A DNA stretch of 64,000 bases from sequence record NC_048194.1; one strand, given 5' to 3'. The translations under genes were made by a program, and so were the position numbers. The notes beneath the pieces are model-generated. The model saw nothing but the letters and a program-made list of their open reading frames with translations. It did no database searches and had not been told where the DNA came from. Every line of letters begins with the position of its first letter. Within the stretch, counting starts at the first letter, position 1. Below, piece by piece: positions 1-64,000 of the stretch. The stretch comes from Escherichia phage vB_EcoM_WFH.

Positions 1-135
1 ATTTTGAATTAATTTAAATTAATTTTTTTCTACATCCTCATACTTATACTAAACTTATATTTATACGTATTATCCGTAAGATATAAGTAAAAACAAAGAC
101 TTGCGGCAATACGGATGATACGTCATGATACGCTT
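1..135. repeat. AT-rich tract plus iteron-like ATCCGTA / TACGGATGATACG motifs; partial second copy of the element at 16040-16320
   Basis: Read directly: 1-60 is almost pure A/T; ATCCGTA at 72-78, TACGGATGATACG at 110-122, ATGATACG at 125-132; same 9-mer family as the 16-kb element. Confidence 0.5.
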
Positions 136-279
136 CAACCAGCCAGCAGCGGCTAAGTCATTGATTTGCATAACAAGCGGCGAAAGGGATGGATTTCTTT
201 TATGCGTATCAAACAGTACACCACGCACCACGGTCCGATATTCATTCAGCACTATGATTTATGTACTTTTACAGCCAAT

Positions 280-308
280 TTGAACATCAATCTGCACTTG
301 AATATAAT
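280..308 (+). promoter_or_regulatory. sigma70-like promoter upstream of CDS 361-834
   Basis: TTGAAC (280-285), 17-nt spacer, TATAAT (303-308). Confidence 0.4.
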
Positions 309-360
309 GTTCAATCATTGTATAATTCACACTATTAATTTGCACTATGGGATTTGCACT

Positions 361-834
361 ATGAGTCAAGATTATGTAGCAATGCCTGAAGACTTTGAAG
401 ACCCGCGATTTGCAGAGCATAATCAGGCATTATTCGATGAGTTCATTGACCTTGTTATTCAGGGCCATGACATGCGCGCAGCTTTTGCACTAGTATTTGG
501 CATGGAGGTTGCGACCGATAACTACACTGGCCAGCGAATCCTGTGCACTCAGCGCAACCCGTACTACAAGATGCGCTACAAAAAGCGCATGGAAGAAATG
601 CCATTGAAGGAATTGTGGAGCGTAAAAAGTTCCATCCACAATTTAGTGAAGCTTGTGCGTGATCCAGAAGTCGCGGCGTCAGCCAAGCTTAATGCCATTC
701 GTGAACTGAATATCATCTACGGCATCACGATGATTGATGAAAATGGCAATAGTAAAATGGGCCGTTCCATGGACGATTTCTACAAGGATTTTGGAGAGGC
801 AGCCAAAGAGGGTGAGCAATTCTCCCGCCACTAG
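361..834 (+). CDS. Hypothetical HTH-like DNA-binding protein, possibly small terminase-like
   Basis: ORF 166-834 trimmed to the ATG at 361, which sits inside an ATTTGCACTAT copy; segment FDEFIDLVIQGHDMRAAFALVFG resembles small-terminase N-terminal HTHs; function not established. Confidence 0.45.
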   Translation: MSQDYVAMPEDFEDPRFAEHNQALFDEFIDLVIQGHDMRAAFALVFGMEVATDNYTGQRILCTQRNPYYKMRYKKRMEEMPLKELWSVKSSIHNLVKLVRDPEVAASAKLNAIRELNIIYGITMIDENGNSKMGRSMDDFYKDFGEAAKEGEQFSRH

Positions 835-853
835 CCAATTTGCACTATAAAAC

Positions 854-887
854 GGCCCTAGAACACATTTTCTCCACTTCTAGGGCC
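854..887. terminator. Stem-loop GGCCCTAGAA / TTCTAGGGCC with 14-nt loop, candidate intrinsic terminator
   Basis: Perfect 10-bp inverted repeat; T-rich flank only when read on the minus strand. Confidence 0.35.
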
Positions 888-1262
888 GTTGGTAATACGA
901 CGGGGAAGGCTGCAACCATGAACGCGTTAGAAAGTGTATTATTATAAGTCATCTTTTAGTCACTTTACGTAACAATTTACGACCTTCCGCCGTCCAGTCG
1001 AACGACTCCACCAGCAGATTTGCACTATAACCTAAGACGATGCGCCCCTTCTCGTTATCGACCCGCCAACAAGTCTCGAATAGCATTCGATTTGCACTAT
1101 TAACTATCGCCGCAACGCGCGTTGGGTAAGCGCAATTTGCACTATGGTCGTAAAGGGATAAGGTGCGACCACTGCCGATGGACAACGTAGCGATGAGAAT
1201 AAGCGTATTCATAAGCCACCAATTTGCACTATGAAAAGCGACCCCGAAGGGCCGCCATTCGA

Positions 1263-1889
1263 TTAGATAATCTGGAAGGTGTAGGACTTGTTGCCGAACT
1301 CGAAGTTCAAGCGCCCAGCTTCCTTAAGCTTCATGCGGAAGCGAATATGTTTGCTATCCGGTAAGCCCAGCGCGGCGAACGCTACGCGGACCGATTTGAA
1401 CTCGCCTACACCCTCGACCATAACGGCGTTACGGGTGAGACGCTTTTGCGCCACTTCCTTGTTATCCCAACTTTTTGCAATACCTTCGCTATTAGAACGG
1501 CGATGGGAAGGAGTTCCATTTTGCACTACGCAATTTGCACTATCGTTTAGGCCGCTCTTAACGAAGGCTTCATACTCTTCGTCGGTCATCGCGTCGAGTT
1601 CTTCCTGAGTCGGCTCGGCCTTTTTAACGACCGCACGCGCCTTATGCGTTTTTACATCGCTGGACACTTCCTCGCGCGGCTTCGCGTCGGGGATGGGCAA
1701 TTCGTTGGACGGCTCATCGAGCGCGTTTAAGGACTCGATTAACGCGATGACGCGAGTCTCAGCGGTGCGACGGTCCACAAACTTCTTAATCGGTTTTGAG
1801 CCGGAGTTGGCATTATAGAATGCAACGAGGTCGGCGGTCTTAGTTGCGATAACGTCGCCGCTAGTAGAAAAGCGATTTAAGCTAACCAT
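1263..1889 (-). CDS. Hypothetical protein, first gene of the CG-rich island
   Basis: 208-aa ORF; consensus RBS AGGAG before the ATG at 1889; two ATTTGCACTAT copies lie inside it. Confidence 0.6.
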   Translation of the reverse strand: MVSLNRFSTSGDVIATKTADLVAFYNANSGSKPIKKFVDRRTAETRVIALIESLNALDEPSNELPIPDAKPREEVSSDVKTHKARAVVKKAEPTQEELDAMTDEEYEAFVKSGLNDSANCVVQNGTPSHRRSNSEGIAKSWDNKEVAQKRLTRNAVMVEGVGEFKSVRVAFAALGLPDSKHIRFRMKLKEAGRLNFEFGNKSYTFQII

Positions 1890-1969
1890 AATAAACTCCT
1901 ATTTGTTAGGGCGCTAGGCGCGAAAGAATTTTATTAAAGCGCCGCGCACGACGCTCTAAAAATCCTCTC

Positions 1970-2284
1970 TTACTCTTCGTCGTCTTCGATTAATTCGAAG
2001 GCGAAGGCATAAGCTTTGCTATCGTAATTAACTAAAACGGCGAGTTCGAACTCGTTAATAAACGCCGTTTTACCGCATAAATTTAATTCCGCATCGACTT
2101 CGAAGAATCCGTTTTCGTCGCGCTCTAAGCGAGAAGCAGCGAGTTGCTCGATTACCGTCGCGTCGTTAATTTCTTCGCCTAAGCGAACGCCGGAGAATTT
2201 CGCGAGAATTTCGCCGTAAGTAAGCGTAACACCCTGGACTTCGGCGGTTGCGTTTTCGAGGGTGAAGCGGGTAACGATAGCCAT
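1970..2284 (-). CDS. Small strongly acidic protein (paralog family member A)
   Basis: 104 aa, net charge about -15, ends ELIEDDEE; RBS AGGAG; driven by the minus-strand promoter cassette at 2353-2380. Confidence 0.65.
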   Translation of the reverse strand: MAIVTRFTLENATAEVQGVTLTYGEILAKFSGVRLGEEINDATVIEQLAASRLERDENGFFEVDAELNLCGKTAFINEFELAVLVNYDSKAYAFAFELIEDDEE

Positions 2285-2352
2285 TTTAAACTCCTAGTTG
2301 GGAGAGGCGTTAACGACCTATTCGTTAACTCATCCCGTCCCGATATGAGTAC

Positions 2353-2380
2353 ATTATAATATAGTGTAGAAAAAAGTAAA
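2353..2380 (-). promoter_or_regulatory. sigma70-type promoter cassette, copy 1 (leftward)
   Basis: On the minus strand TTTACT, 16-nt spacer containing CTACACT, TATAAT; leader hairpin GAGTTAACGAATAGGTCGTTAAC matches the leader of copy 3. Confidence 0.6.
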
Positions 2381-2424
2381 GCACTTTTTCGATAAAAATG
2401 CGATAAATTATTTTATCTTTTTTC

Positions 2425-2452
2425 TTTACTTCTTCGTACACTCGCGTATACT
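2425..2452 (+). promoter_or_regulatory. sigma70-type promoter cassette, copy 2
   Basis: TTTACT (2425-2430), 16-nt spacer TCTTCGTACACTCGCG, TATACT (2447-2452). Confidence 0.6.
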
Positions 2453-2508
2453 TGTTTATATCGAGACGGGCGATGGCCCTTTCTTCTACTAGCATCGGGA
2501 GCTTTATT

Positions 2509-2811
2509 ATGACTACTTTAATCTCTTCCATCCTTACTTACGACGAAGACCGCTTAACCGTTCGCTCTCTTATCGCCGCCGTTAACGCGGAACTAGAATC
2601 TAGCGCCATCAAGGTCCGTGCCGTTGCCTTCGTCGGCCTTTCCTTCGACGATATTAAGTATGCAGAGTATAGCGCCATTCGCGTTGTTACTACCGACGAT
2701 AACGCCGTTACCCTTATCGAGACGGTTACGCCGCGCGGCGAAGCGTTAATTATCGTCGAGTATATCGACGTAGAAGGCGATAAAGCTTATAAATATTTTA
2801 TCGCAGAATAA
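2509..2811 (+). CDS. Small acidic protein (paralog family member B)
   Basis: ORF 2452-2811 trimmed to the ATG at 2509 after GGGAG; about 100 aa, net charge about -8; C-terminal DKAYKYF resembles SKAYAFAF of member A. Confidence 0.6.
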   Translation: MTTLISSILTYDEDRLTVRSLIAAVNAELESSAIKVRAVAFVGLSFDDIKYAEYSAIRVVTTDDNAVTLIETVTPRGEALIIVEYIDVEGDKAYKYFIAE

Positions 2812-2821
2812 CGAAAAGTGC

Positions 2822-2850
2822 TTTACTTCTTCGTACACTAAGACTATAAT
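2822..2850 (+). promoter_or_regulatory. sigma70-type promoter cassette, copy 3
   Basis: TTTACT (2822-2827), 17-nt spacer TCTTCGTACACTAAGAC, TATAAT (2845-2850); followed by leader hairpin GGTAGCG-AATAGGT-CGCTACC and RBS AGGAGA. Confidence 0.65.
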
Positions 2851-2917
2851 GTTTTATATCGAGAGGGGATGAGGTAGCGAATAGGTCGCTACCCTCCCGA
2901 CTAACTAGGAGAATATT

Positions 2918-3208
2918 ATGATTACTTTAGCCGCTATCCGTTCCGCTCGCGTCGAAACTTCCGAAAACTCTAACGTATTTGGCGAAAAACTTAAAAACGT
3001 TTATCTCTTTAACGTAGATGCGACTATCGAAGAGCTTCATAGTCCTATCGATTTTAGCGAATTTACGGAACTCGAAGAGGAAGATATTACTACCTTCCGC
3101 GTTACTATCGAAGGTAAGGTTTATTTTGCTACGGAGTTCGGCGGCGAATATCTCGCGGTATCCGAAGGCGAAGGCCGTTACTCTTTCTTTAAAATCGTCT
3201 CCTTATAA
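2918..3208 (+). CDS. Small acidic protein (paralog family member C)
   Basis: 96 aa, net charge about -10 (ELEEEDITT); RBS AGGAGA. Confidence 0.65.
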   Translation: MITLAAIRSARVETSENSNVFGEKLKNVYLFNVDATIEELHSPIDFSEFTELEEEDITTFRVTIEGKVYFATEFGGEYLAVSEGEGRYSFFKIVSL

Positions 3209-3228
3209 TACCCTTCCGTTACTAATAG

Positions 3229-3254
3229 GCCGCGCTTAGTCGCGGCTTTTCTTC
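3229..3254 (+). terminator. Rho-independent terminator
   Basis: GCCGCG-CTTAGT-CGCGGC followed by TTTTCTTCG, immediately after the CDS ending at 3208. Confidence 0.6.
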
Positions 3255-3372
3255 GTCCCTATCTCGATGCGCTTCTCCGCGAAAACTCCTTTATCCTTCC
3301 CTTCGTCGTCGCATAATCTTCGTCGAGATGCGCCTTAGTTCGCATAACAGGTATTACGTTAAATGGAGAACA

Positions 3373-3448
3373 TCGCGTAAGTCCTTGTTTTATATAGACA
3401 CCTATATCGGACCGTTAGGGAGGGTCGCGCAAGTCGTTGTTTTATAAA
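3373..3448 (+). repeat. Imperfect 24-bp direct repeat pair in a non-coding region
   Basis: TCGCGTAAGTCCTTGTTTTATATA (3373-3396) and TCGCGCAAGTCGTTGTTTTATAAA (3425-3448). Confidence 0.55.
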
Positions 3449-3571
3449 GGCGCAAAACTTTCCCTTCGTTCCGAACTAAAACGAGAAATATGCCGACCCT
3501 TCGCCCGAAAATAGTACGCATGCGAAATTACATGTATCTAGAATAATCCCCACCGATATTATCCTACACGC

Positions 3572-3629
3572 AATCATTAGCTTTCGAATCATTATGCTTC
3601 ATACTATTATGCGTCGAATCATTCGCTTT
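3572..3629 (+). repeat. Three direct copies of a 14-mer, GAATCATT(A/C)NGCTT
   Basis: Copies at about 3572, 3586 and 3616. Confidence 0.55.
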
Positions 3630-3723
3630 CTAATTGTAACGCTGGAAACTGTAACGGCGATTGATTATTGCGTTCGTGTGGTTTTTAGGGCATGGGTCTT
3701 TTGGTGCGTTTTGGTACTTGATG

Positions 3724-3836
3724 AAATTTGCAGTACACTAATCAAAATACGACACATTTGGTCCACTAACTTTTCAAAGAAAAAGTCCTAGACAGTACCG
3801 TACTATTTTGTACCCACAGTAAATTTGCAGTACACT
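3724..3836 (+). repeat. Two identical 16-mers AAATTTGCAGTACACT, 97 bp apart
   Basis: 3724-3739 and 3821-3836; the GTACACT core also sits in the spacers of promoter cassettes 2 and 3. Confidence 0.6.
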
Positions 3837-3905
3837 CCTGCGCGGCAGGCAAAAGAAAGGGCCGCCACAGCGACCCACGATTCACGGTTAAATCAGCAAC
3901 ACCCA

Positions 3906-4286
3906 CTATTCACTCTTATGGGCATCACCAAAGCCATCCGCAATCTGGCTGATCAATGATTCAATGGACACAGTTTTACCAATTGATCGAGCGGTAATAG
4001 CAAGCATATTATCAATCAAACCATGATTGGATGCATATGGTCCAGGTTTTGAATCATCTTCATGACAACCAAAAAGCTGATCGCGAAGACTTTCAAGAGA
4101 ACGCTCAATATTTTCCAGCTTCTCTTCTAAATCGGATTGGCGACGTAAAACCCATGTTAAGTCGCGGTTGCCGACTTCCAATCCATCATAATCGCAAGAT
4201 GGAACGTTAATTTTGATACTTCCACCAAAGGCCATTCCGCTGCCTTTAGCACATGTGCCGTGAATGGAATCATTCTTATTTGACAT
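3906..4286 (-). CDS. Hypothetical protein with a coiled-coil segment
   Basis: ORF 3906-4316 trimmed to the ATG preceded by AAAGGT; segment DLEEKLENIERSLESLRDQL. Confidence 0.5.
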   Translation of the reverse strand: MSNKNDSIHGTCAKGSGMAFGGSIKINVPSCDYDGLEVGNRDLTWVLRRQSDLEEKLENIERSLESLRDQLFGCHEDDSKPGPYASNHGLIDNMLAITARSIGKTVSIESLISQIADGFGDAHKSE

Positions 4287-4320
4287 ATCATTACCTTTCA
4301 TGAGGGTGATTAACAATAAC

Positions 4321-4344
4321 TATAATAAAGCCGCGTAGCGCGGC
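4321..4344 (-). terminator. Candidate intrinsic terminator
   Basis: GCCGCG-TAG-CGCGGC; on the minus strand it is followed by TTTATTATA. Confidence 0.45.
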
Positions 4345-4395
4345 ATTCAAATCGGTTTATTAATTGTAACGATTGGATTCATCAATCGATACCAA

Positions 4396-4615
4396 CTATG
4401 CTGGGTCGCCGGATACGGTCGAGCCAATGATGCCCATCTGCTGAAAGAACTCTGAATAAACTTCCTTCCAGTATTTACGGGCTGCTTTCTGTGCTTGGCC
4501 TTTGCGCTTGAAGCTTTTACCTTTTACCTTGAAATATGAAACGGTCTTTTGGCGCGGAATACTCCACCACACCTTCCAGCCATTGTAAGAATGCTACTGA
4601 TTCATTTTGATTCAT
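4396..4615 (-). CDS. Small ORF split across two frames; possible frameshifted or recoded gene
   Basis: ATG at 4615 with RBS GAGGT gives a 32-codon frame ending at 4517; an overlapping frame continues protein-like (KGQAQKAARKYWKEVYSEFFQQMG) to 4396; A-runs at the junction. Confidence 0.25.
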
Positions 4616-4622
4616 GTTAACC

Positions 4623-5018
4623 TCAACATTTTAATAAGAAAGCACCCAACCAACTTTCCTCAACCTCGCGGCCAGTAGCCACACGGTCTGTCTTTGCTAT
4701 GGGTCTGGATTCGCCGCAAGGCAATCCGTCTTGTAGTTGTGTACTATTGCCAATTCTCACCAGAACCTTTCCATCAGGGTCGATATAAGCGCGGCAACCC
4801 ATGATTTCGAGTCGTTGTAGACACTGGCGAATCGTTTTCAGCCTTTCACCGGACCGGATAGAGCGCGGTCGCGACCGTTGACCATTCTTATTCACTGTCC
4901 GCTTCACAACCGGAATCTCATTGGTGCGCTGCGCTTTCGGTCGGTAGTAGGCTTCTTCGCCAGGAGTCGCACCTGGCGTCAATTCGCGCTTGAGAGCCTT
5001 TTCAATATCGATGATCAT
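4623..5018 (-). CDS. Hypothetical basic protein
   Basis: ORF 4623-5090 trimmed to MIIDIEK; the Cys-rich N-terminal extension of the long ORF looks non-coding. Confidence 0.45.
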   Translation of the reverse strand: MIIDIEKALKRELTPGATPGEEAYYRPKAQRTNEIPVVKRTVNKNGQRSRPRSIRSGERLKTIRQCLQRLEIMGCRAYIDPDGKVLVRIGNSTQLQDGLPCGESRPIAKTDRVATGREVEESWLGAFLLKC

Positions 5019-5111
5019 AATTATGCCGCTGCAGCGTAAACAATTGCATAAGCAATTCCAAACAGCGCAGCAATACATACCGTGCCCCAAAATGCAAAGC
5101 GTCGTGACTCT

Positions 5112-5321
5112 TTATCCATTGTCCACCGCTCCAATATCCTTCAAGAACTTGTGCAAGTCGCCTTTCTTATTAAGCTTTTGCATAGTTTTGATATCATCAA
5201 GTGATATGCCTTGATCGCTTTGTTGTTTGTCAATGCAGACAATGCCGCCTTTCTTAGCCTTGATTGTCATGCCTTTGGCTTCAATACTTTTTACGAAATC
5301 GGACAATAATTTAATTTCCAT
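5112..5321 (-). CDS. Hypothetical small protein
   Basis: ATG overlaps the upstream stop (TAATG coupling) at 5321. Confidence 0.5.
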   Translation of the reverse strand: MEIKLLSDFVKSIEAKGMTIKAKKGGIVCIDKQQSDQGISLDDIKTMQKLNKKGDLHKFLKDIGAVDNG

Positions 5322-5611
5322 TAGAATCTTCTCCCACATCCATAAAAATTAAACACTAATTTTGCCATGTCATCTTGTGAAACGACACCGTAGTGTTTAG
5401 GCAAATTGCTTTCTGACAATGCCTTCTGGGCTTCTTCTTCTGTCTCAAACAAAGGGATGCACCAATTAGCTGCGTCGCCAGAATCATTGCTATCAACTTG
5501 TTTCAAGAAAACCAAGCGGTTGTCTTCAGGATCAATTCCGCAAATCACATATTTAGGCAACGCTTTTGCTTTTTGGGCCTTATCGATGTCTTCAAATTTC
5601 ATTTCATCCAC
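5321..5611 (-). CDS. Hypothetical protein
   Basis: 96-aa ORF with an acidic centre; no recognisable motif. Confidence 0.5.
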   Translation of the reverse strand: MDEMKFEDIDKAQKAKALPKYVICGIDPEDNRLVFLKQVDSNDSGDAANWCIPLFETEEEAQKALSESNLPKHYGVVSQDDMAKLVFNFYGCGRRF

Positions 5612-5684
5612 CTCACTTGTTAACGTATAATGAGTATAACTTAATAGTGCATAAAGTAAAGGCGCTGAAAGCGCCTTGAGTGAA

Positions 5685-8009
5685 TTATTTCGCTTCCTTT
5701 AGCGCGGCTATCTCTGCCTCTAGTGACTCGACCTTCTTCATCAACTCCTGCACCACGTGCATCGTATCCAAAAGCATAGGTGTTGTGTCAAGTTCTTTTT
5801 GTTCAACAATTTCTCCTGGATTGCTCCCAACATATTTGCGCGTCTTAACATATAAAGGCTCAACACCCTCTGCTTGCTGTGCAATCACGCCGTGCCGAAC
5901 TCGATTTTGTTCGTCATTGTCATAAATGAACTCTACAAATTCCAGTCCTTTAATATTAGAGTATGATTTGTCAACTCCAACAGGGGCGATGCCATGTTTT
6001 ACACGTGAGTCAGAAGTGCCATTTTTTGTATAACTGAAGTTACCGTAATCGGTTGAACCATATATTTGACCATCAATGTCAAAAAAGTAACGGCAAAATT
6101 TTCCGTTATCTCCACCGATTACCACACAAGCTATGCCGAATGCAGCATTACCTGGTAAATACATATGGTATCCAACCTTGGTTGGGTATCCATTAGGTTT
6201 GGTGGCACCGATAGAATAGCCGCGCACCAGAGTATCTGATCCACTCGCGATGGCCACTCTGTCCATTCCGTTAGTGGTCAAGTTAGATACAGCGGCATCC
6301 GTTATTCCATTCCATGTGCCTAAAGGCGTATACATGCGGAATGGGTTGGTCTTCCCTGACTGTCGAAAGTCAACGGTGCCATCTTCATAGAATTTATAAG
6401 CGTGCTTGGAAGAACCCTCCGCCTCTACGACTGCATAACTAGAAGAACCCCATGAAGAACTTGAGTACAGGCGTGCAAACTGTGATGAACTAGGATTGCT
6501 ATATTTTGACTCTACTTTGCCGCCGACAACCAGTGCGCCTGCCACTGGTGCGCTTGAGTCTGCATTGATTACGCTCCAAGACGTATTCGCAGCAACAAAT
6601 CCACCCGATGCACGAATCACCCAAACGCCAACGAAGTTACGGCCCATGATTTCACTGTTTGAACGGCCATAAACTGGGCTTGATCGACTGGCGTCAAAGC
6701 TTACACGTTGAATACCAGACCCCATGTCGTAGTTCTGTACAGGAGCCTCTGACTGGAAATACAGGAAAGGACCAGTAGCACCGTACTGAATGACGCCACC
6801 GATATTACCGATGATGTTAGGCGCAGCAGAATCAAACACAACACCATCAGCATTGGCGTTTGCCGTTCCATTCCCTGCACCATCACCTCGCCCATAGAGA
6901 GCGGCTAATGAACCAACTTGAACGCCGTTTCGGTCAGGCACGCGGAAAGTCGTTGTACCATTACCAAGTGAATACTTTCCGCGTTTTGTAGGGTCTGCAA
7001 GCCAGTCAGCATCAGCAATAGGAGTCAACATCTGCGCATAAGCCCAAAGCTCAGGCCAGTCTGCACGGTTAAGCAATTGCCCGTCTGCCACAACTTCATA
7101 CGGCTGGATGTATGCGCGACTATCACGTAAGTGAAAATCACCAACACCATAGTTCATTACACCGTTCATGTTCGGTCCAACGGTGCCAGTGTTTATAAGG
7201 TTTTGAACCCAACGTTTAGTCGCAGCATCATAATCATTCACAGGGTCACCAGCAAGCGGAGTTGGGCCTGTCGGTCGAATATTCAACCAAGCCTGCGCAT
7301 TATCCCCTGATCCTGTGCCACCCATGGAAGTGGGAACGATATTTTGATCAGCGACTTGTCCGAATCCAAAAGCAGATTTCATGCCCTGAATGGTAGTCTG
7401 GCCTGTACCACCATTTGTGACTGGGATTACATCTTTGTCGGTGTATATTCGCACCCAATTAGACCAAGCCGATGATGCAGCGGTGTATCTTCTTTGGTGC
7501 AGCGTGTTATTGGAATAAGTTGTATATCTTTGGATGCAACTTTCTGTGGCAACGCCTGTTTGTAGCACCTCAAGAACTCCCGCTTGTTCCACAGGGTAGT
7601 TAAGGGGTGCCGATGCGCCAGCATTTGCTGATTGGTGATATTGACCAAACCATGAACCAGTCAACGCATTAAGGTTGATGCCTGAGGGAATCTCTCCAAA
7701 GTTTCGGACAGTACCCGTCAAAGTCGCAGCAGTTGTTCGAATGGAAAGTAAATCACCAGCCGCCCATGCACGCGCTGCAGTACCTTCCTGTGCACGCTGC
7801 ACGGTCAGGACGTTTCCAACCACGGCTGTTACTGTGACTATTTCAAATTGTAGGCCTGTTGCAGCGTCGACGATTGTCGCCACTACACGCTCGTTTGCGC
7901 CCAAGGTCGGAAAGTCTGACCCTGAGCGAATTGTGATTGTGGTGTCTGAAGTTGTCGTTGGTTGAGCCAGCGCGACCTCAAAGTTGTTTTTGAATATTAG
8001 CCTTGGCAT
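5685..8009 (-). CDS. Tail fibre / tailspike with C-terminal intramolecular chaperone (peptidase S74-like) domain
   Basis: 774 aa; fibre-type N-terminal domain; Gly/Ser/Thr-rich shaft; C-terminal GTSDSRVKHG cleavage-type motif followed by a coiled coil (ESLEAEIAALKEAK); RBS GAGGA. Confidence 0.7.
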   Translation of the reverse strand: MPRLIFKNNFEVALAQPTTTSDTTITIRSGSDFPTLGANERVVATIVDAATGLQFEIVTVTAVVGNVLTVQRAQEGTAARAWAAGDLLSIRTTAATLTGTVRNFGEIPSGINLNALTGSWFGQYHQSANAGASAPLNYPVEQAGVLEVLQTGVATESCIQRYTTYSNNTLHQRRYTAASSAWSNWVRIYTDKDVIPVTNGGTGQTTIQGMKSAFGFGQVADQNIVPTSMGGTGSGDNAQAWLNIRPTGPTPLAGDPVNDYDAATKRWVQNLINTGTVGPNMNGVMNYGVGDFHLRDSRAYIQPYEVVADGQLLNRADWPELWAYAQMLTPIADADWLADPTKRGKYSLGNGTTTFRVPDRNGVQVGSLAALYGRGDGAGNGTANANADGVVFDSAAPNIIGNIGGVIQYGATGPFLYFQSEAPVQNYDMGSGIQRVSFDASRSSPVYGRSNSEIMGRNFVGVWVIRASGGFVAANTSWSVINADSSAPVAGALVVGGKVESKYSNPSSSQFARLYSSSSWGSSSYAVVEAEGSSKHAYKFYEDGTVDFRQSGKTNPFRMYTPLGTWNGITDAAVSNLTTNGMDRVAIASGSDTLVRGYSIGATKPNGYPTKVGYHMYLPGNAAFGIACVVIGGDNGKFCRYFFDIDGQIYGSTDYGNFSYTKNGTSDSRVKHGIAPVGVDKSYSNIKGLEFVEFIYDNDEQNRVRHGVIAQQAEGVEPLYVKTRKYVGSNPGEIVEQKELDTTPMLLDTMHVVQELMKKVESLEAEIAALKEAK

Positions 8010-8047
8010 TTTACGGTCCTCGTTTTGTCGACAACCGTATTATAGCC

Positions 8048-8389
8048 TTAATTTCTTTTGAGAGGAATATGACGGTTGCTGTCATTATTTGGTTTAATAA
8101 TGAGCATAAAAACGATTAGAAAGATGATGGCTGATATACTTAATTCAATCAGCGCGGCCTGAGATATGGATTGATCTTCATGATACTGCTTTTGCATTTC
8201 TGCTTTCTTCTGAGCGCAAACTTCAGGCGATATATAATCACCTTTTGAGTTGCCATAATAAATCTCGCCATTTTCAGAAATAAGTCTGCCGCAAATATCC
8301 GTATCGGCCTTTGCACTCGACATCATAATAACGGTGCCGATGATAGCAGCAATTGTCCAGATTAGCAGTTGTGATAAAGTATTGTTCAT
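8048..8389 (-). CDS. Small membrane protein with two predicted transmembrane segments
   Basis: ORF trimmed to MNNTL after RBS AAGAGG; hydrophobic N- and C-terminal stretches. Confidence 0.5.
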   Translation of the reverse strand: MNNTLSQLLIWTIAAIIGTVIMMSSAKADTDICGRLISENGEIYYGNSKGDYISPEVCAQKKAEMQKQYHEDQSISQAALIELSISAIIFLIVFMLIIKPNNDSNRHIPLKRN

Positions 8390-8585
8390 GATAACCTCTT
8401 TAAATTCCCTTCCCATATCGGGAAGGGCGAATGTTATTTTAAGCGAAAGAATAGGCGAGTGCCACACAGAGAGTCCCAACGGCCTTCGCCGTCCCATATC
8501 GACCCAACACCAGCGGTGATTGGGCCAGCAGAATTGGCGGCATTGGCCCAGGCGAGACGTTTTAATTTCCAACTGCACCAACGAT

Positions 8586-8819
8586 TCACAGTTCATCTCC
8601 AGACTTCAAAATTAATCCCGCATAGATTATTGCCAAAGCTAAAGGCGCACCGCCGCCAGCCTCTCTATTCTCTTTGATTTGAAGAGTATCTTTTAGGAAT
8701 TGAAGCTGAACGTTGAATTCATTTTCAATTCCAAGCACTCCAGCTAATTCTTTTACAGAATCTGCATATGCCTTGTCTATCACTTCTTTTGGCACCGTTA
8801 AGGTTAATTCATTTGCCAT
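8586..8819 (-). CDS. Hypothetical protein
   Basis: Start chosen at MANELT with upstream GGAGTGGAAAG. Confidence 0.45.
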   Translation of the reverse strand: MANELTLTVPKEVIDKAYADSVKELAGVLGIENEFNVQLQFLKDTLQIKENREAGGGAPLALAIIYAGLILKSGDEL

Positions 8820-9030
8820 TTTCTTTCCACTCCACAAATGTACTGCTACTTGTTTCTCTATTTAGCAGGTATCTGCCGCGCATTCCACGAAGGCTGAACT
8901 CAACCGTCGATGGATTAGATTTTGAAAGCCACATCACTTGACCGTCGAACGGTCCGCCAACGCATGTGTATTTGGCCTTTGGCTCACTCCTTTTGGGCCT
9001 CTTTGCCCGCTCTTTGATTGATAGTCTCAT
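8809..9030 (-). CDS. Hypothetical basic protein
   Basis: 73-aa ORF in operon-like packing with neighbours. Confidence 0.4.
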   Translation of the reverse strand: MRLSIKERAKRPKRSEPKAKYTCVGGPFDGQVMWLSKSNPSTVEFSLRGMRGRYLLNRETSSSTFVEWKENGK

Positions 9031-9245
9031 CAGTCTTCACCTTGAGATTCAAGACAAGTAAGAACAAGCCACGTCATCGGAAGAATCAAAACCAGAGAAA
9101 TAAGTGACCAAATGGACCAACACAAGATGACAGACTTGAATGTATGAACGTCGCCAAACACAGCAGTGAAACAAAATCCCATCACGAAAGCAAGCGCGGT
9201 GGAGTGGTTGTCAATGGCTTTGATGGCACGGTCGATGAGTTTCAT
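9030..9245 (-). CDS. Small membrane protein
   Basis: 71 aa with two hydrophobic helices. Confidence 0.5.
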   Translation of the reverse strand: MKLIDRAIKAIDNHSTALAFVMGFCFTAVFGDVHTFKSVILCWSIWSLISLVLILPMTWLVLTCLESQGED

Positions 9246-9319
9246 ATTACCTCCGGTTTTGAGTTAATATGATTATAACGCAGAGTTTCAGAAAGGCAAA
9301 CTTTTTGTGAATTTAAATT

Positions 9320-9350
9320 AAAAAAATGGCCAGATTATTTCTGGCCAAAA
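9320..9350 (-). terminator. Hairpin with flanking A7/T7 tract; terminator-like on the minus strand
   Basis: AAAAAAA-TGGCCAGA-TTATT-TCTGGCCA-AAAG. Confidence 0.4.
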
Positions 9351-9422
9351 GATCACCCTTTATCCACTACTAAGCTGGAATCACAATTTTACTTGATATA
9401 GCTGTCGCAAGCAAACTATAAT

Positions 9423-10883
9423 ATGAATAAAATATTAACACATAATTGGAAAGTCATGTACCAGTTGAATCCTGCTTTAAGAGAAGTCTGGAAGACGAAA
9501 GCGCGATACAAAGTCATATACGGCGGTCGTGCATCTTCCAAATCGCACGATGCCGCTGGTTTTGCTATTTATTTGGCGGCAAACTTCAAATTAAAATTCC
9601 TTTGCGTTCGACAATTCCAGAACAAGATTTCTGAATCAGTATATACGCTATTAAAAGATAAAATAGAGATTTCTGATTTTAAAGACGAGTTCAACTTATT
9701 AAAAAACTCTATTGAACACAAAAGAACAAAATCTGAATTTTTATTTTACGGTATCGCACGCAACGTTGACGAAATCAAATCAACAGAAGGTGTTGATGTT
9801 CTTTGGCTTGAAGAAGCGCATGCACTGACTGAAGAGCAATGGGACATTATTGAGCCGACAATTCGTAAGGAAGGGTCCGAAATATGGATCATATTTAACC
9901 CTGATGAAGAGGCTGATTTCGTCTACCAGAACTTTGTTATGCGACCGCCGAAAAATGCCATCGTTAAGAAGATTAACTGGCAGGACAATCCATTCTTGTC
10001 GCAAACAATGCTGGATGTTATCGCTGGCATGTATGAGCGCGACCCGAAAAAGGCAGAACACGTTTATGGCGGAGTGCCGAAGACAGGTGGCGATAAGTCG
10101 GTCATCAACCGTGCATTCGTCAAAGCCGCGCTAAACCTCCACAAACACCCTACGCTGGGATGGAGCTTGTCAGGGTCTAACCGTATAGGCTTCGACGTGG
10201 CGGACGACGGCGACGACTTAAACGCCACAGCGTTTGTCACAGGCAACGTATTACGTGGCATCAAGACATGGGAAGGTCTGGAAGATGAATTGCTTAAGTC
10301 CGCAAGCGGAGTCTGGAAAGACGCATTGACATTCGGCGCATCAATCACCTATGACGCCATCGGTGTTGGTGCATTTGCTGGTTCAAAATTTGATGAGCTT
10401 AATGAGTATGCAATCCATGAAAATCCAACATTCCCAAGAATCGAATTTAATGCGTTCAACGCGCAAGGTGCTGTTGATGATCCTGATGACGTCTTCCTTG
10501 AGTTACCACACGTTGAAATACTCAATAAAGACCATTTCGCAAACATAAAAGCGCAAAAATGGACTGAGATTGCCGAACGATTCAGAAAGACATATGAGTA
10601 TGCGACAGGGCAAGCCGTATATCCGACCGATGAGTTGATTTCCATCGACACAGACGGCATCCCAGAACTTGGTATTCCCGCTTGGTCTGCGGAAGAAATT
10701 GAGACGTTTCTTTTTGAGATGTCAGCACCGCGCAAAGACACGTCTGTACTTGGCAAGTTCAAAGTTGAATCGAAAAAGGATATGGCAAAGCGTGGAGTCA
10801 AATCGCCTAACAAAGCGGACGCAGCAATCATGGCATTGATGAAACCAATTGTTGCAGCATCCGGCTTCTTCTCTAACCTTTAA
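9423..10883 (+). CDS. terL: Terminase large subunit
   Basis: Walker A GGRASSKSH near the N-terminus, Walker B-like VLWLEEAH, nuclease-type C-terminal half; 486 aa; portal follows. Confidence 0.9.
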   Translation: MNKILTHNWKVMYQLNPALREVWKTKARYKVIYGGRASSKSHDAAGFAIYLAANFKLKFLCVRQFQNKISESVYTLLKDKIEISDFKDEFNLLKNSIEHKRTKSEFLFYGIARNVDEIKSTEGVDVLWLEEAHALTEEQWDIIEPTIRKEGSEIWIIFNPDEEADFVYQNFVMRPPKNAIVKKINWQDNPFLSQTMLDVIAGMYERDPKKAEHVYGGVPKTGGDKSVINRAFVKAALNLHKHPTLGWSLSGSNRIGFDVADDGDDLNATAFVTGNVLRGIKTWEGLEDELLKSASGVWKDALTFGASITYDAIGVGAFAGSKFDELNEYAIHENPTFPRIEFNAFNAQGAVDDPDDVFLELPHVEILNKDHFANIKAQKWTEIAERFRKTYEYATGQAVYPTDELISIDTDGIPELGIPAWSAEEIETFLFEMSAPRKDTSVLGKFKVESKKDMAKRGVKSPNKADAAIMALMKPIVAASGFFSNL

Positions 10884-10886
10884 CAA

Positions 10887-11126
10887 TTAAAGCATTCCGT
10901 GCTGAAGGTCGAGCTTTCTTGCGGCAAACGACCTGGCACGGAATCGCTTACCCGCCCTTACTGCCTGTCGAATTTTCTTTTGCAAACACTTACGGTCAAA
11001 ATCGTTGCGGTCGACGGCTTCGAGTAAATCGCGACGCAGTGCACCCAGTGTCGACTTTTCGGAGACTTCAACGCCCAGCGCGGCTGCAACATCTTTCAAA
11101 ACATCGAGTTCGGTTAAAGTTCTCAT
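10887..11126 (-). CDS. Hypothetical protein
   Basis: 79-aa ORF with RBS AAGGGG. Confidence 0.45.
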   Translation of the reverse strand: MRTLTELDVLKDVAAALGVEVSEKSTLGALRRDLLEAVDRNDFDRKCLQKKIRQAVRAGKRFRARSFAARKLDLQHGML

Positions 11127-11539
11127 TTGATAATCCCCTTGATGTCTGATTCTGCCATAAAGATTGGAGTGCCGCCGCCAGGAACAATCGAGCGCGTGAC
11201 CTTGTCAAACATATCGTTTTCTTCAACTTGAATACGATAAAATTTATTTTTGGATGAAGATGGGCACAATCCCATAAATTTGCCGATGCCGCGAACGCAT
11301 TCATCTTCAAAGTATACTGTTTCACCTTGAATGGAGTCGATGTCGTCTACTGGATAGACCTTGCGACCCAATAGCCACTCATCCAAAGTCGCCTGCAAGA
11401 CGTTGCGCGCATCTAAAATCCACGGGTCAATAGTAGCACCTTCATATCGCGCAGCAGTGGCCTTTGCCAGTTCTTCATATTCGCATACGTTAACGACTTC
11501 GCCGTTGTGCAAGACGACAAATACAATTGTTGTGCTCAT
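11123..11539 (-). CDS. Hypothetical protein
   Basis: 138-aa ORF, stop/start overlap with the downstream gene. Confidence 0.5.
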   Translation of the reverse strand: MSTTIVFVVLHNGEVVNVCEYEELAKATAARYEGATIDPWILDARNVLQATLDEWLLGRKVYPVDDIDSIQGETVYFEDECVRGIGKFMGLCPSSSKNKFYRIQVEENDMFDKVTRSIVPGGGTPIFMAESDIKGIIK

Positions 11540-11634
11540 TTCAATCTCCTTTCGTTTGGTTAACTAAAATATAACTCAAAATGATACAAAAGCAAAATAT
11601 TTTATGAACTATTTATGATCACCATACATATCAT

Positions 11635-11663
11635 TTGCTTACAAACACATGAATATTTATAAT
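11635..11663 (+). promoter_or_regulatory. sigma70-like promoter for the portal operon
   Basis: TTGCTT, 17-nt spacer, TATAAT; about 40 nt upstream of the ATG at 11702. Confidence 0.5.
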
Positions 11664-11701
11664 ATAGATTGATTCCCTTTCACTGTCAGGTGGCGTTAAC
11701 A

Positions 11702-14077
11702 ATGAAAATTCTTGGCATAAAACTCTGGGAGAAGACGCAACCAGAAGCCGAACCAGCGGAGATGCCGCCAGGCGACCCATTGGCACCGTTTGAACGCCTT
11801 GAAAGGCGCGGCAGCGGTCAACGCTGGGAAAAGACTGAAAGCAATCGACCGACCTTTAAAACGGTTGATGACTTCCCTTTATATGAGCCTGATATTAATG
11901 GCGATGGTGTTGCAATCATAAAAGGTCGTTCAGTCGATTCCGCAACAGTATCCAAAAAGGTTATGGATAATGCCTTAAAGAACATCAGTTCAGAAGGGCA
12001 AGTCAACCCATACACAGTACCTATTCAACTTCAAAACTGGTATTTGTCACAGTCATTCATCGGCTATCAAGCTTGTGCCATCATCGCACAGCATTGGCTG
12101 GTGAACAAGGCATGTTCCATGGTAGGCCGCGATGCGGTCCGTAAAGGTTGGGAAGTCAAATCCAGTTCTGAGTCAGAATTGTCAGTACAGGCAAGCGAAC
12201 GCCTAAAGCAAATTGATAAAGAATTTAATATCAAAGAGCACTTAGTTGAAGCCGAACGATTCAAAAATATTTTTGGTATCCGCGTCATCATATTTGATGT
12301 GCGTAGCGATGACCCAGAATATTACAGCAAGCCTTTTAACATTGATGGCGTGACAAAGGGGTCTTATAAGGGAATCATTCAGGTTGACCCTTATTGGATG
12401 ATGCCGTTTCTGACGTCTGAAAACACCGCCGACCCTGCATCACAGCACTTCTATGATCCAGAATACTGGGTGATCAGCGGACAACGTTATCATCGCAGCC
12501 ACCTAATCATCTTGCGCAATGATGAGCCAGCTGATATTCTCAAGCCAACTTATATTTACGGCGGCATTCCTCTGACTCAGCAGATTTATGAACGCATCTA
12601 TGCCGCTGAACGTACCGCTAACGAAGCGCCATTGCTGGCAATGTCCAAGCGTACAACCACGCTGCGGACAGACGTTGACAAGGCGATTGCCAATGAGCGG
12701 TCTTTTGCAGAACGTCTGATGATGTGGATCAAGTACCGCGACAACTATGCAGTCAAAGTGCTTGGCCAAAAAGAAGAGATGGACCAGTTTGACATTAACT
12801 TGTCAGACTTCGACAGCATCATCATGAACCAGTACCAGCTTGTGGCCGCAATCGCAAAAGTTCCGTCGACCAAACTGCTTGGGACTTCGCCAAAAGGCTT
12901 TAACGCCACTGGTGAATTCGAGATGGTCAGCTATCACGAAGAGTTGGAAACGTGCCAGCAGCATGACCTGACAAAAATTCTCGACCGCCATTACAAAATC
13001 CTTCTCAAATCAGAAGGGGTGGATGTCGATGTTAAGGTTGCATGGGAACCAGTTGGCTCACTTACTGCTACTCAACTTGCAGAAATCAATGATAAGCGAG
13101 CCAACACTGGCAAAACTCTTATTGATGCTGGCGTCATTTCTCCTGATGAAGAGCGCGACCGCATCAAAGACGACAAAAACAGCGGCTACAACCGTCTGCC
13201 GGAAGACGCAGCAGAAGAAACCCCAGGGATGTCTCCAGAGAATATGGCATTGCTTGGCAAGTCTGCTGGTGAAGTCCTGCAAGGTAAGGCCGATATTGAA
13301 CAGGCGAAAGCTGATGTCGTTAAGATGGGCGGCCAGTTCTATAGCGAAACAGGTATTATGCCAGAGGGTGCCGCGCGTGGTGAGTTGGCGGAAAACCCTG
13401 ACAAAGCGCCTGTCGAAATCAACATGGACGATACCGATGATGAATCAAGCCATCAGGTTGATGTCCTAACGCAGTTGAAAGAAGGGCTGGAGGGTATTGC
13501 GGATTACTACCTGAAAGAAGGTCAGGATGTGGATTTTGACCCTCAAAAAGATTCACGGTCGGTGCAACCGTCTACCCTTCCAAGCGTTAAAGGACACGTC
13601 GTCAACTTACGCCACAACGTGGGTAAAATGGACGCAGCATCATTACCTAAGATGAAGTTGCACGGAATGATTCTTGGCATTGAGAATCCGCGAAACAGCA
13701 TTCGTAGAGGAAACAGCCTTGACGGTGAATGGGCCGTGAAGATGCCGCACCACTACGGATTCATCAAGGGCACCAAGGGCGCAGACGGTGATGAAGTCGA
13801 CTGCTTTGTGGGTCCAAATCTGAAGTCGCCGAAAGTCTTTATCGTGAACCAAAACGATAACTACTCTGGCGAGTTTGATGAACACAAGTGTATGCTTGGA
13901 TTCGATTCAGCAGAAGAAGCGAAAGAAGCTTATCAAGCATCATTTGGTAACGGTTGGAACGGATTCGACTCAATCCACGAATTAGATGTGAACTCATTCA
14001 AGGAGTGGTTGAAGGGTGATTGCTCTCAAGCATACGGAGCACTCAATAATCCTACTAATTCACCGAAGCAAGGTTGA
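11702..14077 (+). CDS. Portal protein with a C-terminal extension carrying an inorganic-pyrophosphatase-type signature
   Basis: Position between terL and MuF; ORF 11669-14077 trimmed to the ATG after AGGTGG; C-terminal about 150 aa contains YGFIKGTKGADGDEVDCFV (D-x-D-x-x-D pattern) and AEEAKEAYQASF. Confidence 0.7.
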   Translation: MKILGIKLWEKTQPEAEPAEMPPGDPLAPFERLERRGSGQRWEKTESNRPTFKTVDDFPLYEPDINGDGVAIIKGRSVDSATVSKKVMDNALKNISSEGQVNPYTVPIQLQNWYLSQSFIGYQACAIIAQHWLVNKACSMVGRDAVRKGWEVKSSSESELSVQASERLKQIDKEFNIKEHLVEAERFKNIFGIRVIIFDVRSDDPEYYSKPFNIDGVTKGSYKGIIQVDPYWMMPFLTSENTADPASQHFYDPEYWVISGQRYHRSHLIILRNDEPADILKPTYIYGGIPLTQQIYERIYAAERTANEAPLLAMSKRTTTLRTDVDKAIANERSFAERLMMWIKYRDNYAVKVLGQKEEMDQFDINLSDFDSIIMNQYQLVAAIAKVPSTKLLGTSPKGFNATGEFEMVSYHEELETCQQHDLTKILDRHYKILLKSEGVDVDVKVAWEPVGSLTATQLAEINDKRANTGKTLIDAGVISPDEERDRIKDDKNSGYNRLPEDAAEETPGMSPENMALLGKSAGEVLQGKADIEQAKADVVKMGGQFYSETGIMPEGAARGELAENPDKAPVEINMDDTDDESSHQVDVLTQLKEGLEGIADYYLKEGQDVDFDPQKDSRSVQPSTLPSVKGHVVNLRHNVGKMDAASLPKMKLHGMILGIENPRNSIRRGNSLDGEWAVKMPHHYGFIKGTKGADGDEVDCFVGPNLKSPKVFIVNQNDNYSGEFDEHKCMLGFDSAEEAKEAYQASFGNGWNGFDSIHELDVNSFKEWLKGDCSQAYGALNNPTNSPKQG

Positions 14078-14078
14078 T

Positions 14079-14930
14079 ATGGCTTTTAAAGCTTCGAAAA
14101 AACGTGAACGCCGCTCACCCGATAGAATCGGGCGCGGCAGTCCGATAATCCCATCAAACGCTATTGCGATGGCCTACCGTCGTGAGATGAAAGGTCTTTG
14201 CTATGCGATGATTGATGACTATCAGGCAGGAATTTCAGAGTGGCTTGAAAAGAAGCAGGTGCAGAAGTTCTTTGCGCAAGACTCTGCTGATTCAACATTC
14301 CAAACTCTTATGAAACGTCTGCAGCTGAAATGGGCAAAGGCGTTTGCTCGTGTTGGGTCGAAGATTGCCGCTGATTTTATCAAGTCGGTTGAAAAGGGTG
14401 CTACTTCTGCTACATTCGCCAGCCTTAAGTCCGCAGGCATAGAAGCGCCAAAGGCCACATATAACAAATTCGTTGAGAACACTCTTAGAACAAGCGAGAC
14501 GTTTAACACGACTCTAGTGACTAAGGTCGGCGAGGATATTCACAACAGAGTGTACGAAGCAGTCATGCTTTCGCTGACTTCGCCCGACCCAGCCCAGCAA
14601 GGCACGTCAGGCATTCAGGCGGCGCTGCGAAACGTAAAACACTTCTCTGCAAAGAGAGTCGACTTAATCGCTAAAGACCAGACAAGCAAATTGTATTGCG
14701 TTCTAAGCGATGAAAGGATGCGCCAGAATGGAGTTGAAGAATTTGAATGGGCGCACTCAGGAGCAGGAAAGGAGCCGCGAATCTCTCATGAACATGTCGA
14801 CGGAATGAGATTCAAACTTGATGACAAGCGTCTATGGGAAGTGGGCGGAGAGTTGAAGTTCAAAAAGGGTGACATCGGTCCTCCTGGATGGGCGATACAC
14901 TGCAAGTGCAGAAAAATACCAATCATTTGA
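14079..14930 (+). CDS. Head morphogenesis protein (Mu F / SPP1 gp7-like)
   Basis: Follows portal; C-terminal HEHVDGMRF ... PPGWAIHCKCR typical of this family. Confidence 0.75.
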   Translation: MAFKASKKRERRSPDRIGRGSPIIPSNAIAMAYRREMKGLCYAMIDDYQAGISEWLEKKQVQKFFAQDSADSTFQTLMKRLQLKWAKAFARVGSKIAADFIKSVEKGATSATFASLKSAGIEAPKATYNKFVENTLRTSETFNTTLVTKVGEDIHNRVYEAVMLSLTSPDPAQQGTSGIQAALRNVKHFSAKRVDLIAKDQTSKLYCVLSDERMRQNGVEEFEWAHSGAGKEPRISHEHVDGMRFKLDDKRLWEVGGELKFKKGDIGPPGWAIHCKCRKIPII

Positions 14931-14937
14931 GGTCATT

Positions 14938-15858
14938 ATGACGATACCAATCAGCACGTTTCCTCTATCTGGACAAACGCCAGTATTGCCTGCTGTATAT
15001 GCTAACGGTTTGGCGATTGTTTCGGAATTCACATCCGATAAAAACCTGATTGTTCCATTGAGTCCGCCATTGGCGTCTGGATACAATTCAGTTGGCCAGT
15101 TCTTTATGATCGGTAATGATGGCGATTCTACCAGCAAGCCGAATCTGACACTTTCAGTTCCCAAAATGAACATAACAGACGTGCAGACTGGTTTAACTGC
15201 ATCTACGATCACCATCGCTTTTGGAGAAGCAGTGATTATAGGCATGGAGTCTGGAGGGTCCAATAATGCTGTCGCCGTTAAGGTAGTCAAATCCAGCAGC
15301 AACCAATACACACTACCAGCGGCAACGGCTTCTATTCTCGGCGGCGTCAAAATAGGAAGTGGCATAAGCGTTGCAGGTGACGGTACAATTAGTGTGACTC
15401 AATACTCATTACCGATTGCATCAGCATCAACCTTGGGTGGCATAAAGGTAGGAACGACACTATCAATTGATGGTTCTGGCGTCCTTAATGCTGCTGCAAG
15501 TACTGTGCAGAACGCAAGCAACAGCGTAAGCAATCCTCCGACAACTCTGGTGAATCTGGCAACCTTAAACCTGCCTGCAGGGAAATGGCTTGTGACAGCA
15601 AGTCAGTTGACTGTCGCGACAGCAGGAGTTCAAGCGAATACCGGAATTACAGTCAAACTGTCAACAAGTAATTCAGATATTACGGATGATGCATTTACAA
15701 TGTCAGCTGGAATTCGGGCTGCAGGTCGTTTCGGCGGCAATATTCCAACAAAGATAATTACCCTTGCCGCGCCTGGCAACGTGTATCTAAACTATCAATG
15801 CACAGACGCATTGACATCTACCGTTTACGGACAGATCACCGCAATTAAGTTGAACTAA
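14938..15858 (+). CDS. Fibre-repeat protein inside the head module (candidate head fibre or decoration)
   Basis: Two copies of a fibre-like repeat (YTLPAATASILGGVKIGSGISVAGDGTISV and YSLPIASASTLGGIKVGTTLSIDGSGVLN); ORF trimmed to the ATG after GAGGT. Confidence 0.5.
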   Translation: MTIPISTFPLSGQTPVLPAVYANGLAIVSEFTSDKNLIVPLSPPLASGYNSVGQFFMIGNDGDSTSKPNLTLSVPKMNITDVQTGLTASTITIAFGEAVIIGMESGGSNNAVAVKVVKSSSNQYTLPAATASILGGVKIGSGISVAGDGTISVTQYSLPIASASTLGGIKVGTTLSIDGSGVLNAAASTVQNASNSVSNPPTTLVNLATLNLPAGKWLVTASQLTVATAGVQANTGITVKLSTSNSDITDDAFTMSAGIRAAGRFGGNIPTKIITLAAPGNVYLNYQCTDALTSTVYGQITAIKLN

Positions 15859-15868
15859 AGAGGAAGTT

Positions 15869-16006
15869 ATGCAAAAGATTATTCAGTCACGTTACGTTAA
15901 AGTGCGAAATATTAATTGCAACTCTTTGCTTTCTTGGAAATGGGCTGTTTACGACTCGATGCTGATTGGCGTTTTAGTTGCTGGAGTGCTTTTTAATATT
16001 CACTGA
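15869..16006 (+). CDS. Small membrane protein (45 aa), not in the supplied ORF track
   Basis: Strong RBS AAGAGGAAG 6 nt before the ATG; hydrophobic AVYDSMLIGVLVAGVLF. Confidence 0.4.
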   Translation: MQKIIQSRYVKVRNINCNSLLSWKWAVYDSMLIGVLVAGVLFNIH

Positions 16007-16039
16007 ATCGCCTGGCAATGGATTGCCGCAGGATTTTAC

Positions 16040-16320
16040 GCGTATAATGACGTATCATCCGTATCAAGTAAGTAGTTGTTTTCAAAAGAATCTTACGGAT
16101 GATACGGATGATACGCGTTGCCGCGATACTTTATAGGAATTCAAATAAATTAATTTAAAATTATATATCTAATTTAATTTTATTTTTTTATAAACTCTTA
16201 TATATGAAAAGTATCCGTATCATCCGTATCATCCGTAGCACACCAGTGATAGCGCGGCTTATACACCGATACGGATAAAAATACGCCTCATTTTATCCGT
16301 ATCATCCGTATCACACTAAT
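16040..16320. repeat. Origin-like element: inverted arrays of the 9-mer ATCCGTATC flanking a 70-bp AT-rich core
   Basis: CGTATCATCCGTATCA (16051-16066), inverted TACGGATGATACGGATGATACG (16094-16115), AT tract 16141-16210, GTATCCGTATCATCCGTATCATCCGTAGC (16211-16239), CGATACGGATA (16268-16278), TTATCCGTATCATCCGTATCAC (16293-16314). Confidence 0.65.
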
Positions 16321-16370
16321 TAAGGCGCGACTATATCGGTTGTTATACATATTCAAACCATAATTATTGT

Positions 16371-16399
16371 TTGCCTAAGTTTTTTTCATTAGATATAAT
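16371..16399 (+). promoter_or_regulatory. sigma70-like promoter for the head-gene operon
   Basis: TTGCCT, 17-nt spacer, TATAAT, about 30 nt upstream of the ATG at 16429. Confidence 0.5.
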
Positions 16400-16428
16400 A
16401 CACAATACTTATTTGAGGGTGGATGCGA

Positions 16429-17841
16429 ATGCAAACGGCACGCGAAATTGACAAAAATGGATTCTTGACGATTGTGGGTTGTCCCATTTCGTCATTTGGC
16501 ATTTTTGATTATTCTGCAGGTCAGGTTGGACTTGATGGTGATCCGAATCGCATCGTAAAAGTTTATCGCCCAGAGTCAGCGGTGAAAGACCCCGAAGCGA
16601 TAGATTCATTCAAAAATATCCCTTTCATCGACAATCACGAAATGCTTTCTGGATTCGAAGGTGATGAGGATAACACAGCACCCGAAGAGTATGGCGTTGA
16701 TGGCGTTCTAACTGGCAATGTTTATTATGACAAGCCATGGATGCGCGGCGACCTTAAAGTTTTTAGCCGTCGTCTGAAGAAGGCCATCGATTCTGGAAAG
16801 GTTGACTTGTCTTTGGGCTATGACTGTGAATTCATCATACAGTCTGGAGAGTTTGACGGGCAGCCGTATGAAGTGGTACAGACAACTCTTCGCGGCAACC
16901 ACATTGCTCTCGTGGACGTTGGTCGAGTACCAGGTGCACGGGTGCTGGATGGTCGTTGCTTTGACCATCTTTGTTTGACGACTGTAACACCATCCAACGA
17001 GGATTTAGACATGCCAAAACCGTTAAAAGGTAAAGCGCGTGATAATGCTGTTGAACAGCTGAAATCACTGATCCCTGCGCTCGAACAATTTCTGAATGAA
17101 GAGAGCACCGAAGCTGCTCATCAGGACGAAGTTGAAGTGAAAGCAGAAGAGAAGGATTCAACCGAAGAACGTGAAGAAGTGATGGTTGATCCAGAAGTCA
17201 AAGCAGAAGCTGAAGAGACTCCAGAAGGTGAAGAGAAGTTTGAAGTTGAAACTGAATCTCACGCTGGCGGCGAGCTTCCGCAACTGATCAGCCAAATCGA
17301 AGCACTTATTGCAAAACTGAAAGGTGGCGCGGTAGGTGATGAAGAAGAAGTTGAAGCCGAAGTCAAAGACGAAGAAGTTGAAGTCAAGGCTGAAGATGTA
17401 TCACCTTGCGACAAAGCTGAAGATGTGGTTAGCGGCCTGCAAAACAGCAACGTAAAGGGGGCTTCGGTCGAAAAAGATGACAAACCGACAAAAGCGGCGA
17501 AAGCGTCGCCAGGTCCAGCAAAAGGGGAACACTCAATGGCATCTGATTCAGCAGTTGCTGCTTTCTACGCTGATTCTGCTCGTAAGAATAGCCTCTACCA
17601 GCGCCTGTCTAAAGTTGTTGGTGCCTTTGATCATGCAACTATGGACTCCAAGTCCGTAGCGAAATATGGCGCTAAAAAGTTAGGCTTGAAGTGCGTTGAT
17701 GGTGCTGAGTTTGACGTGGTGGATAATTATCTGCGCGGCGTTGAACACGGTCAAAAACAGCGTGTAGTCGCAAAACAAAAGGCCGCTGCGGATTCTGCAG
17801 CAACTGACGAAGCATTTGAAGCTTGGTTGAAAGGGGAATAA
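16429..17841 (+). CDS. Prohead protease / scaffolding-like protein
   Basis: Conserved-looking N-terminal domain (RGNHIALVDVGR), then a long acidic Glu/Lys/Ala-rich coiled coil typical of scaffolds; directly upstream of the capsid genes. Confidence 0.55.
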   Translation: MQTAREIDKNGFLTIVGCPISSFGIFDYSAGQVGLDGDPNRIVKVYRPESAVKDPEAIDSFKNIPFIDNHEMLSGFEGDEDNTAPEEYGVDGVLTGNVYYDKPWMRGDLKVFSRRLKKAIDSGKVDLSLGYDCEFIIQSGEFDGQPYEVVQTTLRGNHIALVDVGRVPGARVLDGRCFDHLCLTTVTPSNEDLDMPKPLKGKARDNAVEQLKSLIPALEQFLNEESTEAAHQDEVEVKAEEKDSTEEREEVMVDPEVKAEAEETPEGEEKFEVETESHAGGELPQLISQIEALIAKLKGGAVGDEEEVEAEVKDEEVEVKAEDVSPCDKAEDVVSGLQNSNVKGASVEKDDKPTKAAKASPGPAKGEHSMASDSAVAAFYADSARKNSLYQRLSKVVGAFDHATMDSKSVAKYGAKKLGLKCVDGAEFDVVDNYLRGVEHGQKQRVVAKQKAAADSAATDEAFEAWLKGE

Positions 17842-17843
17842 AT

Positions 17844-18461
17844 ATGACTTTCCAAACTAGTGTAGGCCGTCAATATACAACTGGCTTTCCTGGCGACATC
17901 GTTCGCGACGGCCCACAGCGTGGGAAGCCAGGCCGAATTGCCAACGCTAACGAAGGCGCAAACGTAAACGCCATCAGCCGTGTGTTCGGTTTTAAGACTG
18001 ACGTATCCTTAATGGGTACTGGTCAAACCAAAACTTTGGGCGCGCAGGACTTTGAAGTTGAGCTGGGCGGCACCAACTACTACGGCATCCTCGGCAATAG
18101 CAAGCGTTACGCGCTGTATGGCAACTCTACTGGTCCTTTGGGTGCCAGCATGGTTCTGCCTCAATATAGCGAAGGCGAGTTCTATGATATGTGCACGGGC
18201 CTCGTAGTTGAAGTATTCAACCCAAGCACCAGTCCGCAGACGCTTAACTATGGCGACCTGCTTGCTTATGTACCTAAAGGCATTTCCAGCGGTAACAACC
18301 CGAACAACTTGCCTATTGGTGCAATTATCGCCTATACTGGCTCATTGCCAACTGGCATGGTTGCCATCCCAGGCGGTATTGTGATTGACCCGACGACTAT
18401 TGCCCTTTCCGGCCCAAGCGTCCAGTCTTCCACTTATACCATTGTACAATTGACTCGTTAA
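17844..18461 (+). CDS. Capsid-associated structural protein (decoration or minor capsid, uncertain)
   Basis: Lies between scaffold and major capsid genes; Gly/Ser/Thr-rich; RBS AAGGGG. Confidence 0.45.
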   Translation: MTFQTSVGRQYTTGFPGDIVRDGPQRGKPGRIANANEGANVNAISRVFGFKTDVSLMGTGQTKTLGAQDFEVELGGTNYYGILGNSKRYALYGNSTGPLGASMVLPQYSEGEFYDMCTGLVVEVFNPSTSPQTLNYGDLLAYVPKGISSGNNPNNLPIGAIIAYTGSLPTGMVAIPGGIVIDPTTIALSGPSVQSSTYTIVQLTR

Positions 18462-18475
18462 TAGGCAGGTGAATA

Positions 18476-19615
18476 ATGACTCGCATTAGCCAAACACACT
18501 CTCGCCTCCCAGCGAGCAAGGTGCGCCCTTTTGATATGCAATCCGTGACCGACGCGGCTGTTTCCCAGCTTGCGCGTATCGGTATTGTGTTTGATTCCGC
18601 GATTGTGCGTGATCAGATTGAGCACTTAAACCGTGCAGGTGCTTTCCGCGTAGGTGACGCCGCATTTACTGCGCCGCAAACCACGCCATCAATCCCGACC
18701 CCGCTGCAGTTCCTGCAACAGTGGCTGCCTGGCTTCGTCAAAATCATGACCGCTGCCCGTAAAATTGACGAGCTGGTTGGTATTGACACCGTTGGTCAGT
18801 GGGAAGATGCAGAAATCGTTCAGGGCATCGTTGAACCAGCTGGCACCGCAGTTGAATATGGTGATTTCACCTCTATTCCTCTGGCAAGCTGGAACGTGAA
18901 CTTTGAACGCCGTTCCATCGTTCGCGGTGAAATGGGCATGGCAGTCGGCATGCTGGAAGAAGGCCGCGCGTCTGCGATGCGTCTGAACTCTGCAGAGACC
19001 AAGCGCCAGCAGGCTGCTGTATCTCTGGAAATCATGCGTAACGCAATCGGCTTCTATGGTTGGTATAACGGGAACAACCGCACGTTCGGCTTCCTGAATG
19101 ATCCAAACCTGCCAGCGGCAATGACTTCAAACACCACTTCCGGCTGGGCTACTGCGACCTTCCAACAGGTGACTGCAGACATCCGTTTGATGGTTCGTCA
19201 AATCCGTGTCAACTCTCAGGACCAGATTGATCCAGAGAAGGTTGATATGACTCTGGCGCTGCCGACCAACTCTATTGATTGGCTGTCAAACACCACCGAC
19301 TTCGGTATTTCTGTACGTGACTGGATCACCCAGACTTATCCGAAGATGAAGATCAAATCTGCACCGGAACTCAACGGCGCACTTGGCAGTGACCCGACTT
19401 TCCTGAACGTGGCATATCTGTACGCTGATCACATCGATTCCTCAATTGATGGCTCAAGCGATGATGGTTCCGTATTCAGTCAGCTGGTCCAGACTAAGTT
19501 TATGACTCTGGGCGTTGAGAAACGCGCTAAGAGCTACGTTGAAGACTACGCAAACGCAACAGCAGGCGTTCTGCTCAAGCGTCCTTTCGCAGTCGTCCGT
19601 ATGACTGGTATCTAA
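18476..19615 (+). CDS. Major capsid protein
   Basis: 379 aa directly after the scaffold genes, RBS AGGTGA, followed by a hairpin; assigned by position and size. Confidence 0.65.
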
Positions 19616-19640
19616 TTGCTGTGATTACACAGTAAAACAC

Positions 19641-19670
19641 ATGGGGCGTGGTCGAAAGGCTTCGCCCCAT
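19641..19670 (+). terminator. Post-capsid hairpin, candidate terminator or RNA-stability element
   Basis: ATGGGGCG-loop-CGCCCCAT; no clear T-tract. Confidence 0.35.
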
Positions 19671-19730
19671 ATCAATAGACCTCAAGGGCTGTAGGGGCTT
19701 ATCTGAGGCTTATATAAATAGGACTACAAA

Positions 19731-20195
19731 ATGCCAAAATACATCGTTTCAACTATGTCTATGTCAGTCAACTACACTTTCTATACGGAAGTGAAAGAAA
19801 ACCCGAATGCAAAAGCTGGTTCAGGCGCTCTTCCAAATATTCGCAAACAGATTCTGATCAAGGGCGGTGCTGGTCTTACTTCGGCAACTTCCGGCTTTGG
19901 TGAAATGGCAAAAGGCGCTGATGGTGCACCTTTGTGGACTCCTGAAGGAATCGTCACCGTTGTAAGCGATGCTGATTTTGAACATTTAAAAGATCATCAC
20001 GTATTCAAGCAGCACCTTGAAAAAGGTCTGGTTAAAGTGGTTAACCACGACATCGTTGGCAATCATAAAGCTGTCGCCAAAGAAGTGCGCGGCATGTCAG
20101 ATGACCCGTTCGCACCTATGACGCGTGAGACGGCTGACAAGCGCATCAAGGTTAAATTGAGCGGCGAACAAGAAGATGATTTGTTCCGCGTTTAA
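19731..20195 (+). CDS. Hypothetical structural protein
   Basis: 154-aa ORF in the head-tail joining region. Confidence 0.5.
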   Translation: MPKYIVSTMSMSVNYTFYTEVKENPNAKAGSGALPNIRKQILIKGGAGLTSATSGFGEMAKGADGAPLWTPEGIVTVVSDADFEHLKDHHVFKQHLEKGLVKVVNHDIVGNHKAVAKEVRGMSDDPFAPMTRETADKRIKVKLSGEQEDDLFRV

Positions 20196-20209
20196 ATAAG
20201 GTGAATGCC

Positions 20210-20665
20210 ATGTCATTAGATTACGAAAAGTTCAGAATAAAATTTCCACAGTTTGCTGATCAGGTAAAATTCCCTGACACAACGCTTCAAGTATTCTATG
20301 ACATGGCATGTGAATTTATTGAATCACAAGACAGTCCTTGTCGTGTTTTAAATGGCAGTAAATTGGAGCTGGCATTGGAATATATGACGGCTCATCTTTT
20401 ATGCATAGCCACAGACCAACAGGTGTCTGTGTCTTCTGGTGACGGAGTTGAACAAGGCGGCTTCGTGACTGGTGCAACAATCGGTGACATCACCGTGAAT
20501 AAGGTAGCGCCGCCTGCAAGTGATGGTTGGGAATACTGGCTTTCAAGCACTCCTTATGGCATGGCGCTTTGGGCGCTTCTGCAAGCACTGGCTGTCGGCG
20601 GCTTGTCGTTTGGCGGTCTTCCAGAGCGCGAAGGATTTCGTAAAATTGGTGGGGTATTCTGGTGA
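20210..20665 (+). CDS. Head-tail connector / adaptor-like protein
   Basis: Position and size; RBS AAGGTGA before the ATG at 20210. Confidence 0.4.
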   Translation: MSLDYEKFRIKFPQFADQVKFPDTTLQVFYDMACEFIESQDSPCRVLNGSKLELALEYMTAHLLCIATDQQVSVSSGDGVEQGGFVTGATIGDITVNKVAPPASDGWEYWLSSTPYGMALWALLQALAVGGLSFGGLPEREGFRKIGGVFW

Positions 20666-21021
20666 GGATTCCTGGCGTAAACTTATATCGAGTTGCGACA
20701 AAGGTCATCGGTCGCCAACCGATTCAATATTACATGTACAAGGGGCGCACTCTTGATAAAATGCGCAACTACGTTACCACTTATGAAGAACCAATCACGC
20801 TACTTGCTTCGGTGCAGGCTGTTCTTCGAAATCAATACGTCGAGCTTGGATTGGAGCTTCAAAAGAACTATGTCAAAATCTGGGTAGACAAAGACATTGT
20901 TGACCTTGACCGCGACGCTTCCGGCGACTATTTGTGTTTGGTGGGAAAACGTATAAAATGGAAGATGAAACGACATGGTTTGACCAAGATGGTTGGACGA
21001 CTTGCCTTGCCGTGGAAATAA
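20662..21021 (+). CDS. Hypothetical structural protein
   Basis: GTG start overlapping the upstream stop. Confidence 0.4.
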   Translation: MRIPGVNLYRVATKVIGRQPIQYYMYKGRTLDKMRNYVTTYEEPITLLASVQAVLRNQYVELGLELQKNYVKIWVDKDIVDLDRDASGDYLCLVGKRIKWKMKRHGLTKMVGRLALPWK

Positions 21022-21239
21022 AACAAAGCTTTCCAGTGTCTACTTGAGGTGTATATGACAGATGTCGACCTGATTGAACATGCTGGCAACGCGAATTGAA
21101 GAAGGTCTGGCGGCGTATAGTCGTGCAGACCTTTCTGCTGTTCCGGTCCAGAAAAAGTATCAACCGACTCAACAGGGTATTCCGACTGGTGACCAAATTT
21201 GGTTTAACCTTTTATTCTCAGTTCCGTTTTGGATGGTCC

Positions 21240-21632
21240 ATGAGGAAAAGTGAATTTGTCAATGATGAGTCTCAATTTGTAAACGGAAAATTCAGAGATA
21301 TTGAAGATCAAATATACGCTACACGTTTTCAAATCAGCGGCTTATTTCCAGAAGTTCCTGGCAATCCAGAAAAGCCTACTGCTAATGACGTATTGACTTA
21401 TTTGGCAAGATTCATAACTCATAAAGCGAATTTGAGGGATTGGTTCAAAAAGCATCAGGCATCAGTATATCGAATCGACATGAATAATAATGAAAAGTTT
21501 TATGATGACATGTCGCAATTTGAATCATTCCCTTCTTTTGATTTGGTAATACTTCACAGAAACGCAATTTCAATTGATACTCCTGCTGTTGCAAGAGCTG
21601 TTAATAATGATTTGGGTGATATTCCGGTGTAA
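21240..21632 (+). CDS. Hypothetical structural protein (start uncertain; possible frameshift with a 58-codon upstream frame at 21080-21255)
   Basis: ORF 21096-21632 has a TTG start; a protein-like frame 21080-21255 overlaps it. Confidence 0.35.
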   Translation: MRKSEFVNDESQFVNGKFRDIEDQIYATRFQISGLFPEVPGNPEKPTANDVLTYLARFITHKANLRDWFKKHQASVYRIDMNNNEKFYDDMSQFESFPSFDLVILHRNAISIDTPAVARAVNNDLGDIPV

Positions 21633-21633
21633 T

Positions 21634-21783
21634 ATGACAAAATCAAAAATGATAGAAAAACAGATTAAGGCGCTTCAGTCTATGAAGGGGCTTACTGTTG
21701 AGGCAGGATGGTTTGATTCTACCAGATACCCTTCAGAAACTGGTGGAGAAGGAAATACTGGTGTCAGAAGTCGCGCGGCTTAA
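21634..21783 (+). CDS. Small hypothetical protein
   Basis: ATG overlaps the upstream stop. Confidence 0.35.
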   Translation: MTKSKMIEKQIKALQSMKGLTVEAGWFDSTRYPSETGGEGNTGVRSRAA

Positions 21784-21857
21784 CGAGTTTGGTCACATAG
21801 CCGTTTTGAAACTTTGGACAAGGACCAGTCAGGGTAGAAGTGCCACCCAGACCATTC

Positions 21858-22082
21858 ATGAGATATGCCTATGAATTATTCGTTAGTGAGCGCAGTGAAA
21901 TAGAGAATAAAATTGCTAAAAAGATTTTTTCCGGTAAAATAGACGCTAGACAGGCATTGGGTCAAATTGGGCTTGCGATGGAAGCAAAGATTGTCGAATC
22001 AATTAAAAACGGACCGTGGCAACCAAATGCCAGATATACTGTACGTGTGAAGGGGATTCGACAAGCCTTTGATTCACACTAG
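21858..22082 (+). CDS. Hypothetical neck / tail-completion protein
   Basis: ORF 21840-22082; immediately upstream of the sheath gene. Confidence 0.4.
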   Translation: MRYAYELFVSERSEIENKIAKKIFSGKIDARQALGQIGLAMEAKIVESIKNGPWQPNARYTVRVKGIRQAFDSH

Positions 22083-22134
22083 CCTCATGTGGCAATCTGT
22101 CAGCAGCCAAGTCATTAAATAAGAGGACACCGAC

Positions 22135-23673
22135 GTGATCAGTCAATCTCGTTATATTAAAATTGTATCAGGGGTCGGAGCAGGCGCGGCTGTTGCAGTT
22201 CGCAAACTGTCGCTTCGCGTCATGACTTCTAATACAGTTCTGCCGCCGGGCATTGTAGCAGAATTTTCAACGGCTGATGCTGTTGGATCATATTTCGGTT
22301 ATTCTTCCGAAGAATATAAGCGCGCAGCATTATATTTTGGATTCATCAGCAAGCAAATTAACTCGCCTGATTCAATCAGCTTCTCGCGTATTGTTTCAAC
22401 TGCGATTCCAGCAATGGTCATCGGTGATACTGAGCCTAAAGTGCTTGCTACGTTTCAAGCATTCACTGGCGCTATTTTAAGCATCACTTATGATGGCACA
22501 GACTACCTGACTGACGCAATTAACCTTTCAGCGGCAACAAGTCTGGCGAATGTGGCTGAACTTCTGGAAACGGCAATCAATACTAAATTTGCAGCAGAAG
22601 GGGGCACGTCGGTGCCTGCACTTGCTGATGCAGAAGTGTATTGGAACGCTAATACTCAGCAGTTCACGCTGGAAGCAGCGCCGTCGACCGCTGGCGCAGG
22701 CAATCTGTCTATCAACGTCACAGGCCAACCGACCGACCCGTCTCAAGCATTAGGTTGGACCACCACTGGCACCGTAACCGTTGCAGGCCAGGGCGTTTCA
22801 AGTCCGGTAGAAGCCATCGCGGCATCTGTGGAAATCTCCAACAACTTTGGCTCATTCCTTTTTGCTGGGGCTGACCGAACTCTGGAAGAAATTACCGCTG
22901 TGGCAGCGTGGACTCATTCGCAGAATAATATGTACATGTATTTATTCTCGACTTCGTTCGCTAATATCGGGTCATACTACACCGCTCTGAAAGGGTACTC
23001 AGGCGTTGGCATGATGATTCGCGCAACTAACCTTGCAAACGATTACATCGACCAAGCACCTGCTGAAATCCTTGCGGCGACAAACTATAATACTGTGAAT
23101 GCGACTCAAAACTACATGTATTATCAGTTTGATACTCGCAACGTGACTGTTTCAACTGACTCTCGTGCAGACACTGCTGATCAAAACCGTGCTAACTACA
23201 TCGGTGCAACTCAGCAGGCCGGACAAACCTTGGCATTCTTCCAGCGCGGCGTATTGATGGGCGGGTCTACCGCAGCAGTTGACATGAATACTTATGCCAA
23301 CGAGATGTGGCTTAAATCTGCTATCACTTCTCAGCTGTTCAGCATGTTCTTGAATCTTGGTCGCGTGCCTGCAAACGAAGAAGGTAAAGCGACTGTACAA
23401 GCCATGATTCAAGTTGCTGTTGACAATGCGAAGGTTAACGGCACCATCTCTGTTGGTAAGGCGCTGACTGAGATTCAGAAACAATACATCACGCAAACTT
23501 CCGGTGACAACACTGCTTGGCGGCAGGTTGAAACTATCGGTTACTGGCTGACTGTAGATTTTGATACTGAAACCACTTCAGATGGGCGCACCGAATACTA
23601 TGCAACATACACGCTAATCTACTCTAAAGATGATGCTGTGCGTCGCGTTGAAGGTCGTGACGTCCTTATCTAA
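22135..23673 (+). CDS. Tail sheath protein
   Basis: 512 aa, GTG start after AAGAGGA; followed by tube paralogs and tape measure. Confidence 0.6.
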   Translation: MISQSRYIKIVSGVGAGAAVAVRKLSLRVMTSNTVLPPGIVAEFSTADAVGSYFGYSSEEYKRAALYFGFISKQINSPDSISFSRIVSTAIPAMVIGDTEPKVLATFQAFTGAILSITYDGTDYLTDAINLSAATSLANVAELLETAINTKFAAEGGTSVPALADAEVYWNANTQQFTLEAAPSTAGAGNLSINVTGQPTDPSQALGWTTTGTVTVAGQGVSSPVEAIAASVEISNNFGSFLFAGADRTLEEITAVAAWTHSQNNMYMYLFSTSFANIGSYYTALKGYSGVGMMIRATNLANDYIDQAPAEILAATNYNTVNATQNYMYYQFDTRNVTVSTDSRADTADQNRANYIGATQQAGQTLAFFQRGVLMGGSTAAVDMNTYANEMWLKSAITSQLFSMFLNLGRVPANEEGKATVQAMIQVAVDNAKVNGTISVGKALTEIQKQYITQTSGDNTAWRQVETIGYWLTVDFDTETTSDGRTEYYATYTLIYSKDDAVRRVEGRDVLI

Positions 23674-23720
23674 ATAATTGCCGCCGTAACTGGCGGCCAT
23701 CTCTCTGAGAGGAATCTGTA

Positions 23721-24188
23721 ATGATTAACGTTTCCGGTTTTGGCGCTTCGATTCGTTTAGTGGCATCAAACACTTTTCCAAATGGTGTAACTCTTTCTGA
23801 TTTCGCAGATGATGCTGATCCGATTGACGCGCCTGATCTTCAAATCTCTGAAGCGGCAATGGGATTGAACGGTGACTTGGTAGTCTGGAACCGTGCCAAC
23901 CCTCTTGAAGTAGGCGTCAACATCATCCCTACTTCTGAAAGCGATGTAAACTTAGATGTTCTGGCAGCGGCTAACCGTGTAGGCAAGCGCAAGAACTCTG
24001 CGAAAGACGTGATCACCCTTATTCTGACCTACCCTTCTGGCATGGTCATCACACTGAACAAGGGAACTTTGACGACTGGTTCAGTGATTCCTGGCATCCA
24101 GTCTCAGGGTCGTGTAAAAACACGTCAATATCGCTTTAAGTTTGAGAACGTAGTCAAAACTGGCGTGAGCAACCAAGAGATTTTATAA
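23721..24188 (+). CDS. Tail tube protein (paralog 1)
   Basis: 155 aa after the sheath; N-terminus MINVSGFGASIRLVA matches the paralog at 25139. Confidence 0.55.
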   Translation: MINVSGFGASIRLVASNTFPNGVTLSDFADDADPIDAPDLQISEAAMGLNGDLVVWNRANPLEVGVNIIPTSESDVNLDVLAAANRVGKRKNSAKDVITLILTYPSGMVITLNKGTLTTGSVIPGIQSQGRVKTRQYRFKFENVVKTGVSNQEIL

Positions 24189-24517
24189 TGTATCAAATAC
24201 CACTTGACAGCGTACCTAACCAGAATATCAGCTTTAACGTTGACGGTGCTTATTGGCAGCTGCACATATTCGCCGCAATTGAGCACATGTGCGCAGATGT
24301 TTACCGCAATGGCGAATTGTTGATTCAGGGGGTACGTTGTTTTGGTGGTATACCAATGGTGCCTTATAAATATCTCATGATTGGGTACGGCAACTTTATT
24401 TTTGACAGCGTACCAGATTATGAGCATTTTAACTCTGGCGGCTGTAATTTATATTACATGTCAGAATCTGAGTTGGCTGAATTCCAGAAAACTGCTGAAG
24501 CGGAGTTTGCAATTTGA
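24188..24517 (+). CDS. Hypothetical tail protein
   Basis: 109-aa ORF, overlapping stop/start. Confidence 0.45.
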   Translation: MYQIPLDSVPNQNISFNVDGAYWQLHIFAAIEHMCADVYRNGELLIQGVRCFGGIPMVPYKYLMIGYGNFIFDSVPDYEHFNSGGCNLYYMSESELAEFQKTAEAEFAI

Positions 24518-24870
24518 CAACTCTAACGATTGAAGTTAATGATAACAATGACCTGTTTCTGCCTGATGGAAGAAATTTGAATATCCTGTCAGGAGAAAAG
24601 GCCATGGTACAAGTTATCAAGGCGGCGCATCAAATGCGACTTGGTGAAGACTTGTACGATGTTGAAAACGGAGTCGATTATTTAGGCACTGTTTTCAAAT
24701 CGCCCGTTGATGAAGACGGTGCGAGAAAGTCGATTGCAGATGCTATTCTGAAGAAAGCAGACGTTGCCGGAATCGACTCATTGACTGTCACCATCCAAAA
24801 CGGTATTCTTGGATTCACCGCTGAAGTGGTGACTATTTATGGCGAACGTATAAAGGTGAGTAATCAATAA
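24514..24870 (+). CDS. Hypothetical tail protein
   Basis: TTG start, coupled to neighbours. Confidence 0.4.
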   Translation: MTTLTIEVNDNNDLFLPDGRNLNILSGEKAMVQVIKAAHQMRLGEDLYDVENGVDYLGTVFKSPVDEDGARKSIADAILKKADVAGIDSLTVTIQNGILGFTAEVVTIYGERIKVSNQ

Positions 24871-25136
24871 TGGCACAAGTAATTCATTTTGCTAATGGCG
24901 TCATGAAATTTGGCGAAAAATTTGAAGACGCATCGGAATTATTCAAAAAGACTTCAAACCCTGTTGCGGAGAAGAAAGAACAGGTTGAAGAGAAGGCAGT
25001 AGAATCGAAAGTTGATTTCGATTCAATGAGCGTCTCTGAATTGAAGGCTTATGCAAAGGAACATGAGATTGACATTAAAGGTCTTTCTTATAAGGATGAA
25101 ATTCTTGCAGCAGTTAAATCTGCATCTGCGGAGTAA
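24870..25136 (+). CDS. Small protein with a Rho-N / HeH-like motif
   Basis: SMSVSELKAYAKEHEIDIKGLSYKDEILAAVKSA. Confidence 0.45.
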   Translation: MAQVIHFANGVMKFGEKFEDASELFKKTSNPVAEKKEQVEEKAVESKVDFDSMSVSELKAYAKEHEIDIKGLSYKDEILAAVKSASAE

Positions 25137-25138
25137 AC

Positions 25139-25636
25139 ATGGTCAATATTAGTGGATTTGGCACAAGCATTAGAATTGTCGCTCTCCAATCTTTTCCTGT
25201 TGGGCTGAATATCAGTTCTTTGTCTGATGACCAGGATTCGCTAATTATTGAGGAAGTTGAATCAGTAGGCTATCAACTTACTTATGACGGCGGCATTTGT
25301 ATTTATGACAAGGCCGCCGTCGTTCGCGTATCCATTGCAGTGATCCCAAACACTGAAGACGACATAAACCTAAAGCTTTTGCTTTCCGCTCGTAAAGGCG
25401 GATTCAAGTGGCTTCCTATACAGGATGTCACATCAATGCTTATTACATATCCTGATGGCGGCAGAGTAGCATTTTCGAACGGGACCATCATCAGCGGTCC
25501 GCTTGGCGACTCCATTGAGCAATCAGGTCGTCGCAAGACAAACAGATACACATTCGTGTTTGCCAGCTACGGCGGCGCACAGAGTACATCGCAAATTGCA
25601 AAAGGCGTGGTGCAGAGCATATTGGGGTCAATTTAA
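25139..25636 (+). CDS. Tail tube-like protein (paralog 2)
   Basis: N-terminus MVNISGFGTSIRIVA and shared C-terminal pattern with 23721-24188. Confidence 0.5.
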   Translation: MVNISGFGTSIRIVALQSFPVGLNISSLSDDQDSLIIEEVESVGYQLTYDGGICIYDKAAVVRVSIAVIPNTEDDINLKLLLSARKGGFKWLPIQDVTSMLITYPDGGRVAFSNGTIISGPLGDSIEQSGRRKTNRYTFVFASYGGAQSTSQIAKGVVQSILGSI

Positions 25637-26169
25637 TGGCTATCGATTTATTGTCATATAGTCTTTCAAACAGAAGCTTCAAAATAAGAAGCTTCAACCT
25701 TGGGGAAGTGTCAACGCTTGGTTGGGCTATTGTTAACGTAAAAATAAGACTCCAAGCAAAGATATTCAAAAACCAAAGGGAAGACGGAAGCTATATCGTC
25801 GATGGCAGAGTCAAAATGCCTAGAATATTGACTGTGACTGTAATAGCACAGACAAAAAGCGCGTCCGACGCAATCACAAAGATGTTGCAGAACAGGTCCA
25901 CGATATACACAATAAATTCTCGTGGGCTAATCTTTGAACGTATGGTGCTGCAAAATAACAATTTCAGCCAAGATGCTGACAATATAACCTCACAACCCAT
26001 ACAACTGGTCTTCCATGAGATATTAACACAGCAGGATGTGTCTATTCAAACAGCGCAAGCAGCCGACTCCACTGTCATTGAGCGCGGCATCGCTTATATA
26101 AAAGAGACTACTGCCAGCGTCACTGGCGTTGCAACAAAGGTGATGAATGGCATCAAGGGGATGTTCTGA
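25636..26169 (+). CDS. Hypothetical tail protein
   Basis: 177-aa ORF, ATGA overlap. Confidence 0.45.
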   Translation: MAIDLLSYSLSNRSFKIRSFNLGEVSTLGWAIVNVKIRLQAKIFKNQREDGSYIVDGRVKMPRILTVTVIAQTKSASDAITKMLQNRSTIYTINSRGLIFERMVLQNNNFSQDADNITSQPIQLVFHEILTQQDVSIQTAQAADSTVIERGIAYIKETTASVTGVATKVMNGIKGMF

Positions 26170-26729
26170 TGGACTTTGTTTCGATTCTGCTCTCTGGTCA
26201 ATCTCTGACCATAACGAATGAGTCAACAGGGATTCCTGTATGGGCAAAGCTTTCTCCAGTGTCTGCAGAAATAACATCACCAGCAGAAACTACTCAATTT
26301 CCACTTGCTGGAACGGCGATGCAGGTTGTGGAAGTATCAAGCACATCCTCAGTAAGCAATTTACAGGCGGCAAAAGTAATAATGCCAGCGCACATGGCGC
26401 TAAACGTAATTTGCAATGACCAATCGACTATTGAAAACATAATTAATACATTCGACAATGATGAAGTTACATTTTCAATAACTTCTCGAAGCATAATTGC
26501 AAGCAAAATGTCGATGTCTGATGTCGAAATAACTCAGTCAGAAGAAAACCTGAATGGAGTCTCAATTGTAATAACATTTGAACAGACGTCATTTAGTATT
26601 CAGGGAAGCTTTGACCCTAAACAGTCCGCAGATGAATCGTCAAATGGCGTGGCTATTAAAGAGCCAGTCAGTTTGACTACAACTGTGAGTTCGTTATATA
26701 ATAAAATAAAATCAACAGTAGGAATATAA
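26169..26729 (+). CDS. Hypothetical tail protein
   Basis: 186-aa ORF, RBS AAGGGGA. Confidence 0.45.
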   Translation: MDFVSILLSGQSLTITNESTGIPVWAKLSPVSAEITSPAETTQFPLAGTAMQVVEVSSTSSVSNLQAAKVIMPAHMALNVICNDQSTIENIINTFDNDEVTFSITSRSIIASKMSMSDVEITQSEENLNGVSIVITFEQTSFSIQGSFDPKQSADESSNGVAIKEPVSLTTTVSSLYNKIKSTVGI

Positions 26730-26730
26730 A

Positions 26731-27147
26731 ATGAAGATCACCAATAAACAAACTGGTCGCAAAGTAGAAATTAAAATCAGCAAAATGACTGCGATGGAAG
26801 GTTGGAACATACAGCGCCGATTCATCGAATTTGCAATGTCAAAAGACCCTGCATTTCGTTCAGAATATACAATGGAAGTATTAAGCTTTGCAAAGGTTGA
26901 ACTTGATGTAGGGCAAGAAATTCCTCTGAGCACTGGCGCACTTATTGACAACCATCTTGGCGACTGGGAAAACTTGAAATTGGTTTTCGAAGCGGTGTTG
27001 ATGGAAAACGGAATAAACCCAGAGACTCACGCTGAACGTGAAGGATACTGGGAACAGGCTGGCGGCGAAATGGCTGCAGCATTTATTGGCGAATCGATGC
27101 GATTAATCGCGCCATTCCTCAGCGGCGAGACTCCAAACAAGGGGTAA
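26731..27147 (+). CDS. Tail assembly chaperone-like protein
   Basis: 138 aa immediately upstream of the tape measure. Confidence 0.4.
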   Translation: MKITNKQTGRKVEIKISKMTAMEGWNIQRRFIEFAMSKDPAFRSEYTMEVLSFAKVELDVGQEIPLSTGALIDNHLGDWENLKLVFEAVLMENGINPETHAEREGYWEQAGGEMAAAFIGESMRLIAPFLSGETPNKG

Positions 27148-27150
27148 ACT

Positions 27151-29331
27151 GTGTCTGACTCATTAGAAAAATTTGTTCTTCAATATACGGTGGACTTGAA
27201 AGAGTCCATCAATCGTCTTGAGCAATTGCAAGATAAGGTTGATCAGACAAACAAAAAGGCAAAGTCAGCTGGCAAAGACTTCACTGGAGCATTCAAGGAT
27301 GTGTTTGGGGAGTTGAAGCCTCTCACAGCTGAACTGGGGTCTATTGACGGAATCCTTGCGCGGCTTACTTATCGCTTTGCCGCGCTCGTCCCTGTTGTCG
27401 CAGGATTGGCTGTCGTAGTCAAATCTATCGTTGATGTTCGAAAAGAATACGAAGCGCAAAGGAAGCTTGGATTTGAAGCAGGTCTTTCACCAATTGGCGT
27501 AGAGCAATTACAGCGACAATTGAATGAAAGTTCAGGCGGAGTTCTTGGTGCGCAAGGGTCAAGGGATTTAATCAGCAAGGCTTCTAATCTCGCATTCAAC
27601 GCATACACCAACCCCGATGTGATGAACAAGGATAACTTGCTGCTGAACAAGATGGGGACCAGTCCTTTCAACAGTAACGGCGGCATCAAAGACACAAACC
27701 AGCTGCTTGATGAAATTGGCACAAAGCTGAGAAGTGTGAATGAGCAAACCGCTCGTGCTATTGGTGCTCTGGCAGGTTTTACCGCCGATGAAGTCCGTGC
27801 GCTTCGTGAGCGAAATCAATCAGTCAAAGAAAGCACCCGTATAAGCGACGAAGAAACGGCGAAGCTGCAAAGACAGCAGGCTGCGCTTGAAACGATACGA
27901 AACAGCATGGGCCAAATTCAAGAAGACTGGCGACGCATTGAACTGGTAATCGGTGAGAACGTGATGCCTGCATTCTCGACGCTTGTCAGCAAGACTGCCG
28001 ATACAGTCGAAGGATTCCAGATGATGTTCCAAAGGATGTCTGATGGATGGTCTGAATTTGTCGACAATTTCATCGCTGATTTGAAACACCCGTTCGATAA
28101 ACAGGCAGCTGTTAACGAGCGTCACGAGCGTGCCGTTGATAGATGGATCACTCAGATGGCTGACGGCGATGTGAAACGCCAGAGGAACCAGGAGCAAAAC
28201 GCGGCTGAGCAACGTTCTGCTCAAGCACTTTTCACTCGCGATATAAACCTGTTTTCAAGCGCCGTTTCAACCTTTGCTGGTGTTATTGATGAGCGACAAG
28301 CGTGGGCTGCATGGGCTGGTGAGATAGGACGAAGCGCAGGCCAATCCGCAATGCCTGGCACGCCAGCACTAAGCACTGGCGCGACCGTAGGCAACAACTT
28401 GGGGTCAGGAAATCCGACTGCATATGACTCAATCTATGAGGAAGCCTCCAAGCGTTATGGAATCCCTGTTGCGATGATGAAGGCCGTCACAGAAGTCGAA
28501 TCTGGATTCAACCCTAATGCCGTAAGCGGAGCAGGCGCGACCGGATTGATGCAAATAATGCCTTCCAACTTCAAGGGACTTGGCATCACAGACGGTAACG
28601 ACCCAAGACAAAACATTATGGGCGGCGCTCAACTTCTCAAGGAATATTTAACTGCTGCCAATGGCGATTGGAATCTTGCGCTGACTATGTATCACGGCGG
28701 ATATGACCGCAGCGGATGGGGAAAGAACACCCGCGCATACCCTGGCAAGGTGATGGCCGCTCTCGAACGACAGGCGAATGGAGAATACGCCACGGGAGCG
28801 CCGCAAGGTGCACCAGTTACTCCAGTGCTTAGCGGTAGCGGAGCAGAAGCGCCGAAAGGAAGCTATGCACCAGTACAAGGCCAATCCCGCCAAACGGTGC
28901 AATACAGACAGTTGCAAGAAGCCATTGCAGGATACCTAAACGTGCCAGTTGAGCAGCTGATGCAAGGGCAAGTTAACAAAGGTGATATTGACTTTGCTCA
29001 AACTTACCTTAAACTTGGAACGCAAAGGGATTATATTAAAAACATGCAGCTGGCTTCAACTCCAGGCGTAAGACCGAACATTCAGGCCGAAGCGATGAAG
29101 AATGCTCGTCTTGCGGCATTCCAGCTTGAGGCGTTCCAGAAATACGGCGGCGACCTCTCCGCGAATAGTCGACCTGGTGGGCGTGATATTACTGTGGGTC
29201 AGAAAAACGTTGTCATCAACGTCAACGGCGCTCAAGACCCACGAAGCACGGCTATTGAGACTAAGCGCGTGCTTGAACAAGATGATATCAACGACATAAA
29301 CAACCTTACTGCTACACCTTTGAAGTGGTGA
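27151..29331 (+). CDS. Tape measure protein with lytic transglycosylase (SLT) domain
   Basis: 726 aa, coiled-coil N-terminal half; SLT motif EVESGFNPNAVSGAGATGLMQIM; GTG start after AAGGGG. Confidence 0.8.
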   Translation: MSDSLEKFVLQYTVDLKESINRLEQLQDKVDQTNKKAKSAGKDFTGAFKDVFGELKPLTAELGSIDGILARLTYRFAALVPVVAGLAVVVKSIVDVRKEYEAQRKLGFEAGLSPIGVEQLQRQLNESSGGVLGAQGSRDLISKASNLAFNAYTNPDVMNKDNLLLNKMGTSPFNSNGGIKDTNQLLDEIGTKLRSVNEQTARAIGALAGFTADEVRALRERNQSVKESTRISDEETAKLQRQQAALETIRNSMGQIQEDWRRIELVIGENVMPAFSTLVSKTADTVEGFQMMFQRMSDGWSEFVDNFIADLKHPFDKQAAVNERHERAVDRWITQMADGDVKRQRNQEQNAAEQRSAQALFTRDINLFSSAVSTFAGVIDERQAWAAWAGEIGRSAGQSAMPGTPALSTGATVGNNLGSGNPTAYDSIYEEASKRYGIPVAMMKAVTEVESGFNPNAVSGAGATGLMQIMPSNFKGLGITDGNDPRQNIMGGAQLLKEYLTAANGDWNLALTMYHGGYDRSGWGKNTRAYPGKVMAALERQANGEYATGAPQGAPVTPVLSGSGAEAPKGSYAPVQGQSRQTVQYRQLQEAIAGYLNVPVEQLMQGQVNKGDIDFAQTYLKLGTQRDYIKNMQLASTPGVRPNIQAEAMKNARLAAFQLEAFQKYGGDLSANSRPGGRDITVGQKNVVINVNGAQDPRSTAIETKRVLEQDDINDINNLTATPLKW

Positions 29332-29335
29332 TCAT

Positions 29336-30208
29336 TTGAAAAAGAGAATCCTTAAAGTCACCTTATCCATGCCGGATGGCACAAGCCAAGTGCTTGACGA
29401 AGGATTGATGCTTAGATGCCGAATCAAAAAGGCAGCACTTTCCGTTCAGAATAAGGCCACGATTGAAGTCGCAGGATTAACAGGGTACTTGAGAGAGTAC
29501 CTGCTTTCCAACTTCACGGCATTCAACAAACGTCTGCGTGATCAAGGCCAGCTGGCGGCGAACTACGTCAACGTGACTATTGAAGCTGGATACAGAGAAG
29601 GGAATGTAATCAGCAGCAACTTGGTATACAAGGGACAGGTGACGACAGTTGAGATAACAGCGCCGCCGCCGAATATTGTCATCAGAATCACTTGCTACAC
29701 CAACCAAATAAACAGAACTAAGTTCATCACTCAAGCTGCGCCATCCAACCCGACTTTCAAAGAGTTTGTGGAATGGTCTGCAAAACAAATGGACATCGAT
29801 ACTGTTATTTGTGATACGTCGATTAACAATCAGCGACTTGTGAATCCAGGAAGGACGACATATGTTGCTGCTGCGCTGCTGCTTGAGATCCAGAACTATC
29901 AACGCAACTCCATCGCGGCATACATTGATGACGATACGTTAATTGTCAAGGATAAAGACAAAATTCTAAATCCAGACCAGATTACGGTCATTGAGGAATT
30001 TGTCGGAATACCGATGTGGAATGAGTGGGGTGCAGACTTCACTTGTATGTATAACGCAGATTTGAAGCTTGCACAAGGTGTTAAATTCAAATCAGTCTTA
30101 AACCCAAGCTTGAACGACACTACATTTGTCATCATGCAACTTGAATATGATTTAGCAAGTCGTGATGATATATTTACGGTGACGGGCGGCGTTGCACCAT
30201 CGGCATAA
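29336..30208 (+). CDS. Baseplate / tail hub protein
   Basis: 290 aa directly after the tape measure; start (TTG 29336 or ATG 29369) uncertain. Confidence 0.4.
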   Translation: MKKRILKVTLSMPDGTSQVLDEGLMLRCRIKKAALSVQNKATIEVAGLTGYLREYLLSNFTAFNKRLRDQGQLAANYVNVTIEAGYREGNVISSNLVYKGQVTTVEITAPPPNIVIRITCYTNQINRTKFITQAAPSNPTFKEFVEWSAKQMDIDTVICDTSINNQRLVNPGRTTYVAAALLLEIQNYQRNSIAAYIDDDTLIVKDKDKILNPDQITVIEEFVGIPMWNEWGADFTCMYNADLKLAQGVKFKSVLNPSLNDTTFVIMQLEYDLASRDDIFTVTGGVAPSA

Positions 30209-30210
30209 AT

Positions 30211-30732
30211 ATGAGAAAGAATAAAGTAATTGACTTGTTTGGCGTTACTTATGAAATTCATCAATTCAGCGCAATAGATGCATTCGAAATGGTGGACGAC
30301 ATAAGCATATTAACTCCACTTGAATTATTGAGTGAATGTTATGTCATCAAATATGACGGGTCCAAAGTAAGGCTTAATTCTGAAAAAGTAATTAGTGAGG
30401 AAGTGAAAAGCATACCTAATCACTTGCCGCCTAATCTTGTGTTGAAAGTATTAATGGAAGCCGTTAAAAAGCACAACTTTGGATTCCTTAGCGATTGGAA
30501 AGGCACCAAGATTCCAAATAGATTCTTGGCGGATGCACCGACAGTAGAGCCTAATTATCTTGAGCCAATGGTTGCAAGTCTAATAAATAACGGCCTTGCC
30601 TCTTTAAAGGAGTTGGAAGAATACTATTCATTGCGTGATGCATTTGCCATGTTTGATGGTTTAATAGCAAAATCACTTAATGAAGCCTACTCAAACGAAG
30701 CTGCCATTAAAGAATCAAAGTCAAATCGCTAA
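30211..30732 (+). CDS. Hypothetical baseplate protein
   Basis: 173-aa ORF in baseplate block. Confidence 0.4.
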   Translation: MRKNKVIDLFGVTYEIHQFSAIDAFEMVDDISILTPLELLSECYVIKYDGSKVRLNSEKVISEEVKSIPNHLPPNLVLKVLMEAVKKHNFGFLSDWKGTKIPNRFLADAPTVEPNYLEPMVASLINNGLASLKELEEYYSLRDAFAMFDGLIAKSLNEAYSNEAAIKESKSNR

Positions 30733-30789
30733 AATATTGCTTATAGACTCCTTATAGATTATAATTTGTTGATCAGATATAAGGAGTCT

Positions 30790-31518
30790 ATGATGGCAGA
30801 AAAGTTAACCCAACTTACAAGCCCCAACCAAACTGACAAATCAAGTATGTTTGCCGCGCTTCAGGGAATGCTGGACCGTGGCAAGTATACCACTGATGGC
30901 ATGATTCCTGCGCAAGTAATATCTTATGACCGCAAGAAAAATTTAGCAGTCATAAAACCTGTTATTCATTTCGTAAGTCTTGATGATAAGCCAGTGGAGC
31001 GTCAACCTTTGGTGTCAATTCCGGTACTGGCAATCGGCGGCGGCGGATTCGTGATCAACTTCCCTTTGAAGGAAGGCGACTTGGGCTGGATATTCGCTGG
31101 CGACCGCGAGTTGTCGACATTCCTTGAAGAATTGAAGCCGACCGCGCCTACCAATGGCCGTGTAAAAACTTTCGCTGATGGACTGTTCATACCGGATGTA
31201 TTCCGAAAATACACCATAAGCGGAGAGGATGCAGGGTCAATGGTAATTCAATCCCTCAGCGGCGCTGTGAGAATTGCACTAAGCGATGACTCAATAAACA
31301 TAACTGCGTCTGCTGGAGTAAACGTCAAGACCCCGATAACCACTATCGATCAACAATTGATAGTAAATGGAAAGGCAACATTCAATGGTGGGATAGAAGG
31401 CAAAGAAGGAACGACGGCAACGCTTCCGACTGGCACAACGGTCGGCGGCATTGATGTATCCACTCACGGGCATATCGGTAACGGGCCTGGAAACAGAACT
31501 GGGAATATGATAGAATGA
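30790..31518 (+). CDS. Baseplate spike / gpV-like protein
   Basis: RBS AAGGAG; Gly-rich C-terminus (GGIDVSTHGHIGNGPGN); assigned by position. Confidence 0.4.
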   Translation: MMAEKLTQLTSPNQTDKSSMFAALQGMLDRGKYTTDGMIPAQVISYDRKKNLAVIKPVIHFVSLDDKPVERQPLVSIPVLAIGGGGFVINFPLKEGDLGWIFAGDRELSTFLEELKPTAPTNGRVKTFADGLFIPDVFRKYTISGEDAGSMVIQSLSGAVRIALSDDSINITASAGVNVKTPITTIDQQLIVNGKATFNGGIEGKEGTTATLPTGTTVGGIDVSTHGHIGNGPGNRTGNMIE

Positions 31519-32786
31519 GTGCACAATATTCTTACATAGTAAGCACTGGTGTGATCACCATTGACACGGCAGATTTATTGGCTGATGTTCAAGATGAATG
31601 GATTGAGTCTTTAGGGGTCGGGCTTGATGTTGATGCTTCGACGCCGCAAGGCACGCTAATCGCAACAGAAACGTTGGCAAGAACTTCAGTGATGAAGAAC
31701 AATGCCGAATTGGGAAGTCTCATCAACCCTAACTACTCATATGGAGTATATCTTGATGCAATCGCGGCGCTTCTTGGTATCGAGCGCACAAAGAACGTAA
31801 GCACGATGTTGAAAGGTGTGACTGCAGAGGGAGTGCCGCTGCTGGAAATTCCTGCTGGAAGTCTTCTTACTGATTCAAATGGTACATACTGGTATGTTCT
31901 GGAAGACGTTCAAATCACTTCGACTGGCAAGACAAGCAATATGACTCTTGCGTCAAAAGATTATGGATCATTCACTGTTGCGCCTGATGAAGAGTTTACA
32001 GTGGTGCAAGGTTATGATGTCATCGGATGGTCAAGAACTTATTCAACGTCGGCAACAACGACCGTGCCAGGAACACAATACATGAGCGACGGAGCATTAA
32101 AGGCCGCTCGTGTTAAGCGTCTTTACCAGCAGGGCATTGCATCGCTTGGTGCCATTCGCGCTCGCGCCATGTCGGTCGACGGTGTAGAATCTGTGATGGT
32201 CGTTGAGAACGACACAGGAGCGCCTGGAACGGTGCGCGGCATCACCTTCTCAACGCCTAACGGTGTTTGGGTGTGCGCAAGCGGAACATTTGACAAGCAA
32301 GTGTTTGCGGAGACGATATTCAAGGCGAAGATGGGCGGTCAACCTTGGGACTTTGGCGCTGCTAATCAAGGTGATCCGGTAAACTCGCCTGATGGAATCG
32401 AAGTGGTCGATGCAGAATCACAACTGTCTTATTTCGTCAAATTCAACACTGCAGTGATATATGATTTGTATGTTGATATAACCGTTTCAAGAGGAACGGC
32501 TACCGCTGATGCTGAGTCTATTATTGCCGCTGTACTGAATTACGGCAATGGCAATTTTAACGGTGAGCAGGGGTATACAGTAGGGCAATCTCAATCTTCT
32601 TTTGAAATTGCTTCAGCAGTATCCTGCGAATATCCAGGACTTTACATCAAAGATTGCAAAATTGCAGCAGTCAAAAGCGGACAGGCAGCGCCAACTTATC
32701 CTTCCGATTATGGCAGCGAGTGGATTGCCAATCCATGGGATAAGGCCAATACCATGCGCGGCTTCATCAACGTTAAATTTGTGTGA
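31515..32786 (+). CDS. Baseplate J-like protein
   Basis: 423 aa between spike and fibre genes; assigned by position and size only. Confidence 0.4.
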   Translation: MSAQYSYIVSTGVITIDTADLLADVQDEWIESLGVGLDVDASTPQGTLIATETLARTSVMKNNAELGSLINPNYSYGVYLDAIAALLGIERTKNVSTMLKGVTAEGVPLLEIPAGSLLTDSNGTYWYVLEDVQITSTGKTSNMTLASKDYGSFTVAPDEEFTVVQGYDVIGWSRTYSTSATTTVPGTQYMSDGALKAARVKRLYQQGIASLGAIRARAMSVDGVESVMVVENDTGAPGTVRGITFSTPNGVWVCASGTFDKQVFAETIFKAKMGGQPWDFGAANQGDPVNSPDGIEVVDAESQLSYFVKFNTAVIYDLYVDITVSRGTATADAESIIAAVLNYGNGNFNGEQGYTVGQSQSSFEIASAVSCEYPGLYIKDCKIAAVKSGQAAPTYPSDYGSEWIANPWDKANTMRGFINVKFV

Positions 32787-32792
32787 GGAACT

Positions 32793-35531
32793 ATGCAAAA
32801 GTTTGACACAAACCTGTTGCAAAACCTTAAGTGGATGCAGAACAACGCGCCAAACATCACATCTTTGGTTCAGAAGAAGAGCGACTGGTATGAGCGATAT
32901 CAAGATCAGTTTTGGATTGACTGGTACAAGAACATATTCAACATTGATACTTGTGATGCAATGGGCATCTATATTTGGTGTGACATCCTATGCATACCAA
33001 GGGATTTTGTTGACTTAAGCAACTATGAGCACAACTGGGCGTTTGGACCCACACGCGACAACTTCGAAGGGCCGGACAATATCGGCGGCAACTTCTTTGG
33101 TGCTGGCGGAAAGGTTGTGAAAAACATCGAAGAAGCCCGCATCCTTCTGAAGCTTCGTTATCTGACGCTTACAAGTGATGGCCGCATAGAAAGCATCAAC
33201 CGTATGCTTAAGTGGATTTTCAACCGTGGAGAAGATTGGGATTACTCTTCATCGCGCTACGCATATGTGACAGATAATACTCAAGGCGCGGTGTCTTCTT
33301 CTGAAGCCACAAACGGCTCATTCCTTCTGTACGACTGGCAGGGGTCAACTGAGATTCAGCACGATTATAAACAAGTTCTTTTGAGCCACGGCAACAACGC
33401 AGGACTTACCATAAGTGGGGTGGCAGGGACCGTTTCGCGAATGGCACACCCAGACTGGTATTCATGGGGCAATGGTTCCGGCGCTGGTATTGTCGGCGGC
33501 GATACACGACAATATGGCGGCCCTGACTATTACGGCCAACTGTGCGGTGACTACCCAGGAGAGGCCATAGAGAATTTCGCCAACGCAGTACGGGTCATCA
33601 AGACCGCTTCCAGCGGCGAGCCTGTGTATTCTTTGGCCAATAATCCAAGCGCCCAATCTATTGCGCTTCCTTCTCAGGCTGGTGTCAACGTTTGCTATAG
33701 CTTCTACATAAAAGTGCTTTCTGAAAACGTGGCTTCTGTTTCCGTAACAGAGAACAGTGATGCATCGAGTAATGGAAAACTTTTCGACCCAGTGACTGGG
33801 CAGTTCAATCTTGACTCTTCTTTGAGTTATTTCATCACAGGCAAGTTCGACGGTGTGAGAAGGGAATCAAACCGTGGTGGCATCAAGGCAATCGGCGGCG
33901 ATTGGTACAGAATCTGGATTGTAGAGCAAACTGCAAACGCGACGGCTGGGGTGAAAACAAGCTTTTCAATTGAGTTGAAAGCAACTGCCGCTGGATCAAC
34001 CCAGACTCGCGAATTGCCTGAAGGGTCTGATGCGCTTCTTTTTGGATACTCCATTTGTGTTTGCGACCCTGTTCAAAATCCTAATGGGCCTGAGCCTTAT
34101 TTCTATGGGACTCAAAATCCTCCTGCAGATGGAACGGCAATCCTGTCTGTTACGGCAGGAACGCTCAACAACATATCTTGCGCAAACGGTCCGTTGACCA
34201 CAAGGGATGGCGTGGTAGGTGAATCATTCATGCAGCCTGGTTCATCGCTTGCATACTCTGGTTCAATCGGCGGCTACCCGTACCCAGGAAACGCAACATT
34301 GATTGCAGAGACAGATGGAATCAGACGCTCATGGAACGTTAGCCGACTGGACGGCGTACCGCCGCCGCCGACCGCTGACTATTACATGGAATATGTCATC
34401 GGGCCTTATTTCGCCAACAACTTATCCGACAACTTTAAGACGCTAGTTGGCGACAGGAATGAAGGATTCTTGCCAGCAAATGCCGGAATACGTTGGCAGC
34501 TTTACCAAGAAGTCGCAGACTTATCTGATATTGATTTGACCGTCAGCAACATAACAGACACGCGAGTAGGATTCGAAACGGAAGGTGTCGCATGGATTAA
34601 CACTGACGGCATCATCAGAGTTGGCGGCATAAACGAGTGGCCGTTAAACAACTTCAAAGGTGTTATACGACAGCTTGAATCTTTGAAAGGTGTGAACCAA
34701 GTTATCGACGGCGCACTTGTCAACGACTATTCAATCTCAAAAGCATCAAGAGATGACTTTGGTCGTGAAATCCCACGTGCTGCGATCACAAACTACTGGC
34801 GATACACACAGCCCAATGACGGCACATCTTTTGGAAATATCGTCAAGGACGGAGATAACACGGTAACGGCGACGCCAATCAGCGGTGTGCCCAACCAGTT
34901 CCCATCATTCAAGCTTTCCGCTACAATAGGGACTGTGCCAGCGTCCGGCTATGCACGTGCTGTACTTGCTACTAAATACACTGGCAACCTGACTGGTCCT
35001 TTGTCATTTATCGCAATAGTTAAAAACAACACGGTAAACGGTCAAAAACTTTTCGTAACCGTACCGGATGGTATGGGCGGCTATATCCCTAAATTCTACA
35101 GCATAGGCGCAGGTGATTTGCAACGCATCGAAATTGACCTTGCCGCTGAGATTGTTGCAGGAACGACTTGGGATGGTTCGACAGGTGGAATCAGCATTGG
35201 TTTGATATCAGGGAAAGACTTGCCGACCGAAGTCGGTACGACTCTTGAACTTGATATTTTAAGCTTGATGCTTGTTTCTGGTAATACGATGAATGCGCTT
35301 GCGATTTCAACAAGCGAAGACTTTGCAAAGAAAACTGCAACTTCTATATACATCAAAAACCCAGGGTCACTGGCGACTGGAGTTCAATTGATAGCTTCGA
35401 ATGGGGATGTTGTAGCGACAGTAAACTTTCCAAGAAGTGCTGCTGGCGGTTATGTCTCAAGCATGAATATAACTGACTTAACTGGTGATTGGGCATCAAC
35501 CCTTTTATCAAAAATTAAATACATCGTGTAG
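32793..35531 (+). CDS. Large tail fibre / baseplate wedge protein
   Basis: 912 aa, Gly/Ser/Thr/Asn-rich repetitive shaft; RBS GAGGAA. Confidence 0.55.
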   Translation: MQKFDTNLLQNLKWMQNNAPNITSLVQKKSDWYERYQDQFWIDWYKNIFNIDTCDAMGIYIWCDILCIPRDFVDLSNYEHNWAFGPTRDNFEGPDNIGGNFFGAGGKVVKNIEEARILLKLRYLTLTSDGRIESINRMLKWIFNRGEDWDYSSSRYAYVTDNTQGAVSSSEATNGSFLLYDWQGSTEIQHDYKQVLLSHGNNAGLTISGVAGTVSRMAHPDWYSWGNGSGAGIVGGDTRQYGGPDYYGQLCGDYPGEAIENFANAVRVIKTASSGEPVYSLANNPSAQSIALPSQAGVNVCYSFYIKVLSENVASVSVTENSDASSNGKLFDPVTGQFNLDSSLSYFITGKFDGVRRESNRGGIKAIGGDWYRIWIVEQTANATAGVKTSFSIELKATAAGSTQTRELPEGSDALLFGYSICVCDPVQNPNGPEPYFYGTQNPPADGTAILSVTAGTLNNISCANGPLTTRDGVVGESFMQPGSSLAYSGSIGGYPYPGNATLIAETDGIRRSWNVSRLDGVPPPPTADYYMEYVIGPYFANNLSDNFKTLVGDRNEGFLPANAGIRWQLYQEVADLSDIDLTVSNITDTRVGFETEGVAWINTDGIIRVGGINEWPLNNFKGVIRQLESLKGVNQVIDGALVNDYSISKASRDDFGREIPRAAITNYWRYTQPNDGTSFGNIVKDGDNTVTATPISGVPNQFPSFKLSATIGTVPASGYARAVLATKYTGNLTGPLSFIAIVKNNTVNGQKLFVTVPDGMGGYIPKFYSIGAGDLQRIEIDLAAEIVAGTTWDGSTGGISIGLISGKDLPTEVGTTLELDILSLMLVSGNTMNALAISTSEDFAKKTATSIYIKNPGSLATGVQLIASNGDVVATVNFPRSAAGGYVSSMNITDLTGDWASTLLSKIKYIV

Positions 35532-35541
35532 AGGAACGGCA

Positions 35542-37326
35542 ATGCCAACACTTATTAACAGACCTTTCGCGCAAAGCGGTGATGTATCCGTGGTGCCGGA
35601 TGCAAGCCCAAGCGGTTATGTGAACTTCCAGCGCGGCTACACACCTGACTATGCGCTTGCCCTGGAGGCTGGAAACGTCGCCGCGAAAGCTGTTGAGCGC
35701 GAATCCATGAACTGGTTGCTGAATTTGATTACAGACAACCTTATGTTTATTCAAGATCATGGCGCTCAACAATATTTCTCTTCTGACTTGAAGCCGGATG
35801 GATACCCGAAAAACGCCATCGTAGTAAGCAACTCTGGAACGCCTTCAGCGCCTGAGTGGCGCATCTTTCAAAGCGTGGTCGACGGCAACACAAGCGCCGT
35901 ACCAGCCAACGGAGAAACGGAATCTTGGCAGGAATTAACGCTGCCCAGCGAAGCGCGAAAATACATTCCGATGCCTGCTGGCGGCGATGCGCAAAACCCG
36001 TACTTTGTTCGTGGATTGATTTCAAGTTTTGTGGACTTCGATAATATCACGACTTCCACAACTATCGTGATTCAATCCGATTCCGTCGCCGCTCTGTGCT
36101 CTAACATCCCGAATGCGGTTGGCGCAACGAAGGTTGCAGGTCGGCTGCAGGTCTGCGCTTGGCAGGTCGATGCGCAGACCTTTGCCTTGCAGCAATATAC
36201 ATCAATGAATGGCTATTTGTTTACTCGCTCTTATGCTTCTGGTGCTTGGAGTGCTTGGATTCAAAATGCCACTGTTCAAGACGTGCAAATTGGAACGCCG
36301 AATCTTGCATCAGGTAAAGGAGCGCAAGACATAATCCTTACCGTCCCAGCAGGTTATTCATGGCCTCCGTCAGCAGGTAGTCGCCTGACAATCGTCAATG
36401 ATGTAACGACTACCGGACCTGTCACAGTGACCATTGGTGTAAACAAAGTTGCCGTTCTTGGATTCGACGGCAGCGAGTTGCCAGCTGGCGCTATCGTAGG
36501 CCTGTTGCCATTCACCATCATCTATGACGGCACTGTTTGGCGTCTTCTTCAGGCATTCGGCGCGGCGCAAATCGGCGTTGATGCTACGGAGCCGCAGCAG
36601 TTTGTTACCAAAAGGCAACTTGACGCGCTTGCCGCGAAGTTGATTACCATGGGCGACGTATTCGAAGTTGGTGAGACTCGATTCCTTACCAACGGTACTA
36701 ACCCAAACACTAAACTGGGCGCTTACGGTCAGGTATGGACAAGGTTGCCTGATAACATGGTGATTCGCACGTCTGGCACGGCGCGAAACGGTCTTGATAC
36801 AGGCGGTGCAGACTCTGTTACTCTTACCGCTGCAATGCTTCCACTCCACAATCACAGTGTGAACATTACCACGCGACAAAGTGGTCCATGGTCAAATACC
36901 ACTGGAGACGCAGGCAACCATAACCATATAGGTGATACAAGCCAAAACGGTGCTCACTCTCACGGTATGGATGCGGCTGGCAACCACCATCACGACAGTG
37001 GATGGGGCGAGGCGTTTGCCGACCAAGCTCGATACGGAGTTTATGATGGAACAAACAACAACATTGGAAGCAGAAAGACGGATTATGATAACTACAAGTT
37101 CAACACTTCAACTAACGGCAACCATGTCCACAATATTCAATCTTCTGGTTCACACACCCATGGCTTGAATATTCAATTTTCCGGCAATCACAGCCACAGC
37201 TATACACTTCCCGCTCACACTCACGATGTGGTCGGTAACACTGGCGATGCAGGACAGTCCGTGCCGACGGCTGTTGCTACTTTGCCGCGATACGTTGTTT
37301 TGAATGGCTGGTACAGAAGCGCATAA
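35542..37326 (+). CDS. Tail fibre with His-rich receptor-binding tip
   Basis: Fibre-type N-terminus; C-terminal HxH boxes (NHNHIGD, GAHSHG, GNHHHD, HVHNIQ, SHTHG, NHSHS, HTHD) as in metal-binding fibre tips. Confidence 0.65.
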   Translation: MPTLINRPFAQSGDVSVVPDASPSGYVNFQRGYTPDYALALEAGNVAAKAVERESMNWLLNLITDNLMFIQDHGAQQYFSSDLKPDGYPKNAIVVSNSGTPSAPEWRIFQSVVDGNTSAVPANGETESWQELTLPSEARKYIPMPAGGDAQNPYFVRGLISSFVDFDNITTSTTIVIQSDSVAALCSNIPNAVGATKVAGRLQVCAWQVDAQTFALQQYTSMNGYLFTRSYASGAWSAWIQNATVQDVQIGTPNLASGKGAQDIILTVPAGYSWPPSAGSRLTIVNDVTTTGPVTVTIGVNKVAVLGFDGSELPAGAIVGLLPFTIIYDGTVWRLLQAFGAAQIGVDATEPQQFVTKRQLDALAAKLITMGDVFEVGETRFLTNGTNPNTKLGAYGQVWTRLPDNMVIRTSGTARNGLDTGGADSVTLTAAMLPLHNHSVNITTRQSGPWSNTTGDAGNHNHIGDTSQNGAHSHGMDAAGNHHHDSGWGEAFADQARYGVYDGTNNNIGSRKTDYDNYKFNTSTNGNHVHNIQSSGSHTHGLNIQFSGNHSHSYTLPAHTHDVVGNTGDAGQSVPTAVATLPRYVVLNGWYRSA

Positions 37327-37334
37327 GGTGATTT

Positions 37335-37979
37335 ATGATTAATGCAAACGTAATATCTAAAGGGACCGGATGCAGCATGGATGTTGCAGAGAAATGGGTG
37401 GACCATTTCAAGCAGGCTTGTGAGCACTACGGAATCAAAAGCAAGAATGCCATCGCGGCATTCCTTGCAAACGTAGGAGTAGAGACGGGCAGCTTGAAGA
37501 CCTTTGTGGAAAATCTCAACTACTCTGCTCAAGGTCTTGCCAATACATGGCCTAGTCGTTACAGCGTCAACGGTCGCTCTGGAAGTGCCCCGAACTCATT
37601 GGCCCTGTCGATTGCCCGTAAACATGTGGAAATCGCCAATAATACATATGCAAACCGCATGGGCAACGGTTCAGTAGCATCTGGCGACGGTTGGAAGTAC
37701 CGTGGCCGTGGTGCCATTCAGCTGACTGGAAAGGCCAACTATGCGGAATATACGCGTCAATCAGGCTATGATGCATTGAACAATCCTGATATTCTGACTG
37801 AACCAAAATACATTGCTGACAGCGCGGCATGGTTCTTTAAGAATAGCGGCTGTATTCCTCTTGCGGATGCAGGAAATTTTGATTCAACCGTTAAGCGGAT
37901 TAACGGGGCCGCGCCGAACGCAGCAAACCACGGCGAGTTGCGAAGAAAGCGTTACAAGGATGCATTAGCAGTTATGTAA
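37335..37979 (+). CDS. Endolysin, glycoside hydrolase family 19-like
   Basis: GH19-type motifs FLANVGVETG and KYRGRGAIQLTGKANY; RBS AAGGTGA. Confidence 0.8.
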   Translation: MINANVISKGTGCSMDVAEKWVDHFKQACEHYGIKSKNAIAAFLANVGVETGSLKTFVENLNYSAQGLANTWPSRYSVNGRSGSAPNSLALSIARKHVEIANNTYANRMGNGSVASGDGWKYRGRGAIQLTGKANYAEYTRQSGYDALNNPDILTEPKYIADSAAWFFKNSGCIPLADAGNFDSTVKRINGAAPNAANHGELRRKRYKDALAVM

Positions 37980-37984
37980 GAAAA

Positions 37985-38010
37985 AGGCCCATATGGGCCT
38001 TTGTTTATTT
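37985..38010. terminator. Bidirectional intrinsic terminator
   Basis: AAAAA-GGCCCATATGGGCC-TTTGTTTATTTT between convergent genes. Confidence 0.6.
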
Positions 38011-38235
38011 TACGGCTTCAACTTGGACGGGCGGAGCGGAACTTGTATCAATGTCTGGCAAGTCGAAGTAATACCCCGCCATACCAATTGCACCCACAAT
38101 CGCGGCCCGTGCCACCTTGTTGCTAATTGACTCCCCAATAAGCTTTACCAACAGGGATAAGATTTGAGACGTCAAAGCCTTTTTCAGCCTTTTGTTTTCT
38201 TCCAAATCTTTCTGCATAACTACCACCCATGTCAA
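38005..38235 (-). CDS. Small membrane-associated protein (holin or antiholin candidate, unverified)
   Basis: 76 aa, charged amphipathic N-terminus and one hydrophobic segment; adjacent to endolysin on the opposite strand. Confidence 0.4.
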   Translation of the reverse strand: MTWVVVMQKDLEENKRLKKALTSQILSLLVKLIGESISNKVARAAIVGAIGMAGYYFDLPDIDTSSAPPVQVEAVK

Positions 38236-38774
38236 CGCACTTCCTGTGTCTTAACATTACCTGAAGCATCTCTCAAGGGCAGTGGATAGTAGGCCATTTG
38301 GTAGTCTGATACGCCTTCAATGTGATAAAACACGATTACGTCTTTGCTGTTGATGAGCATGTTAACGACATCTGATTTATCTTCTGGAGTGAGTATTAGT
38401 GCGCCGCCTGTCCTGCTGTCTACTGCAACAGGGTATGTCTTGTCGACAAGGCCGCTGTCCAATGTATTATACCTGACAACGATTTCAGGGGCATCAACTT
38501 TTGCCATTGACATTCCGAACACAAACGACACGACCTGCCGACCGCGATCATTCATTACGCACATCTTTTCTTTGTCAAATCTTTCTTTTATTACGTCGTA
38601 TTTATTCCAGCAAAACTCAAATGACTGCCCATTGTTAAAATATCTTGTCAAAACTTTTGCACTTCCATTCGGCGGCGTAAACATATTTTCAGCCGATGCA
38701 GTCTTGGTGAAGAATATAACTGTCAGCATAGCCATGATGATGATCAAAACAATCTTTAATTTGTTCGCTTTCAT
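38232..38774 (-). CDS. Secreted / periplasmic protein of unknown function
   Basis: Signal peptide with ASA-EN cleavage-like site; no lipobox. Confidence 0.5.
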   Translation of the reverse strand: MKANKLKIVLIIIMAMLTVIFFTKTASAENMFTPPNGSAKVLTRYFNNGQSFEFCWNKYDVIKERFDKEKMCVMNDRGRQVVSFVFGMSMAKVDAPEIVVRYNTLDSGLVDKTYPVAVDSRTGGALILTPEDKSDVVNMLINSKDVIVFYHIEGVSDYQMAYYPLPLRDASGNVKTQEVR

Positions 38775-38858
38775 TATAATTCACCTTTTGATTATGAATA
38801 TTAATAGTATAGGCTTAAGGTTTTGAAAGTAAATACGCCGAAAGTAAATAAAAGAAAA

Positions 38859-38874
38859 GCCGGAAATTTCCGGC
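38859..38874 (-). terminator. Intrinsic terminator after the ligase operon
   Basis: Palindrome GCCGGAAATTTCCGGC; on the minus strand followed by TTTTCTTTTATTT. Confidence 0.55.
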
Positions 38875-38949
38875 TTTATGTATACACTGTATATTAAATT
38901 CTAGAAAACGGCGCGATAGATTATACGCAACAATTATTTATCCAGTGTG

Positions 38950-39927
38950 TTAAAAATACTCCATATCGGTAATATCACGGAAGCACTTATACAAGGCAGA
39001 GCGCGGCACGTCAACTATGCCAAAGTTAAAGAATTTATATGTCAAATACTTGTTTCGATAATTCTCGCGATTCTCCCAAAGCATTTTTCTCTCTGCCATA
39101 GGCATTGAACCAGCGGAGACGCGGAAGGGAATCATTTCACCTTTCTCATCAACATATTTTGGATTGACAACCACAAATGATCCAAGGTATCCTTTTGCAA
39201 CTAAGCCTTCAGCCTCTTTCGAACGCTTAGTGCGACCCAACTCATCAATGAATGCTTCGTTGTTATTCTCCATCATCTCAACGAAGTCTATGATCAGTCC
39301 TTCTTCATCGGTCCACGGCTTGTCCTTCCACACATCACGTGACTTTGGCGTCGCGCGGCCATGCTTGTATTTGCCCGTCCAAGACTTGCCATACAAGCCT
39401 TCATAGCCAAGCTGGTCTGCTTCGATTTGCATCGCCGCGTACTGTTCCATATTTTCGATGTTTCGATATTCGAGAGCGCGAAGGAATGGGCGTCGACCAT
39501 GGTTGATGAGGTGCTGATTGACTTCAGCAACTCTAGCGCGATAGTTTGCATAACGCTTTTCAAAAGGCAAATCAGGGTCGCTGAAGTCATCAAACACCCA
39601 CCATGTAAAGTTAGTGATTGCATCAGTGTTCATGCATGCAGTATAGGCCTGTTGCATGACGTTCTTGTCATTCGGATTACCGTCAATTAGCTCTCCATCA
39701 AGTCCGTGAATCAATTCACCCAAGAATAGGAACTCTTTTTTGATTTGAATGTTGCGCAGTGCCATGCCGGATGTGCCCATTGGCAAGTTGTCATACGCCA
39801 TCGCGCGTATTCCATCGACCTTGAAGGATAATCCGCAAGGCAGCGGCACATCTTCGCCGCGCTCGATGATTTGTTTACGCTGGCAACCTTTCATTGGTTT
39901 TAATGCTTTGATTTCTCCTGCCATCAC
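38950..39927 (-). CDS. ATP-dependent DNA ligase
   Basis: Motif I KVDGIR, motif III DGEL, motif IV VFDDF, motif V EGLI. Confidence 0.8.
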   Translation of the reverse strand: MMAGEIKALKPMKGCQRKQIIERGEDVPLPCGLSFKVDGIRAMAYDNLPMGTSGMALRNIQIKKEFLFLGELIHGLDGELIDGNPNDKNVMQQAYTACMNTDAITNFTWWVFDDFSDPDLPFEKRYANYRARVAEVNQHLINHGRRPFLRALEYRNIENMEQYAAMQIEADQLGYEGLYGKSWTGKYKHGRATPKSRDVWKDKPWTDEEGLIIDFVEMMENNNEAFIDELGRTKRSKEAEGLVAKGYLGSFVVVNPKYVDEKGEMIPFRVSAGSMPMAERKMLWENRENYRNKYLTYKFFNFGIVDVPRSALYKCFRDITDMEYF

Positions 39928-40517
39928 TCAAACTCCTTATTCATCACTTGTTCCAGCGCATAGGCATAAGCCTGATCAGTCGATTTAATAAACGTTCCGT
40001 TGTACATCACACCTTTACGGTCCTTGATGTCTTCATAGGCGGCTTGAGCGCAATCAGACAGTCGAAGTCCATAATCATGCGCTACGCCGGAAAGATAATC
40101 GACTGCGGCCATGATAGTGACATCAATATCCATGCTTTGATTTTTAGCAATGGCGTCACCAAGCCGTCCGAGAGTCTTCGCCAAGCGAAGGATAAAGGAA
40201 TGAGGGTGAGCGCCTTTGTCAGCGCAACCGCCTCCGTTGATGTCTTCGATTTTTGCACCATTTTGCGCGGCAAGAATAGTTAACACAACAAGGCAATCAC
40301 CGATGTCGTCCTTGATTGCGGCTTGCAAATCACAAATGGCCTGCTCTGTATATCCGATTTCAGGGTCAAAGAACACAAGGTCATGGAGTTGATCCACGTG
40401 GTCGGTCAACTCCCCAAACTCGCTAATAAGCTTCGGGTATTGGTCTTTAAGGCCGCAACCTTTGATGATGTTACGGTCAGAAGCCCATTGGCGAATGTTT
40501 GCATAAATCTGGTTCAT
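39924..40517 (-). CDS. mazG: MazG-like nucleoside triphosphate pyrophosphohydrolase
   Basis: All-alpha NTP-PPase pattern: EFGELTDHV and DDIGDCLVVLTILAAQNGAKIED. Confidence 0.65.
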   Translation of the reverse strand: MNQIYANIRQWASDRNIIKGCGLKDQYPKLISEFGELTDHVDQLHDLVFFDPEIGYTEQAICDLQAAIKDDIGDCLVVLTILAAQNGAKIEDINGGGCADKGAHPHSFILRLAKTLGRLGDAIAKNQSMDIDVTIMAAVDYLSGVAHDYGLRLSDCAQAAYEDIKDRKGVMYNGTFIKSTDQAYAYALEQVMNKEFE

Positions 40518-41032
40518 TTATTTTCCTTTGATGCGTTGAATTGGTCGATTTTAATTTTAGCCTGATTATAAGTATCAATCAAGCTATTAACTTTCTCTTT
40601 TAATCGGTTCGTTTCTGCGGCGAACTGAACAAGAAATCGGACATCCTCTTCTGATAGTCCACAGTTTCCTTCTGGGATAGAGAGGCGTCCAGTGGTCGCA
40701 GAGTAGGGCACACTCCTGAGTAATTCACGGGAACAGCTGAGTTGCTCGCGCAGCTTGATATTCCCAGACTTGTAACGAGCAATAGTGTCATCAGCAACCA
40801 GTTGCGCTTCCTGGCGACCCTTCTCATATGCCGATGCCGATTCAACCTGTAAAGATGCAATTTGCTCTTCGAGTGCATTTATCTTGTCCTTACGCTCATT
40901 AAGCGATGTCAGATATTGATTGTCCTTGGCCAGTGATGCGTTGGTTTGCTGAAGGTCTTCAACGTATGATCCAGCGGCGAACGCGCCAACAAGGGCCAGA
41001 ATCTTCAGTAGCGGTACAATTCTTTCTATCAT
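40514..41032 (-). CDS. Rz: i-spanin (Rz-like)
   Basis: N-terminal transmembrane segment then long periplasmic coiled coil; contains the embedded lipoprotein ORF. Confidence 0.6.
   Translation of the reverse strand: MIERIVPLLKILALVGAFAAGSYVEDLQQTNASLAKDNQYLTSLNERKDKINALEEQIASLQVESASAYEKGRQEAQLVADDTIARYKSGNIKLREQLSCSRELLRSVPYSATTGRLSIPEGNCGLSEEDVRFLVQFAAETNRLKEKVNSLIDTYNQAKIKIDQFNASKENK
40600..40827 (-). CDS. Rz1: o-spanin (Rz1-like) embedded in an alternative frame of the i-spanin gene
   Basis: MRRVARKRNWLLMTLLLVTSLGISSC: basic n-region, hydrophobic core, lipobox Cys, then Pro-rich segment; start could also be the downstream Met. Confidence 0.55.
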   Translation of the reverse strand: MRRVARKRNWLLMTLLLVTSLGISSCASNSAVPVNYSGVCPTLRPLDASLSQKETVDYQKRMSDFLFSSPQKRTD

Positions 41033-41089
41033 GATGCACCAGATAAATAAAAGGCCGCCAATCGGCAGCCTTGTTGATTTGATTGTCGA

Positions 41090-41950
41090 TTAAAACTCTT
41101 CTGCGTCGGTCGGAGTTTCATTGACAGGACCAGCGGCACCACTTGCTTCTTCCTGCTTGCTGCGGTCAATGTTAACGTTGCCGCCAACCACGTCGTTGTG
41201 GAATGCTTTGGCGACTTCGTACAGGCCTTTGTCCTGCACCAGACCTTCCAGCTCAAACTTCAGGACGGACCAGGTGTTGCCGTCTTTGGACTGAGACGCA
41301 GTACCCATGCGAACGATGTTCATGAAGGTCGGCGGCGTTTTCAGGCCCTGCGGAGTCTGAACTTTCTTCTGCTGCAGAGCGGTCATCAGCATGCGAGACG
41401 GCTTGATCATGGAAGAAGTCAGAGACAGCATTGCACTACCAAATTCACCAGTTTCTTCGTTCAACAGAATCACGAAGTGGTTACGTGTATCTGCGTAGTA
41501 AGGTGATTTCTTCTCGTGCACCTTGCCGTTTTCGTCTGGCACAAACACCTTACCGTTGATCTCAACAGCGCGGCCTGCCGCGACTTCTGCATCAACGTGC
41601 TCTTTGGTGAATTCACCTTTAAAGCCTTTATCGTCGGACTCGCGACCGCCCCAAAGGATGAAGGTGCGTTTGAATGCGCAAGGGATGATCTGCACGCCCT
41701 TCTTGCCGTCATACAATTCACCAGTAACGGTGTTGTACAGCATACCAGCTTTTGCGCCAGGAACGTGTTTTGGATCATCTTCGTCGACCATCGGAGACAT
41801 CTTTTGCAGTACGACGATAAAAGGAATGGCATAAGCGTCGGCATCGGCACCTTCAAAACCAGCGCCAAAATCGGTCATATCGACAAAATCAGCCATAGCG
41901 GACATCTGGGTGTTTTTTGCTGCAACTTCGGTAGTTTCTTTCTTAGACAT
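41090..41950 (-). CDS. Putative single-stranded DNA-binding / recombination protein
   Basis: 286 aa ending in an acidic tail that terminates in Phe (TDAEEF), a hallmark of phage SSBs; fold not verified. Confidence 0.4.
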   Translation of the reverse strand: MSKKETTEVAAKNTQMSAMADFVDMTDFGAGFEGADADAYAIPFIVVLQKMSPMVDEDDPKHVPGAKAGMLYNTVTGELYDGKKGVQIIPCAFKRTFILWGGRESDDKGFKGEFTKEHVDAEVAAGRAVEINGKVFVPDENGKVHEKKSPYYADTRNHFVILLNEETGEFGSAMLSLTSSMIKPSRMLMTALQQKKVQTPQGLKTPPTFMNIVRMGTASQSKDGNTWSVLKFELEGLVQDKGLYEVAKAFHNDVVGGNVNIDRSKQEEASGAAGPVNETPTDAEEF

Positions 41951-42009
41951 TTGGTGTTTTCCTATAGTATCAAGTTTCGTGGCAACCTGATTTCAAGATA
42001 AAGGTTAAA

Positions 42010-42567
42010 TTACTTTTTGCTTTTAGGCAAGGTTATTTTAGCTTCTTTATACTCAAAAACGCTAATATCTTCACTAACTGGATTACCCGCTTCCAGCTGT
42101 TCTTTAACAAATGACTTCAGTGTAGCAGAATGAACGCCTTGTTTCAACGTGGCTTCAACACCGTCTTCACGCAGCGCGGCAACAATCTCTTGCGCTTGCT
42201 CGATTTCTTCGCGACCGAACTCAGCCGTGACGCTGGACTTGATCAAGCCGCCGTAACCGTTGTTGACGAGCCAATCGAATACCTTCAATTCATTTTCTTT
42301 CTTGATTGAAGCATTTACTTTTGACTCGACCTTGATTTTGGTCTTGTCTTCAAGCTTGATTTCGGACACGCCAAGCTCATCCATGACGCCAGGAAGCAGA
42401 ACAGTTTTGATTTCACTGATGCGCTGCTTTTGCATATCAGCTTCATCTTCAAGCTCTGTCAAAGCTTCTTGGCGTTCTGCCAATTCCGATACTAAGCGCG
42501 CAAGGCGCTCTTGAATGCTCTCAGGAGCGACCTGCGGCAAATCATCTTCCCAATTAATATTGCTCAT
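42010..42567 (-). CDS. Hypothetical protein with N-terminal coiled coil
   Basis: 185-aa ORF in the replication module. Confidence 0.45.
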   Translation of the reverse strand: MSNINWEDDLPQVAPESIQERLARLVSELAERQEALTELEDEADMQKQRISEIKTVLLPGVMDELGVSEIKLEDKTKIKVESKVNASIKKENELKVFDWLVNNGYGGLIKSSVTAEFGREEIEQAQEIVAALREDGVEATLKQGVHSATLKSFVKEQLEAGNPVSEDISVFEYKEAKITLPKSKK

Positions 42568-42827
42568 ATTTTACCTTCTTGCATTAGCCCTTCAACACGG
42601 GTCATTTGATAACGTTCAGGTTTCCAAGCCGCCAAAGCCTTCTCAGCGCCTTTTAAAGTCTTATATGCCTTGATGCCAGGCATAATTACGGTATTCACCC
42701 CAGCACCGTTGCCATAATCAAACTCTTTTACAACGCGGAACATGCCGTCAATTTCTTTGACCAAAAGACGTTTGAACGCGATTGCGCCAGTAGCTTCATT
42801 TTTGTAACGTTCAAGGATGCGTACCAT
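42564..42827 (-). CDS. Hypothetical protein
   Basis: 87-aa ORF coupled to neighbours. Confidence 0.45.
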   Translation of the reverse strand: MVRILERYKNEATGAIAFKRLLVKEIDGMFRVVKEFDYGNGAGVNTVIMPGIKAYKTLKGAEKALAAWKPERYQMTRVEGLMQEGKI

Positions 42828-42901
42828 TTTGTATTCCTCTATTTCGTTTCGATGAAGTAATTATGACTCATCTTCCGTGACAAGTCAAATTATTTTTGAT
42901 A

Positions 42902-44425
42902 TTAATTCATCTTTTTGCCGTCGAGGATGTGATCAGCAAGCATTGACTTCATACTGAGTGAACGCTGAATTTCTTCGTCGATGGTATCAACACCAATAAA
43001 ATCAACATACAACACGCTTGATTTGGTGCCGATGCGGTGATTTCGGTCTTCGGATTGTTTGCGCAGCTCGTTGTCGTAGTTGCAAGAATAATAAATTGCC
43101 AAGTCAGCGGCGGTAAGCGTGATGCCGATGCCTGCCGCTGCAGCGTGGCAAACCAATACCTGTGTTCCACCATTCGCGACTGTGTTCTTCTGGAAGTCAT
43201 CAATTAAGAACTCGCGCTGCTCTTTGGACGTTTCACCGTTGTATACACCAGTGACCACGCCTTCAGACTCAAGCCAGTCCTTAATCTGGTTCATCTCTTC
43301 CTTAAAGATGGCCCAAACGATGAATTTGCGCTCTGGGTCGTCTTCCAGCACCCCTTCCACATAATCCTTAAAGGCCGTGAATCGTGGGTTGTCTTCCATG
43401 TAGACCATCTCATCATACACCTTAACAAAACCGGATGTCACCTGCTTCATCTTAGTGCGCGACGCGATCATCTCAAACTTGACGTTTTCTTCTTCGCCCT
43501 TGTATTCCATCAAATAGTTGTACTCATTCTTGAGTTCATCGTAAACATCGCGTTGTTTAGGCGACAACTCGAAGTCAATAAACTTGTACACCTTCTCTGG
43601 AAGGTCAGGCAAGTATTCTGCTTTTGTTGCACGAAAATAGTGCGGTTCCATCAGCCGGATAAGCTTGTCAAGGTTCTTGTACATCGGTCGGCCAAACTGG
43701 TCTTTGCGCGGCACTTGCGGAATCCCATAGCCATTGCCGCCGATTTTCTTGAGGATGGCTTGCATCTCTGGGTCGTGCGCTTCAAGCAGCACAGTGAATT
43801 CAGAGTTAAAGGCACGGAATGATTTGGTGCCGAGCAATCCTGCTTCAAGGAAGTGGTATTGCATGTAAATATCCGCAGGCGAGCGCGGCAACGGCGTGCC
43901 AGAAAGGATTCGACGGGCCTTTGCCAGCCGTCCCAATTCCACAACCTTGATGGAGCGTTTGGCTGTGTTATTCTTGATGCGCGTTGATTCGTCGATGATC
44001 ATCAGGCAGCGGTACTTCTTCAAGACCGACTCGATGTGTTGATAACCGACTGGTGTGTTGACAGTATCGATGTTGAATGAGAAGATGCGCGCAGGCACTT
44101 CGCCTTCGGGGTAGTGATCAGCAAACATCTTCTCCCAAAGCGCCTTGCCCTTTTTAGTTTTCATCTTGTCGTTGCCGCGCCAGTAGTGCCCAATCCACTT
44201 GATGGAAAGGTGCTCTGGCGCTTCACGACGAATCCAGTTTGAGTGGACACCGTTTGGAGCGATGACTACCATGGCATCGAACGCGCCAGCGTTGAAGTGC
44301 TTTTCAAACTCTGCCAAAGCGGTCCAAGTTTTACCAAGACCCTGTTCCATGAAATAGGCAAAGTATTTTCTGCGGCCTGCTTTATCAAGCGCCAGAAGCT
44401 GGTGGCGCATCCCTTGTGTTTTCAT
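42902..44425 (-). CDS. SNF2-family DNA helicase
   Basis: Walker A GLGKT, DEST box in MIIDESTRIKN, SGTPLPRS, C-terminal helicase motifs (EDRNHRIG). Confidence 0.85.
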   Translation of the reverse strand: MKTQGMRHQLLALDKAGRRKYFAYFMEQGLGKTWTALAEFEKHFNAGAFDAMVVIAPNGVHSNWIRREAPEHLSIKWIGHYWRGNDKMKTKKGKALWEKMFADHYPEGEVPARIFSFNIDTVNTPVGYQHIESVLKKYRCLMIIDESTRIKNNTAKRSIKVVELGRLAKARRILSGTPLPRSPADIYMQYHFLEAGLLGTKSFRAFNSEFTVLLEAHDPEMQAILKKIGGNGYGIPQVPRKDQFGRPMYKNLDKLIRLMEPHYFRATKAEYLPDLPEKVYKFIDFELSPKQRDVYDELKNEYNYLMEYKGEEENVKFEMIASRTKMKQVTSGFVKVYDEMVYMEDNPRFTAFKDYVEGVLEDDPERKFIVWAIFKEEMNQIKDWLESEGVVTGVYNGETSKEQREFLIDDFQKNTVANGGTQVLVCHAAAAGIGITLTAADLAIYYSCNYDNELRKQSEDRNHRIGTKSSVLYVDFIGVDTIDEEIQRSLSMKSMLADHILDGKKMN

Positions 44426-44844
44426 GACAATTCCTCTAAATACTTGATGATGTGATGAATAGTGCCCTTCACGATTATCTCACGTTGAACGTCTGCAATA
44501 TTATAACGCTTTAATTCAATCGAAGGGTGGACTAAATAAAACATCTTCTCAGAATCGACTTTAAGCAAAACAAATGATGGGTATTTCCAATCATTCCACG
44601 AAGAAAGAAAGCTGCACTGACCTTTCTCAAATGCATTTCTGAAAGGTGCAGTGGTGGCCCTTGCAGGCCACGATTCAAAGAACTTCATTTCAAGCCAAAA
44701 GCCGCGCCCTTTCCGGTTGGTGCCGATTACGTCCGGCACACCATCACCCGTCATTGATTCGATTCTTTGAAGCTTCAAGATTGATTCTGAATGCTTCTTC
44801 AAAGGCACGAATATGTATTTCTGTTCACGGTTATTTGTTGCCAT
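44422..44844 (-). CDS. VRR-NUC domain nuclease
   Basis: PD-(D/E)xK signature GVPDVIG ... FWLEMK; usual partner of SNF2 helicases in phages. Confidence 0.7.
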   Translation of the reverse strand: MATNNREQKYIFVPLKKHSESILKLQRIESMTGDGVPDVIGTNRKGRGFWLEMKFFESWPARATTAPFRNAFEKGQCSFLSSWNDWKYPSFVLLKVDSEKMFYLVHPSIELKRYNIADVQREIIVKGTIHHIIKYLEELS

Positions 44845-47728
44845 CTGGATACACCTGTTTGATCACGTCGACGATAAACATGTCAATACCTTCAAGCTTG
44901 CGGCCTTTCATCAGAAAGAATGCGCCGTTCCCGACGTTCTCTGCAATGTACTTACCGTATTTCTGGAACTTCTCTGGGCGAATCCTGAAGCGCATTGGCG
45001 AGTCGGTCGAATCGTCCTTGCACATAAGGTCAATGAACTGAGTCTCAAGCTTGTTTCCATACTGGTCAAACTCTGCGTAGCGGCCATCAGCTTGAAGACC
45101 CTTTTTAAGTTTGCCGTGCTTTGTATAAATGCCGCGCTCAAGACGTTTACGGATGCGTGTCGCTTCGTTCTCGTCAGCCAGCACTTTCTTGGTCAACTTG
45201 CCGATTACTATTGCACGCTCGTCATCGCCGACTTCCTTCATCTGGCGTATTGAAGCACCGGAAGTAACGCCAATCAGATAGGGGTCATTATACGCCCAGC
45301 CAAACTTGGTGTGCATCTCTGTAAGGTCGCCGTATTTGACTTCAGCATTGGCCAATGCATCCTTTTGTTTTTGCGTTAAGGTTCCGGCTTCACGCGCTTC
45401 GATGTACTTCATCGCCTTCACCATTCCGTACCCTTTGGCGTTCATTATGCCGCCGATTAGCTTTCCGTTAGCGATGGTCCAGTTCATTGAAGAGTGATCA
45501 GGGTCGATTGGCACATAATCCACGCCTTCCTTTGCAAGTTCACGTAATATCGCAATCGTCTGGTCTTCGTCCTTAGCAGCGCGTAAGCAAGCAGCGGCAA
45601 ATTCCAACGGGTAGTGTCGTTTAAGCCACAAGGTCCAGTAAGTCACGACCGCGTATGACACGGAGTGTGACTTGTTAAAGCCCCATGACCCGAACGTCGC
45701 CATCGCCTGCCAAAGCTTTCTTGCATCCGCTTCCGGTACGCCGTTATTTATTGCGCCTGCAACGAAGTCTTCGCCAAGCTTGTTAAAGTATTCCTCACCC
45801 TTACGACCTGACATCGCCTTACGCACAGCTGACGTTTTCGCCCAGTCGAATGAACCAATCTCTTTAACCACGGCCATGATTTGCTCTTGGTAAAGAAACA
45901 CGCCATAAGTCTCTTTTAAGTACGGCTCAAGCTGCGGCACGTCGTACTCAATCGGCGCACGTCCTGCCGCGCGTTCAATGTATTTCTGGGCCATACCGGA
46001 CGACAACGGGCCAGGTCGGCCAAGTGCTGTCAGGTTATCGATTTTGTTAAAGTTATCAACGTGCACAAAGTTGGTCACTGAGCGTACAGCGTCGCCTTCA
46101 AACTGGAAGATGCCTGACATCTTGTTTTCGTTAAGGATGTCAAGGACGCTTTGGTCATCAAGCTTGATTCCGTACAGCGTTTCAGCATCTATCACGCCAG
46201 TATCAGAAATGATTCCGAGGGTGCGAAGACCCAATGCATCAAGCTTCAAAAGGTTAAGGTATTCGCTGTCAGGCTTATCAATTTGTGCAATCCCTTCCGC
46301 CGTTACCGTACAGTAATCAGAGATTGGGTCATTACAAACGATGATTCCCGCTGCGTGAACGCCAGTGTGGGAAGGGTGAATCTCAAGGTCACCCATGCAT
46401 CGCGCGGCATCGGGATATTTAGCCACAAACTCTTGGCCCGTGGTCGTTGTTGCAAAGGTGTCCTCCAGGCCGTGGCCATAACGGGCGTCACCGGATGAGT
46501 ATTCAAGCAATGCGTTTTTAATGTTGGCCGTTTCGTGATATCCAATGTTGAATTTCTTACCAACCTGAGCCATTACTGAGTTGGCCTTAAGCGTGTTGAT
46601 GTTGCCAAGTTTTGCAACGTTCATTTCGCCGTATTTTTCTTTAAGGTAATCAAAAACCATATAGCGTTTGGTATCCTCAAAGTCAATATCAATATCAGGA
46701 AGGTCTGCGCGGCTTACGTCAATGAATCGGGCAAACAGTAGCTTATACGGGATTGGGTCAACCTCCGTGATGCCGAGGCAATAACAAACCAGTGAACCAG
46801 CCGATGAGCCGCGAGCGGGTCCGACGAGCATTTTTGTTTTTGCGAATCGTACAAGGTCCGCTACCACCAGAAAGTATGAGTCGAAATCTTTCAGCTGAAT
46901 CTGGTGAATCTCTTCGTTGAATCGGTCCTCATATTCCTGAGTCCATTCTTTGATGTGACCTGCCTTAAGGCGGTACTCCATCCCCTCACGAGCAAGCTTT
47001 ACCATGTCACCAGCAAGGTGGATAATCGGTGCCTTGCGCAGCTTCAGGTCAAGCCCAACGATTCCATTTGCAATATCAACCGCATTGGCCGTTGCTTGAT
47101 TCAACTCGTCTTCGGTCAGGATTCCTTTAAGCTGTTTGCGCAAGTCTTCCGCGTCAACGATGCAGTGCGGCTTAACCGTGTCTCGAACTTCCCATGCATA
47201 AGCAAAGTCAACGTGCTCAGGTGAAGGCATGTGGTTGTATCCGGTTAAAACCAGCGGCCTTCCGTTGCTGCGGTGAGCCAATACCTGGCGCTTGGCCAAA
47301 AGGAACGATGATGGGTTGACGTCTATATAATCATAGTCCTCTGGCCGCAGCAGCTCCACGGCCCCGCCACAGAATTTAACGACGCCATCGAGCGCCCCGA
47401 ACTCTGCACGGGTCAGTCCGCCGCGCTGTGTTGCAAGCGTGGTCGCGTTGTAAAAGGATTTCAGGTCAAGCGCCAATATCCAAGCCTTCGGTTTGAATCC
47501 CTTTTTCGGGTCCGCATCAGGGTCAATGATTGGAATCTCCATACCGAACATAGGCTTGATATCATTCTTCTGACATTCCTTTTCCCATCGAACGTGACCC
47601 CATGTATTGTTATCAACTAATGCCGCGACTTCGCAGCCCAACTCTTTGAGCCGTGCTATAATTTCAGGATGCCGTCCATATACTTCTTTGAACGTGTAAC
47701 CGCTGCGAACTCTCAATTGTGGAAACAT
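44831..47728 (-). CDS. dnaE: DNA polymerase III alpha-type (DnaE-like) replicase
   Basis: N-terminal PHP domain; polymerase signature GPARGSSAGSLVCYCLGITEVDP; 965 aa. Confidence 0.9.
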   Translation of the reverse strand: MFPQLRVRSGYTFKEVYGRHPEIIARLKELGCEVAALVDNNTWGHVRWEKECQKNDIKPMFGMEIPIIDPDADPKKGFKPKAWILALDLKSFYNATTLATQRGGLTRAEFGALDGVVKFCGGAVELLRPEDYDYIDVNPSSFLLAKRQVLAHRSNGRPLVLTGYNHMPSPEHVDFAYAWEVRDTVKPHCIVDAEDLRKQLKGILTEDELNQATANAVDIANGIVGLDLKLRKAPIIHLAGDMVKLAREGMEYRLKAGHIKEWTQEYEDRFNEEIHQIQLKDFDSYFLVVADLVRFAKTKMLVGPARGSSAGSLVCYCLGITEVDPIPYKLLFARFIDVSRADLPDIDIDFEDTKRYMVFDYLKEKYGEMNVAKLGNINTLKANSVMAQVGKKFNIGYHETANIKNALLEYSSGDARYGHGLEDTFATTTTGQEFVAKYPDAARCMGDLEIHPSHTGVHAAGIIVCNDPISDYCTVTAEGIAQIDKPDSEYLNLLKLDALGLRTLGIISDTGVIDAETLYGIKLDDQSVLDILNENKMSGIFQFEGDAVRSVTNFVHVDNFNKIDNLTALGRPGPLSSGMAQKYIERAAGRAPIEYDVPQLEPYLKETYGVFLYQEQIMAVVKEIGSFDWAKTSAVRKAMSGRKGEEYFNKLGEDFVAGAINNGVPEADARKLWQAMATFGSWGFNKSHSVSYAVVTYWTLWLKRHYPLEFAAACLRAAKDEDQTIAILRELAKEGVDYVPIDPDHSSMNWTIANGKLIGGIMNAKGYGMVKAMKYIEAREAGTLTQKQKDALANAEVKYGDLTEMHTKFGWAYNDPYLIGVTSGASIRQMKEVGDDERAIVIGKLTKKVLADENEATRIRKRLERGIYTKHGKLKKGLQADGRYAEFDQYGNKLETQFIDLMCKDDSTDSPMRFRIRPEKFQKYGKYIAENVGNGAFFLMKGRKLEGIDMFIVDVIKQVYPDGNK

Positions 47729-48270
47729 TATTTACTCCAGATGTCATATACGCCAATTTGTTGGCAGACTTTGTGCAGTAATATTACGTCGTCTAATGCA
47801 CGGTGTTTCTGTTCATATTTTCCGAAATATAATTCATACAGCTCTTGAAGCTTAACTCTTCGGCCAAAAATAGGCAAGGTTTGCTCGACTGTACAAATGT
47901 TTATTTCTGGAAAATTAACATCACCAAGTGTAAGACCTTCGCGCTGTAGTGCATAATCAAGAATGTTCTTATCGAACGCATGGTTGTGCGCGATAGTTGC
48001 ATCAGTCTTCTTGAAGATTTCTTTTAGCTGCGGAACGAAATTGATGAATGGTGGATTGCACTCAAGGTCTTCATTTGTTAATCCGGTAATCTTTGTGATG
48101 ATTTCTTCAATCACAATTTCAGGATTAATTATGAACTCGAAAGTTTCAAGAATCTCTTTTCCATCCGTCAACAGGCCTGCAAATTCAATAGGGCGCGGCT
48201 GCATCCCAAGCGGCGCTTTCGGGTGCACGGTTAATCCGGTTGTTTCGAAGTCATAAGGGAGAAATAACAC
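47728..48270 (-). CDS. dnaQ: DnaQ-like 3'-5' proofreading exonuclease (DEDDh)
   Basis: Exo I YDFETTGL, Exo II HNHAFDKNIL, Exo III HRALDDV; stop overlaps the dnaE start (TAATG). Confidence 0.85.
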   Translation of the reverse strand: MLFLPYDFETTGLTVHPKAPLGMQPRPIEFAGLLTDGKEILETFEFIINPEIVIEEIITKITGLTNEDLECNPPFINFVPQLKEIFKKTDATIAHNHAFDKNILDYALQREGLTLGDVNFPEINICTVEQTLPIFGRRVKLQELYELYFGKYEQKHRALDDVILLHKVCQQIGVYDIWSK

Positions 48271-48324
48271 ATTAGCCTCCTACAAAAAGGCCGCCCATTA
48301 GGACGGCCACAGATTCACGATTCG

Positions 48325-48876
48325 TTATACAGTGTACGGAGTACCGTCTTGATTCAACCGCACGATGAACTTAAGGTCGACACCAATGATTTCACGCGTA
48401 TCAAAGATCACATAGTTGTAACGACGCTGACCAGCAATGTTTGGGTTGGTGTGAGAGTCGGTCACAACTTCCTGCGCAACCTGAATGCCTTCTTCTTTAA
48501 AGAACTTGCGCCATTCAGCAAGTTCAGCGGCAGTCACGTGCATACCAAGATGGCTAACCTGATTGTCGTGCGCATCGATGTATTCGATGTTTTCGTGAAT
48601 CCAGTTGCAACCTTTTGTATAGTCAAGAATTTCAAGCTCAAGAGGCTTACCAGCTCCGCCATCGGTGCCGTTGCCAGCCTGATAGTTGAAGCGCAAGTCA
48701 GCTTCGTTGGTGCAATCGCCGCGCTGACCCTTAAAGACATCAGCTTCAAATACGCGACCAGTAGCAACAACGTGATCATGGAACCATTCTGTCAGGCCGA
48801 TTTTAGCCAGGAAATTCTGTGCGCGCTGAGCACCTGGAATTGACAGGGCGATTTGTTCAATTTTAAAATGTGGCAT
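48325..48876 (-). CDS. VOC / glyoxalase-fold protein (tentative)
   Basis: N-terminal FKIEQIALSIPGAQRAQNFLAKIGL and second-half HLGMHV pattern. Confidence 0.35.
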   Translation of the reverse strand: MPHFKIEQIALSIPGAQRAQNFLAKIGLTEWFHDHVVATGRVFEADVFKGQRGDCTNEADLRFNYQAGNGTDGGAGKPLELEILDYTKGCNWIHENIEYIDAHDNQVSHLGMHVTAAELAEWRKFFKEEGIQVAQEVVTDSHTNPNIAGQRRYNYVIFDTREIIGVDLKFIVRLNQDGTPYTV

Positions 48877-48966
48877 TTTGTTTCCTTAATTAAATATTAT
48901 TGATTAATTACTGTGTTGTCTTCGTCCTGTTTTTCAGGAGCAGCGACAACTTCAAATGTTCTTGAT

Positions 48967-49650
48967 TTATTTACCAAATGGAATATCAGTACCAGACATA
49001 AAGCGCCATGCGCCCGTAATTAAGATATGGCGAATGAAGTCAGCAATTACTTGCGGCTCAGTCTCCAATCCATTCATCAGCGCCTTTTTCTGGTATTCAG
49101 CAGCATACTCAGGAGTCCAGCCGCGAGTCGCGCAAACAGCATCTTCAATCTGTTTGGACATGCCAGTACCACGTAGCTTGTTAGGACTAATAGAGAATAC
49201 CGTGATCCCGTATTTAGGCGTAAGCTCGTGAGCCATCTGCTTGCTAATCATGAGCGCAGCAGCCTTGGAAGCATTATAACACAAGCTGGACGTCATAGGA
49301 ATATGCGCAGCGTTGGAAACGATGTTGATCACAAAACCTTTGTTGTCAATAAGACTTTTCAGCGCGGCCTGAGTCGTGTTGACGAAAGAGAAGGCGTTGG
49401 TGTGCATAACGCGATTGAACTCTTCGTAGTTAACATCTTCGAACCAGTTGTTGGAGTTGACGCCAGCGCAGTTGATCAAGCCTTCTACGTCGTATTGAGA
49501 GAGAAGCTCTTTCATCTGTTTCGCGTTACGGATGTCATAGCCGTTCTCCAAATCAATACCGACAACTTCATGACCGTAAGCGCCAAGGGTGTCAAAAATG
49601 GATTTACCAAGACCGGAATTGCAGCCAGTTACAACAATTACTTTTTTCAT
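48967..49650 (-). CDS. Short-chain dehydrogenase/reductase (SDR)
   Basis: Cofactor motif VTGCNSGLGKS, NCAG, catalytic Ser ... YNASK. Confidence 0.8.
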   Translation of the reverse strand: MKKVIVVTGCNSGLGKSIFDTLGAYGHEVVGIDLENGYDIRNAKQMKELLSQYDVEGLINCAGVNSNNWFEDVNYEEFNRVMHTNAFSFVNTTQAALKSLIDNKGFVINIVSNAAHIPMTSSLCYNASKAAALMISKQMAHELTPKYGITVFSISPNKLRGTGMSKQIEDAVCATRGWTPEYAAEYQKKALMNGLETEPQVIADFIRHILITGAWRFMSGTDIPFGK

Positions 49651-49715
49651 TTATTTATCCTTTTTGGACTTCGTTTCGATGAGATAAATATAACTCATCG
49701 AAACGCACAAGTAAA

Positions 49716-50588
49716 CTATTTATTGAAATTAATATTATGGGTGTTGACAAGACGTTCACACATGGCGCTGTAAACACCATCATCGTGTATTGAGTCTTCG
49801 TGCTTCAGGCCGCTGATTGCGAAGCGTGTAAGCTTGACAATCTTAAGCTCGAACAGATGCCACATGTGGTAGTCTTCCGGCGTTTTCAACGTCACGCCAT
49901 TAGGGAAAAGCACCTGCATAACCTGACCTACCATCACAGCGTTATCGCCATAGACAGCGTTGCGCTCACGGAAGGTTGCTGCCATCGCATCAAGAATATC
50001 GGCGGCAGTTGCCGGAGATTGTTCAACTTCCACAGCCTTAGTCTCTTCTTGCCCTGTTGCACTTGGATCAATTGCTAATTGTTGCACCACTTCACCTGCC
50101 TTGCAAAGATTAAATGTAAAAGCGATTTTATTTTGAGCAACGGAATTATAATACAATGCTTCATCTTGCATCCGCGCGAGTACGTCTTGTCGGTCGTCGA
50201 ATACATTGATGATTCGATAATCGCCGTGCCGCAATGCGTGCGACAGCCATGCAGATTTCATAATAGTTGATGGACGTTTGTCGCCATAGTCTCTCATCTT
50301 GATTGTAAATTCATCAAAAGGGAAAACATTGTCCAGACGTTCAAAAGTCACTTGTCTGTATTTTTCTGGCCTTGCAGTCCAATATTCAACCGCCTCACCG
50401 CGAAGAGATGCCGACTCTACTGCTGATGCAATGTGAGGATAGAACTGATCATAACCAATACCGCTGTGATAATCATCATAGTCTGACAACGGACCTGCCA
50501 CCTTGATGCGGTCTAAGCGCCAACGGTCATCAAACAGCGTTCCGTCAAGGTCGAATACGTTTAAGATTTCGCTGTTTTTAATGCTCAT
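49716..50588 (-). CDS. HAD-superfamily phosphatase domain fused to an uncharacterised C-terminal domain
   Basis: Motif I FDLDGTL, motif II WTARP, later Lys and FDDRQD; C-terminal about 140 aa unassigned. Confidence 0.6.
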   Translation of the reverse strand: MSIKNSEILNVFDLDGTLFDDRWRLDRIKVAGPLSDYDDYHSGIGYDQFYPHIASAVESASLRGEAVEYWTARPEKYRQVTFERLDNVFPFDEFTIKMRDYGDKRPSTIMKSAWLSHALRHGDYRIINVFDDRQDVLARMQDEALYYNSVAQNKIAFTFNLCKAGEVVQQLAIDPSATGQEETKAVEVEQSPATAADILDAMAATFRERNAVYGDNAVMVGQVMQVLFPNGVTLKTPEDYHMWHLFELKIVKLTRFAISGLKHEDSIHDDGVYSAMCERLVNTHNINFNK

Positions 50589-51388
50589 CCTTTTGATACT
50601 CCATCTTTAGCAACTGGATTGTTGGTGATTGGCATCGCACTCCAAAACTGGATGCGCAACTCTTCTTGCTGTGCCGTGGTATCCATCCAATCACGATACC
50701 AAGGGCAATGGGCTTTACCGTGACGAGGAAATGCGCACTTACCCATACCAATGCATTGCGGCTGCAGTAATGGATTCGCCCAAGGGTGCACCTTGAGGAC
50801 TTCCGCAACCATTGCGCGGAATACTTCTTGATACTCTCCTTGCGTGCGCGTGCACAAGCGGTTTGACGCCATCTGCTGCAGCGTGCGCAAGTTGAACTTT
50901 GCCATGATATGCGTTTGCATATTAGAAGGCAACACGGCACGTGCATCTTGAATCTCTGCGCCAGCCGCGCGAAGCTCTTGATACAAAGCGTCGATAGTCG
51001 CCATCGCATCATCCCACTTCTCTGCCAGTTCAGCTGCCTTCTCGTCATGGCGAGTCCATCCCTTTGGATCATCCTCTGGGTAAGTGAATTTAGCAGGACG
51101 AATCGCATCAAATGCAGACGACTCCTGAGCGCGGCTGGTGCGTTCTTGATATGCGCCTGTGCGTGTGCGTACCATCTGATGGGTCATGTTCTTTGATACA
51201 GCTGTGATATCAAAGATATAGTCCACAAAGTCAAAAGGCGACTTGATTGTATCAAGCATGTAGCGCCAATGCTCTTGCTTCTCTGATTCCGTCATCTCAG
51301 AGACAGGCTTACCAGTCATGCGCGTGTTCTTTGTTTCCAGCAAAAGGTCAAGTGCATCTTGGGTGTATCGAATTAATTCAACTTTCAT
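50585..51388 (-). CDS. ThyX-family (flavin-dependent thymidylate synthase-like) protein with divergent active-site motif and Cys-rich C-terminal extension
   Basis: ThyX-like N-terminus MKVELIRYT; HQMVRTRTGAYQERTSR where canonical ThyX has RHR-x7-S; C-terminal CIGMGKCAFPRHGKAHC. Confidence 0.6.
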   Translation of the reverse strand: MKVELIRYTQDALDLLLETKNTRMTGKPVSEMTESEKQEHWRYMLDTIKSPFDFVDYIFDITAVSKNMTHQMVRTRTGAYQERTSRAQESSAFDAIRPAKFTYPEDDPKGWTRHDEKAAELAEKWDDAMATIDALYQELRAAGAEIQDARAVLPSNMQTHIMAKFNLRTLQQMASNRLCTRTQGEYQEVFRAMVAEVLKVHPWANPLLQPQCIGMGKCAFPRHGKAHCPWYRDWMDTTAQQEELRIQFWSAMPITNNPVAKDGVSKG

Positions 51389-51401
51389 TTTAATTGTCCT
51401 A

Positions 51402-51848
51402 TTAACGGTAATTCACTAGTTGCTGATCACCAGAGAAGGTGCAATGATAAACGAATTGTGCGTTATAAAGCAACTGAAAACTTTTCTTTGGTTCATTATT
51501 AGAACTCATTGATGTAAAGATTTCTGCACCAGAACGGTTTTCACCAATCAGATTGATAAAGCCGCCAGTTGAACGAGGTTGAACGAAAGTGAAACGTTGC
51601 ATCCACGGAGTCCGGTTGACACCTTTTCCGGTGAATCCTTGAATCTGAATATTCAGACCTTCTTGCTCATTCACACCGATGTAAGTGGTAATCTTCGCAC
51701 CAGTCGTTGCTGCGGTCTTACCGTCCATCGCTTCGCAATCGTAAACAGCGATTGAATCGGAAGTACGGATGGCGGCTTCAGTCGCTTCCATATACATGGT
51801 GCCGAGAATAGCAGTTGCGGCAAGCGCGATTCCAGTGATTCGTTTCAT
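51402..51848 (-). CDS. Secreted protein of unknown function
   Basis: N-terminal signal peptide MKRITGIALAATAILGTMYMEA; 148 aa. Confidence 0.5.
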   Translation of the reverse strand: MKRITGIALAATAILGTMYMEATEAAIRTSDSIAVYDCEAMDGKTAATTGAKITTYIGVNEQEGLNIQIQGFTGKGVNRTPWMQRFTFVQPRSTGGFINLIGENRSGAEIFTSMSSNNEPKKSFQLLYNAQFVYHCTFSGDQQLVNYR

Positions 51849-51913
51849 TTTCGTTTCCTCTATGAGTTCTGCTTCAATGATTAAAGTATACGCCCATTGA
51901 AGCAGAAAGCAAA

Positions 51914-52909
51914 TTATTTATTAGCAATATAAGCAAATTTTTGATAGTTATTTGCTTTGATGAGTTTTTCGACTTCAACAAGGTCATGAGCGACGTCATC
52001 AAGCAAGATATTGCGCCAGGTCGCGAATCGACCGACACTAAACACGTTTAAATCCATAGTCAGCTGCAGGAGTAGGGCGTGTCGCAAGTCTTTCGGAATG
52101 TCGACAATCTTGCCATATTTCTGGTCGACCTTTTCAACTTCTTCAAGAGCAATGTCACTCCATGAAAGGCCAAAGGCCGTCAACACTTCGTCGACTTCTG
52201 CGCGCAGCTTCATGTCACGGTAACGAGTGATGCCGCCTGCGGCTTCAACTGCAGCTTCACTCACGCTGACCAAAGGAATTGTTTCAATGATAAGCGTGTC
52301 ACCAGTAATTGATGCGCGGTAAGTTCTGACGGAGTAGTCAGGGAAGTAAATTGTCTGATACAAATCACACTTACGTTTAATCTTAAAGCGGTAAACGCGA
52401 ATGTTTGCTTTATCAAATGAGAAATCAAGCTTTTGATCAATTCCAGCAAGCTTCATCATGACTGGCAGCGGCGACGTGTTGATGATTGGCGTCTCGCTAT
52501 AGCCGCAAAGAGTATCAACCGGAGTATTAAAGAATATGCGGTCACCCAGTTTGTCGACAAGCTGATCATAAAAGTCATCAGGCGCAATATAACGCGTTGC
52601 AGTCTTAAGCTTCATGATTGAACGGCTGCCAAATTGATTGGTGACCTTCATGGAATACATATTGGCAAGGTTGATTGGGCAATGGTCGTGATAGTAGTTG
52701 CCGCGAAAATACACAGCCTTGTCAACTGTCACGGCCTTAAAAGGGATTCCGGTAATACGGCTTACTTCTTCGCCGCGAAAGCGTAGCAGCGCCTTGTGCT
52801 GTTGCGCTCGTTCCCCTGCTTCGTACACAATAGAGTTCGGGAAGTGACACGCGGTGATAAGTCCTGCCAATCCGCCGCCGATAATCATTACAGGTTGTTT
52901 CATGTTCAT
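51914..52909 (-). CDS. FAD/NAD(P)-binding Rossmann-fold flavoprotein (UDP-galactopyranose-mutase-like or GidA/TrmFO-like, unresolved)
   Basis: N-terminal IIGGGLAGL with acidic residue about 20 aa later; C-terminal GRFATWRN resembles a mutase-type motif. Confidence 0.55.
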   Translation of the reverse strand: MNMKQPVMIIGGGLAGLITACHFPNSIVYEAGERAQQHKALLRFRGEEVSRITGIPFKAVTVDKAVYFRGNYYHDHCPINLANMYSMKVTNQFGSRSIMKLKTATRYIAPDDFYDQLVDKLGDRIFFNTPVDTLCGYSETPIINTSPLPVMMKLAGIDQKLDFSFDKANIRVYRFKIKRKCDLYQTIYFPDYSVRTYRASITGDTLIIETIPLVSVSEAAVEAAGGITRYRDMKLRAEVDEVLTAFGLSWSDIALEEVEKVDQKYGKIVDIPKDLRHALLLQLTMDLNVFSVGRFATWRNILLDDVAHDLVEVEKLIKANNYQKFAYIANK

Positions 52910-53042
52910 TTGTCCTTTGTGGGTGATATGAGAAGTATAATAGCTAAATTATTTTACAGCAACAAGTCATTTTATTTAGTACAGATGAAAAAAAGACCCA
53001 CAACAAGTGTGGGTCAATTACCGCTGCATAACCGTCCTAAGG

Positions 53043-53888
53043 TTATTCCGCTTGATCACCGTCTTCGGCATCTTCGTTGGGTTCAACATCGACAAACTCG
53101 ATGTGGCCCATCTCTTCCAGCTTGCTCAGGTAGGAGCGAACGGAAGCGCCAAACAGTTGATCTTTAACTTTTTCGCCCAGCTCATCGATAGACTGCGCCA
53201 CGCCAACTTCGCCTTCTTTGATCGCCGCCAGAACGCGTCCACGGGTGGAATGCTCTTGCGGCTGGCTCAGGCCATTGCCAGTGTAGATGAAGTGAGTAGC
53301 TTTTGCACGACGTTGACCGTTTGCCTTTTTAGCGGCCTTACGTTCTGCGATGGCTTTGCGACGTTCTTCAGCTTCTTTCTTACGCTGTTCTTTCTGTTGT
53401 TCTGCAGCTTCTTTCGCCGCAATCTTAGCAGCTTCACGCTCTGCCTTGCGTTTCGCTTTAGCTTCTTCTTTGGCCTTCTCTTTTTCGGCCTTCGCTGCAG
53501 CACGGGCTTGATCACGCTCTGCTTTCTTAGCAGCAGCTTGTTCAGCTTTCAGGCGCTTGGCTTCTTCTTTAGCCTTTGCCTTTTCGATTTCTTTTGCTGC
53601 TTTAGCGGCTTCACGCTCTGCTTTCTTAGCAGCAGCCTTTTCTGCACGCTCTTTAGCTTTCTTAGCTGCTTCTTCAGCACGCTTCTGAGCCTTCTCATCA
53701 GCAGCCTGCTTGCGTTTCAGGGCAGCTTCTTCACGCTTGGCTTGTTTTTCCTGCTCACGCTTCTGGCGTTTTTCTTCGGCTTCTTTCTTTTTAGCCAGAC
53801 GTTTTTCTTCAGCCACGCGACGGCGTTCTGCTGCAGCTGCTTGCTTTTCTTCTTTAGATAATACTTTGATTGCTTCGGCCATATTCAC
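53043..53888 (-). CDS. ER/K-rich single-alpha-helix protein with C-terminal winged-helix-like domain
   Basis: About 170 aa of Lys/Glu/Ala/Arg repeats then a globular C-terminus (RVLAAIKEGEVGVAQSIDELGEKV ... YLSKLEEMGHIEF). Confidence 0.6.
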   Translation of the reverse strand: MNMAEAIKVLSKEEKQAAAAERRRVAEEKRLAKKKEAEEKRQKREQEKQAKREEAALKRKQAADEKAQKRAEEAAKKAKERAEKAAAKKAEREAAKAAKEIEKAKAKEEAKRLKAEQAAAKKAERDQARAAAKAEKEKAKEEAKAKRKAEREAAKIAAKEAAEQQKEQRKKEAEERRKAIAERKAAKKANGQRRAKATHFIYTGNGLSQPQEHSTRGRVLAAIKEGEVGVAQSIDELGEKVKDQLFGASVRSYLSKLEEMGHIEFVDVEPNEDAEDGDQAE

Positions 53889-54041
53889 AGTCCTTAAATA
53901 AATTAGTTTATTTTATATTCCCCTTTTGGGATAACTTAATTATGCCTTCAGTCGCCGCCAGTAGCAACTAAAAACTCTGGCGGCAATGCCACTTTAATTA
54001 AACTGATTTTCAGTTTTATTTTTCGTAAATTTACGTCAACA

Positions 54042-55226
54042 TTAACGCGCTTTCAAATCACGGTACACGGTCAGATTCTTCTTAGCGCGGGTGATGGCTG
54101 TGTACATCATCTTGGCATACGGAACGCCGCGCAAGATTTCTTCTAGCACGCACACATTGTCCCACTCGCTGCCTTGCGATTTGTGCACCGTTATGACATA
54201 GCCATAGTCCATGCCTCCAACAGCGCGTTGAGCCTCTTTGCGCACTTCCTGATCAGTAGAGAAGGAAAGAGGATTTATCTTCACCTTTATATCTTTGCCA
54301 TCGGTAAGCGAGCGCAAATTGACATACATGATTTCATTAGACTCGTCTTCATCCCTTTCAAAGTCCGGTACTGGCTCATAACTAATAACAATCCCTTGCT
54401 CGCCATTACAGAATCCTGGACCGTGTTGATTGAATGTGCAAATAACTTTCTCGCCGATTCCTGGCATTGGCGTTATACGTCCGCTCACTTGGCGCAATAA
54501 TGAATTCCATTTATCTTTGGTGCTATTATAAGAGCAAATAATTTGATCATCTTCGCCCATGAATTTCTTCAGTGCGGTAACGCGCGGCGATTCAGCCAAC
54601 ACCTTTACGTCATCGTATTCACGCGGAGGAAGTCGGTTGCCCTGTCGCACGAAGAAGGAAGCGCGGATTATGTTTGACTCTTTCCCCTGCCGCATGATTT
54701 CGGTTAACAGTACGTCAACGGCATCTTCAGTGAAGTAGGCGGCGGCTTTTACCGGAGGGACTTGTCCAATGTCGCCTAATGCCAGGACAGGGATGCGGTG
54801 ATCAAGAAGGCGCTCTGTGTCCCACTCACCGACCATTGAAGCTTCATCAAGGACGACAAGGTGCGGCCTTTCATCAAGCGTTGACTTTCTTGCGAAGATT
54901 GGTTCATTGTCATCGTTAACGCCGCGCACGTTATAGATGAACTGGTGAAGGGTCTTAGCGCCACGACAACCTTTTTGCTTTAATCGGCTGGCGGCCTTTC
55001 CGGTCGGCGCAATATAAATGGCACCGTACTCACCGACACAACGGCGCACAATCTCACGCGCAATAGAGGTTTTACCTGTTCCTGCATAGCCAGCGATGAA
55101 AAACACGCGCTTCGTCGTTTTACCGTCCTGCAATCGCTTGTACCATGCAACGGCCTTTTCGATGGCATCAATCTGTTGCGCGTTGAACTGAATCACTGGC
55201 TCATTATTAAATTCTGGAATGTTCAT
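54042..55226 (-). CDS. dda: Dda / RecD-like SF1B DNA helicase
   Basis: Walker A GYAGTGKTS, Walker B VVLDEASMV, motif V/VI ITVHKSQGSEWDNV. Confidence 0.8.
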   Translation of the reverse strand: MNIPEFNNEPVIQFNAQQIDAIEKAVAWYKRLQDGKTTKRVFFIAGYAGTGKTSIAREIVRRCVGEYGAIYIAPTGKAASRLKQKGCRGAKTLHQFIYNVRGVNDDNEPIFARKSTLDERPHLVVLDEASMVGEWDTERLLDHRIPVLALGDIGQVPPVKAAAYFTEDAVDVLLTEIMRQGKESNIIRASFFVRQGNRLPPREYDDVKVLAESPRVTALKKFMGEDDQIICSYNSTKDKWNSLLRQVSGRITPMPGIGEKVICTFNQHGPGFCNGEQGIVISYEPVPDFERDEDESNEIMYVNLRSLTDGKDIKVKINPLSFSTDQEVRKEAQRAVGGMDYGYVITVHKSQGSEWDNVCVLEEILRGVPYAKMMYTAITRAKKNLTVYRDLKAR

Positions 55227-55552
55227 TATAACTCCACTACGCTTTCAAGGTCCAGATATACTGGAATAAAATGGCAATCTTCTTTTCGTTCAAACATCTC
55301 ACCGTCAACGTGACTGAAGAAAACAGTCGTGTTTGGTATCTTCCACCCTTTCTCGTCGCGCACCAGGTACGCCATGGATTCAACAGGGATGTAAAGCGAT
55401 ACCGGATTTGCGGCAAAGATGAATTTGATTCTGTCTGGTTGACCCAGGAATCGCATAATTGTAAGACTTGAATTCAGTCTTGTATTAAGAAAGGACTCAA
55501 CGATTCCGACGTGTGTCGCACGTTCGCGTTGCTTCGTATCTTTTTCGTTCAT
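55226..55552 (-). CDS. Hypothetical protein
   Basis: 108-aa ORF, stop/start overlap with the helicase. Confidence 0.45.
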   Translation of the reverse strand: MNEKDTKQRERATHVGIVESFLNTRLNSSLTIMRFLGQPDRIKFIFAANPVSLYIPVESMAYLVRDEKGWKIPNTTVFFSHVDGEMFERKEDCHFIPVYLDLESVVEL

Positions 55553-55655
55553 TTCAGGCGACCTTTGTTAGTGCGGAAATATTTTCTGATAGTATAATTG
55601 CAGATATAGTATAAAGCAAAGTAAATCGAAATTGTGAACTAAATGGTAAATATTG

Positions 55656-55683
55656 TTGACTTTGTATCACTCAATATTATACT
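55656..55683 (+). promoter_or_regulatory. sigma70-like promoter for the primase operon
   Basis: TTGACT, 16-nt spacer, TATACT, about 30 nt upstream of RBS AAGGAAAG. Confidence 0.55.
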
Positions 55684-55712
55684 GCAGGTATTGATCACCG
55701 AAGGAAAGAAAG

Positions 55713-56795
55713 ATGGCTAGTTTAAGAGAAGAAGCAAAAATAATCGAAGAGTTTTTGACGGAACTCCAAAGAGGCATTCCAGAAGATGAACGCGTCATGA
55801 CCGTGTTTGCTCCTGAAGCAACAGTGCAGACTGACGAGCGCGGCAAAAAGATTAACAGCAGCTTCTGGCCTAAGCCTTGGAAGCTTGGCAAGCCGCTGAT
55901 GCAACATCAGAACGGTTACGCCTGCATAAGTTCAATGCGTAAGTCTCCCAACCCAAAGACAGGCGAGATGCGATACTGGCGCACGGAATCGGCTTTCGGT
56001 CATGGCATGGCGATGATGGTCGACGACATCGGACACGGTAAAGGGTCCAAAGGCGATTTGGATTTGGAGTTCTTTTTCGAGCGCCTAAAACCAACCGTCA
56101 TTGTCGAGACTTCGCCGAACAACCACCAGCTGTGGTACTTCTTTAAAGACCCGATTGACCATCTTATCCAGTTCAAGGCATTTCTTGGGTCTTTCGTAAA
56201 CATGGTACTCAAGAAGGGCGGCGACAACACGATTAAAGATGTGACGCGCGTTGGCCGTGTTCCTGGGTGTATCAACAACAAACGTGTGACTCACGACGGA
56301 CCTTACAAATATGTCGATGAGAACGGCGACCCGTTCCGCTGCCGACTTGTTCATGCAGACTACTCTTTGCGCTACACAATCGAAGAGATTTGCCAAGCCT
56401 TCGGTTTCCACGTCGTTATGCCGCAAAAGCGTGAAATTCAAATCGACGTTGACGAATACAAATATGACGCTGTTTGGTATAAGATAGCCCAGCAAATCCT
56501 TGCGCGCAATAAGATGGGCGAAGGGTCCGATGGCGATGTGGTTGAAAACATGTCAGGTAAATGCCGCATCATCTGTCCTTGGGGTGAAGAGCACACCAAC
56601 GGCGACCCATACGGCGCTTATTTTCGCGGCCCAATCCCTGGCGCTGAACATGAATTCGTTTTCGGTTGCGCTCACGACTGCCACCGGAAAGGGGAAGGCA
56701 AGAAAGGATGGACCGCTTTTGTTGAAGCAGTAGTTATGCCTTATATTGAGAATCAACTTGATATGATAAATCGTCGCGCAGGTGGCATAAAATAG
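55713..56795 (+). CDS. DNA primase, RepB-prime / primase-polymerase-like, with C-terminal zinc-binding region
   Basis: MMVDDIGHGKG, ETSPNNHQLWYFF, RVGRVPGCINNK; C-terminal CRIICPWGEEH ... FGCAHDCH. Confidence 0.6.
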   Translation: MASLREEAKIIEEFLTELQRGIPEDERVMTVFAPEATVQTDERGKKINSSFWPKPWKLGKPLMQHQNGYACISSMRKSPNPKTGEMRYWRTESAFGHGMAMMVDDIGHGKGSKGDLDLEFFFERLKPTVIVETSPNNHQLWYFFKDPIDHLIQFKAFLGSFVNMVLKKGGDNTIKDVTRVGRVPGCINNKRVTHDGPYKYVDENGDPFRCRLVHADYSLRYTIEEICQAFGFHVVMPQKREIQIDVDEYKYDAVWYKIAQQILARNKMGEGSDGDVVENMSGKCRIICPWGEEHTNGDPYGAYFRGPIPGAEHEFVFGCAHDCHRKGEGKKGWTAFVEAVVMPYIENQLDMINRRAGGIK

Positions 56796-56853
56796 TTTGC
56801 TTTTATTTTTCTAGCAACTATAATCATTTTATGAACTGAAGCAGAGGTGATTT

Positions 56854-57000
56854 ATGCAAAGCGAAGAATTGAACATCGAGCTTGAAGGTCTGTTAAATTC
56901 GTTAGAACCTAAGCACGTAGAGCTTCCCACCCTTGAAGGTGTCATGGCTCACCACCAATCGGCTGCGGCCAAACACTACTCTGAATTTGTTAAGGAATAA
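56854..57000 (+). CDS. Small hypothetical protein (48 aa), not in the ORF track
   Basis: RBS AGAGGTG 6 nt before the ATG. Confidence 0.35.
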   Translation: MQSEELNIELEGLLNSLEPKHVELPTLEGVMAHHQSAAAKHYSEFVKE

Positions 57001-57001
57001 A

Positions 57002-57292
57002 ATGAACGAACCAAAAATGATGACCACTGAAGAAGCACAAAAACTTCGCGTGGAGAACGAGCTGAAGCTTGTCAATGAAATTCTTCCTCTGTTTAAAGGC
57101 TATGCGGTTGAAGAAGTCGTTGGCGCAATCCTTAATGTGTCGACTCACGTGGCGATGAATCTGAATGCAGAGCGTTTCAATACTTTGCTGACGATCAACA
57201 ACTTTACTGTCAGTGCGACATTTACCGTTGAGCCAGTCAATTTTGAAGAGGCTGCAGCCGCGATTCAACAACAGAGAAATCAAGAGGTGTAG
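57002..57292 (+). CDS. Hypothetical protein
   Basis: ORF 56933-57292 trimmed to the ATG after AAGGAA. Confidence 0.5.
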   Translation: MNEPKMMTTEEAQKLRVENELKLVNEILPLFKGYAVEEVVGAILNVSTHVAMNLNAERFNTLLTINNFTVSATFTVEPVNFEEAAAAIQQQRNQEV

Positions 57293-57293
57293 C

Positions 57294-57557
57294 ATTGGCG
57301 CTTTCCGCAACGAGTTCATTTGGAACGTTACAAGCAGTCTTTCGACTTGTCCTAACTGTACGAGCGATGTTATCAAGGTGCGGCAGCATCGCAATGCAGA
57401 GGAAGGTGCCTGGGAGGACGGCGACCTTGTAGAGTGCCAGTGCTGCTCTCACGAAGGCGTGGTGGAGCTTTACGCCGGAGAAGGTTGCCCACCAGCAGAC
57501 CGTTCAGCACGCGTTGAATGGGATGCGACAGACTCCATCGGTGATACTCAACAGTAA
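57294..57557 (+). CDS. Cys-rich small protein, putative zinc finger; start uncertain
   Basis: CPNC ... CQCC; no canonical start adjacent to the RBS. Confidence 0.3.
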   Translation: MGAFRNEFIWNVTSSLSTCPNCTSDVIKVRQHRNAEEGAWEDGDLVECQCCSHEGVVELYAGEGCPPADRSARVEWDATDSIGDTQQ

Positions 57558-57676
57558 ATTTAGGTATAGATACATATGAAAGCCGTAAAGAAATACACAT
57601 TAATCATTTCCCTTGTAATCATCCTGGGGCTATTATATGTATTGGATATGGCATATTATTTGGCAGGGGTGAGTAA

Positions 57677-57967
57677 ATGAATATTGTAATTCTTTATGGT
57701 GAGAATATCAGCGATGACGACATCGAAGTTGCCGTTGATGTTTACGGTATCGATGAGGTGAAACGTGTTGAAGAAATTAATGGCTCAAATCTTAATGAGA
57801 TTGCCAAAGAAGCTGGTTGCCCTTCTGAAGAGATTCTGGTGGTTACTAACGATGACCTGTCTTCTATGGATTGTTTGCGCCGCATCTTCACCGATTGCCA
57901 ATACCTTCATTCTGTTCAGTCAGTAAACAAATTGAGAAAGGCATACGCTGACCAATTTCCTTGCTGA
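57677..57967 (+). CDS. Hypothetical acidic protein
   Basis: 96-aa ORF followed by a terminator. Confidence 0.5.
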   Translation: MNIVILYGENISDDDIEVAVDVYGIDEVKRVEEINGSNLNEIAKEAGCPSEEILVVTNDDLSSMDCLRRIFTDCQYLHSVQSVNKLRKAYADQFPC

Positions 57968-58018
57968 TAGTTCACCAGTTATATTGCTTTAAACTGAGTT
58001 TTACTATATTAATATACA

Positions 58019-58045
58019 ACGCCAGATTTCTGGCGTTTATTTACC
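58019..58045 (+). terminator. Rho-independent terminator
   Basis: ACGCCAGA-TT-TCTGGCGT followed by TTATTT. Confidence 0.65.
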
Positions 58046-58103
58046 GCACCCTGAAAGGATATATCCATGCAACAATATAACAAAGCCGTATCAGGAGGAT
58101 TAA

Positions 58104-59774
58104 ATGTCAATTGAACATGACAATCTTCCAGAGGATACAGGTGATGAATTTGGTGCAATCTTTGACGAAATTCAAGACGCTGGTGTTTCAGAAGAAATGC
58201 AAGCGGCAGAGCAGCAAGGCACCAGAGCTAAAATCAGCCTACAGCACAAGGCTGTTGAGAAAGATGCAGAGCGCATGGAATGCTACGGTGAAGAAGACTT
58301 GGTTGAAAGAGCACGTTTGCTCGCCTCACTTCAGGTAATCAAGTTCCCTCATTATAAACCGACGAAAGATGATTTTGTTCTTCAGGCGGACCGGACGAGT
58401 GACATGAACCGTTATGCGGTTTTCGACGCGTTGTTTGATAAGGGAAGCGGCATCGTCCCATTCCCTCACAAAGATACTTTTCGTGGACGCTTAGTCGACC
58501 ATCGCGGCGAAACATTCACCGACCGGACGTTGGAAGTCACAGAGATAGTTGCCGCTGTCGATGCAGCAGGCCTGTCCAACCCAAACTCACGTCAGGTCGC
58601 TCAATCCTATAAGGAATGGGCCATGCGTTATCAGCGCGACGACCTGATGGACTTCTTCTACAAGAAGCTTCCTGAATGGGACGGTACTGCGCGCATTGAG
58701 AAATACCTTATCGAGCTATTCCGACCGTTCGATACAGAGTTAAACCGACAAATCGGTGTGTATTTTTGGCTATCGCTCTATAACCGCCTGACCAACCCTG
58801 GCTGTCAAGCGCCAATCTCCATCGCGCTCATCGGCGGCCAGAACGCAGGGAAGAGTTATTTTAGTAAGCTGCTTTGCGAAGCTATTATGAACGACCGCCA
58901 CGCAACACCGATTCCGTTGAACTTGGCCGCGCAGAACTTCAACCCGTTCTTGCGAGCTATTACGGGTCGCTCAATTATCGCGAACGTTGGCGAGATGACG
59001 GGCTTTAAAAAGGCCGACATCGAAAACATGAAGGCATTCCTGACTAAGACGGAAGATGACCTGGACTTCAAATTTGAAGACACGCAGGTCAAACCACGCC
59101 AGTGGATTGCTATCATGGACGGCAACGAATACGCAGGCATGCAGCGTGACGATACGGGCAACCGTCGTGTGTATCCTATCTTTGTTGGCCAACTCGCCGA
59201 CAAGGACGGGCAACCGAACTGGTCAAAAGACTTCCAAGCTGACCTTTCCACTTTGAAAGAAGACGTTTGGCAACTGATGGCTGAGTGTGCTGCGTGGATG
59301 GAGAAGCACGGCGAAGCAGGTTACAACGCGTTTGTCGGTGAAACGTCTCGCATGCTTACTGAGTTCAGTAAGAACGAAATGGAACGCGCTCGCGGCGTTA
59401 TCCGTGATGAGATGGTCGACAACGACCTTGTTGAAGTCGTCATTACCGCGCCTTATGACCGACATCACAGCGGACGCTGGCACATCACCAGTGGTGCAAT
59501 CGCTATGGGATTCAGAGCTAAGTGCGGCAAGTCGCCTTTCTCACGTACCCTTGCGCCGCACATGTCGAAGCTTGGATTTGAGCCTGCAACCTATCGCAAC
59601 CAGCGCGGCTACTTTACGCCGCTGATTAAGAATGAAGCAGGGGAATACATTTCTGACTTGATGACTATCTTAGCGTATCTTATTCGCGACGAGTCTGACC
59701 CTGAAGATATTGAATTCTTGAAGAAGGTTATTGAACGCAAACGTTCTTTAGGAAGAGATAAGGATGAATTCTGA
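58104..59774 (+). CDS. VirE / D5-like P-loop NTPase (putative replicative helicase or primase partner)
   Basis: Walker A IGGQNAGKS; strong RBS CAGGAGGA. Confidence 0.5.
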   Translation: MSIEHDNLPEDTGDEFGAIFDEIQDAGVSEEMQAAEQQGTRAKISLQHKAVEKDAERMECYGEEDLVERARLLASLQVIKFPHYKPTKDDFVLQADRTSDMNRYAVFDALFDKGSGIVPFPHKDTFRGRLVDHRGETFTDRTLEVTEIVAAVDAAGLSNPNSRQVAQSYKEWAMRYQRDDLMDFFYKKLPEWDGTARIEKYLIELFRPFDTELNRQIGVYFWLSLYNRLTNPGCQAPISIALIGGQNAGKSYFSKLLCEAIMNDRHATPIPLNLAAQNFNPFLRAITGRSIIANVGEMTGFKKADIENMKAFLTKTEDDLDFKFEDTQVKPRQWIAIMDGNEYAGMQRDDTGNRRVYPIFVGQLADKDGQPNWSKDFQADLSTLKEDVWQLMAECAAWMEKHGEAGYNAFVGETSRMLTEFSKNEMERARGVIRDEMVDNDLVEVVITAPYDRHHSGRWHITSGAIAMGFRAKCGKSPFSRTLAPHMSKLGFEPATYRNQRGYFTPLIKNEAGEYISDLMTILAYLIRDESDPEDIEFLKKVIERKRSLGRDKDEF

Positions 59775-60421
59775 TGAATAAAGCAATCAACATCGCTAAA
59801 TTCTTTCAACATCTCGGTGAACTGAACAAAGAGAGTGACGTTCACGGAGAAGAAATGAACCGGATGATTTCAACCGTGTTGCGTGGTTTTGGTTACGATA
59901 AGGACTCAATCACCTGTAAGCGCACGAAGCTTGTCGATGAGACATACCTTTACTACGTTGAATTGCGCGTAGGCAAAGATTTGATGATCATCGACCCTAA
60001 ATTGGAAGGGGCGCACTGTTTTGGCGCTCACCCTCGTGCGAGTGAATTCAAGGGTCGCGGTCGCAACCGACTCCAGAAGCTTGATGATGCAGGCGACCTG
60101 AACATCTCGATGTTCCTCAAAGAGTTCCTTGCTCTGCCGAAGGTTGCATCTTCAACGGGCCGTGATGACCTGTGCAAGATTGGATTCAGAACTAAAGATT
60201 TGCGCAATGCGCTACGCAAGAAGGGATTTGTGCCTTCTTATGATAACGTCGCCGCGCTGATGGCTTCCATGGAGGAAGCTGAAGCAATGGACAAGGTGCG
60301 CGGCTATTTCCTGAATACAGGCTACACAATGTATGAGTGGCACACCAAAGGATTGACGGTCGCCGACTTCATCTATTCATTAGAGCAGAAGTATGTACGC
60401 AATATGCAGGCCACAGGATAA
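59774..60421 (+). CDS. Hypothetical protein
   Basis: 215-aa ORF, ATGA overlap. Confidence 0.5.
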   Translation: MNKAINIAKFFQHLGELNKESDVHGEEMNRMISTVLRGFGYDKDSITCKRTKLVDETYLYYVELRVGKDLMIIDPKLEGAHCFGAHPRASEFKGRGRNRLQKLDDAGDLNISMFLKEFLALPKVASSTGRDDLCKIGFRTKDLRNALRKKGFVPSYDNVAALMASMEEAEAMDKVRGYFLNTGYTMYEWHTKGLTVADFIYSLEQKYVRNMQATG

Positions 60422-60460
60422 TTATCATCAAAATATTTGCTTTTCTGACGAGGTGATATT

Positions 60461-60685
60461 ATGATTAATTTAGACAGGATTGAGTTAGCACTTAGTACCT
60501 TAATCAAATATTACCAGTTTGCTTTTAAGGCTAGTTTATTTGGCTTGTTCAATCCTCATCAAGCAGCAAAGGCGCGAAGCAATGCCAACCGCCTGCGCTG
60601 CACTGGTATAGTCATCCACGACCGGATATTGACAGAGGGTAGATTCAGCCATGAATACACAAGGGAGAATAACAAAGCAACGTAG
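60461..60685 (+). CDS. Hypothetical small protein
   Basis: RBS GAGGTGA. Confidence 0.45.
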   Translation: MINLDRIELALSTLIKYYQFAFKASLFGLFNPHQAAKARSNANRLRCTGIVIHDRILTEGRFSHEYTRENNKAT

Positions 60686-60860
60686 GGCTTTACAAGTCCT
60701 CACCCACTACCTGACACGCCTTTATCCTACGGCGCACGAGCAGAATCCATCAACTGGTCACCTGTTTAAGCGCCGTAACCTTTCGTTGAAAACATTCGCT
60801 TTAATCCAATACGACCGATACCTGGACGGGCGCTACTGCGGCCCGAAGGACTCACTATGA
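60651..60860 (+). CDS. Hypothetical small basic protein
   Basis: Overlaps the 3' end of the previous gene. Confidence 0.35.
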   Translation: MNTQGRITKQRRALQVLTHYLTRLYPTAHEQNPSTGHLFKRRNLSLKTFALIQYDRYLDGRYCGPKDSL

Positions 60861-61135
60861 TTTCTACATACAAAGTGTTCTTTGTCAAGTGCACGTCATC
60901 GATTGATGACCAGTTTACTGCTGGAAAGAATTATCCCGTGATTTCTGAGTCAAGACTAGATATAATCTTGAACGATCATGAAATCTATGAGCCGATGCCG
61001 GCAACTGCGTTTGATGTTATCGGTCACGTTCGGATTAAGACGAATGTTGGAACGATGCATGACCCGTTGTTCAAGAAGCAAATTAAGAATGCCATGCAAG
61101 ACTTTTGCTCGGCTATGTTTAAATACTATAAGTGA
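60857..61135 (+). CDS. Hypothetical protein
   Basis: ATGA overlap. Confidence 0.45.
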   Translation: MISTYKVFFVKCTSSIDDQFTAGKNYPVISESRLDIILNDHEIYEPMPATAFDVIGHVRIKTNVGTMHDPLFKKQIKNAMQDFCSAMFKYYK

Positions 61136-61142
61136 GTTGAAG

Positions 61143-61364
61143 ATGAGAAAGAAAACTCTTAAGGCTGGGGACCGCATCCGTTGGATGTCAGGACAGAATA
61201 TGCGAGCAGGCACCATCCTTGAGCTGGATCAATACCTTACTGATTCGCGTGGTCGCAATCACTATCGCGTTCGAATCGATACGGTAAAAGAAGATGACAA
61301 GTCACTGGTTGGTGAAGTGGTCATCGTTACTCCACGTCAAATTAAGGCGGCTTGTGAAGCATGA
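61143..61364 (+). CDS. Hypothetical small protein
   Basis: ORF 60978-61364 trimmed to MRKKTLK. Confidence 0.45.
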   Translation: MRKKTLKAGDRIRWMSGQNMRAGTILELDQYLTDSRGRNHYRVRIDTVKEDDKSLVGEVVIVTPRQIKAACEA

Positions 61365-61516
61365 ATAAATTTCAGTTTAACGATAACAAAATCAATAAGG
61401 CAGATGCAATCAAGCAGCTTCGGCGCGTACTTGAAGCCAGCGGCCACACGAAAGAGCGTGCACGCGTCTTAGCCAAAGAACATTATAAACGTTTTGTGTC
61501 ACAAATCAGAGGTTGA
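61361..61516 (+). CDS. Small hypothetical protein (51 aa), not in the ORF track
   Basis: ATGA overlap with the upstream gene; basic, helical-looking. Confidence 0.35.
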   Translation: MNKFQFNDNKINKADAIKQLRRVLEASGHTKERARVLAKEHYKRFVSQIRG

Positions 61517-61518
61517 CC

Positions 61519-61866
61519 ATGGCTCATGTTAAAGACGAAGTGTTGTTTGGCGCAGAGATTAAGAAGCGTGTCAGAGAAATGGCAGGAGAAGAAAGAATGA
61601 AACCGCTGCGAAAAGGTTTTGATCACATCAATGGCGTATCCGGCACGAAGGAGATGGGCGTGTTGGTAAAAGACATTCGCATTGGGGATGTCATGGTCAT
61701 CGACCGACAAGCGCGAGTTGTTATCCAGGTGCAACCGAACGATGATGAAGGATGTGTCCTATTGAAGCTGAAGAAGCTTTCATCCAGCCCAGCAAAGGCC
61801 GTCATTAAGAAGGTCTGGCCCGAAGGATTACGCAAACTCATTCGTCGACCCGTGGAGAATGTATGA
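61519..61866 (+). CDS. Hypothetical protein
   Basis: RBS AGAGGT before the ATG at 61519. Confidence 0.5.
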   Translation: MAHVKDEVLFGAEIKKRVREMAGEERMKPLRKGFDHINGVSGTKEMGVLVKDIRIGDVMVIDRQARVVIQVQPNDDEGCVLLKLKKLSSSPAKAVIKKVWPEGLRKLIRRPVENV

Positions 61867-62102
61867 TGGAAGATTATATCAACGCAATGTACATGGCATT
61901 CTATGTCGTACAACTTCCCAATGGCGCGGTATTTTATGGCGAGTATACCTTTGACGTTCAATATGACGTCTCAGAGCGTACAGTGTTAACAAGGGAGTTG
62001 ATTGCGGACCTTAAGGACGACATCAAGCGCGTCGCGCGGCAGCAGTTCAATTTGGATGACACCGTCATCGTTCGAATTACCGGAATAACAGAGGTGCAGT
62101 GA
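61863..62102 (+). CDS. Hypothetical protein
   Basis: ATGA overlap. Confidence 0.45.
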   Translation: MMEDYINAMYMAFYVVQLPNGAVFYGEYTFDVQYDVSERTVLTRELIADLKDDIKRVARQQFNLDDTVIVRITGITEVQ

Positions 62103-62431
62103 TGACCCGTGATCAGATACTCGCCGCGCATGAGCGTGGGTTGATAAAGGAAGTGTGGAAGAAGGCCAATGCCTTTGCTGATTCTTATTACTTCTTAAAG
62201 AAGTGCATCAAGCAAAACGCAAAGATGGATAACACTGTATTGACATTCAACCTTTTGTCTAACGGAGCGAAGCTTGATGCAATATGCGGTTGCAGAATTG
62301 CCAGTGTGATGTTTGAACGAGGTGCTCACAAAGACTCTTTCTTCTATCAATTCTCTCACCGGACGGGTGATACAAAGATAACAAGGACGCGTGAAGAGCT
62401 GGAGATTGACCTACTCCACTATGTAAAATGA
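62099..62431 (+). CDS. Hypothetical protein
   Basis: RBS GAGGTG; start at 62099 or 62102. Confidence 0.5.
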   Translation: MMTRDQILAAHERGLIKEVWKKANAFADSYYFLKKCIKQNAKMDNTVLTFNLLSNGAKLDAICGCRIASVMFERGAHKDSFFYQFSHRTGDTKITRTREELEIDLLHYVK

Positions 62432-62434
62432 ATA

Positions 62435-62484
62435 TCAAAAAGGTGAGCTAAATGCTTGCCTTTTCTTTTATCAATACTTATACT
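62435..62484 (+). promoter_or_regulatory. sigma70-like promoter with a 26-bp upstream block repeated at the window end (63975-64000)
   Basis: CAAAAAGGTGAGCTAAATGCTTGCCT occurs at 62435-62461 and 63975-64000; here TTGCCT, 17-nt spacer, TATACT (62479-62484). Confidence 0.5.
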
Positions 62485-62516
62485 CTTTTCATCAAGACTA
62501 ACAAGTGAGGTGAATT

Positions 62517-62834
62517 ATGATTTACTTAGGCATCGACAAGGAACAAGACGAGCGGTTAGGAAGCGTGTTAAACGTAGACTTGAACACAGCTGTACATATC
62601 AAGCCTTGGCCAGATGGCCACCCCGACGTAGTTGTACCCGTTGCACCTTGGACGCGTTACGTGGCCATTGACGATGATGGCCTTGTCCATTGTTATTCAG
62701 AAAGGCCAACGTATTTCGAGCTTCACCGCGAATGGCTGATGACTGGATGGGCAAAGGTGCGCTGTTGCGGCGAAGTCGGTCTGGAATGCTGGGGATTCAA
62801 GGCTAGTGAATCGTGTGTCGAGGTGCAATTATGA
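62517..62834 (+). CDS. Hypothetical protein
   Basis: RBS GAGGTG. Confidence 0.5.
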   Translation: MIYLGIDKEQDERLGSVLNVDLNTAVHIKPWPDGHPDVVVPVAPWTRYVAIDDDGLVHCYSERPTYFELHREWLMTGWAKVRCCGEVGLECWGFKASESCVEVQL

Positions 62835-63049
62835 ATGCCGCGCTGGGTAAGCTGTCTTTCAACAAGCGCAATGAGCTGCGCATGGTGTCGCGCTTTCAAC
62901 AAACGTATTCATCACTAATAAAGATTGCAAATAAGGCCGACTCTAGAGCTTGCCATAAAGAAGAATGGGAAGCATTGAACGAGCGTCGTAAACAATTACA
63001 ACATGCTGCATTCAAGCTGCAGCAATATGCTATGGAGTATGCAAAATGA
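62831..63049 (+). CDS. Hypothetical small protein
   Basis: ORF 62813-63049 trimmed to the ATGA-overlap start. Confidence 0.45.
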   Translation: MNAALGKLSFNKRNELRMVSRFQQTYSSLIKIANKADSRACHKEEWEALNERRKQLQHAAFKLQQYAMEYAK

Positions 63050-63330
63050 AGGTGCAACGCTGCCCACATTGCTTGTCAACTATGCGACTTCCTGTTGAAG
63101 AATATTTACATCACGTTAACGTTTGTGAAGCTAATCCTGAAAATTCGACGCGTTACTATTATCACTATCACGCAGAAGCGGAAGATGGATCAGGCGCAAC
63201 AGGAATCGTTACCACGAAAGAAATGGTGATCACCAAAAAGGCGTATGAAAGCCTGCTGGATACAATAAAGGAAGTATCTGGAAAAGAAATAATCTGCATT
63301 AAATCTTTGTCTTTCTTACACGAGGTGTAA
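63046..63330 (+). CDS. Zinc-ribbon-like small protein (tandem paralog 1)
   Basis: RCPHCLSTMRLPVEEYLHHVNVCEANP; ATGA overlap. Confidence 0.5.
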   Translation: MKVQRCPHCLSTMRLPVEEYLHHVNVCEANPENSTRYYYHYHAEAEDGSGATGIVTTKEMVITKKAYESLLDTIKEVSGKEIICIKSLSFLHEV

Positions 63331-63331
63331 A

Positions 63332-63715
63332 ATGAGAATGAAACGTTGTCCGTATTGCCACGATGTGATGCATCTTCCACATGAAGAGTTTGTGCAGCAC
63401 ATGACTAACTGTGATAAGAATCCTAATAGCGAAAGCCAACTTGAAGAAAGAATGTTCTTGGTGTCATTCAAAGCTTCTGCTTATGAAGTGCAACGTTCTT
63501 ACGGCGCACCAAGTACGATTTACTGTCCAACGACATTGAGAAGCGACATCGACTCAATTCAGCTTGCGGCCTGGATTAACGTTAAGGAAGGAATCACGCC
63601 GCACTTTATCGCGCGCATCCAATCCCAGATTCTACAAATCAAGCGCGAATACAACCGTGACATCACTGAAGTGAAGGTGTTGTCTATCACACCGATGAAT
63701 AAGGAGTTGCCGTGA
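63332..63715 (+). CDS. Zinc-ribbon-like small protein (tandem paralog 2)
   Basis: KRCPYCHDVMHLPHEEFVQHMTNCDKNP, same C-x2-C ... H ... C spacing as paralog 1. Confidence 0.5.
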   Translation: MRMKRCPYCHDVMHLPHEEFVQHMTNCDKNPNSESQLEERMFLVSFKASAYEVQRSYGAPSTIYCPTTLRSDIDSIQLAAWINVKEGITPHFIARIQSQILQIKREYNRDITEVKVLSITPMNKELP

Positions 63716-63972
63716 ACAAGGGTCCGATGACTAAGTTAGCCGTTGCCGCGCGGAAGCTTCGACAAGCCGTTAATGGGTCGCGGCCCGTGGTGTTAACACT
63801 CGACGATGCAAAGGCACTGGTAGAGCTACTCGACGAGCACAACCGACGCAAGAATCTGGAGAACACATTACGCTGGCGCGTTACTCCGAAAGGGCGGGAG
63901 AGCGAGAAGAAAGCTTACTTGCGACGCAAACTAAGGTCAGTCGGCCTCCACGAAGAGGCGAAGAATATTTAA
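63712..63972 (+). CDS. Hypothetical basic protein
   Basis: GTG start overlapping the upstream stop; followed by the repeated promoter block. Confidence 0.4.
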   Translation: MNKGPMTKLAVAARKLRQAVNGSRPVVLTLDDAKALVELLDEHNRRKNLENTLRWRVTPKGRESEKKAYLRRKLRSVGLHEEAKNI

Positions 63973-64000
63973 TTCAAAAAGGTGAGCTAAATGCTTGCCT

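Follow-up and report, generated by a model that had tools for sequence, protein, structure and literature searches.

The window analysed here, a stretch of 64,000 nucleotides, belongs to a Wifcevirus myovirus whose DNA is 93–95% identical to that of phages WFH and Bas99, and the gene at positions 5685..8009 of its minus strand very probably encodes the variable tail fibre that determines the host range of this phage. The fibre itself is already known, given that its orthologues are annotated with the Pfam family PF13884 and that Humolli et al. 2025 (PLoS Biol, PMC11990801) described the Wifcevirus fibre as "T-shaped", anchored to the baseplate through its N-terminus, equipped with two receptor-binding domains (RBD1 and RBD2) and finished by a C-terminal chaperone. 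What is added here is a residue-level map of the domains and breakpoints of this allele, which turns out to be a new mosaic with a distinctive RBD1 insert, and a re-reading of published proteomics, from which release of the chaperone domain is not established for the genus. A previous sequence-only reading of this DNA had proposed that a gene distant from the tail module encodes a fibre-like protein with a terminal S74-type chaperone and could determine host range, and the present analysis supports it.

The fibre gene and its genomic context

The gene is a single ORF that starts with ATG and encodes 774 residues followed by a stop codon; a GAGGA ribosome-binding site is located 7 nt upstream of the start. 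The family PHROG 6921 ('tail fiber protein') covers the whole protein (E = 1e-194), and this match, together with the ORF and its synteny, identifies the gene as the orthologue of Bas99_0109, WFC gp013, vB_Eco4M-7_27 and ECML-117 gp24. Bas99 is the phage ManiWeber, and its fibre is called 'Gp114' in PMC11990801. As the earlier reading had noticed, the gene is far from the tail module: the baseplate and fibre genes (29336-37326) are approximately 21–25 kb away and on the opposite strand. The large terminase gene (9423-10883) is just 1.4 kb away, across a divergent intergenic region. This location is not peculiar to the window, since the comparison of the locus among related phages, which had been proposed as a check, placed the gene at the same site and on the same strand in 13 of 13 relatives examined, where it is mostly annotated as a tail fibre.

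Five small co-oriented ORFs (8048..9245, minus strand) precede the fibre gene. They are kept across the genus, where they are syntenic with annotated ORFs of the relatives; none of the five matched Pfam, and the last of them (8048-8389) encodes a predicted membrane protein of 113 residues. A sigma-70-like promoter (9272..9299, minus strand; TTGCCT, a 16-nt spacer and TATAAT), recognised by its match to the consensus, could be the start of a leftward operon formed by these five ORFs and the fibre gene. Promoter-like sites are no more numerous in this region than in shuffled sequence, and for this reason the site is kept as a candidate. At the other end, 8 nt past the stop codon of the fibre gene, there is a terminator-like hairpin (5659..5677, minus strand), also a consensus match, with an 8-bp stem and a weak T tract. 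A terminator is annotated at the equivalent position in WFC.

The tail module had been read as containing two fibres, which would make the protein described here the third one. The gene at 35485-37326 does encode a fibre, homologous to gp47 of the Pbunavirus Pa193. The product of 32793-35531 was rejected as a fibre; it is a baseplate wedge or 'triplex' protein with a DUF2612 domain, whose residues 4-186 match 8env gp45 and 9b45 gp46, and which carries a C-terminal extension of approximately 700 residues. It follows that the fibre encoded at 5685..8009 is the second bona fide fibre and not the third.

Domain organization of the fibre

The N-terminal region (aa 1-105; 7695..8009, minus strand) is the presumed site of attachment to the baseplate. 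It is conserved, with 94–98% identity in 13 Wifcevirus fibres, and was named the anchor in PMC11990801. Homology was detected with the N-terminal end of the tail fibre 8jov_1 (aa 4-102, E ~1e-6), and distant copies of the region open the fibres of Ralstonia GP4-like phages, Bcep22-like phages and other groups; none was found in Pbunavirus. The fibre of the Ralstonia podophage GP4 (8jov chain 1, 439 aa) resembles the Wifcevirus protein at both ends, as it also finishes in an S74 domain, with the motif SDERLK; however, it belongs to a podovirus, it is much shorter, it lacks the series of knob, RBD1 and RBD2, and its attachment partner is presumably different.

The anchor is followed by a knob (approx. 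aa 106-200; 7410..7694, minus strand) that varies among the relatives and that matches R-pyocin fibres in both fold and profile searches. RBD1 (approx. aa 201-480; 6570..7409, minus strand) consists of a conserved core, with many invariant alignment columns, and a variable insert at approx. aa 367-436 (nt 6702-6911). Its closest known counterpart is found in the fibre LtfA of phage DT57C: residues 234-507 of the Wifcevirus protein align with residues 540-825 of LtfA with ~80% identity (E = 2e-107). In PMC11990801 RBD1 was termed Gp12-like. In our searches the family profile of the fibre did not match T4 gp12 (hhalign probability 0.4%), nor was a gp12 match obtained in Pfam, NCBIfam or the PDB profile search, and NCBIfam gave no match of any kind. 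The orthologue of phage Mansfield carries the annotation SSF88874 (SUPERFAMILY, Gp12-like RBD1).

RBD2 (approx. aa 481-665; 6015..6569, minus strand) is beta-rich and hypervariable, with 10–99% identity among Wifcevirus fibres. It was called T5-like in PMC11990801, an assignment made there for Bas99. No T5 pb1 structure appeared among our fold-search matches, for which the models of RBD2 were poor: its beta strands were predicted by AlphaFold2 at pLDDT 55–78, in a region ranging from 30 to 78. The full-length monomer reached a mean pLDDT of ~50, and the intertwined stretches aa 1-103 and 192-481, which correspond to the anchor and RBD1, remained below 50; therefore, only the fold matches of the knob and of the C-terminal chaperone are trusted. 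When the C-terminal 295 residues were modelled alone, the chaperone scored lower than it had in the complete protein (mean pLDDT 51.5), and this model was left out of the fold search.

The S74 chaperone domain and its fate

The last 109 residues (aa 666-774; 5688..6014, minus strand) form a Peptidase_S74 intramolecular chaperone (IMC), identified from the Pfam profile, invariant residues and fold matches, and the remainder of the protein matches tail fibres. PF13884 aligns to aa 666-718 over positions 1-54 of the 58 in the profile, with E = 4.2e-8 and 33.8 bits, above the curated gathering cut-off of 22 bits. A profile search had been named beforehand as the result that could overturn the S74 assignment, and its outcome confirmed it. 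The SDSRVK motif singled out in the earlier reading corresponds to aa 666-671, with the codons of Ser666 and Lys671 at 6012-6014 and 5997-5999, respectively, and a terminal helix is predicted at aa 742-773 (nt 5691-5786). The motif contains a Ser-Lys dyad, with the lysine five residues after the serine, right at the N-terminal border of the IMC; S666, D667 and K671 are invariant in an alignment of 56 homologues, and SDSRVK aligns with SGIEYK of DT57C LtfA and with SDERLK of the 8jov fibre.

The fold of the IMC matches the solved IMC domains 7dc3, 3gw6 and 3gud, and profile matches were obtained with 7dc3 (2.9e-7) and 6f45 (8e-5). Identity is only 12–25% to the S74 IMCs of the K1F endosialidase (3gw6), the GA-1 neck appendage (3gud), the L-shaped fibre pb1 of T5 and the eukaryotic MyRF ICA (7dc3). 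For these four S74 domains, autoproteolysis and release are experimentally established. From the conserved catalytic residues, a cleavage site is predicted in the Wifcevirus fibre between Thr665 and Ser666, where the protein would cut itself.

Virion proteomics, which had also been suggested as a check, is available for two orthologous phages and detected the fibre in both. In CsCl-purified vB_Eco4M-7, gp27 was the top-scoring protein, with 34 peptides and 80% coverage, and gp24 was likewise detected by mass spectrometry of CsCl-purified ECML-117 (PMC7048862). Re-reading these data, we found that the peptides of ECML-117 gp24 extend to the last one before the cleavage site and include 0 of the 7 IMC peptides, a pattern that fits removal of the IMC. 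In vB_Eco4M-7, 500 of the 2013 spectra of gp27 (25%) come from six peptides of the IMC, which makes up 14% of the protein, and the peak areas of these peptides are on a par with those obtained from the mature region; the IMC was thus not lost from this preparation. These values raise the possibility that the S74 domain is not released and remains in the virion as a lasting component of the distal tip, either uncleaved or cut but still attached. We consider this unlikely. The invariance of Ser666 and Lys671 argues for selection on proteolysis, and the ECML-117 data include the peptide immediately preceding the cut site but no IMC peptide. In addition, the vB_Eco4M-7 preparation contained non-virion proteins, namely the protease/scaffold and a helicase (PMC7048862), so that the purification may also have carried over unassembled fibre or free IMC. 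A tryptic peptide spanning the junction was reported in neither data set; nevertheless, this peptide is just 6 residues long, and for this reason its absence carries no information.

Mosaicism and exchange of modules

The T-shaped fibres of Wifcevirus (Bas99_0109, WFC gp013, vB_Eco4M-7 gp27 and ECML-117 gp24) share with the one described here the gene, the locus, the strand and the order of the domains; they are 763–785 residues long, the whole proteins are 55–89% identical, and all of them carry the S74 chaperone. Identity over the whole fibre is 84–89% to Bas99, WFH and CWP003, and this value conceals a mosaic: the anchor and the knob are like those of WFH and CWP003 (97%), RBD2 and the IMC are like those of Bas99 (99% and 96%, respectively), and with nearly all the named relatives the DNA of the RBD1 insert (aa ~367-436) gave no alignment. 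Near-identical proteins (97%) occur in public assemblies only and not in named relatives, and a scan of IMG/VR with the N-terminal 230 residues returned four loci, three of which are known isolates.

Across the 13 relatives the 94–98% identity of the anchor contrasts with the 10–99% of RBD2, and the DNA breakpoints fall inside the gene. Distal modules are held in common with siphoviruses, i.e., the Nonagvirus BRET (70%), the Tequintavirus Lindwurm (63%) and the Dhillonvirus PEC14 (85%), in whose gp35 the similarity covers RBD2 and the IMC. The comparison indicates that the exchangeable host-range cassette proposed before is real but intragenic: the RBD1 insert and the RBD2 and IMC block recombine, whereas the gene is not exchanged as a whole, and the anchor and the flanking genes are fixed. 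An invertible segment or a DGR-type switch was also considered as the basis of the cassette and was ruled out, as neither the fibre gene nor its flanks contain meaningful repeats, inverted or direct. The exchange of modules is recombination between phages.

Host range and receptor

It has been shown in the literature that the phages Bas98-101, which include an orthologue of this fibre in Bas99, depend on the O16 O-antigen (PMC11990801). Additional evidence comes from DT57C LtfA (PDB 8hqz chain d; PMC4728585; Ayala et al. 2023, PMC10713586), which binds O-antigen. Besides the similarity in RBD1, LtfA has a C-terminal S74 chaperone homologous to that of the Wifcevirus fibre, with the Ser and Lys residues aligned, and its C-terminal part sets the specificity for O22-like versus O87 O-antigen (Golomidova et al. 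2016, PMC4728585). The two proteins differ in other respects: LtfA is a siphovirus protein of 1076 residues, with a T5-type N-terminal attachment domain, a long shaft and a second protein, LtfB, whereas the anchor of the Wifcevirus fibre is short and of another type, and the baseplate that presumably carries it is that of a contractile tail.

A fibre of this kind could still have a conserved receptor or a mechanical role and leave specificity to the fibre at 35485-37326 or to the wedge protein at 32793-35531. The receptor of the allele in the window is only inferred, the wedge protein has its ~700-residue extension, and the phylogeny of RBD2 did not correlate with host recognition (PMC11990801), all of which would agree with such a role; we nevertheless regard it as improbable, given that none of the other structural regions compared varies nearly as much as the distal part of this fibre, that the tail-module fibre was reported to be highly conserved across the genus (PMC11990801), that homologous LtfA domains experimentally switch O-antigen specificity (PMC4728585), and that gp27 was also the gene highlighted as differing between relatives by the authors of the vB_Eco4M-7 study (PMC7048862). 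The protein could also be imagined as an enzymatic tailspike or depolymerase, such as an endosialidase. It was in endosialidases that the S74 domain was originally recognised, and the orthologue of SP13 is annotated as 'endo-N-acetylneuraminidase', a label that most likely goes back to the wording 'Chaperone of endosialidase' used in Pfam. An enzyme is very improbable, however, since the only Pfam match is the chaperone, no sialidase, beta-propeller, beta-helix or lyase domain was detected at E<=0.1, and the PHROG, PDB and fold matches are all fibres (DT57C LtfA, R-pyocin fibre, Pa193 gp47 and T4 gp34).

A working model of the non-enzymatic, host-range-determining fibre can be outlined. The gene would be expressed as the last one of a leftward operon starting beside the large terminase gene. 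Three chains would trimerise, with the S74 domain (aa 666-774) nucleating the folding of the distal fibre, by analogy with K1F/endoNF, T5 pb1 and GA-1, and the Ser666-Lys671 dyad would then cut the chain before Ser666 to yield a mature fibre of ~665 residues. The conserved N-terminal 105 residues would dock the fibre at a putative site on the baseplate, from which the pyocin-type knob and then RBD1 and RBD2 would project outward, the latter two most likely binding O-antigen or LPS glycans. Specificity would shift when recombination swaps the RBD1 insert or the block of RBD2 plus IMC for modules of other coliphages, siphoviruses included.

Two further ideas, which are speculative and to which we give little credence, would modify this model. 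The Wifcevirus chaperone may not always be discarded and, at least in alleles such as that of vB_Eco4M-7, could stay on RBD2 after folding, possibly after cleavage, contributing to the distal tip or regulating it. Separately, a Pbunavirus-like baseplate could have gained this additional fibre by using the lineage-specific extension of the wedge protein as a docking platform; beyond the genus, sequences related to the anchor were detected in fibres of podoviruses, siphoviruses and other myoviruses.

The fibre encoded at 5685..8009 is the main candidate for what decides which O-serotypes of E. coli or Shigella are open to infection by a Wifcevirus. Being built from modules, it lends itself naturally to host-range engineering, as already recognised in the literature.

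The fibre and its S74-type chaperone domain

The gene at 5685..8009 (minus strand) is a single, ATG-initiated reading frame of 774 codons, with a ribosome-binding site (GAGGA) 7 nt upstream and a terminator-like hairpin (5677-5659, minus strand) that begins 8 nt past its stop codon. PHROG 6921 'tail fiber protein' covers the product end to end (E=1e-194), and the sole Pfam domain detected was PF13884 (Peptidase_S74, 'Chaperone of endosialidase') at residues 666-718 (E=4.2e-8), its 33.8 bits exceeding the curated threshold of 22. The SDSRVK motif occupies residues 666-671, and an alignment of 56 homologues (58-97% identity) revealed that S666, D667 and K671 are invariant. Coordinates, Pfam, PHROG and motif position all agree with the sequence-only reading, which had placed here a fibre with an S74-type chaperone motif.

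The N-terminal anchor (residues 1-105), 94-98% identical across 13 Wifcevirus fibres, is homologous to the N-terminus of the fibre in structure 8jov, which is linked to Ralstonia phage GP4; distantly related domains stand at the start of fibres from a range of podo-, sipho- and myoviruses, with no Pbunavirus among them. The receptor-binding domain RBD1 (residues ~201-480) has a highly conserved core surrounding a variable insert (residues ~367-436), and residues 234-507 are ~80% identical to residues 540-825 of LtfA, the lateral tail fibre of the T5-like phage DT57C (8hqz_d, E=2e-107). RBD2 (residues ~481-665) is hypervariable, with identities of 10-99%. The S74 chaperone (residues 666-774) shows, besides PF13884 and the three invariant residues, family profile matches by sequence to 7dc3 (2.9e-7), 6f45 (8e-5) and 3gud (0.044), as well as a predicted terminal helix. 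The AlphaFold2 monomer model of the whole fibre was poor overall (mean pLDDT 49.7), its confident parts being residues 105-190 and the chaperone domain, including the terminal helix (residues 742-773).

This gene is the orthologue of the Wifcevirus 'T-shaped' fibre with two receptor-binding domains (PMC11990801); given the GenBank annotation of relatives and this 2025 analysis, the feature is already known. In that work RBD1 and RBD2 were assigned as 'Gp12-like' and 'T5-like', respectively, using SUPERFAMILY and AlphaFold-Multimer. Here, hhalign gave a probability of 0.4% for RBD1 against T4 gp12, and, as regards RBD2, the fold matches included no T5 pb1 structure, monomer models of intertwined trimers being unreliable; both outcomes are limits of the present tests and not evidence against the published assignments.

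Genomic context

Wifcevirus WFH and ManiWeber (Bas99) match the region at 93-95% identity, and ~35 further Wifcevirus myoviruses with E. coli or Shigella hosts do so at 84-92%. The fibre gene is the last of a leftward block that originates in the divergent intergenic region adjoining the large terminase gene, and its position and strand are unchanged in 13 of the 13 relatives examined; most of their records annotate it as a tail fibre, and PF13884 is mentioned in several. The structural module extends rightward from terL (9423) through the sheath gene (22135) and the baseplate genes to a fibre gene (35485-37326) and the endolysin. The location far from the tail module and on the opposite strand is thus borne out, with 21-25 kb to the baseplate and fibre genes, although the structural block begins only 1.4 kb away.

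Small reading frames precede the fibre gene; the nearest, directly upstream (8048-8389, minus strand), encodes a conserved product of ~113 residues that is predicted to be a membrane protein; it has a signal-like N-terminus, a C-terminal hydrophobic helix and no Pfam match. It is kept at the same position in 12 of 13 relatives, the short CWP003 locus having no annotation there. On the minus strand, a near-consensus promoter-like site (9299-9272) is closely preceded by a strong terminator-like hairpin (9347-9327) with a T7 tail. Two minus-strand frames of 79 and 138 residues are found between terL and the portal gene (10887-11539), and their transcripts would cross terL antisense, towards this hairpin. 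An extra 231-nt frame occurs between the fibre operon and terL in Bas100 (4444-4674), Bas101 (4447-4677), vB_Eco4M-7 (4646-4876) and Mansfield (4602-4832), each in its own coordinates; it is absent from the window, where the equivalent place is ~9313-9319. Its product in vB_Eco4M-7 (gp32, 7.8 kDa) was found by mass spectrometry in purified phage (PMC7048862).

Two frames lie downstream of the fibre gene (5112-5339 and 5321-5602, both minus strand). The 75-residue frame varies as an indel between relatives; the ~93-residue frame next to it may encode a virion-associated protein, since its orthologue vB_Eco4M-7_26 (10.5 kDa) was detected in purified phage with 62% coverage by mass spectrometry (PMC7048862). 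A long intergenic stretch is flanked by convergent terminator-like sites at 3227-3248 (plus strand) and 3876-3859 (minus strand), and contains two repeats (3373-3449 and 3724-3836) of two copies each: one direct, of 25 nt, with the copies 52 nt apart, the other exact, of 16 nt, with the copies 97 nt apart. Both may be regulatory or origin-like elements.

Two fibres rather than three

The sequence-only reading had counted two fibres in the tail module and this one as a third. The gene at 35485-37326 is indeed homologous to the gp47 tail fibre of Pbunavirus Pa193 (9b45_2, E=8e-32). The product of 32793-35531 (plus strand, 912 residues) is not recognisable as a fibre: its first 186 residues match Pbunavirus baseplate 'wedge 2 / triplex' proteins (9b45_v and 8env_K, E ~1e-41), a DUF2612 match is likewise confined to the first ~186 residues, and no family match was obtained for the remaining ~700. 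The Pbunavirus wedge proteins have ~500 residues; the ~700-residue part is a lineage-specific extension, and one may speculate that it might serve as a docking site for the extra fibre. The phage therefore has two bona fide fibres, the gene under study encoding the second, in agreement with Humolli et al. 2025 (PMC11990801).

Presence in purified phage and fate of the chaperone domain

Published LC-MS/MS data on CsCl-purified vB_Eco4M-7 and ECML-117 (Necel et al. 2020, PMC7048862) show the orthologues in purified phage preparations. In vB_Eco4M-7 no protein scored higher than the orthologue gp27 (34 peptides, 80% coverage, 2013 spectra), and peptides of the wedge protein (gp62) and of the other fibre (gp63) were likewise detected; in ECML-117, gp24 was represented by 18 peptides. 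When the supplementary peptide lists (Tables S2 and S3) were mapped onto the predicted cleavage site, the two data sets disagreed on the S74 domain. The two fibres have homologous S74 domains with the same SDERIK motif. In ECML-117 the last peptide before the cleavage site was present and none of seven chaperone peptides was, a pattern that fits cleavage and loss. In vB_Eco4M-7, six chaperone-domain peptides accounted for 500 of the 2013 spectra (25%), which fits either retention of the chaperone or its co-purification; this preparation also contained non-virion proteins. The junction peptide is unreported in both data sets. Cleavage of the Wifcevirus fibres is thus a prediction, well motivated by the invariant Ser666/Lys671 dyad and unproven in these phages.

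Exchange of receptor-binding modules and predicted receptor

DNA comparison with relatives revealed sharp breakpoints inside the fibre gene. The RBD1 insert (6702-6910) is unalignable with nearly all the named relatives, and RBD2 together with the chaperone (5720-6555) is replaced in ECML-117, FEC19, Bas98, Bas100, Bas101, vB_Eco4M-7, SP13 and Mansfield, whereas the anchor and the genes flanking the fibre gene are retained throughout. The distal modules are also present outside Wifcevirus: residues 236-760 are 70% identical to gp25 of Nonagvirus BRET and 63% identical to ID021 of Tequintavirus Lindwurm, and residues 474-760 are 85% identical to gp35 of Dhillonvirus PEC14. In BRET and Lindwurm, the two siphoviruses in which the genes upstream were compared, this module forms a protein of its own, encoded downstream of a proximal fibre gene. 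Repeats that would point to programmed switching of the fibre gene, whether inverted or direct, were not found. From the internal breakpoints, the conserved anchor and flanks, and the modules common to other genera, it is concluded that the unit of exchange is a domain within the gene, which passes from phage to phage by recombination. The proposed exchangeable host-range cassette was therefore right in spirit but not as a whole-gene cassette; with this and the fibre count as minor corrections, the sequence-only reading is supported.

In the best-supported mechanism, the S74 domain would nucleate folding as the fibre chains trimerise, Ser666/Lys671 would carry out autoproteolysis with the cut before Ser666, the conserved N-terminus would dock the fibre onto the baseplate, and RBD1 and RBD2 would bind surface glycans. 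Bas98-101 depend completely on the O16 O-antigen (PMC11990801), and the homologous C-terminal regions of LtfA in DT57C and DT571/2 switch recognition between O22-like and O87 O-antigens (PMC4728585); on these grounds, the predicted receptor is a glycan.

Follow-up and report, generated by a model that had tools for sequence, protein, structure and literature searches.

The portal protein of a Wifcevirus, a ~68-kb E. coli myophage distantly related to the Pseudomonas Pbunavirus, ends in a shortened pyrophosphatase-like domain of the Pfam InPase family (PF18823), and this domain is encoded among virion genes and packaged in virions. The portal-InPase fusion is already known, the Pfam InPase having been described in 2017, and the stretch of DNA analyzed here (64,000 nucleotides; hereafter, the window) adds another, nearly identical, member. 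Two high-resolution virion structures of Pseudomonas phages leave the corresponding C-terminal third of their portals unmodelled. We consider it reasonably probable that the domain is a tethered, virion-carried phosphoanhydride hydrolase that acts as a pre-made effector early in the next infection.

Results

The portal-InPase protein has a portal body, a linker, and a C-terminal InPase domain

The features of the portal-InPase gene and its downstream neighbor are as follows.
11702..14077, plus strand: portal-InPase gene, 791 codons plus a TGA stop, with an ATG that matches the CDS starts of 9 annotated relatives
12014..13321, plus strand: portal body plus C-terminal barrel equivalent, residues 105-540, mapped by alignment to E217/Pa193
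12065..13105, plus strand: portal domain PF06381 (Phage_portal_3/DUF1073), residues 122-468, E = 3.3e-88
13322..13645, plus strand: linker, residues 541-648, acidic, length-variable, and little conserved between genera
13646..14014, plus strand: InPase domain PF18823, residues 649-771, related to family I inorganic pyrophosphatase but hairpin-less
13784..13804, plus strand: DGDEVDC motif (D695, D697, D700), from HMMER and hhalign alignment to PPases
14015..14074, plus strand: C-terminal tail, residues 772-791, of low-confidence structure (pLDDT about 50-58)
14079..14930, plus strand: MuF-like head morphogenesis gene, PF04233 at 31.1 bits (cut-off 29.6)

The listed open reading frame (11669..14077, plus strand) opens with TTG; the ATG at 11702 is the start in every annotated relative. 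With the stop codon at 14075-14077, 791 residues plus the stop account for the 792 codons that the initial annotation had called longer than typical for a portal, and the gene is longer than a usual portal because it encodes ~250 residues beyond the region seen as ordered in cryo-EM structures of homologues. PHROG 4660 matches the protein over its full length. The gene lies between a Terminase_3 gene (9423-10883) and the MuF, protease, and capsid genes, with the MuF-like gene starting 1 nt past the portal stop, and the portal-then-MuF order is common to PaGU11, MyoSmar, L017, and L018. The coding sequence of the tail (residues 772-791) overlaps the translation start region of this next gene, and only 2/21 of its third-codon positions are variable, versus 40% gene-wide.

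The N-terminal part is a phage portal protein, as judged from the PF06381 profile match (296 bits, E = 3e-88), its homology to a portal of solved structure (Pa193 gp19, PDB 9B41), and the adjacent terminase gene. Among 8 portal-InPase proteins, the portal domain is 60-80% identical. An NCBIfam search of the protein returned the HI1409 portal family as its sole match, below the cut-off of that family, and PADLOC returned no match. The linker of ~108 residues is 19% D+E, and its identity across 8 homologues is 13-32%, versus 58-66% in the flanking domains; its dN/dS of 0.025 within the genus indicates purifying selection there too. In the cryo-EM structures of E217 and Pa193, the portal is modelled for residues 94/97-528 only, and density is absent for the equivalent of residues 541-791 (residues 529-765 of Pa193) (PMC11042391, PMC10329688). 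The missing density in these homologous Pseudomonas phage portals fits a flexible tether. An AlphaFold prediction of the whole protein, built on six aligned sequences, reached a mean pLDDT of only 36 and a pTM of 0.23 and was unusable for linker disorder or domain placement.

The C-terminal domain belongs to the InPase family and is strongly conserved

The PF18823 InPase profile matched residues 649-771 with 157.1 bits in the whole protein and 160.1 bits in the segment (cut-off 26.8; E = 3e-46). Within this domain, YGFIKGTKGADGDEVDCFV spans residues 685-703 (13754-13810) and AEEAKEAYQASF spans residues 737-748 (13910-13945). The family I pyrophosphatase pattern D-[SGDN]-D-[PE]-[LIVMF]-D-[LIVMGAC], which the initial annotation had recognized in the C-terminal part, occurs once in the six frames of the window (DGDEVDC, 13784), with 0.01 occurrences expected per shuffled window. 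Residues E661, R668, Y685, G686, D695, D697, D700, Q717, D726, E727, K729, and Y744 are all present and are 94-100% conserved in 173 domain copies (D695 and D700, 99-100%; D697, 94%). The acidic residues of the metal site (E661, D695, D697, D700, D726, E727) are thus kept, and the conservation extends to the lysine K729. In 11 Wifcevirus genomes, the dN/dS of the InPase domain was 0.018 at a dS of 0.43.

We give next to no credence to the reading that the motif arose by chance or that a sequencing error merged two genes, given the Pfam match and the rarity of the motif; nothing was found in its favor. The frame is also intact and of the same length throughout: the match is a single ungapped 2379-nt piece in 27/27 Wifcevirus records, the translated frame is unbroken in 11/11 Wifcevirus genomes checked, and, at about 50% identity, phages of Pbunavirus and Myosmarvirus as well as metagenomic phages have the same fusion. 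The proposal of a pyrophosphatase-like domain fused to a portal in one gene, not two, is thereby upheld, with PF06381 and PF18823 in one intact frame.

Clustering at 50% identity leaves 11,272 representatives of this very large domain family, and giant polyvalent virion proteins account for many of these. Among sequenced phages, 469 have the domain, and the Pbunavirus phages applied in therapy against Pseudomonas are among them. The close relatives of the domain are phage proteins throughout. In two syntenic relatives, the portal-InPase protein continues into a further enzyme, an ADP-ribosyltransferase toxin domain in P0025 and a topoisomerase IB in P0029; P0029 has Gln at the position of D697, the general-base Asp. 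A stand-alone copy sits in a P1-like darA (injected anti-restriction) operon, and a split version is known in which the InPase module is a separate gene, unattached to the portal. One candidate stand-alone copy (P0001) was rejected because its frame is open to the contig start, indicating a truncated gene call.

The InPase domain retains part of the classical pyrophosphatase active site

The active site of family I pyrophosphatases comprises ~14 conserved polar residues (E20, K29, E31, R43, Y51, Y55, D65, D67, D70, D97, D102, K104, Y141, and K142 in E. coli). In an hhalign comparison with the E. coli enzyme (93% probability), E661 aligned with E20, R668 with K29, Y685 with Y55, and D695/697/700 with D65/67/70, and DGDEVDC is the counterpart of D65-G-D67-P-V-D70-V, the metal-binding and general-base motif. 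Together with D102 and K104, eight of the E. coli Ppa residues have a counterpart here, K29 as an Arg. Counterparts of E31, R43, Y51, and apparently K142 are absent from the domain, D97 aligns with a position occupied by Asp in just 52% of the 173 copies, and the equivalence of Y141 is ambiguous, the C-terminal half of the domain aligning in two ways. The full ~14-residue set is thus not found here. Conversely, W677, Q717, and E727 are invariant residues that are new relative to family I PPases.

The domain is also ~50 residues shorter than E. coli Ppa and is built into a structural protein, whereas E. coli Ppa is a free hexamer. Between E661 and Y685 there are 24 positions, versus 35 between E20 and Y55 of E. 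coli, and hhalign placed 11 gap positions here, with the R43 region removed; by alignment and predicted model, the extra beta-hairpin between the first strands of all crystallized family I PPases is absent. Its likeness to E. coli Ppa lies in the DxDxxD signature (PS00387), the preceding YG, and the predicted barrel fold. Structure prediction of the domain gave a PPase-like barrel, the TM scores to PPases (0.39-0.49) being only moderate. By estimate, the folded 14-kDa domain measures ~32 A and might be barely small enough for the tail-tube lumen of Pa193, which is reported as ~37 A.

A resemblance to the pyrophosphatase C-terminus had also been claimed. It is real, in that MLGFDSAEEAKEAYQASFGN alone aligns best with VEGWENAEAAKAEIVASFER of E. 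coli PPase, but weak (pairwise E = 0.004-0.01). A residue-by-residue match of the C-terminal half to E. coli PPase was set aside, the global hhalign path being of low confidence there; a separate local alignment puts the first helix on the PPase C-terminal helix, against the global path.

The PROSITE-type signature and the C-terminal helix resembling that of E. coli Ppa might suggest an ordinary housekeeping-type family I pyrophosphatase captured recently from a bacterial host. We regard this as very improbable. The PF00719 score (18.0-20.4 bits) is under the cut-off of 23.5 with only 25 residues aligned, a PDB profile search linked the domain to PPases through this 25-residue core only (best E = 0.0016), the 11-residue deletion between E20 and Y55 is accompanied by more shortening elsewhere, and all close relatives are phage proteins. 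A search with E. coli Ppa for a diverse PPase profile returned only sequences at least 82% identical.

The InPase domain is present in purified virions

The initial annotation had reasoned that such a fusion would put the domain at the packaging vertex or within the capsid, and published mass spectrometry supports its presence in virions: CsCl-purified particles of two congeneric phages, vB_Eco4M-7 and ECML-117, yielded six or seven InPase/tail peptides, and in vB_Eco4M-7 these peptides make up 439/559 of the portal PSMs (PMC7048862 supplements). The tail peptide GDCSQAYGALNNPTNSPK is among those detected in virions of these phages. Peptides from the N-terminal part, the linker, and the C-terminal part are all found in virions, so the data give no indication of processing, and neither a cleavage site nor a semi-tryptic peptide turned up in the vB_Eco4M-7 and ECML-117 virion peptide data. 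The peptide TGIMPEGAAR was discarded as a processing-site hint because a Lys precedes it in vB_Eco4M-7, making it fully tryptic. By profile search, the portal-InPase protein has no MPTase processing domain or other peptidase domain.

Discussion

The protein thus consists of a conventional portal body, whose C-terminal helical barrel points toward the head interior, followed by a flexible acidic linker and a 123-residue InPase domain. The portal ring has twelve subunits, so twelve tethered InPase copies would be carried per capsid. The domain retains the Asp cluster, which would bind the catalytic metals, the general-base Asp, and the Glu, Arg, Tyr, and Lys for the attacked phosphate; the residues holding the leaving phosphate are missing. 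Since the attacked-phosphate residues are kept and the leaving-phosphate residues lost, the activity suggested by the sequence is most likely Mg2+-dependent phosphoanhydride hydrolysis, on PPi or on a nucleotide-like compound whose leaving group is bulkier. With E31, R43, Y51, and K142 lacking a counterpart and D97 not conserved, the substrate may be something other than PPi, and the activity may be low. The literature searched contained no enzymatic assay of a PF18823 member.

It is quite improbable, in our judgment, that the domain is instead a non-catalytic structural or ligand-binding head module exapted from the pyrophosphatase fold, such as a phosphate-, metal-, or DNA-end-binding plug over the portal barrel, a DNA-organizing filler, or a headful signal. 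Such a module would fit the loss of ~5 classical active-site residues, the modest structural similarity to PPases, the position next to a barrel that senses DNA in E217, and the Gln at the D697 position of P0029. Against it, the three-Asp motif, E661, D726/E727, and K729 are 94-100% invariant in portals, 150-residue stand-alones, and 6000-residue polyvalents alike, and invariance across such different proteins is better explained by a common chemistry than by a structural role specific to portals. The split version, with the module in a gene apart from the portal, argues in the same direction.

We hypothesize that proteolysis would free the virion-carried hydrolase from the portal, that the enzyme would exit with the DNA, and that it may function at the start of the next infection, either in clearing PPi for early transcription and replication or in destroying a nucleotide of the host response to infection. 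By analogy, the enzymes appended in P0025 and P0029, the occurrence of the domain in polyvalent proteins, and the copy in the darA operon lend support to this effector role. A more specific proposal, which we hold to be distinctly unlikely, is that the InPase is not a pyrophosphatase but a phosphoanhydride hydrolase with a remodelled leaving-group pocket that is cut off within the head, is injected before the DNA or together with it, and destroys a host alarm, immune, or defense-activating nucleotide before phage expression; if true, it would be a pre-loaded anti-defense enzyme with the portal as packaging handle.

The same domain and chemistry could also act late in the producing cell, in free portal protein or in procapsids, on PPi or a nucleotide by-product at the peak of replication and assembly, with its presence in virions being passive. 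This we consider unlikely, though by no means far-fetched. The domain is covalently joined to a protein retained in the capsid, and a processing site, a peptidase domain, and a semi-tryptic peptide were all not found in the searches described above. Extended, the 108-residue linker would reach ~400 A, versus about 1300-1500 A for the tails of related phages; being shorter than the tail, it cannot bring a domain left on the portal to the host. The infection cycle of Wifceviruses is, moreover, described as exceptionally short (BASEL preprint), which would put nucleotide metabolism under strain. However, E. coli PPase is already abundant and efficient, and attaching an enzyme to a structural protein present in 12 copies would be a strange route to bulk activity. 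Relatives place a further enzyme there, an ADP-ribosyltransferase toxin or a topoisomerase IB, and in other settings the domain is characteristically found in polyvalent and Dar-type proteins that are packaged in virions. For the early effector that we favor, establishing the substrate and whether the domain leaves the capsid would reveal how phages load enzymes in advance for use in the first seconds of infection.

Comparison with known systems

The closest precedent is the hairpin-less InPase clade defined by Iyer et al. 2017 (J Bacteriol), who named portal fusions including BcepF1.124, inferred the same virion-packaged effector role, and for whom portal plus InPase is the simplest polyvalent case (PMC5512222); the two-domain architecture of a polyvalent protein is present here. 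In the searched literature, the name InPase was found in Iyer 2017 only, and the pyrophosphatase-like domain has already been noted in GenBank for phage MyoSmar. The PF18823 InPase of polyvalent proteins shares with the domain here the shortened E20-to-Y55 segment, the acidic residues, the phage late-gene context, and the portal fusion; in portal-fused members, LPKMK stands in place of the first ~11 profile positions, which form the AGNYKKGH strand in most of the family.

Pbunavirus gp19 (E217, Pa193; PDB 9B41) is the same three-part protein, with 52% identity overall, a MuF gene next to it, and E = 3e-51 for the C-terminal 190 residues alone; it differs in its length (765 residues versus 791 here) and in a linker of unrelated sequence. 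The E217 and Pa193 structure papers make no mention of a pyrophosphatase-like domain (PMC11042391, PMC10329688). The T4 Alt ADP-ribosyltransferase, the P1 Dar proteins, and the MuF-fused toxins (PMC5512222) are likewise carried in the head, injected, and encoded in a head-morphogenesis module. In the portal-InPase protein, no targeting sequence or peptidase domain is evident, and, unlike in those systems, the carrier is the portal, which is not ejected.

The portal gene has a C-terminal InPase domain in one intact frame

The gene lies in the head region, where the order is as follows.

9423-10883, +, large terminase (PF04466), first in the gene order
10887-11539, -, two small ORFs of 79 and 138 aa, between the rightward terminase and the portal
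11702-14077, +, portal-InPase gene, with an ATG start as in every annotated relative
13754-13810, +, YGFIKGTKGADGDEVDCFV, residues 685-703 of the portal-InPase protein
13910-13945, +, AEEAKEAYQASF, residues 737-748 of the same protein
14079-14930, MuF-like gene (PF04233), directly after the portal-InPase gene
next, a protein with a head-fibre motif
16423-17841, DUF2213 protein of 472 aa, annotated as maturation protease
next, the major capsid protein

The product has 791 residues, counted here from the Met at ATG 11702, and ends at a TGA stop (14075-14077), in agreement with the 792 codons of the initial annotation; the ORF list enters the gene as 11669..14077 (+) with a TTG start. The pyrophosphatase signature noticed earlier in the portal C-terminus was borne out: all six reading frames of the 64-kb window together held a single match to the PROSITE-type pattern, where shuffled sequence would give 0.01, and in Pfam residues 122-468 matched Phage_portal_3 (E = 3e-88) and residues 649-771 the pyrophosphatase-like domain InPase (PF18823; E = 3e-46, 157 bits with a cut-off of 26.8). 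The match to the classical Pyrophosphatase family (PF00719) stayed below its Pfam cut-off (18-20 bits vs 23.5, over 25 residues around the signature).

We matched the gene, each time as one ungapped 2379-nt piece, to 27 records of Wifcevirus or Wifcevirus-like phages (91-99% identity); identity to Escherichia phage ManiWeber_Bas99 was 99.3%. A hidden stop that would split off a separate gene was excluded, since the same 791-codon frame, with a terminal stop only, is present in 11/11 Wifcevirus genomes (91-99% nucleotide identity). Pooled Nei-Gojobori dN/dS over these 11 genomes was 0.007 for the portal core, 0.025 for the linker and 0.018 for the InPase domain (dS ~0.43). The InPase-fused portal is under strong purifying selection.

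Both ends of the gene vary little among the 11 genomes: one site in 90 nt at the 5' end (11702-11791), and 2/21 of the last third-codon positions (14015-14077) vs 40% overall. Two GenBank records begin the downstream MuF-like gene at GTG 14016 (62-nt portal overlap), not ATG 14079. This scarcity of variable sites is consistent with a genuine overlap or with a region for translation initiation.

As for the neighbours, the two leftward ORFs had no Pfam match, and leftward small genes also interrupt the terminase-portal order in Pbunavirus PaGU11, Serratia phage MyoSmar and two metagenomic contigs (L017, L018). In the annotated maturation protease, DUF2213 is limited to residues 7-174, and the rest is a long Glu/Ala/Lys-rich stretch that looks like a fused scaffold. 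PF09979 is now also labelled 'Pa193_gp24' in Pfam, the protein under the capsid vertices in Pa193.

The domain has a predicted, trimmed pyrophosphatase fold behind a variable linker

In an alignment of eight portal-InPase proteins (~50% identity), the portal body and the InPase domain (58-66% identity) are well conserved, and the acidic linker between them (residues 541-648) is variable in length, with 13-32% identity. PHROG 4660 spans the full length of the protein; searched by itself, the C-terminal segment also matches PHROGs composed of giant proteins, of which some carry the label DarB-like antirestriction or virion structural protein. The sole solved-structure relative by sequence is the Pa193 gp19 portal (PDB 9B41), to which the alignment runs through the C-terminal domain (E = 3e-51). 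Residues 105-540 are the counterpart of the part modelled in the cryo-EM maps of the Pseudomonas phages E217 and Pa193 (their residues 94/97-528). Residues 529-765 of the homologous portals had no discernible density, and neither cryo-EM paper mentions a pyrophosphatase (PMC11042391, PMC10329688).

Structure prediction upheld the proposed pyrophosphatase fold. The AlphaFold model of residues 639-791, from a 20-sequence alignment, was confident (mean pLDDT 90.9, pTM 0.84), and all 50 best Foldseek matches in the PDB were family I pyrophosphatases (E from 1.6e-4, TM 0.39-0.49). Among predicted viral structures the best match was the Serratia phage MTx portal (TM 0.86), and several further matches are named "Inorganic pyrophosphatase domain-containing protein". 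On this model the fold assignment holds, and the domain is a distant, trimmed relative of classical pyrophosphatase.

Most InPase domains start with a conserved K-E-A-G-N-Y-K-K-G-H strand. In the portal-fused subgroup (Wifcevirus, Pbunavirus, MyoSmar) LPKMK(L/V) replaces it (13646-13680, residues 649-660), and the Pfam match in our protein begins at profile position 12.

The chemistry end of the active site is probably retained

We aligned a profile of 173 InPase copies with that of E. coli pyrophosphatase (Ppa, sequence confirmed against PDB 4UM4), at an hhalign probability of 93% (E = 2.8e-7). Seventeen residues are 94-100% invariant in the 173 copies (E661, R668, G670, W677, Y685, G686, D695, D697, D700, G704, Q717, D726, E727, K729, G733, A740 and Y744), and our protein carries every one. 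They include the acidic positions of the putative metal site (E661, D695, D697, D700, D726 and E727) and the Lys K729.

By hhalign, Ppa E20, K29, Y55 and D65/D67/D70 correspond to E661, R668, Y685 and D695/D697/D700, and by strand register D102/K104 correspond to D726 or E727/K729. Three Ppa residues are lost by hhalign: E31 is Gly, Y51 is Met, and R43 is deleted inside an 11-residue shortening. In the alignment only 52% of copies have Asp at the D97 position, and K142 has no counterpart. The counterpart of Y141 is ambiguous because the C-terminal half aligns two ways: by topology its first helix pairs with PPase helix A, and by sequence MLGFDSAEEAKEAYQASF pairs with VEGWENAEAAKAEIVASF at the C-terminus of PPase (E = 0.004-0.01), the likeness to the pyrophosphatase C-terminus already noticed.

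In pyrophosphatases the attacked phosphate is held by K29, Y55 and K104 and the leaving phosphate by R43, Y141 and K142. If these roles are right, InPase keeps the chemistry end of the site and has its leaving-group end rebuilt. Such a site would fit the nucleotide-like substrate suggested by Iyer et al. (PMC5512222) as well as PPi.

The domain is present in virions of congeneric phages

Necel et al. 2020 (PMC7048862) performed mass spectrometry on two CsCl-purified phages, vB_Eco4M-7 (portal gene 91% identical to ours) and ECML-117 (98%). InPase peptides were present in both, placing the extension in the virion. The supplementary peptide tables contain LHGMILGIENPR (140 PSMs, including the oxidised form), MPHHYGFIK (263 PSMs), GADGDEVDCFVGPNMK/LK, VFII/VNQNDNYSGEFDEHK, CMLGFDSAEEAK and the C-terminal GDCSQAYGALNNPTNSPK, besides linker and N-terminal portal peptides. 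In vB_Eco4M-7, residues 649-791 (13646-14074) gave 439/559 portal PSMs, counts that are not quantitative, and the 350-residue core gave only ~6 of 559 (supplementary files 3 and 4). The imbalance could stem from a portal ring that resists protease, from ionisation that differs between peptides, or from a C-terminal part in excess of the core. The PSMs show that the domain is present and easily digested, matching expectation for an exposed, flexibly attached module. All portal peptides are fully tryptic and therefore carry no information on whether the domain remains joined to the portal.

Taken together, we observe a portal that ends in an InPase domain on a linker of variable length, strong purifying selection, a metal-site motif that stays invariant, and the domain's presence in purified virions; in symmetrised cryo-EM maps of homologues the region is invisible. 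We propose that twelve copies would be located within the head, over the barrel of the portal, that the domain would be a divalent-metal phosphoanhydride hydrolase, and that it would be released from the portal and then act at infection onset. Release is the weakest step. The 108-residue tether reaches ~400 A and the tails of related phages measure ~1300-1500 A (PMC11042391, PMC10329688); the domain would therefore reach the host only if cleaved. The head protease would be the obvious candidate, and we identified no cleavage site for it in the portal-InPase protein. Alternatively, the domain may act in the producing cell, or may have a non-catalytic role inside the head.

InPase domains occur in many phage proteins

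An exhaustive HMMER scan of 1.84 billion representatives found InPase in 11,272 cluster representatives (9,366 at E <= 1e-10), in proteins of 165 to 6,421 residues. By tblastn it occurs in 469 phage records (294 Pseudomonas, 70 Vibrio, 25 Escherichia, the remainder Serratia, Xanthomonas, Burkholderia and others). Close relatives with portal and InPase domains are P0024, P0026 and P0031, and further loci are these.

L017 6001-9576, P0025, 1191 aa: portal, InPase and ADP-ribosyltransferase toxin domain
L018 6001-9321, P0029, 1106 aa: portal, InPase and topoisomerase IB
L018 9318-10976, separate ADP-ribosyltransferase gene, 552 aa, between portal and MuF
L002 8001-8726, P0009, stand-alone InPase, 241 aa; P1-like Vibrio element, operon shared with LydB and two proteins with a DarA_N domain
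L020 2193-2828, P0003, 211 residues: linker and InPase in a gene of their own, preceded by an in-frame stop 135 nt upstream

The P0025 and P0029 loci, from metagenomic phages, are in synteny with the window, running from terminase through small leftward genes and portal to MuF. The junction between portal and MuF resembles a hot spot for cargo enzymes. Both proteins have FKE(G/S)(D/E)HPRAxNGxFGxG joining InPase to the added effector domain (columns ~860-885 of the portal-InPase protein alignment A2), a motif that might be a linker or processing signal. P0029 has Gln at the equivalent of D697 (13790-13792), the presumed general-base Asp, in the motif GADGQDVDC, and its InPase domain may be inactive.

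P0003 is a split version of the fusion, on one 3-kb metagenomic contig where an assembly artefact is possible; a DUF2213/PF09979 protein and a 99-aa ORF precede it and a MuF-like gene directly follows. The LydB/DarA_N operon around P0009 is a module of capsid-packaged anti-restriction proteins. In Achromobacter phage CF418P1, InPase lies inside a protein of 2,684 residues that also contains LPD3 and LPD38 domains, and P0023, P0056 and P0089 (representative-library matches) have tandem pairs.

According to the BASEL preprint, Wifceviruses are myophages of E. coli/Shigella with genomes of ~68 kb and a distant relationship to Pseudomonas Pbunavirus, and plate on E. coli K-12 only once cryptic prophages are removed; the preprint further cites a claim that the infection cycle takes 3-5 minutes. 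Our literature search turned up no InPase member that had been tested biochemically or genetically, and substrate and route of action are a question for the whole family, not specific to this window. The observation of a portal with a C-terminal InPase domain is confirmed and its interpretation supported, and the architecture is a previously described one in a known phage genus. The GenBank record of MyoSmar annotates the homologue "IPR008162 Inorganic pyrophosphatase family". Iyer et al. 2017 (PMC5512222) defined the InPase clade, noted that it lacks the hairpin and that it occurs in polyvalent proteins of phages, and proposed that it removes inhibitory PPi or attacks nucleotides produced as a response to infection.

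Follow-up and report, generated by a model that had tools for sequence, protein, structure and literature searches.

The gene at 14938..15858 (+ strand) of Escherichia phage vB_EcoM_WFH (NC_048194.1; coordinates are those of the window, the whole stretch of 64,000 nucleotides that was analysed) codes for a protein which we conclude to be a non-essential accessory virion fibre. It is organised in three parts, namely, an N-terminal beta-sandwich, two repeats and a C-terminal TNF/C1q-like knob, and is very probably a homotrimer, as judged from its TNF-like fold and from the collagen repeats of its homologue BcepF1 gp122. With regard to its place on the particle, docking on the head, as an accessory head fibre or capsid spike, is our best guess, drawn from synteny only and held with slightly more belief than doubt. 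The features of the locus are as follows:

14938..15858, + strand: accessory virion fibre gene, 306 aa (ORF and RBS, homologues, mass spectrometry of the orthologue, dN/dS)
14938..15291, + strand: N-terminal domain, aa 1-118, putative virion anchor (AF2, genus conservation, remote homologues)
15304..15399, + strand: repeat 1, aa 123-154, YTLPAATASILGGVKIGSGISVAGDGTISVTQ (self-alignment; PF11133; phi29 gp8.5 chains 6qvk, 3qc7)
15400..15495, + strand: repeat 2, aa 155-186, YSLPIASASTLGGIKVGTTLSIDGSGVLNAAA (self-alignment; copy number variable in homologues)
15505..15855, + strand: C-terminal knob, aa 190-306, putative ligand-binding tip (AF2, Foldseek)
15869..16006, + strand: 45-aa ORF with a C-terminal hydrophobic segment, annotated as vBEco4M7_39 and Bas100_0007 (context only)

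The start codon, ATG 14938, is preceded by a GAGG 5 nt upstream, which overlaps the MuF stop codon, and the frame closes with a TAA at 15856-15858, giving a product of 306 aa and 30.8 kDa (ORF analysis); the same 921-bp CDS is called in all annotated relatives. An antisense ORF (14832-15365, 177 aa) was taken as spurious because mass spectrometry data, homologues and dN/dS favour the + strand frame. Threonine (11.8%), serine (11.4%) and glycine (10.1%) together make up 33% of the 306 residues, in agreement with an earlier note on this DNA, made from the sequence alone, that had described the protein as Gly/Ser/Thr-rich. Alanine amounts to 10.8% and charged residues (D, E, K, R) to just 8.6%, and the protein has no signal peptide. 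The same note had placed the gene between a MuF-like gene and the scaffold, which is where it lies: the MuF gene (14076-14930, Pfam PF04233) is directly upstream, the fibre gene starting 7 nt after it, and the protease-scaffold gene (DUF2213/Pa193_gp24) follows at 16423-17841. The latter is not an immediate neighbour, the gap being filled by the 45-aa ORF and about 415 bp of non-coding DNA. The fibre gene is upstream of the scaffold gene, the cement gene (17844-18461) and the MCP gene (18476-19615), and the cement protein of this genome is of the E217 gp24 type (PF22758). Homologues of the E217 neck proteins gp27-29 are encoded at 20201-21632. The position of the 45-aa ORF is kept in Wifcevirus, Pbunavirus, Bcepfunavirus and Myosmarvirus, with weak similarity among the positional counterparts when their translations are compared; we list it as a neighbour of the fibre gene, not as a part of the fibre.

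Wifcevirus, a genus of E. coli and Shigella myoviruses, is a relative of PB1 and E217. Orthologues of the fibre gene include vB_Eco4M-7 gp38, ECML-117 gp36 and Bas99/100 gp6, and CWP003 UIS25190, annotated 'head fiber protein', is 99% identical. Annotations for the same protein conflict, ranging over 'head fiber', 'tail fiber', 'tail protein', 'tail connector' and 'hypothetical'; the automatic label is 'tail fiber protein' in Bas98-101, 'tail protein' in F13 and 'tail connector' in AV128 and EC150. No paper in the Wifcevirus literature mentions head fibres, and a search for published Wifcevirus structures found none. The phages Bas98-101 of the BASEL study can be grown on a K-12 derivative, and for vB_Eco4M-7 there is already a natural variant without the knob.

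The orthologue vB_Eco4M-7_38, whose locus tag was checked, was identified by LC-MS/MS in CsCl-purified phage (30.9 kDa, 8 peptides, 72.9% coverage, score 3354), as was PI34_gp36 in CsCl-purified ECML-117 (3 peptides, 15.7% coverage; PMC7048862). The earlier note had named absence from virions as evidence against its proposal of a head fibre or decoration; published proteomics found orthologues in purified phage (PMC7048862), and together with the repeat and fold evidence given below this makes for a fibre-like virion protein. Non-structural proteins (helicase, glyoxalase, endolysin) also occur in these data sets, the scores of helicase and endolysin (2-5) lying far below that of the fibre orthologue (PMC7048862). 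Reading copy number from the scores was rejected: those of the MCP (936), the sheath (891) and the tail fibre (7387) are out of step with known copy numbers, and the scores are therefore uninformative on stoichiometry.

A re-sequenced infectious stock, PP596836 (O157_vB), carries a 1-bp deletion, Thr209fs, and can be rebooted from PCR fragments (PMC11074155). The deletion falls at about window position 15561 and removes the knob, which shows that the knob is dispensable, the whole protein not necessarily so; the stock being infectious, the intact protein is not required for plaque formation. Among natural isolates, dN/dS is about 0.04 overall and 0.03-0.06 per domain (0.05-0.06 for the knob), with an overall dS of 0.58-0.67; the gene is under purifying selection and functional in nature. 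The distinction drawn in the earlier note from a tail component holds in this sense, that the protein behaves as a dispensable accessory and not as a core part of the tail, as seen from Thr209fs and from its 94-100% conservation.

The two repeats stand in tandem with a period of 32 aa, so that the pair of 30-residue repeats first noticed was counted correctly and sized about right. In the best local self-alignment, 16/30 residues are identical, and the BLOSUM62 score is 88 versus 42.8 +/- 6.7 (maximum 63) for 100 shuffles of the same protein. Full-length homologues (P0002-P0004) carry two, three or four copies. The description of the repeats as 'fibre-type' is justified by the match to PF11133 (Phage_head_fibr) above the cut-off (26.7 bits versus 24.6, E 4.5e-6), a match that spans aa 108-147 only, corresponding to profile positions 213-252 of 277. 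A phmmer search of the PDB retrieved the phi29 gp8.5 chains 6qvk and 3qc7 (E 3-5e-3) through the motif YSLPAATTTTLGGVKKG only; its consensus, YxLPxAxxxxLGGxKxG, is also found near the C-terminus of phi29 gp8.5. In the AF2 model, the repeats form short beta-hairpins between two beta-sandwich domains, with short beta-strands only and no helix of at least four residues between aa 120 and 190, and the trimeric beta-helix envisaged in the earlier note is not predicted. The 40-aa head-fibre motif is equally common in proteins with tail-type domains or gene contexts: many motif homologues carry it together with domains of the T4 gp9/10 (PF07880) or tail-collar (PF12571) type, some adjoin giant tail-type proteins, and in PHROG the repeat region matches families labelled 'tail protein' and 'tail fiber protein'.

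The knob is modelled by AF2 as an eight-strand TNF/C1q-like jelly roll (pLDDT 85-93). Its PDB matches in Foldseek (E 1.5e-5 to 6e-4) comprise ExsFA/BxpB, the N-terminal lectin of BC2L-C and the C1q domain of Cbln1, as well as, in the same E range, birnavirus VP2 and the CBD of the short tail fibre of cyanophage A-1(L); against trimeric jelly rolls, the Foldseek probability is 1.0 and the TM 0.5-0.6 on target. TNF/C1q-like lectins and knobs act as trimers, and several of them bind glycans; aa 190-306 resemble them in predicted fold alone, sequence identity being only 11-21%. Across the genus (27 phages; O157, O16-K-12 and Shigella hosts), identity of the knob is 94-100%, and the protein as such is conserved to the same degree (94-100%) in phages of different O-antigen specificity. 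O-antigen recognition has been assigned to two tail fibres in the BASEL study (PMC11990801). With a knob that is conserved across host serotypes, the protein is not the host-range determinant.

For the N-terminal domain, AF2 predicts a beta-sandwich with about 10 strands (13-sequence alignment, pLDDT 88, pTM 0.80); in a first AF2 run, with the full protein and a shallow alignment, its pLDDT was 42-70, and it was resolved after adding remote homologues. Its conserved motifs are LPxxYxN, GF, (E/Q)FYxIxNxGD, KPxLT and GE(T/A). It is 98-100% identical across 27 Wifcevirus records, and there is no second copy elsewhere in the window. At the sequence level, aa 1-118 have no match in Pfam, PHROG or PDB and no similarity to PF07880 or tail-collar domains; a homologous-protein search with the N-domain alignment gave no matches, and the hits of a PDB search with the N-domain profile were discarded as chance matches (UvrB, E about 1). 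At the fold level, the top PDB match in Foldseek is to 9ny6_C, the capsid spike of Pa223 (E 9e-4, TM 0.52), and may involve the TNF knob of that protein, not its attachment region, a doubt that arises because aligned coordinates are absent from the Foldseek output. The next are baseplate or tailspike anchors (KP1 baseplate, T4 gp10, gp9, CBA120 TSP4), with the Solidus tailspike N-terminus also among the matches, those to T4 gp10, gp9 and CBA120 TSP4 being weak (E 0.06-0.25, TM 0.43-0.49; for T4 gp9 and gp10 alone, E 0.06-0.09, TM 0.43-0.44). In BFVD, most of the named matches are to tail fibres or RBPs, and the base of phi29 gp8.5 (6qvk) is absent among the 50 best Foldseek matches of the N-domain model. 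As modelled, the folds of the N-domain and of the knob are both generic among phage fibres.

The N-domain defines a small family: a profile search with it found P0121, P0122 and P0124-P0130 (E 1.7e-10 to 3.8e-4). In these remote homologues, the domain is always N-terminal, the distal parts are different, and identity of the domain among lineages is only 18-30%. Of six independent lineages, five have the gene immediately downstream of MuF in an E217-type head module, the slot that it also occupies in 50-57%-identical relatives:

L015/L016, L017, L020, L021 and BcepF1: N-domain gene directly after MuF (gene contexts)

Two tandem copies follow MuF in L017, and in L014 (P0121) the gene lies before TerL, not after MuF. 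Synteny agrees with the head position suggested in the earlier note, the N-domain keeping company with head genes even in very distant relatives. The relatives that have the N-domain also all share E217-type neck and tail genes, and the co-occurrence therefore holds equally for tail parts. Gene position is a weak guide alone, because the genuine tail fibre of this genome (774 aa, T-shaped, 5685-8009, - strand) lies outside the tail module.

BcepF1 gp122, a hypothetical protein of 583 aa from a Burkholderia phage, carries a homologous N-domain (hhalign probability 97.4%, E 1.5e-11) in the same slot after MuF and in the same type of head module. It differs in its distal part, a fibre of collagen triple-helix repeats, which imply a trimer, in place of phi29-type repeats and a TNF knob. 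In Maja, another Burkholderia phage, the homologue gp006 is a 68-aa remnant, 42% identical to aa 4-69 of BcepF1 gp122, and in Pbunavirus and MyoSmar the fibre gene is wholly absent at the slot. The 68-aa slot protein of Pbunavirus, MyoSmar and Maja (gp007) proved unrelated to the fibre, only Maja gp006 being a relative. P0122 and P0124 (perhaps P0125) have classical signal-peptide-like N-termini, and the N-domain of P0128 gave no match by tblastn against cultured phages. Agrobacterium phage 7-7-1, which has head fibres, was dropped as a relative, the start of its genome holding baseplate genes. The N-domain may be an undescribed capsid-docking module that marks a conserved 'fibre slot' after MuF in the E217/PB1-like myovirus supergroup, with exchangeable distal modules, a generalisation to which we give a little less than an even chance. 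It may cover Wifcevirus, Bcepfunavirus and several uncultured lineages, and the distal modules plugged in may be phi29-type repeats with a TNF knob, a collagen fibre, or large domains rich in beta-structure, of which some have signal-peptide-like leaders.

Two known capsid appendages invite comparison. Gp8.5 of the Bacillus phage phi29 (PF11133; PDB 3QC7, 6QVK) is similar in size (280 versus 306 aa), has a beta-rich base of about 110 aa and carries the motif Y(S/T)LPAAT..LGGVK.G distal to its shaft. Xiang and Rossmann are said to have described it in 2011 as a trimeric appendage of the capsid that is non-essential and presumably helps in attachment. On the capsid, gp8.5 occupies (quasi-)3-fold positions. 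However, the match covers only about 40 aa; the three-stranded, helix-turn-helix supercoiled stem of gp8.5 is absent here, the AF2 model being all-beta; and phi29 has no TNF-like knob of the window type. The N-domain has neither a sequence nor a Foldseek match to the gp8.5 base (residues 1-110), which consists of two small beta-barrels and binds the Ig domain of the MCP, and profile positions 1-200 are not matched; moreover, the phi29 gene adjoins the MCP gene, not MuF. The other, gp52 of Pseudomonas phage Pa223 (PDB 9NY6), is a 295-aa protein in which an N-terminal attachment region is followed by a beta-rich middle part and a C-terminal TNF knob, and it forms homotrimers on the capsid 3-fold axes that were proposed to aid adsorption (bioRxiv 10.1101/2025.06.11.659172). 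There is, however, no sequence similarity (phmmer against all PDB chains at E<=10 retrieved only phi29 gp8.5), the attachment region of gp52 is a 40-aa extended arm and not a 118-aa globular domain, its middle is a triple beta-helix, and the head module of Pa223, a T=7 podovirus, is unrelated.

It is rather unlikely, in our estimate, that the protein is an accessory fibre of the tail, baseplate or neck, such as a side fibre or whisker, merely encoded in the head operon, with the N-domain docked on a neck or baseplate protein of the E217 type. Lambda Stf, T4 fibritin and the gp9/gp10 anchors are trimers that are anchored by their N-terminus and bind through a distal tip, and members of the Stf and fibritin class are dispensable and often lost in laboratory stocks. 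Accessory side tail fibres such as lambda Stf are also typically dispensable in the laboratory. A tail location agrees with the PHROG matches of the repeat region, which are tail families; with repeat homologues that carry T4 gp9/10 or tail-collar domains, PF07880 co-occurring with the motif in other proteins; with the automatic annotations ('tail fiber protein', 'tail protein', 'tail connector'); with a real tail fibre already encoded outside the tail module (5685-8009, -); and with the E217-type neck and tail genes common to all N-domain relatives. The N-domain fold points the same way through T4 gp9/gp10, KP1 baseplate, CBA120 TSP4 and Solidus, and through the tail fibres and RBPs that prevail in BFVD, but its resemblance to the gp9/gp10-type anchors (T4 gp9, gp10, CBA120 TSP4) is weak (E 0.06-0.09, TM 0.43-0.44 for gp9/gp10), and no sequence similarity to PF07880, tail-collar domains or these anchors goes with it. 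Against the tail also speaks the position in the head operon after MuF, kept across many lineages with 18-30% identical N-domains and differing distal parts, whereas known tail fibres map elsewhere. The BASEL study found two baseplate fibre sets, a third not being needed (PMC11990801), and the window protein, in contrast to side tail fibres, is conserved irrespective of host serotype.

That the protein is a capsid decoration with a mechanical role, a shell stabiliser in which knob and repeats are a spacer without adhesion, we hold to be improbable. The head-module position beside a dedicated cement protein, the high sequence conservation and the added stability proposed for phi29 fibres (PMC6542822) fit such a role, yet a cement protein of the E217 gp24 type (PF22758) is already present, and relatives with the same MCP and cement lack the fibre (Pbunavirus, MyoSmar, Maja). 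Swapping of distal parts with the anchor kept is the pattern of an adhesin, not of a clamp, the modelled knob resembles lectins and receptor-binding tips, and the knob-less stock is viable. More improbable still is a lectin-like protein, soluble or exported, that would attach to cells or virions once the host has lysed, limiting re-adsorption to debris or acting in exclusion, and would co-purify with the phage. It draws on the signal-peptide-like N-termini of the distant homologues P0122 and P0124 (perhaps P0125), which do not fit a cytoplasmically assembled virion fibre, and on the helicase, glyoxalase and endolysin in the mass spectrometry sets, but the window protein itself has no signal peptide, its orthologue reached 73% coverage in CsCl-banded phage and scored among the highest, far beyond helicase and endolysin (2-5), and anchored fibres are built in just this way, from a conserved N-terminal part and variable distal modules.

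For an accessory fibre on the head, we infer both capsid attachment and ligand binding. The N-domain (about 118 aa) would dock the fibre on the particle, most likely on the outside of a T=9 E217-type capsid (cement/major-capsid lattice); the two beta-repeats of 32 aa, a type also present close to the tip of the phi29 head fibre, would form a short shaft; and the knob, as predicted from its fold, would bind a surface ligand, most likely a conserved glycan. In a mode of action like that of phi29 gp8.5 or Pa223 gp52, the fibre may lengthen contact with cells or mucus-like matrices without setting host range.

Wifceviruses are candidates for the biocontrol and diagnosis of E. coli O157 and Shigella, and phages of the related genus Pbunavirus serve in therapy. 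If the particle bears an accessory adhesin, this could alter how the phage adsorbs, how it is retained on mucus or debris, and how it behaves in purification (e.g. co-purification with LPS), and would leave the apparent host range unaltered. Such a fibre can be lost silently in propagation, as in the Thr209fs stock. Annotators could use the anchor domain, together with its fixed location behind MuF, to tell this class of fibres from true tail fibres. If N-domains do mark a fibre slot in the E217/PB1-like supergroup, the head would be a second, exchangeable platform for adhesins, independent of the tail fibres and easily lost in culture.

The window shares 99.5% identity with Wifcevirus WFH (OZ035737) and Shigella phage CWP003 (OL856099), and 90-98% with 25 further E. 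coli and Shigella myoviruses of 67-72 kb. The entire structural module belongs to the type seen in Pseudomonas E217/PB1 (Pbunavirus), and the genes around the fibre gene are arranged as follows.

9423-10883: TerL
11669-14077 (+): portal fused to an InPase domain
14076-14930: MuF
14938-15858 (+): fibre gene, from ATG, 306 aa, 30.8 kDa
15869-16006 (+): small ORF, 45 aa
16007-16422: non-coding stretch, ~415 bp
16423-17841: DUF2213/Pa193_gp24 protease-scaffold
17844-18461: cement protein, E217 gp24-type
18476-19615: major capsid protein (MCP)

The earlier note had placed a fibre-repeat protein between MuF and the scaffold; the gene does follow MuF directly, but the 45-aa ORF and the non-coding stretch separate it from the scaffold gene. 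It begins 7 nt 3' of MuF, in the orientation of portal and MuF, its ribosome-binding site (RBS; GAGG, 5 nt 5' of the start codon) overlaps the MuF stop codon, and its GC content equals that of the genome. The C-terminal part of the portal (PF06381) is an inorganic-pyrophosphatase-like domain (PF18823 InPase, E 3e-46, aa 660-782), a fusion kept in every relative inspected.

With regard to the protein, Thr, Ser and Gly make up 33% of residues and Ala 11%, and only 8.6% are charged. The best self-alignment pairs aa 120-149 with aa 152-181 (16/30 identical) and scores 88, compared with 42.8 +/- 6.7 (maximum 63) for 100 shuffles, revealing two tandem repeats with a 32-aa period (aa 123-154 and 155-186); the fibre-type repeats and Gly/Ser/Thr-rich composition claimed earlier are thus confirmed. 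AlphaFold2, run with 14 sequences, modelled the repeats as short hairpins and the C-terminal knob (aa 190-306) as eight strands (pLDDT 85-93). Foldseek against the PDB relates this knob to trimeric TNF/C1q-type jelly rolls (E 1.5e-5 to 6e-4), the matches comprising Bacillus exosporium ExsFA/BxpB, the BC2L-C N-terminal lectin, cerebellin C1q, birnavirus VP2, and the carbohydrate-binding tip of the cyanophage A-1(L) short tail fibre. The N-terminal 120 residues, poorly modelled in this first run, formed a beta-sandwich of about ten strands (N-domain; pLDDT 88, pTM 0.80) once nine remote homologues were added. The N-domain matched nothing in Pfam, PHROG or PDB sequences, and no second copy was found in the rest of the window.

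The single Pfam match, PF11133 (Phage_head_fibr; 26.7 bits, threshold 24.6), is confined to aa 108-147, corresponding to profile positions 213-252 of 277, and a PDB sequence search returned solely phi29 gp8.5 (6QVK, 3QC7; E 3-5e-3; YSLPAATTTTLGGVKKG versus YTLPAATASILGGVKIG). Because the shared motif occurs without the N-terminal base or the helix-turn-helix stem of gp8.5, the fibre protein is not, strictly speaking, a gp8.5 family member. Of 315 matches found among 5.8 billion proteins, only P0001 (99% identity) and P0002-P0004 (49-57%, BLASTP; contigs up to ~72 kb) are full-length; repeat number in these homologues is two, three or four, as expected of a fibre shaft. All remaining matches cover the repeat region only (coverage 10-54%) and are mixed, many having PF11133 alone and some combining it with T4 gp9/10 (PF07880) or tail-collar (PF12571) domains. 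Two that were inspected lie downstream of giant tail-type proteins, and one is encoded between the MCP and adaptor genes of a podovirus. In view of these domain partners and contexts, the motif is a mobile shaft module serving head and tail appendages alike, and the Pfam name 'head fibr' is uninformative on location.

Searching 1.84 billion representative proteins with a profile built from the four full-length homologues retrieved nine genuine remote homologues (E 1.7e-10 to 3.8e-4). All carry the domain at the N-terminus, and the remainder of the protein differs.

Genomic context of remote N-domain homologues
P0128 (405 aa), loci L015/L016: portal, MuF, 1073-aa protein, P0128, 402-aa protein, scaffold, cement, MCP, E217-type neck
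P0122 (630 aa), locus L017, 7948-9840: directly after MuF, then a second N-domain protein
P0130 (647 aa), locus L020: directly after MuF
P0125 (599 aa), locus L021, 9001-10800: directly after MuF
P0121 (182 aa), locus L014: just before TerL; N-domain and two repeats, knob absent

The cultured Burkholderia phage BcepF1 likewise encodes gp122 (583 aa; 5593-7344) directly after MuF; hhalign matches its N-domain to the profile of the family (probability 97.4%, E 1.5e-11), and Pfam scores collagen triple-helix repeats in the protein above threshold. In Burkholderia phage Maja, a relative of BcepF1, the 68-aa 'hypothetical' gp006 (5521-5727) is 42% identical to residues 4-69 of BcepF1 gp122 (E 1e-15) and, judged by this alignment, is a truncated remnant of a BcepF1-like collagen-repeat fibre gene, that is, a natural loss after MuF. 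The slot holds just two small ORFs in Pbunavirus DL60 and Serratia phage MyoSmar. Taken together, these contexts establish the position after MuF as a fibre slot with a conserved anchor, exchangeable distal parts and repeated loss. The N-domain anchor and its fixed place after MuF appear to be previously undescribed, being absent from Pfam and not discussed in the BASEL genus analysis.

Several other features deserve mention. P0122, P0124 and perhaps P0125 have Sec-signal-peptide-like N-termini (e.g., MLKFVRALFANALLFAATFVVAQ, MKRLYLFFILIAFSVFFSPIHGNVFAQ); those at L017 and L021 are nonetheless encoded in head operons, after MuF. Fibre-less relatives have an extra conserved 64-69-aa protein (MPL..GTS...AGKDPKQA.AI.Y), which the examined Wifcevirus genomes do not have at the slot. 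In Wifcevirus, Pbunavirus, Bcepfunavirus and Myosmarvirus, the non-coding gap is immediately preceded by an ORF of 45-49 aa with a hydrophobic C-terminal segment (window 15869-16006 (+), DL60 gp86, Maja gp008, MyoSmar gp080), and a gap of comparable size is found in Pbunavirus, Maja, MyoSmar and BcepF1. In the window, the gap (16007-16422) contains six copies, in both orientations, of the 9-bp-periodic element ATCCGTATCATCCGTATCA (16048-66; two in 16091-16118; two in 16213-16240; 16295-16313), with no copy elsewhere in the 64 kb and a chance expectation of 0. An AT-rich core in the gap is flanked by a perfect 22-nt inverted repeat (16094-16115/16216-16237), and a sigma70-like promoter (TTGCCT-17-TATAAT, 16371-16399) is also present. 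The element matched no Rfam family, is kept in other Wifceviruses, and occurs twice in the distant relative L004; the array looks like a set of candidate regulator-binding sites that may control the scaffold-cement-MCP operon.

Necel et al. 2020 (PMC7048862) analysed CsCl-purified vB_Eco4M-7 and ECML-117 by LC-MS/MS. The 30.9-kDa vB_Eco4M-7_38, listed as 'unknown protein', was detected through 8 peptides covering 72.9% of its sequence (score 3354, scores in these data not tracking copy number), and the 30.8-kDa ECML-117 PI34_gp36 through 3 peptides. According to its GenBank record, vBEco4M7_38 is the orthologue of the fibre protein, which is therefore present in purified particles. In an infectious, re-sequenced vB_Eco4M-7 stock (PP596836; PMC11074155), a 1-bp deletion (GGCAACC to GGCACC) splits the gene; it maps to about window 15561 and is listed in Supplementary Table 11 as 'vBEco4M7_38 ... 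frameshift_variant Thr209fs'. This genome was amplified, reassembled and rebooted to phage with unchanged killing activity (PMC11074155), and the knob is thus dispensable in culture. Across 27 records, whose hosts span O157, O16-restored K-12 and Shigella flexneri, the N-domain is 98-100% and the knob 94-100% identical; against Bas100 and vB_Eco4M-7, whole-gene dS is 0.58-0.67, and each of the three parts has a dN/dS of 0.03-0.06. The protein is therefore strongly constrained in nature, and is not a variable host-range determinant. The BASEL paper (PMC11990801) assigned O-antigen recognition to two tail fibres without discussing the fibre gene, and our literature search found no paper on a Wifcevirus head fibre. 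Orthologues are labelled 'head fiber protein' (CWP003), 'tail fiber protein' (Bas98-101, BASEL automatic annotation), 'tail protein' (F13), 'tail connector protein' (AV128, EC150) or, in most records, 'hypothetical protein', none of these annotations having an experimental basis.

The fibre protein is very probably an accessory fibre of the virion, non-essential and bearing a lectin-like knob. Where it attaches is less settled, and we give the capsid somewhat better than even chances. Attachment to the tail or neck is a distinctly less probable reading. The capsid is favoured by an anchor domain that, even at very deep divergence, stays linked to the genes for MuF, scaffold, cement and MCP, and by a baseplate that already has two other fibre sets. 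It is also favoured by the overall resemblance to the Pa223 capsid spike gp52: that 295-aa protein, located on the capsid three-fold axes, similarly has an attachment region at its N-terminus, a middle part rich in beta structure and a TNF knob. Pa223 gp52 is likewise the best PDB fold match of the N-domain (9ny6_C; E 9e-4, TM 0.52; aligned part of gp52 not specified), but anchors of baseplates or tailspikes come next (KP1, Solidus gp83, T4 gp10, gp9, CBA120 TSP4; E 4e-3 to 0.25), and those in BFVD (TM 0.5-0.6) are generic fibre beta-sandwiches, mostly labelled tail fibre or RBP and once head fibre.

Caution about the head reading also comes from the phage's own 774-aa T-shaped tail fibre (5685-8009 (-); phrog_6921, E 1e-194; gp27 of vB_Eco4M-7), encoded upstream of TerL, whereas the baseplate genes lie far away at about 27-37 kb. 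Accessory tail fibres, lambda Stf among them, are typically lost in the laboratory as well. The small probability left is shared between a decoration with a purely mechanical role and a protein that is not incorporated. The earlier proposal of a head fibre or decoration rather than a tail component is partly supported: the protein is a virion fibre, given the mass spectrometry, and an accessory one, given Thr209fs, and a head location is probable; the protein is not demonstrably a tail fibre.

By analogy, the fibre protein may work most like phi29 gp8.5 and Pa223 gp52. The gene, with its own RBS, would be co-transcribed with portal and MuF, and the product would trimerise through its TNF-like knob and intertwined repeats, as suggested by the fold and by the collagen repeats of a homologue. 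The N-domain trimer could then attach to the particle, the most plausible site being the cement/MCP lattice of the T=9 shell, which has three-fold symmetry. Conservation and dispensability suggest that the knob would bind a ligand constant across O-serotypes, adding avidity or residence time and leaving host range unaffected; in rich laboratory culture, the fibre would confer no advantage, and frameshifts could become fixed, as seen once.
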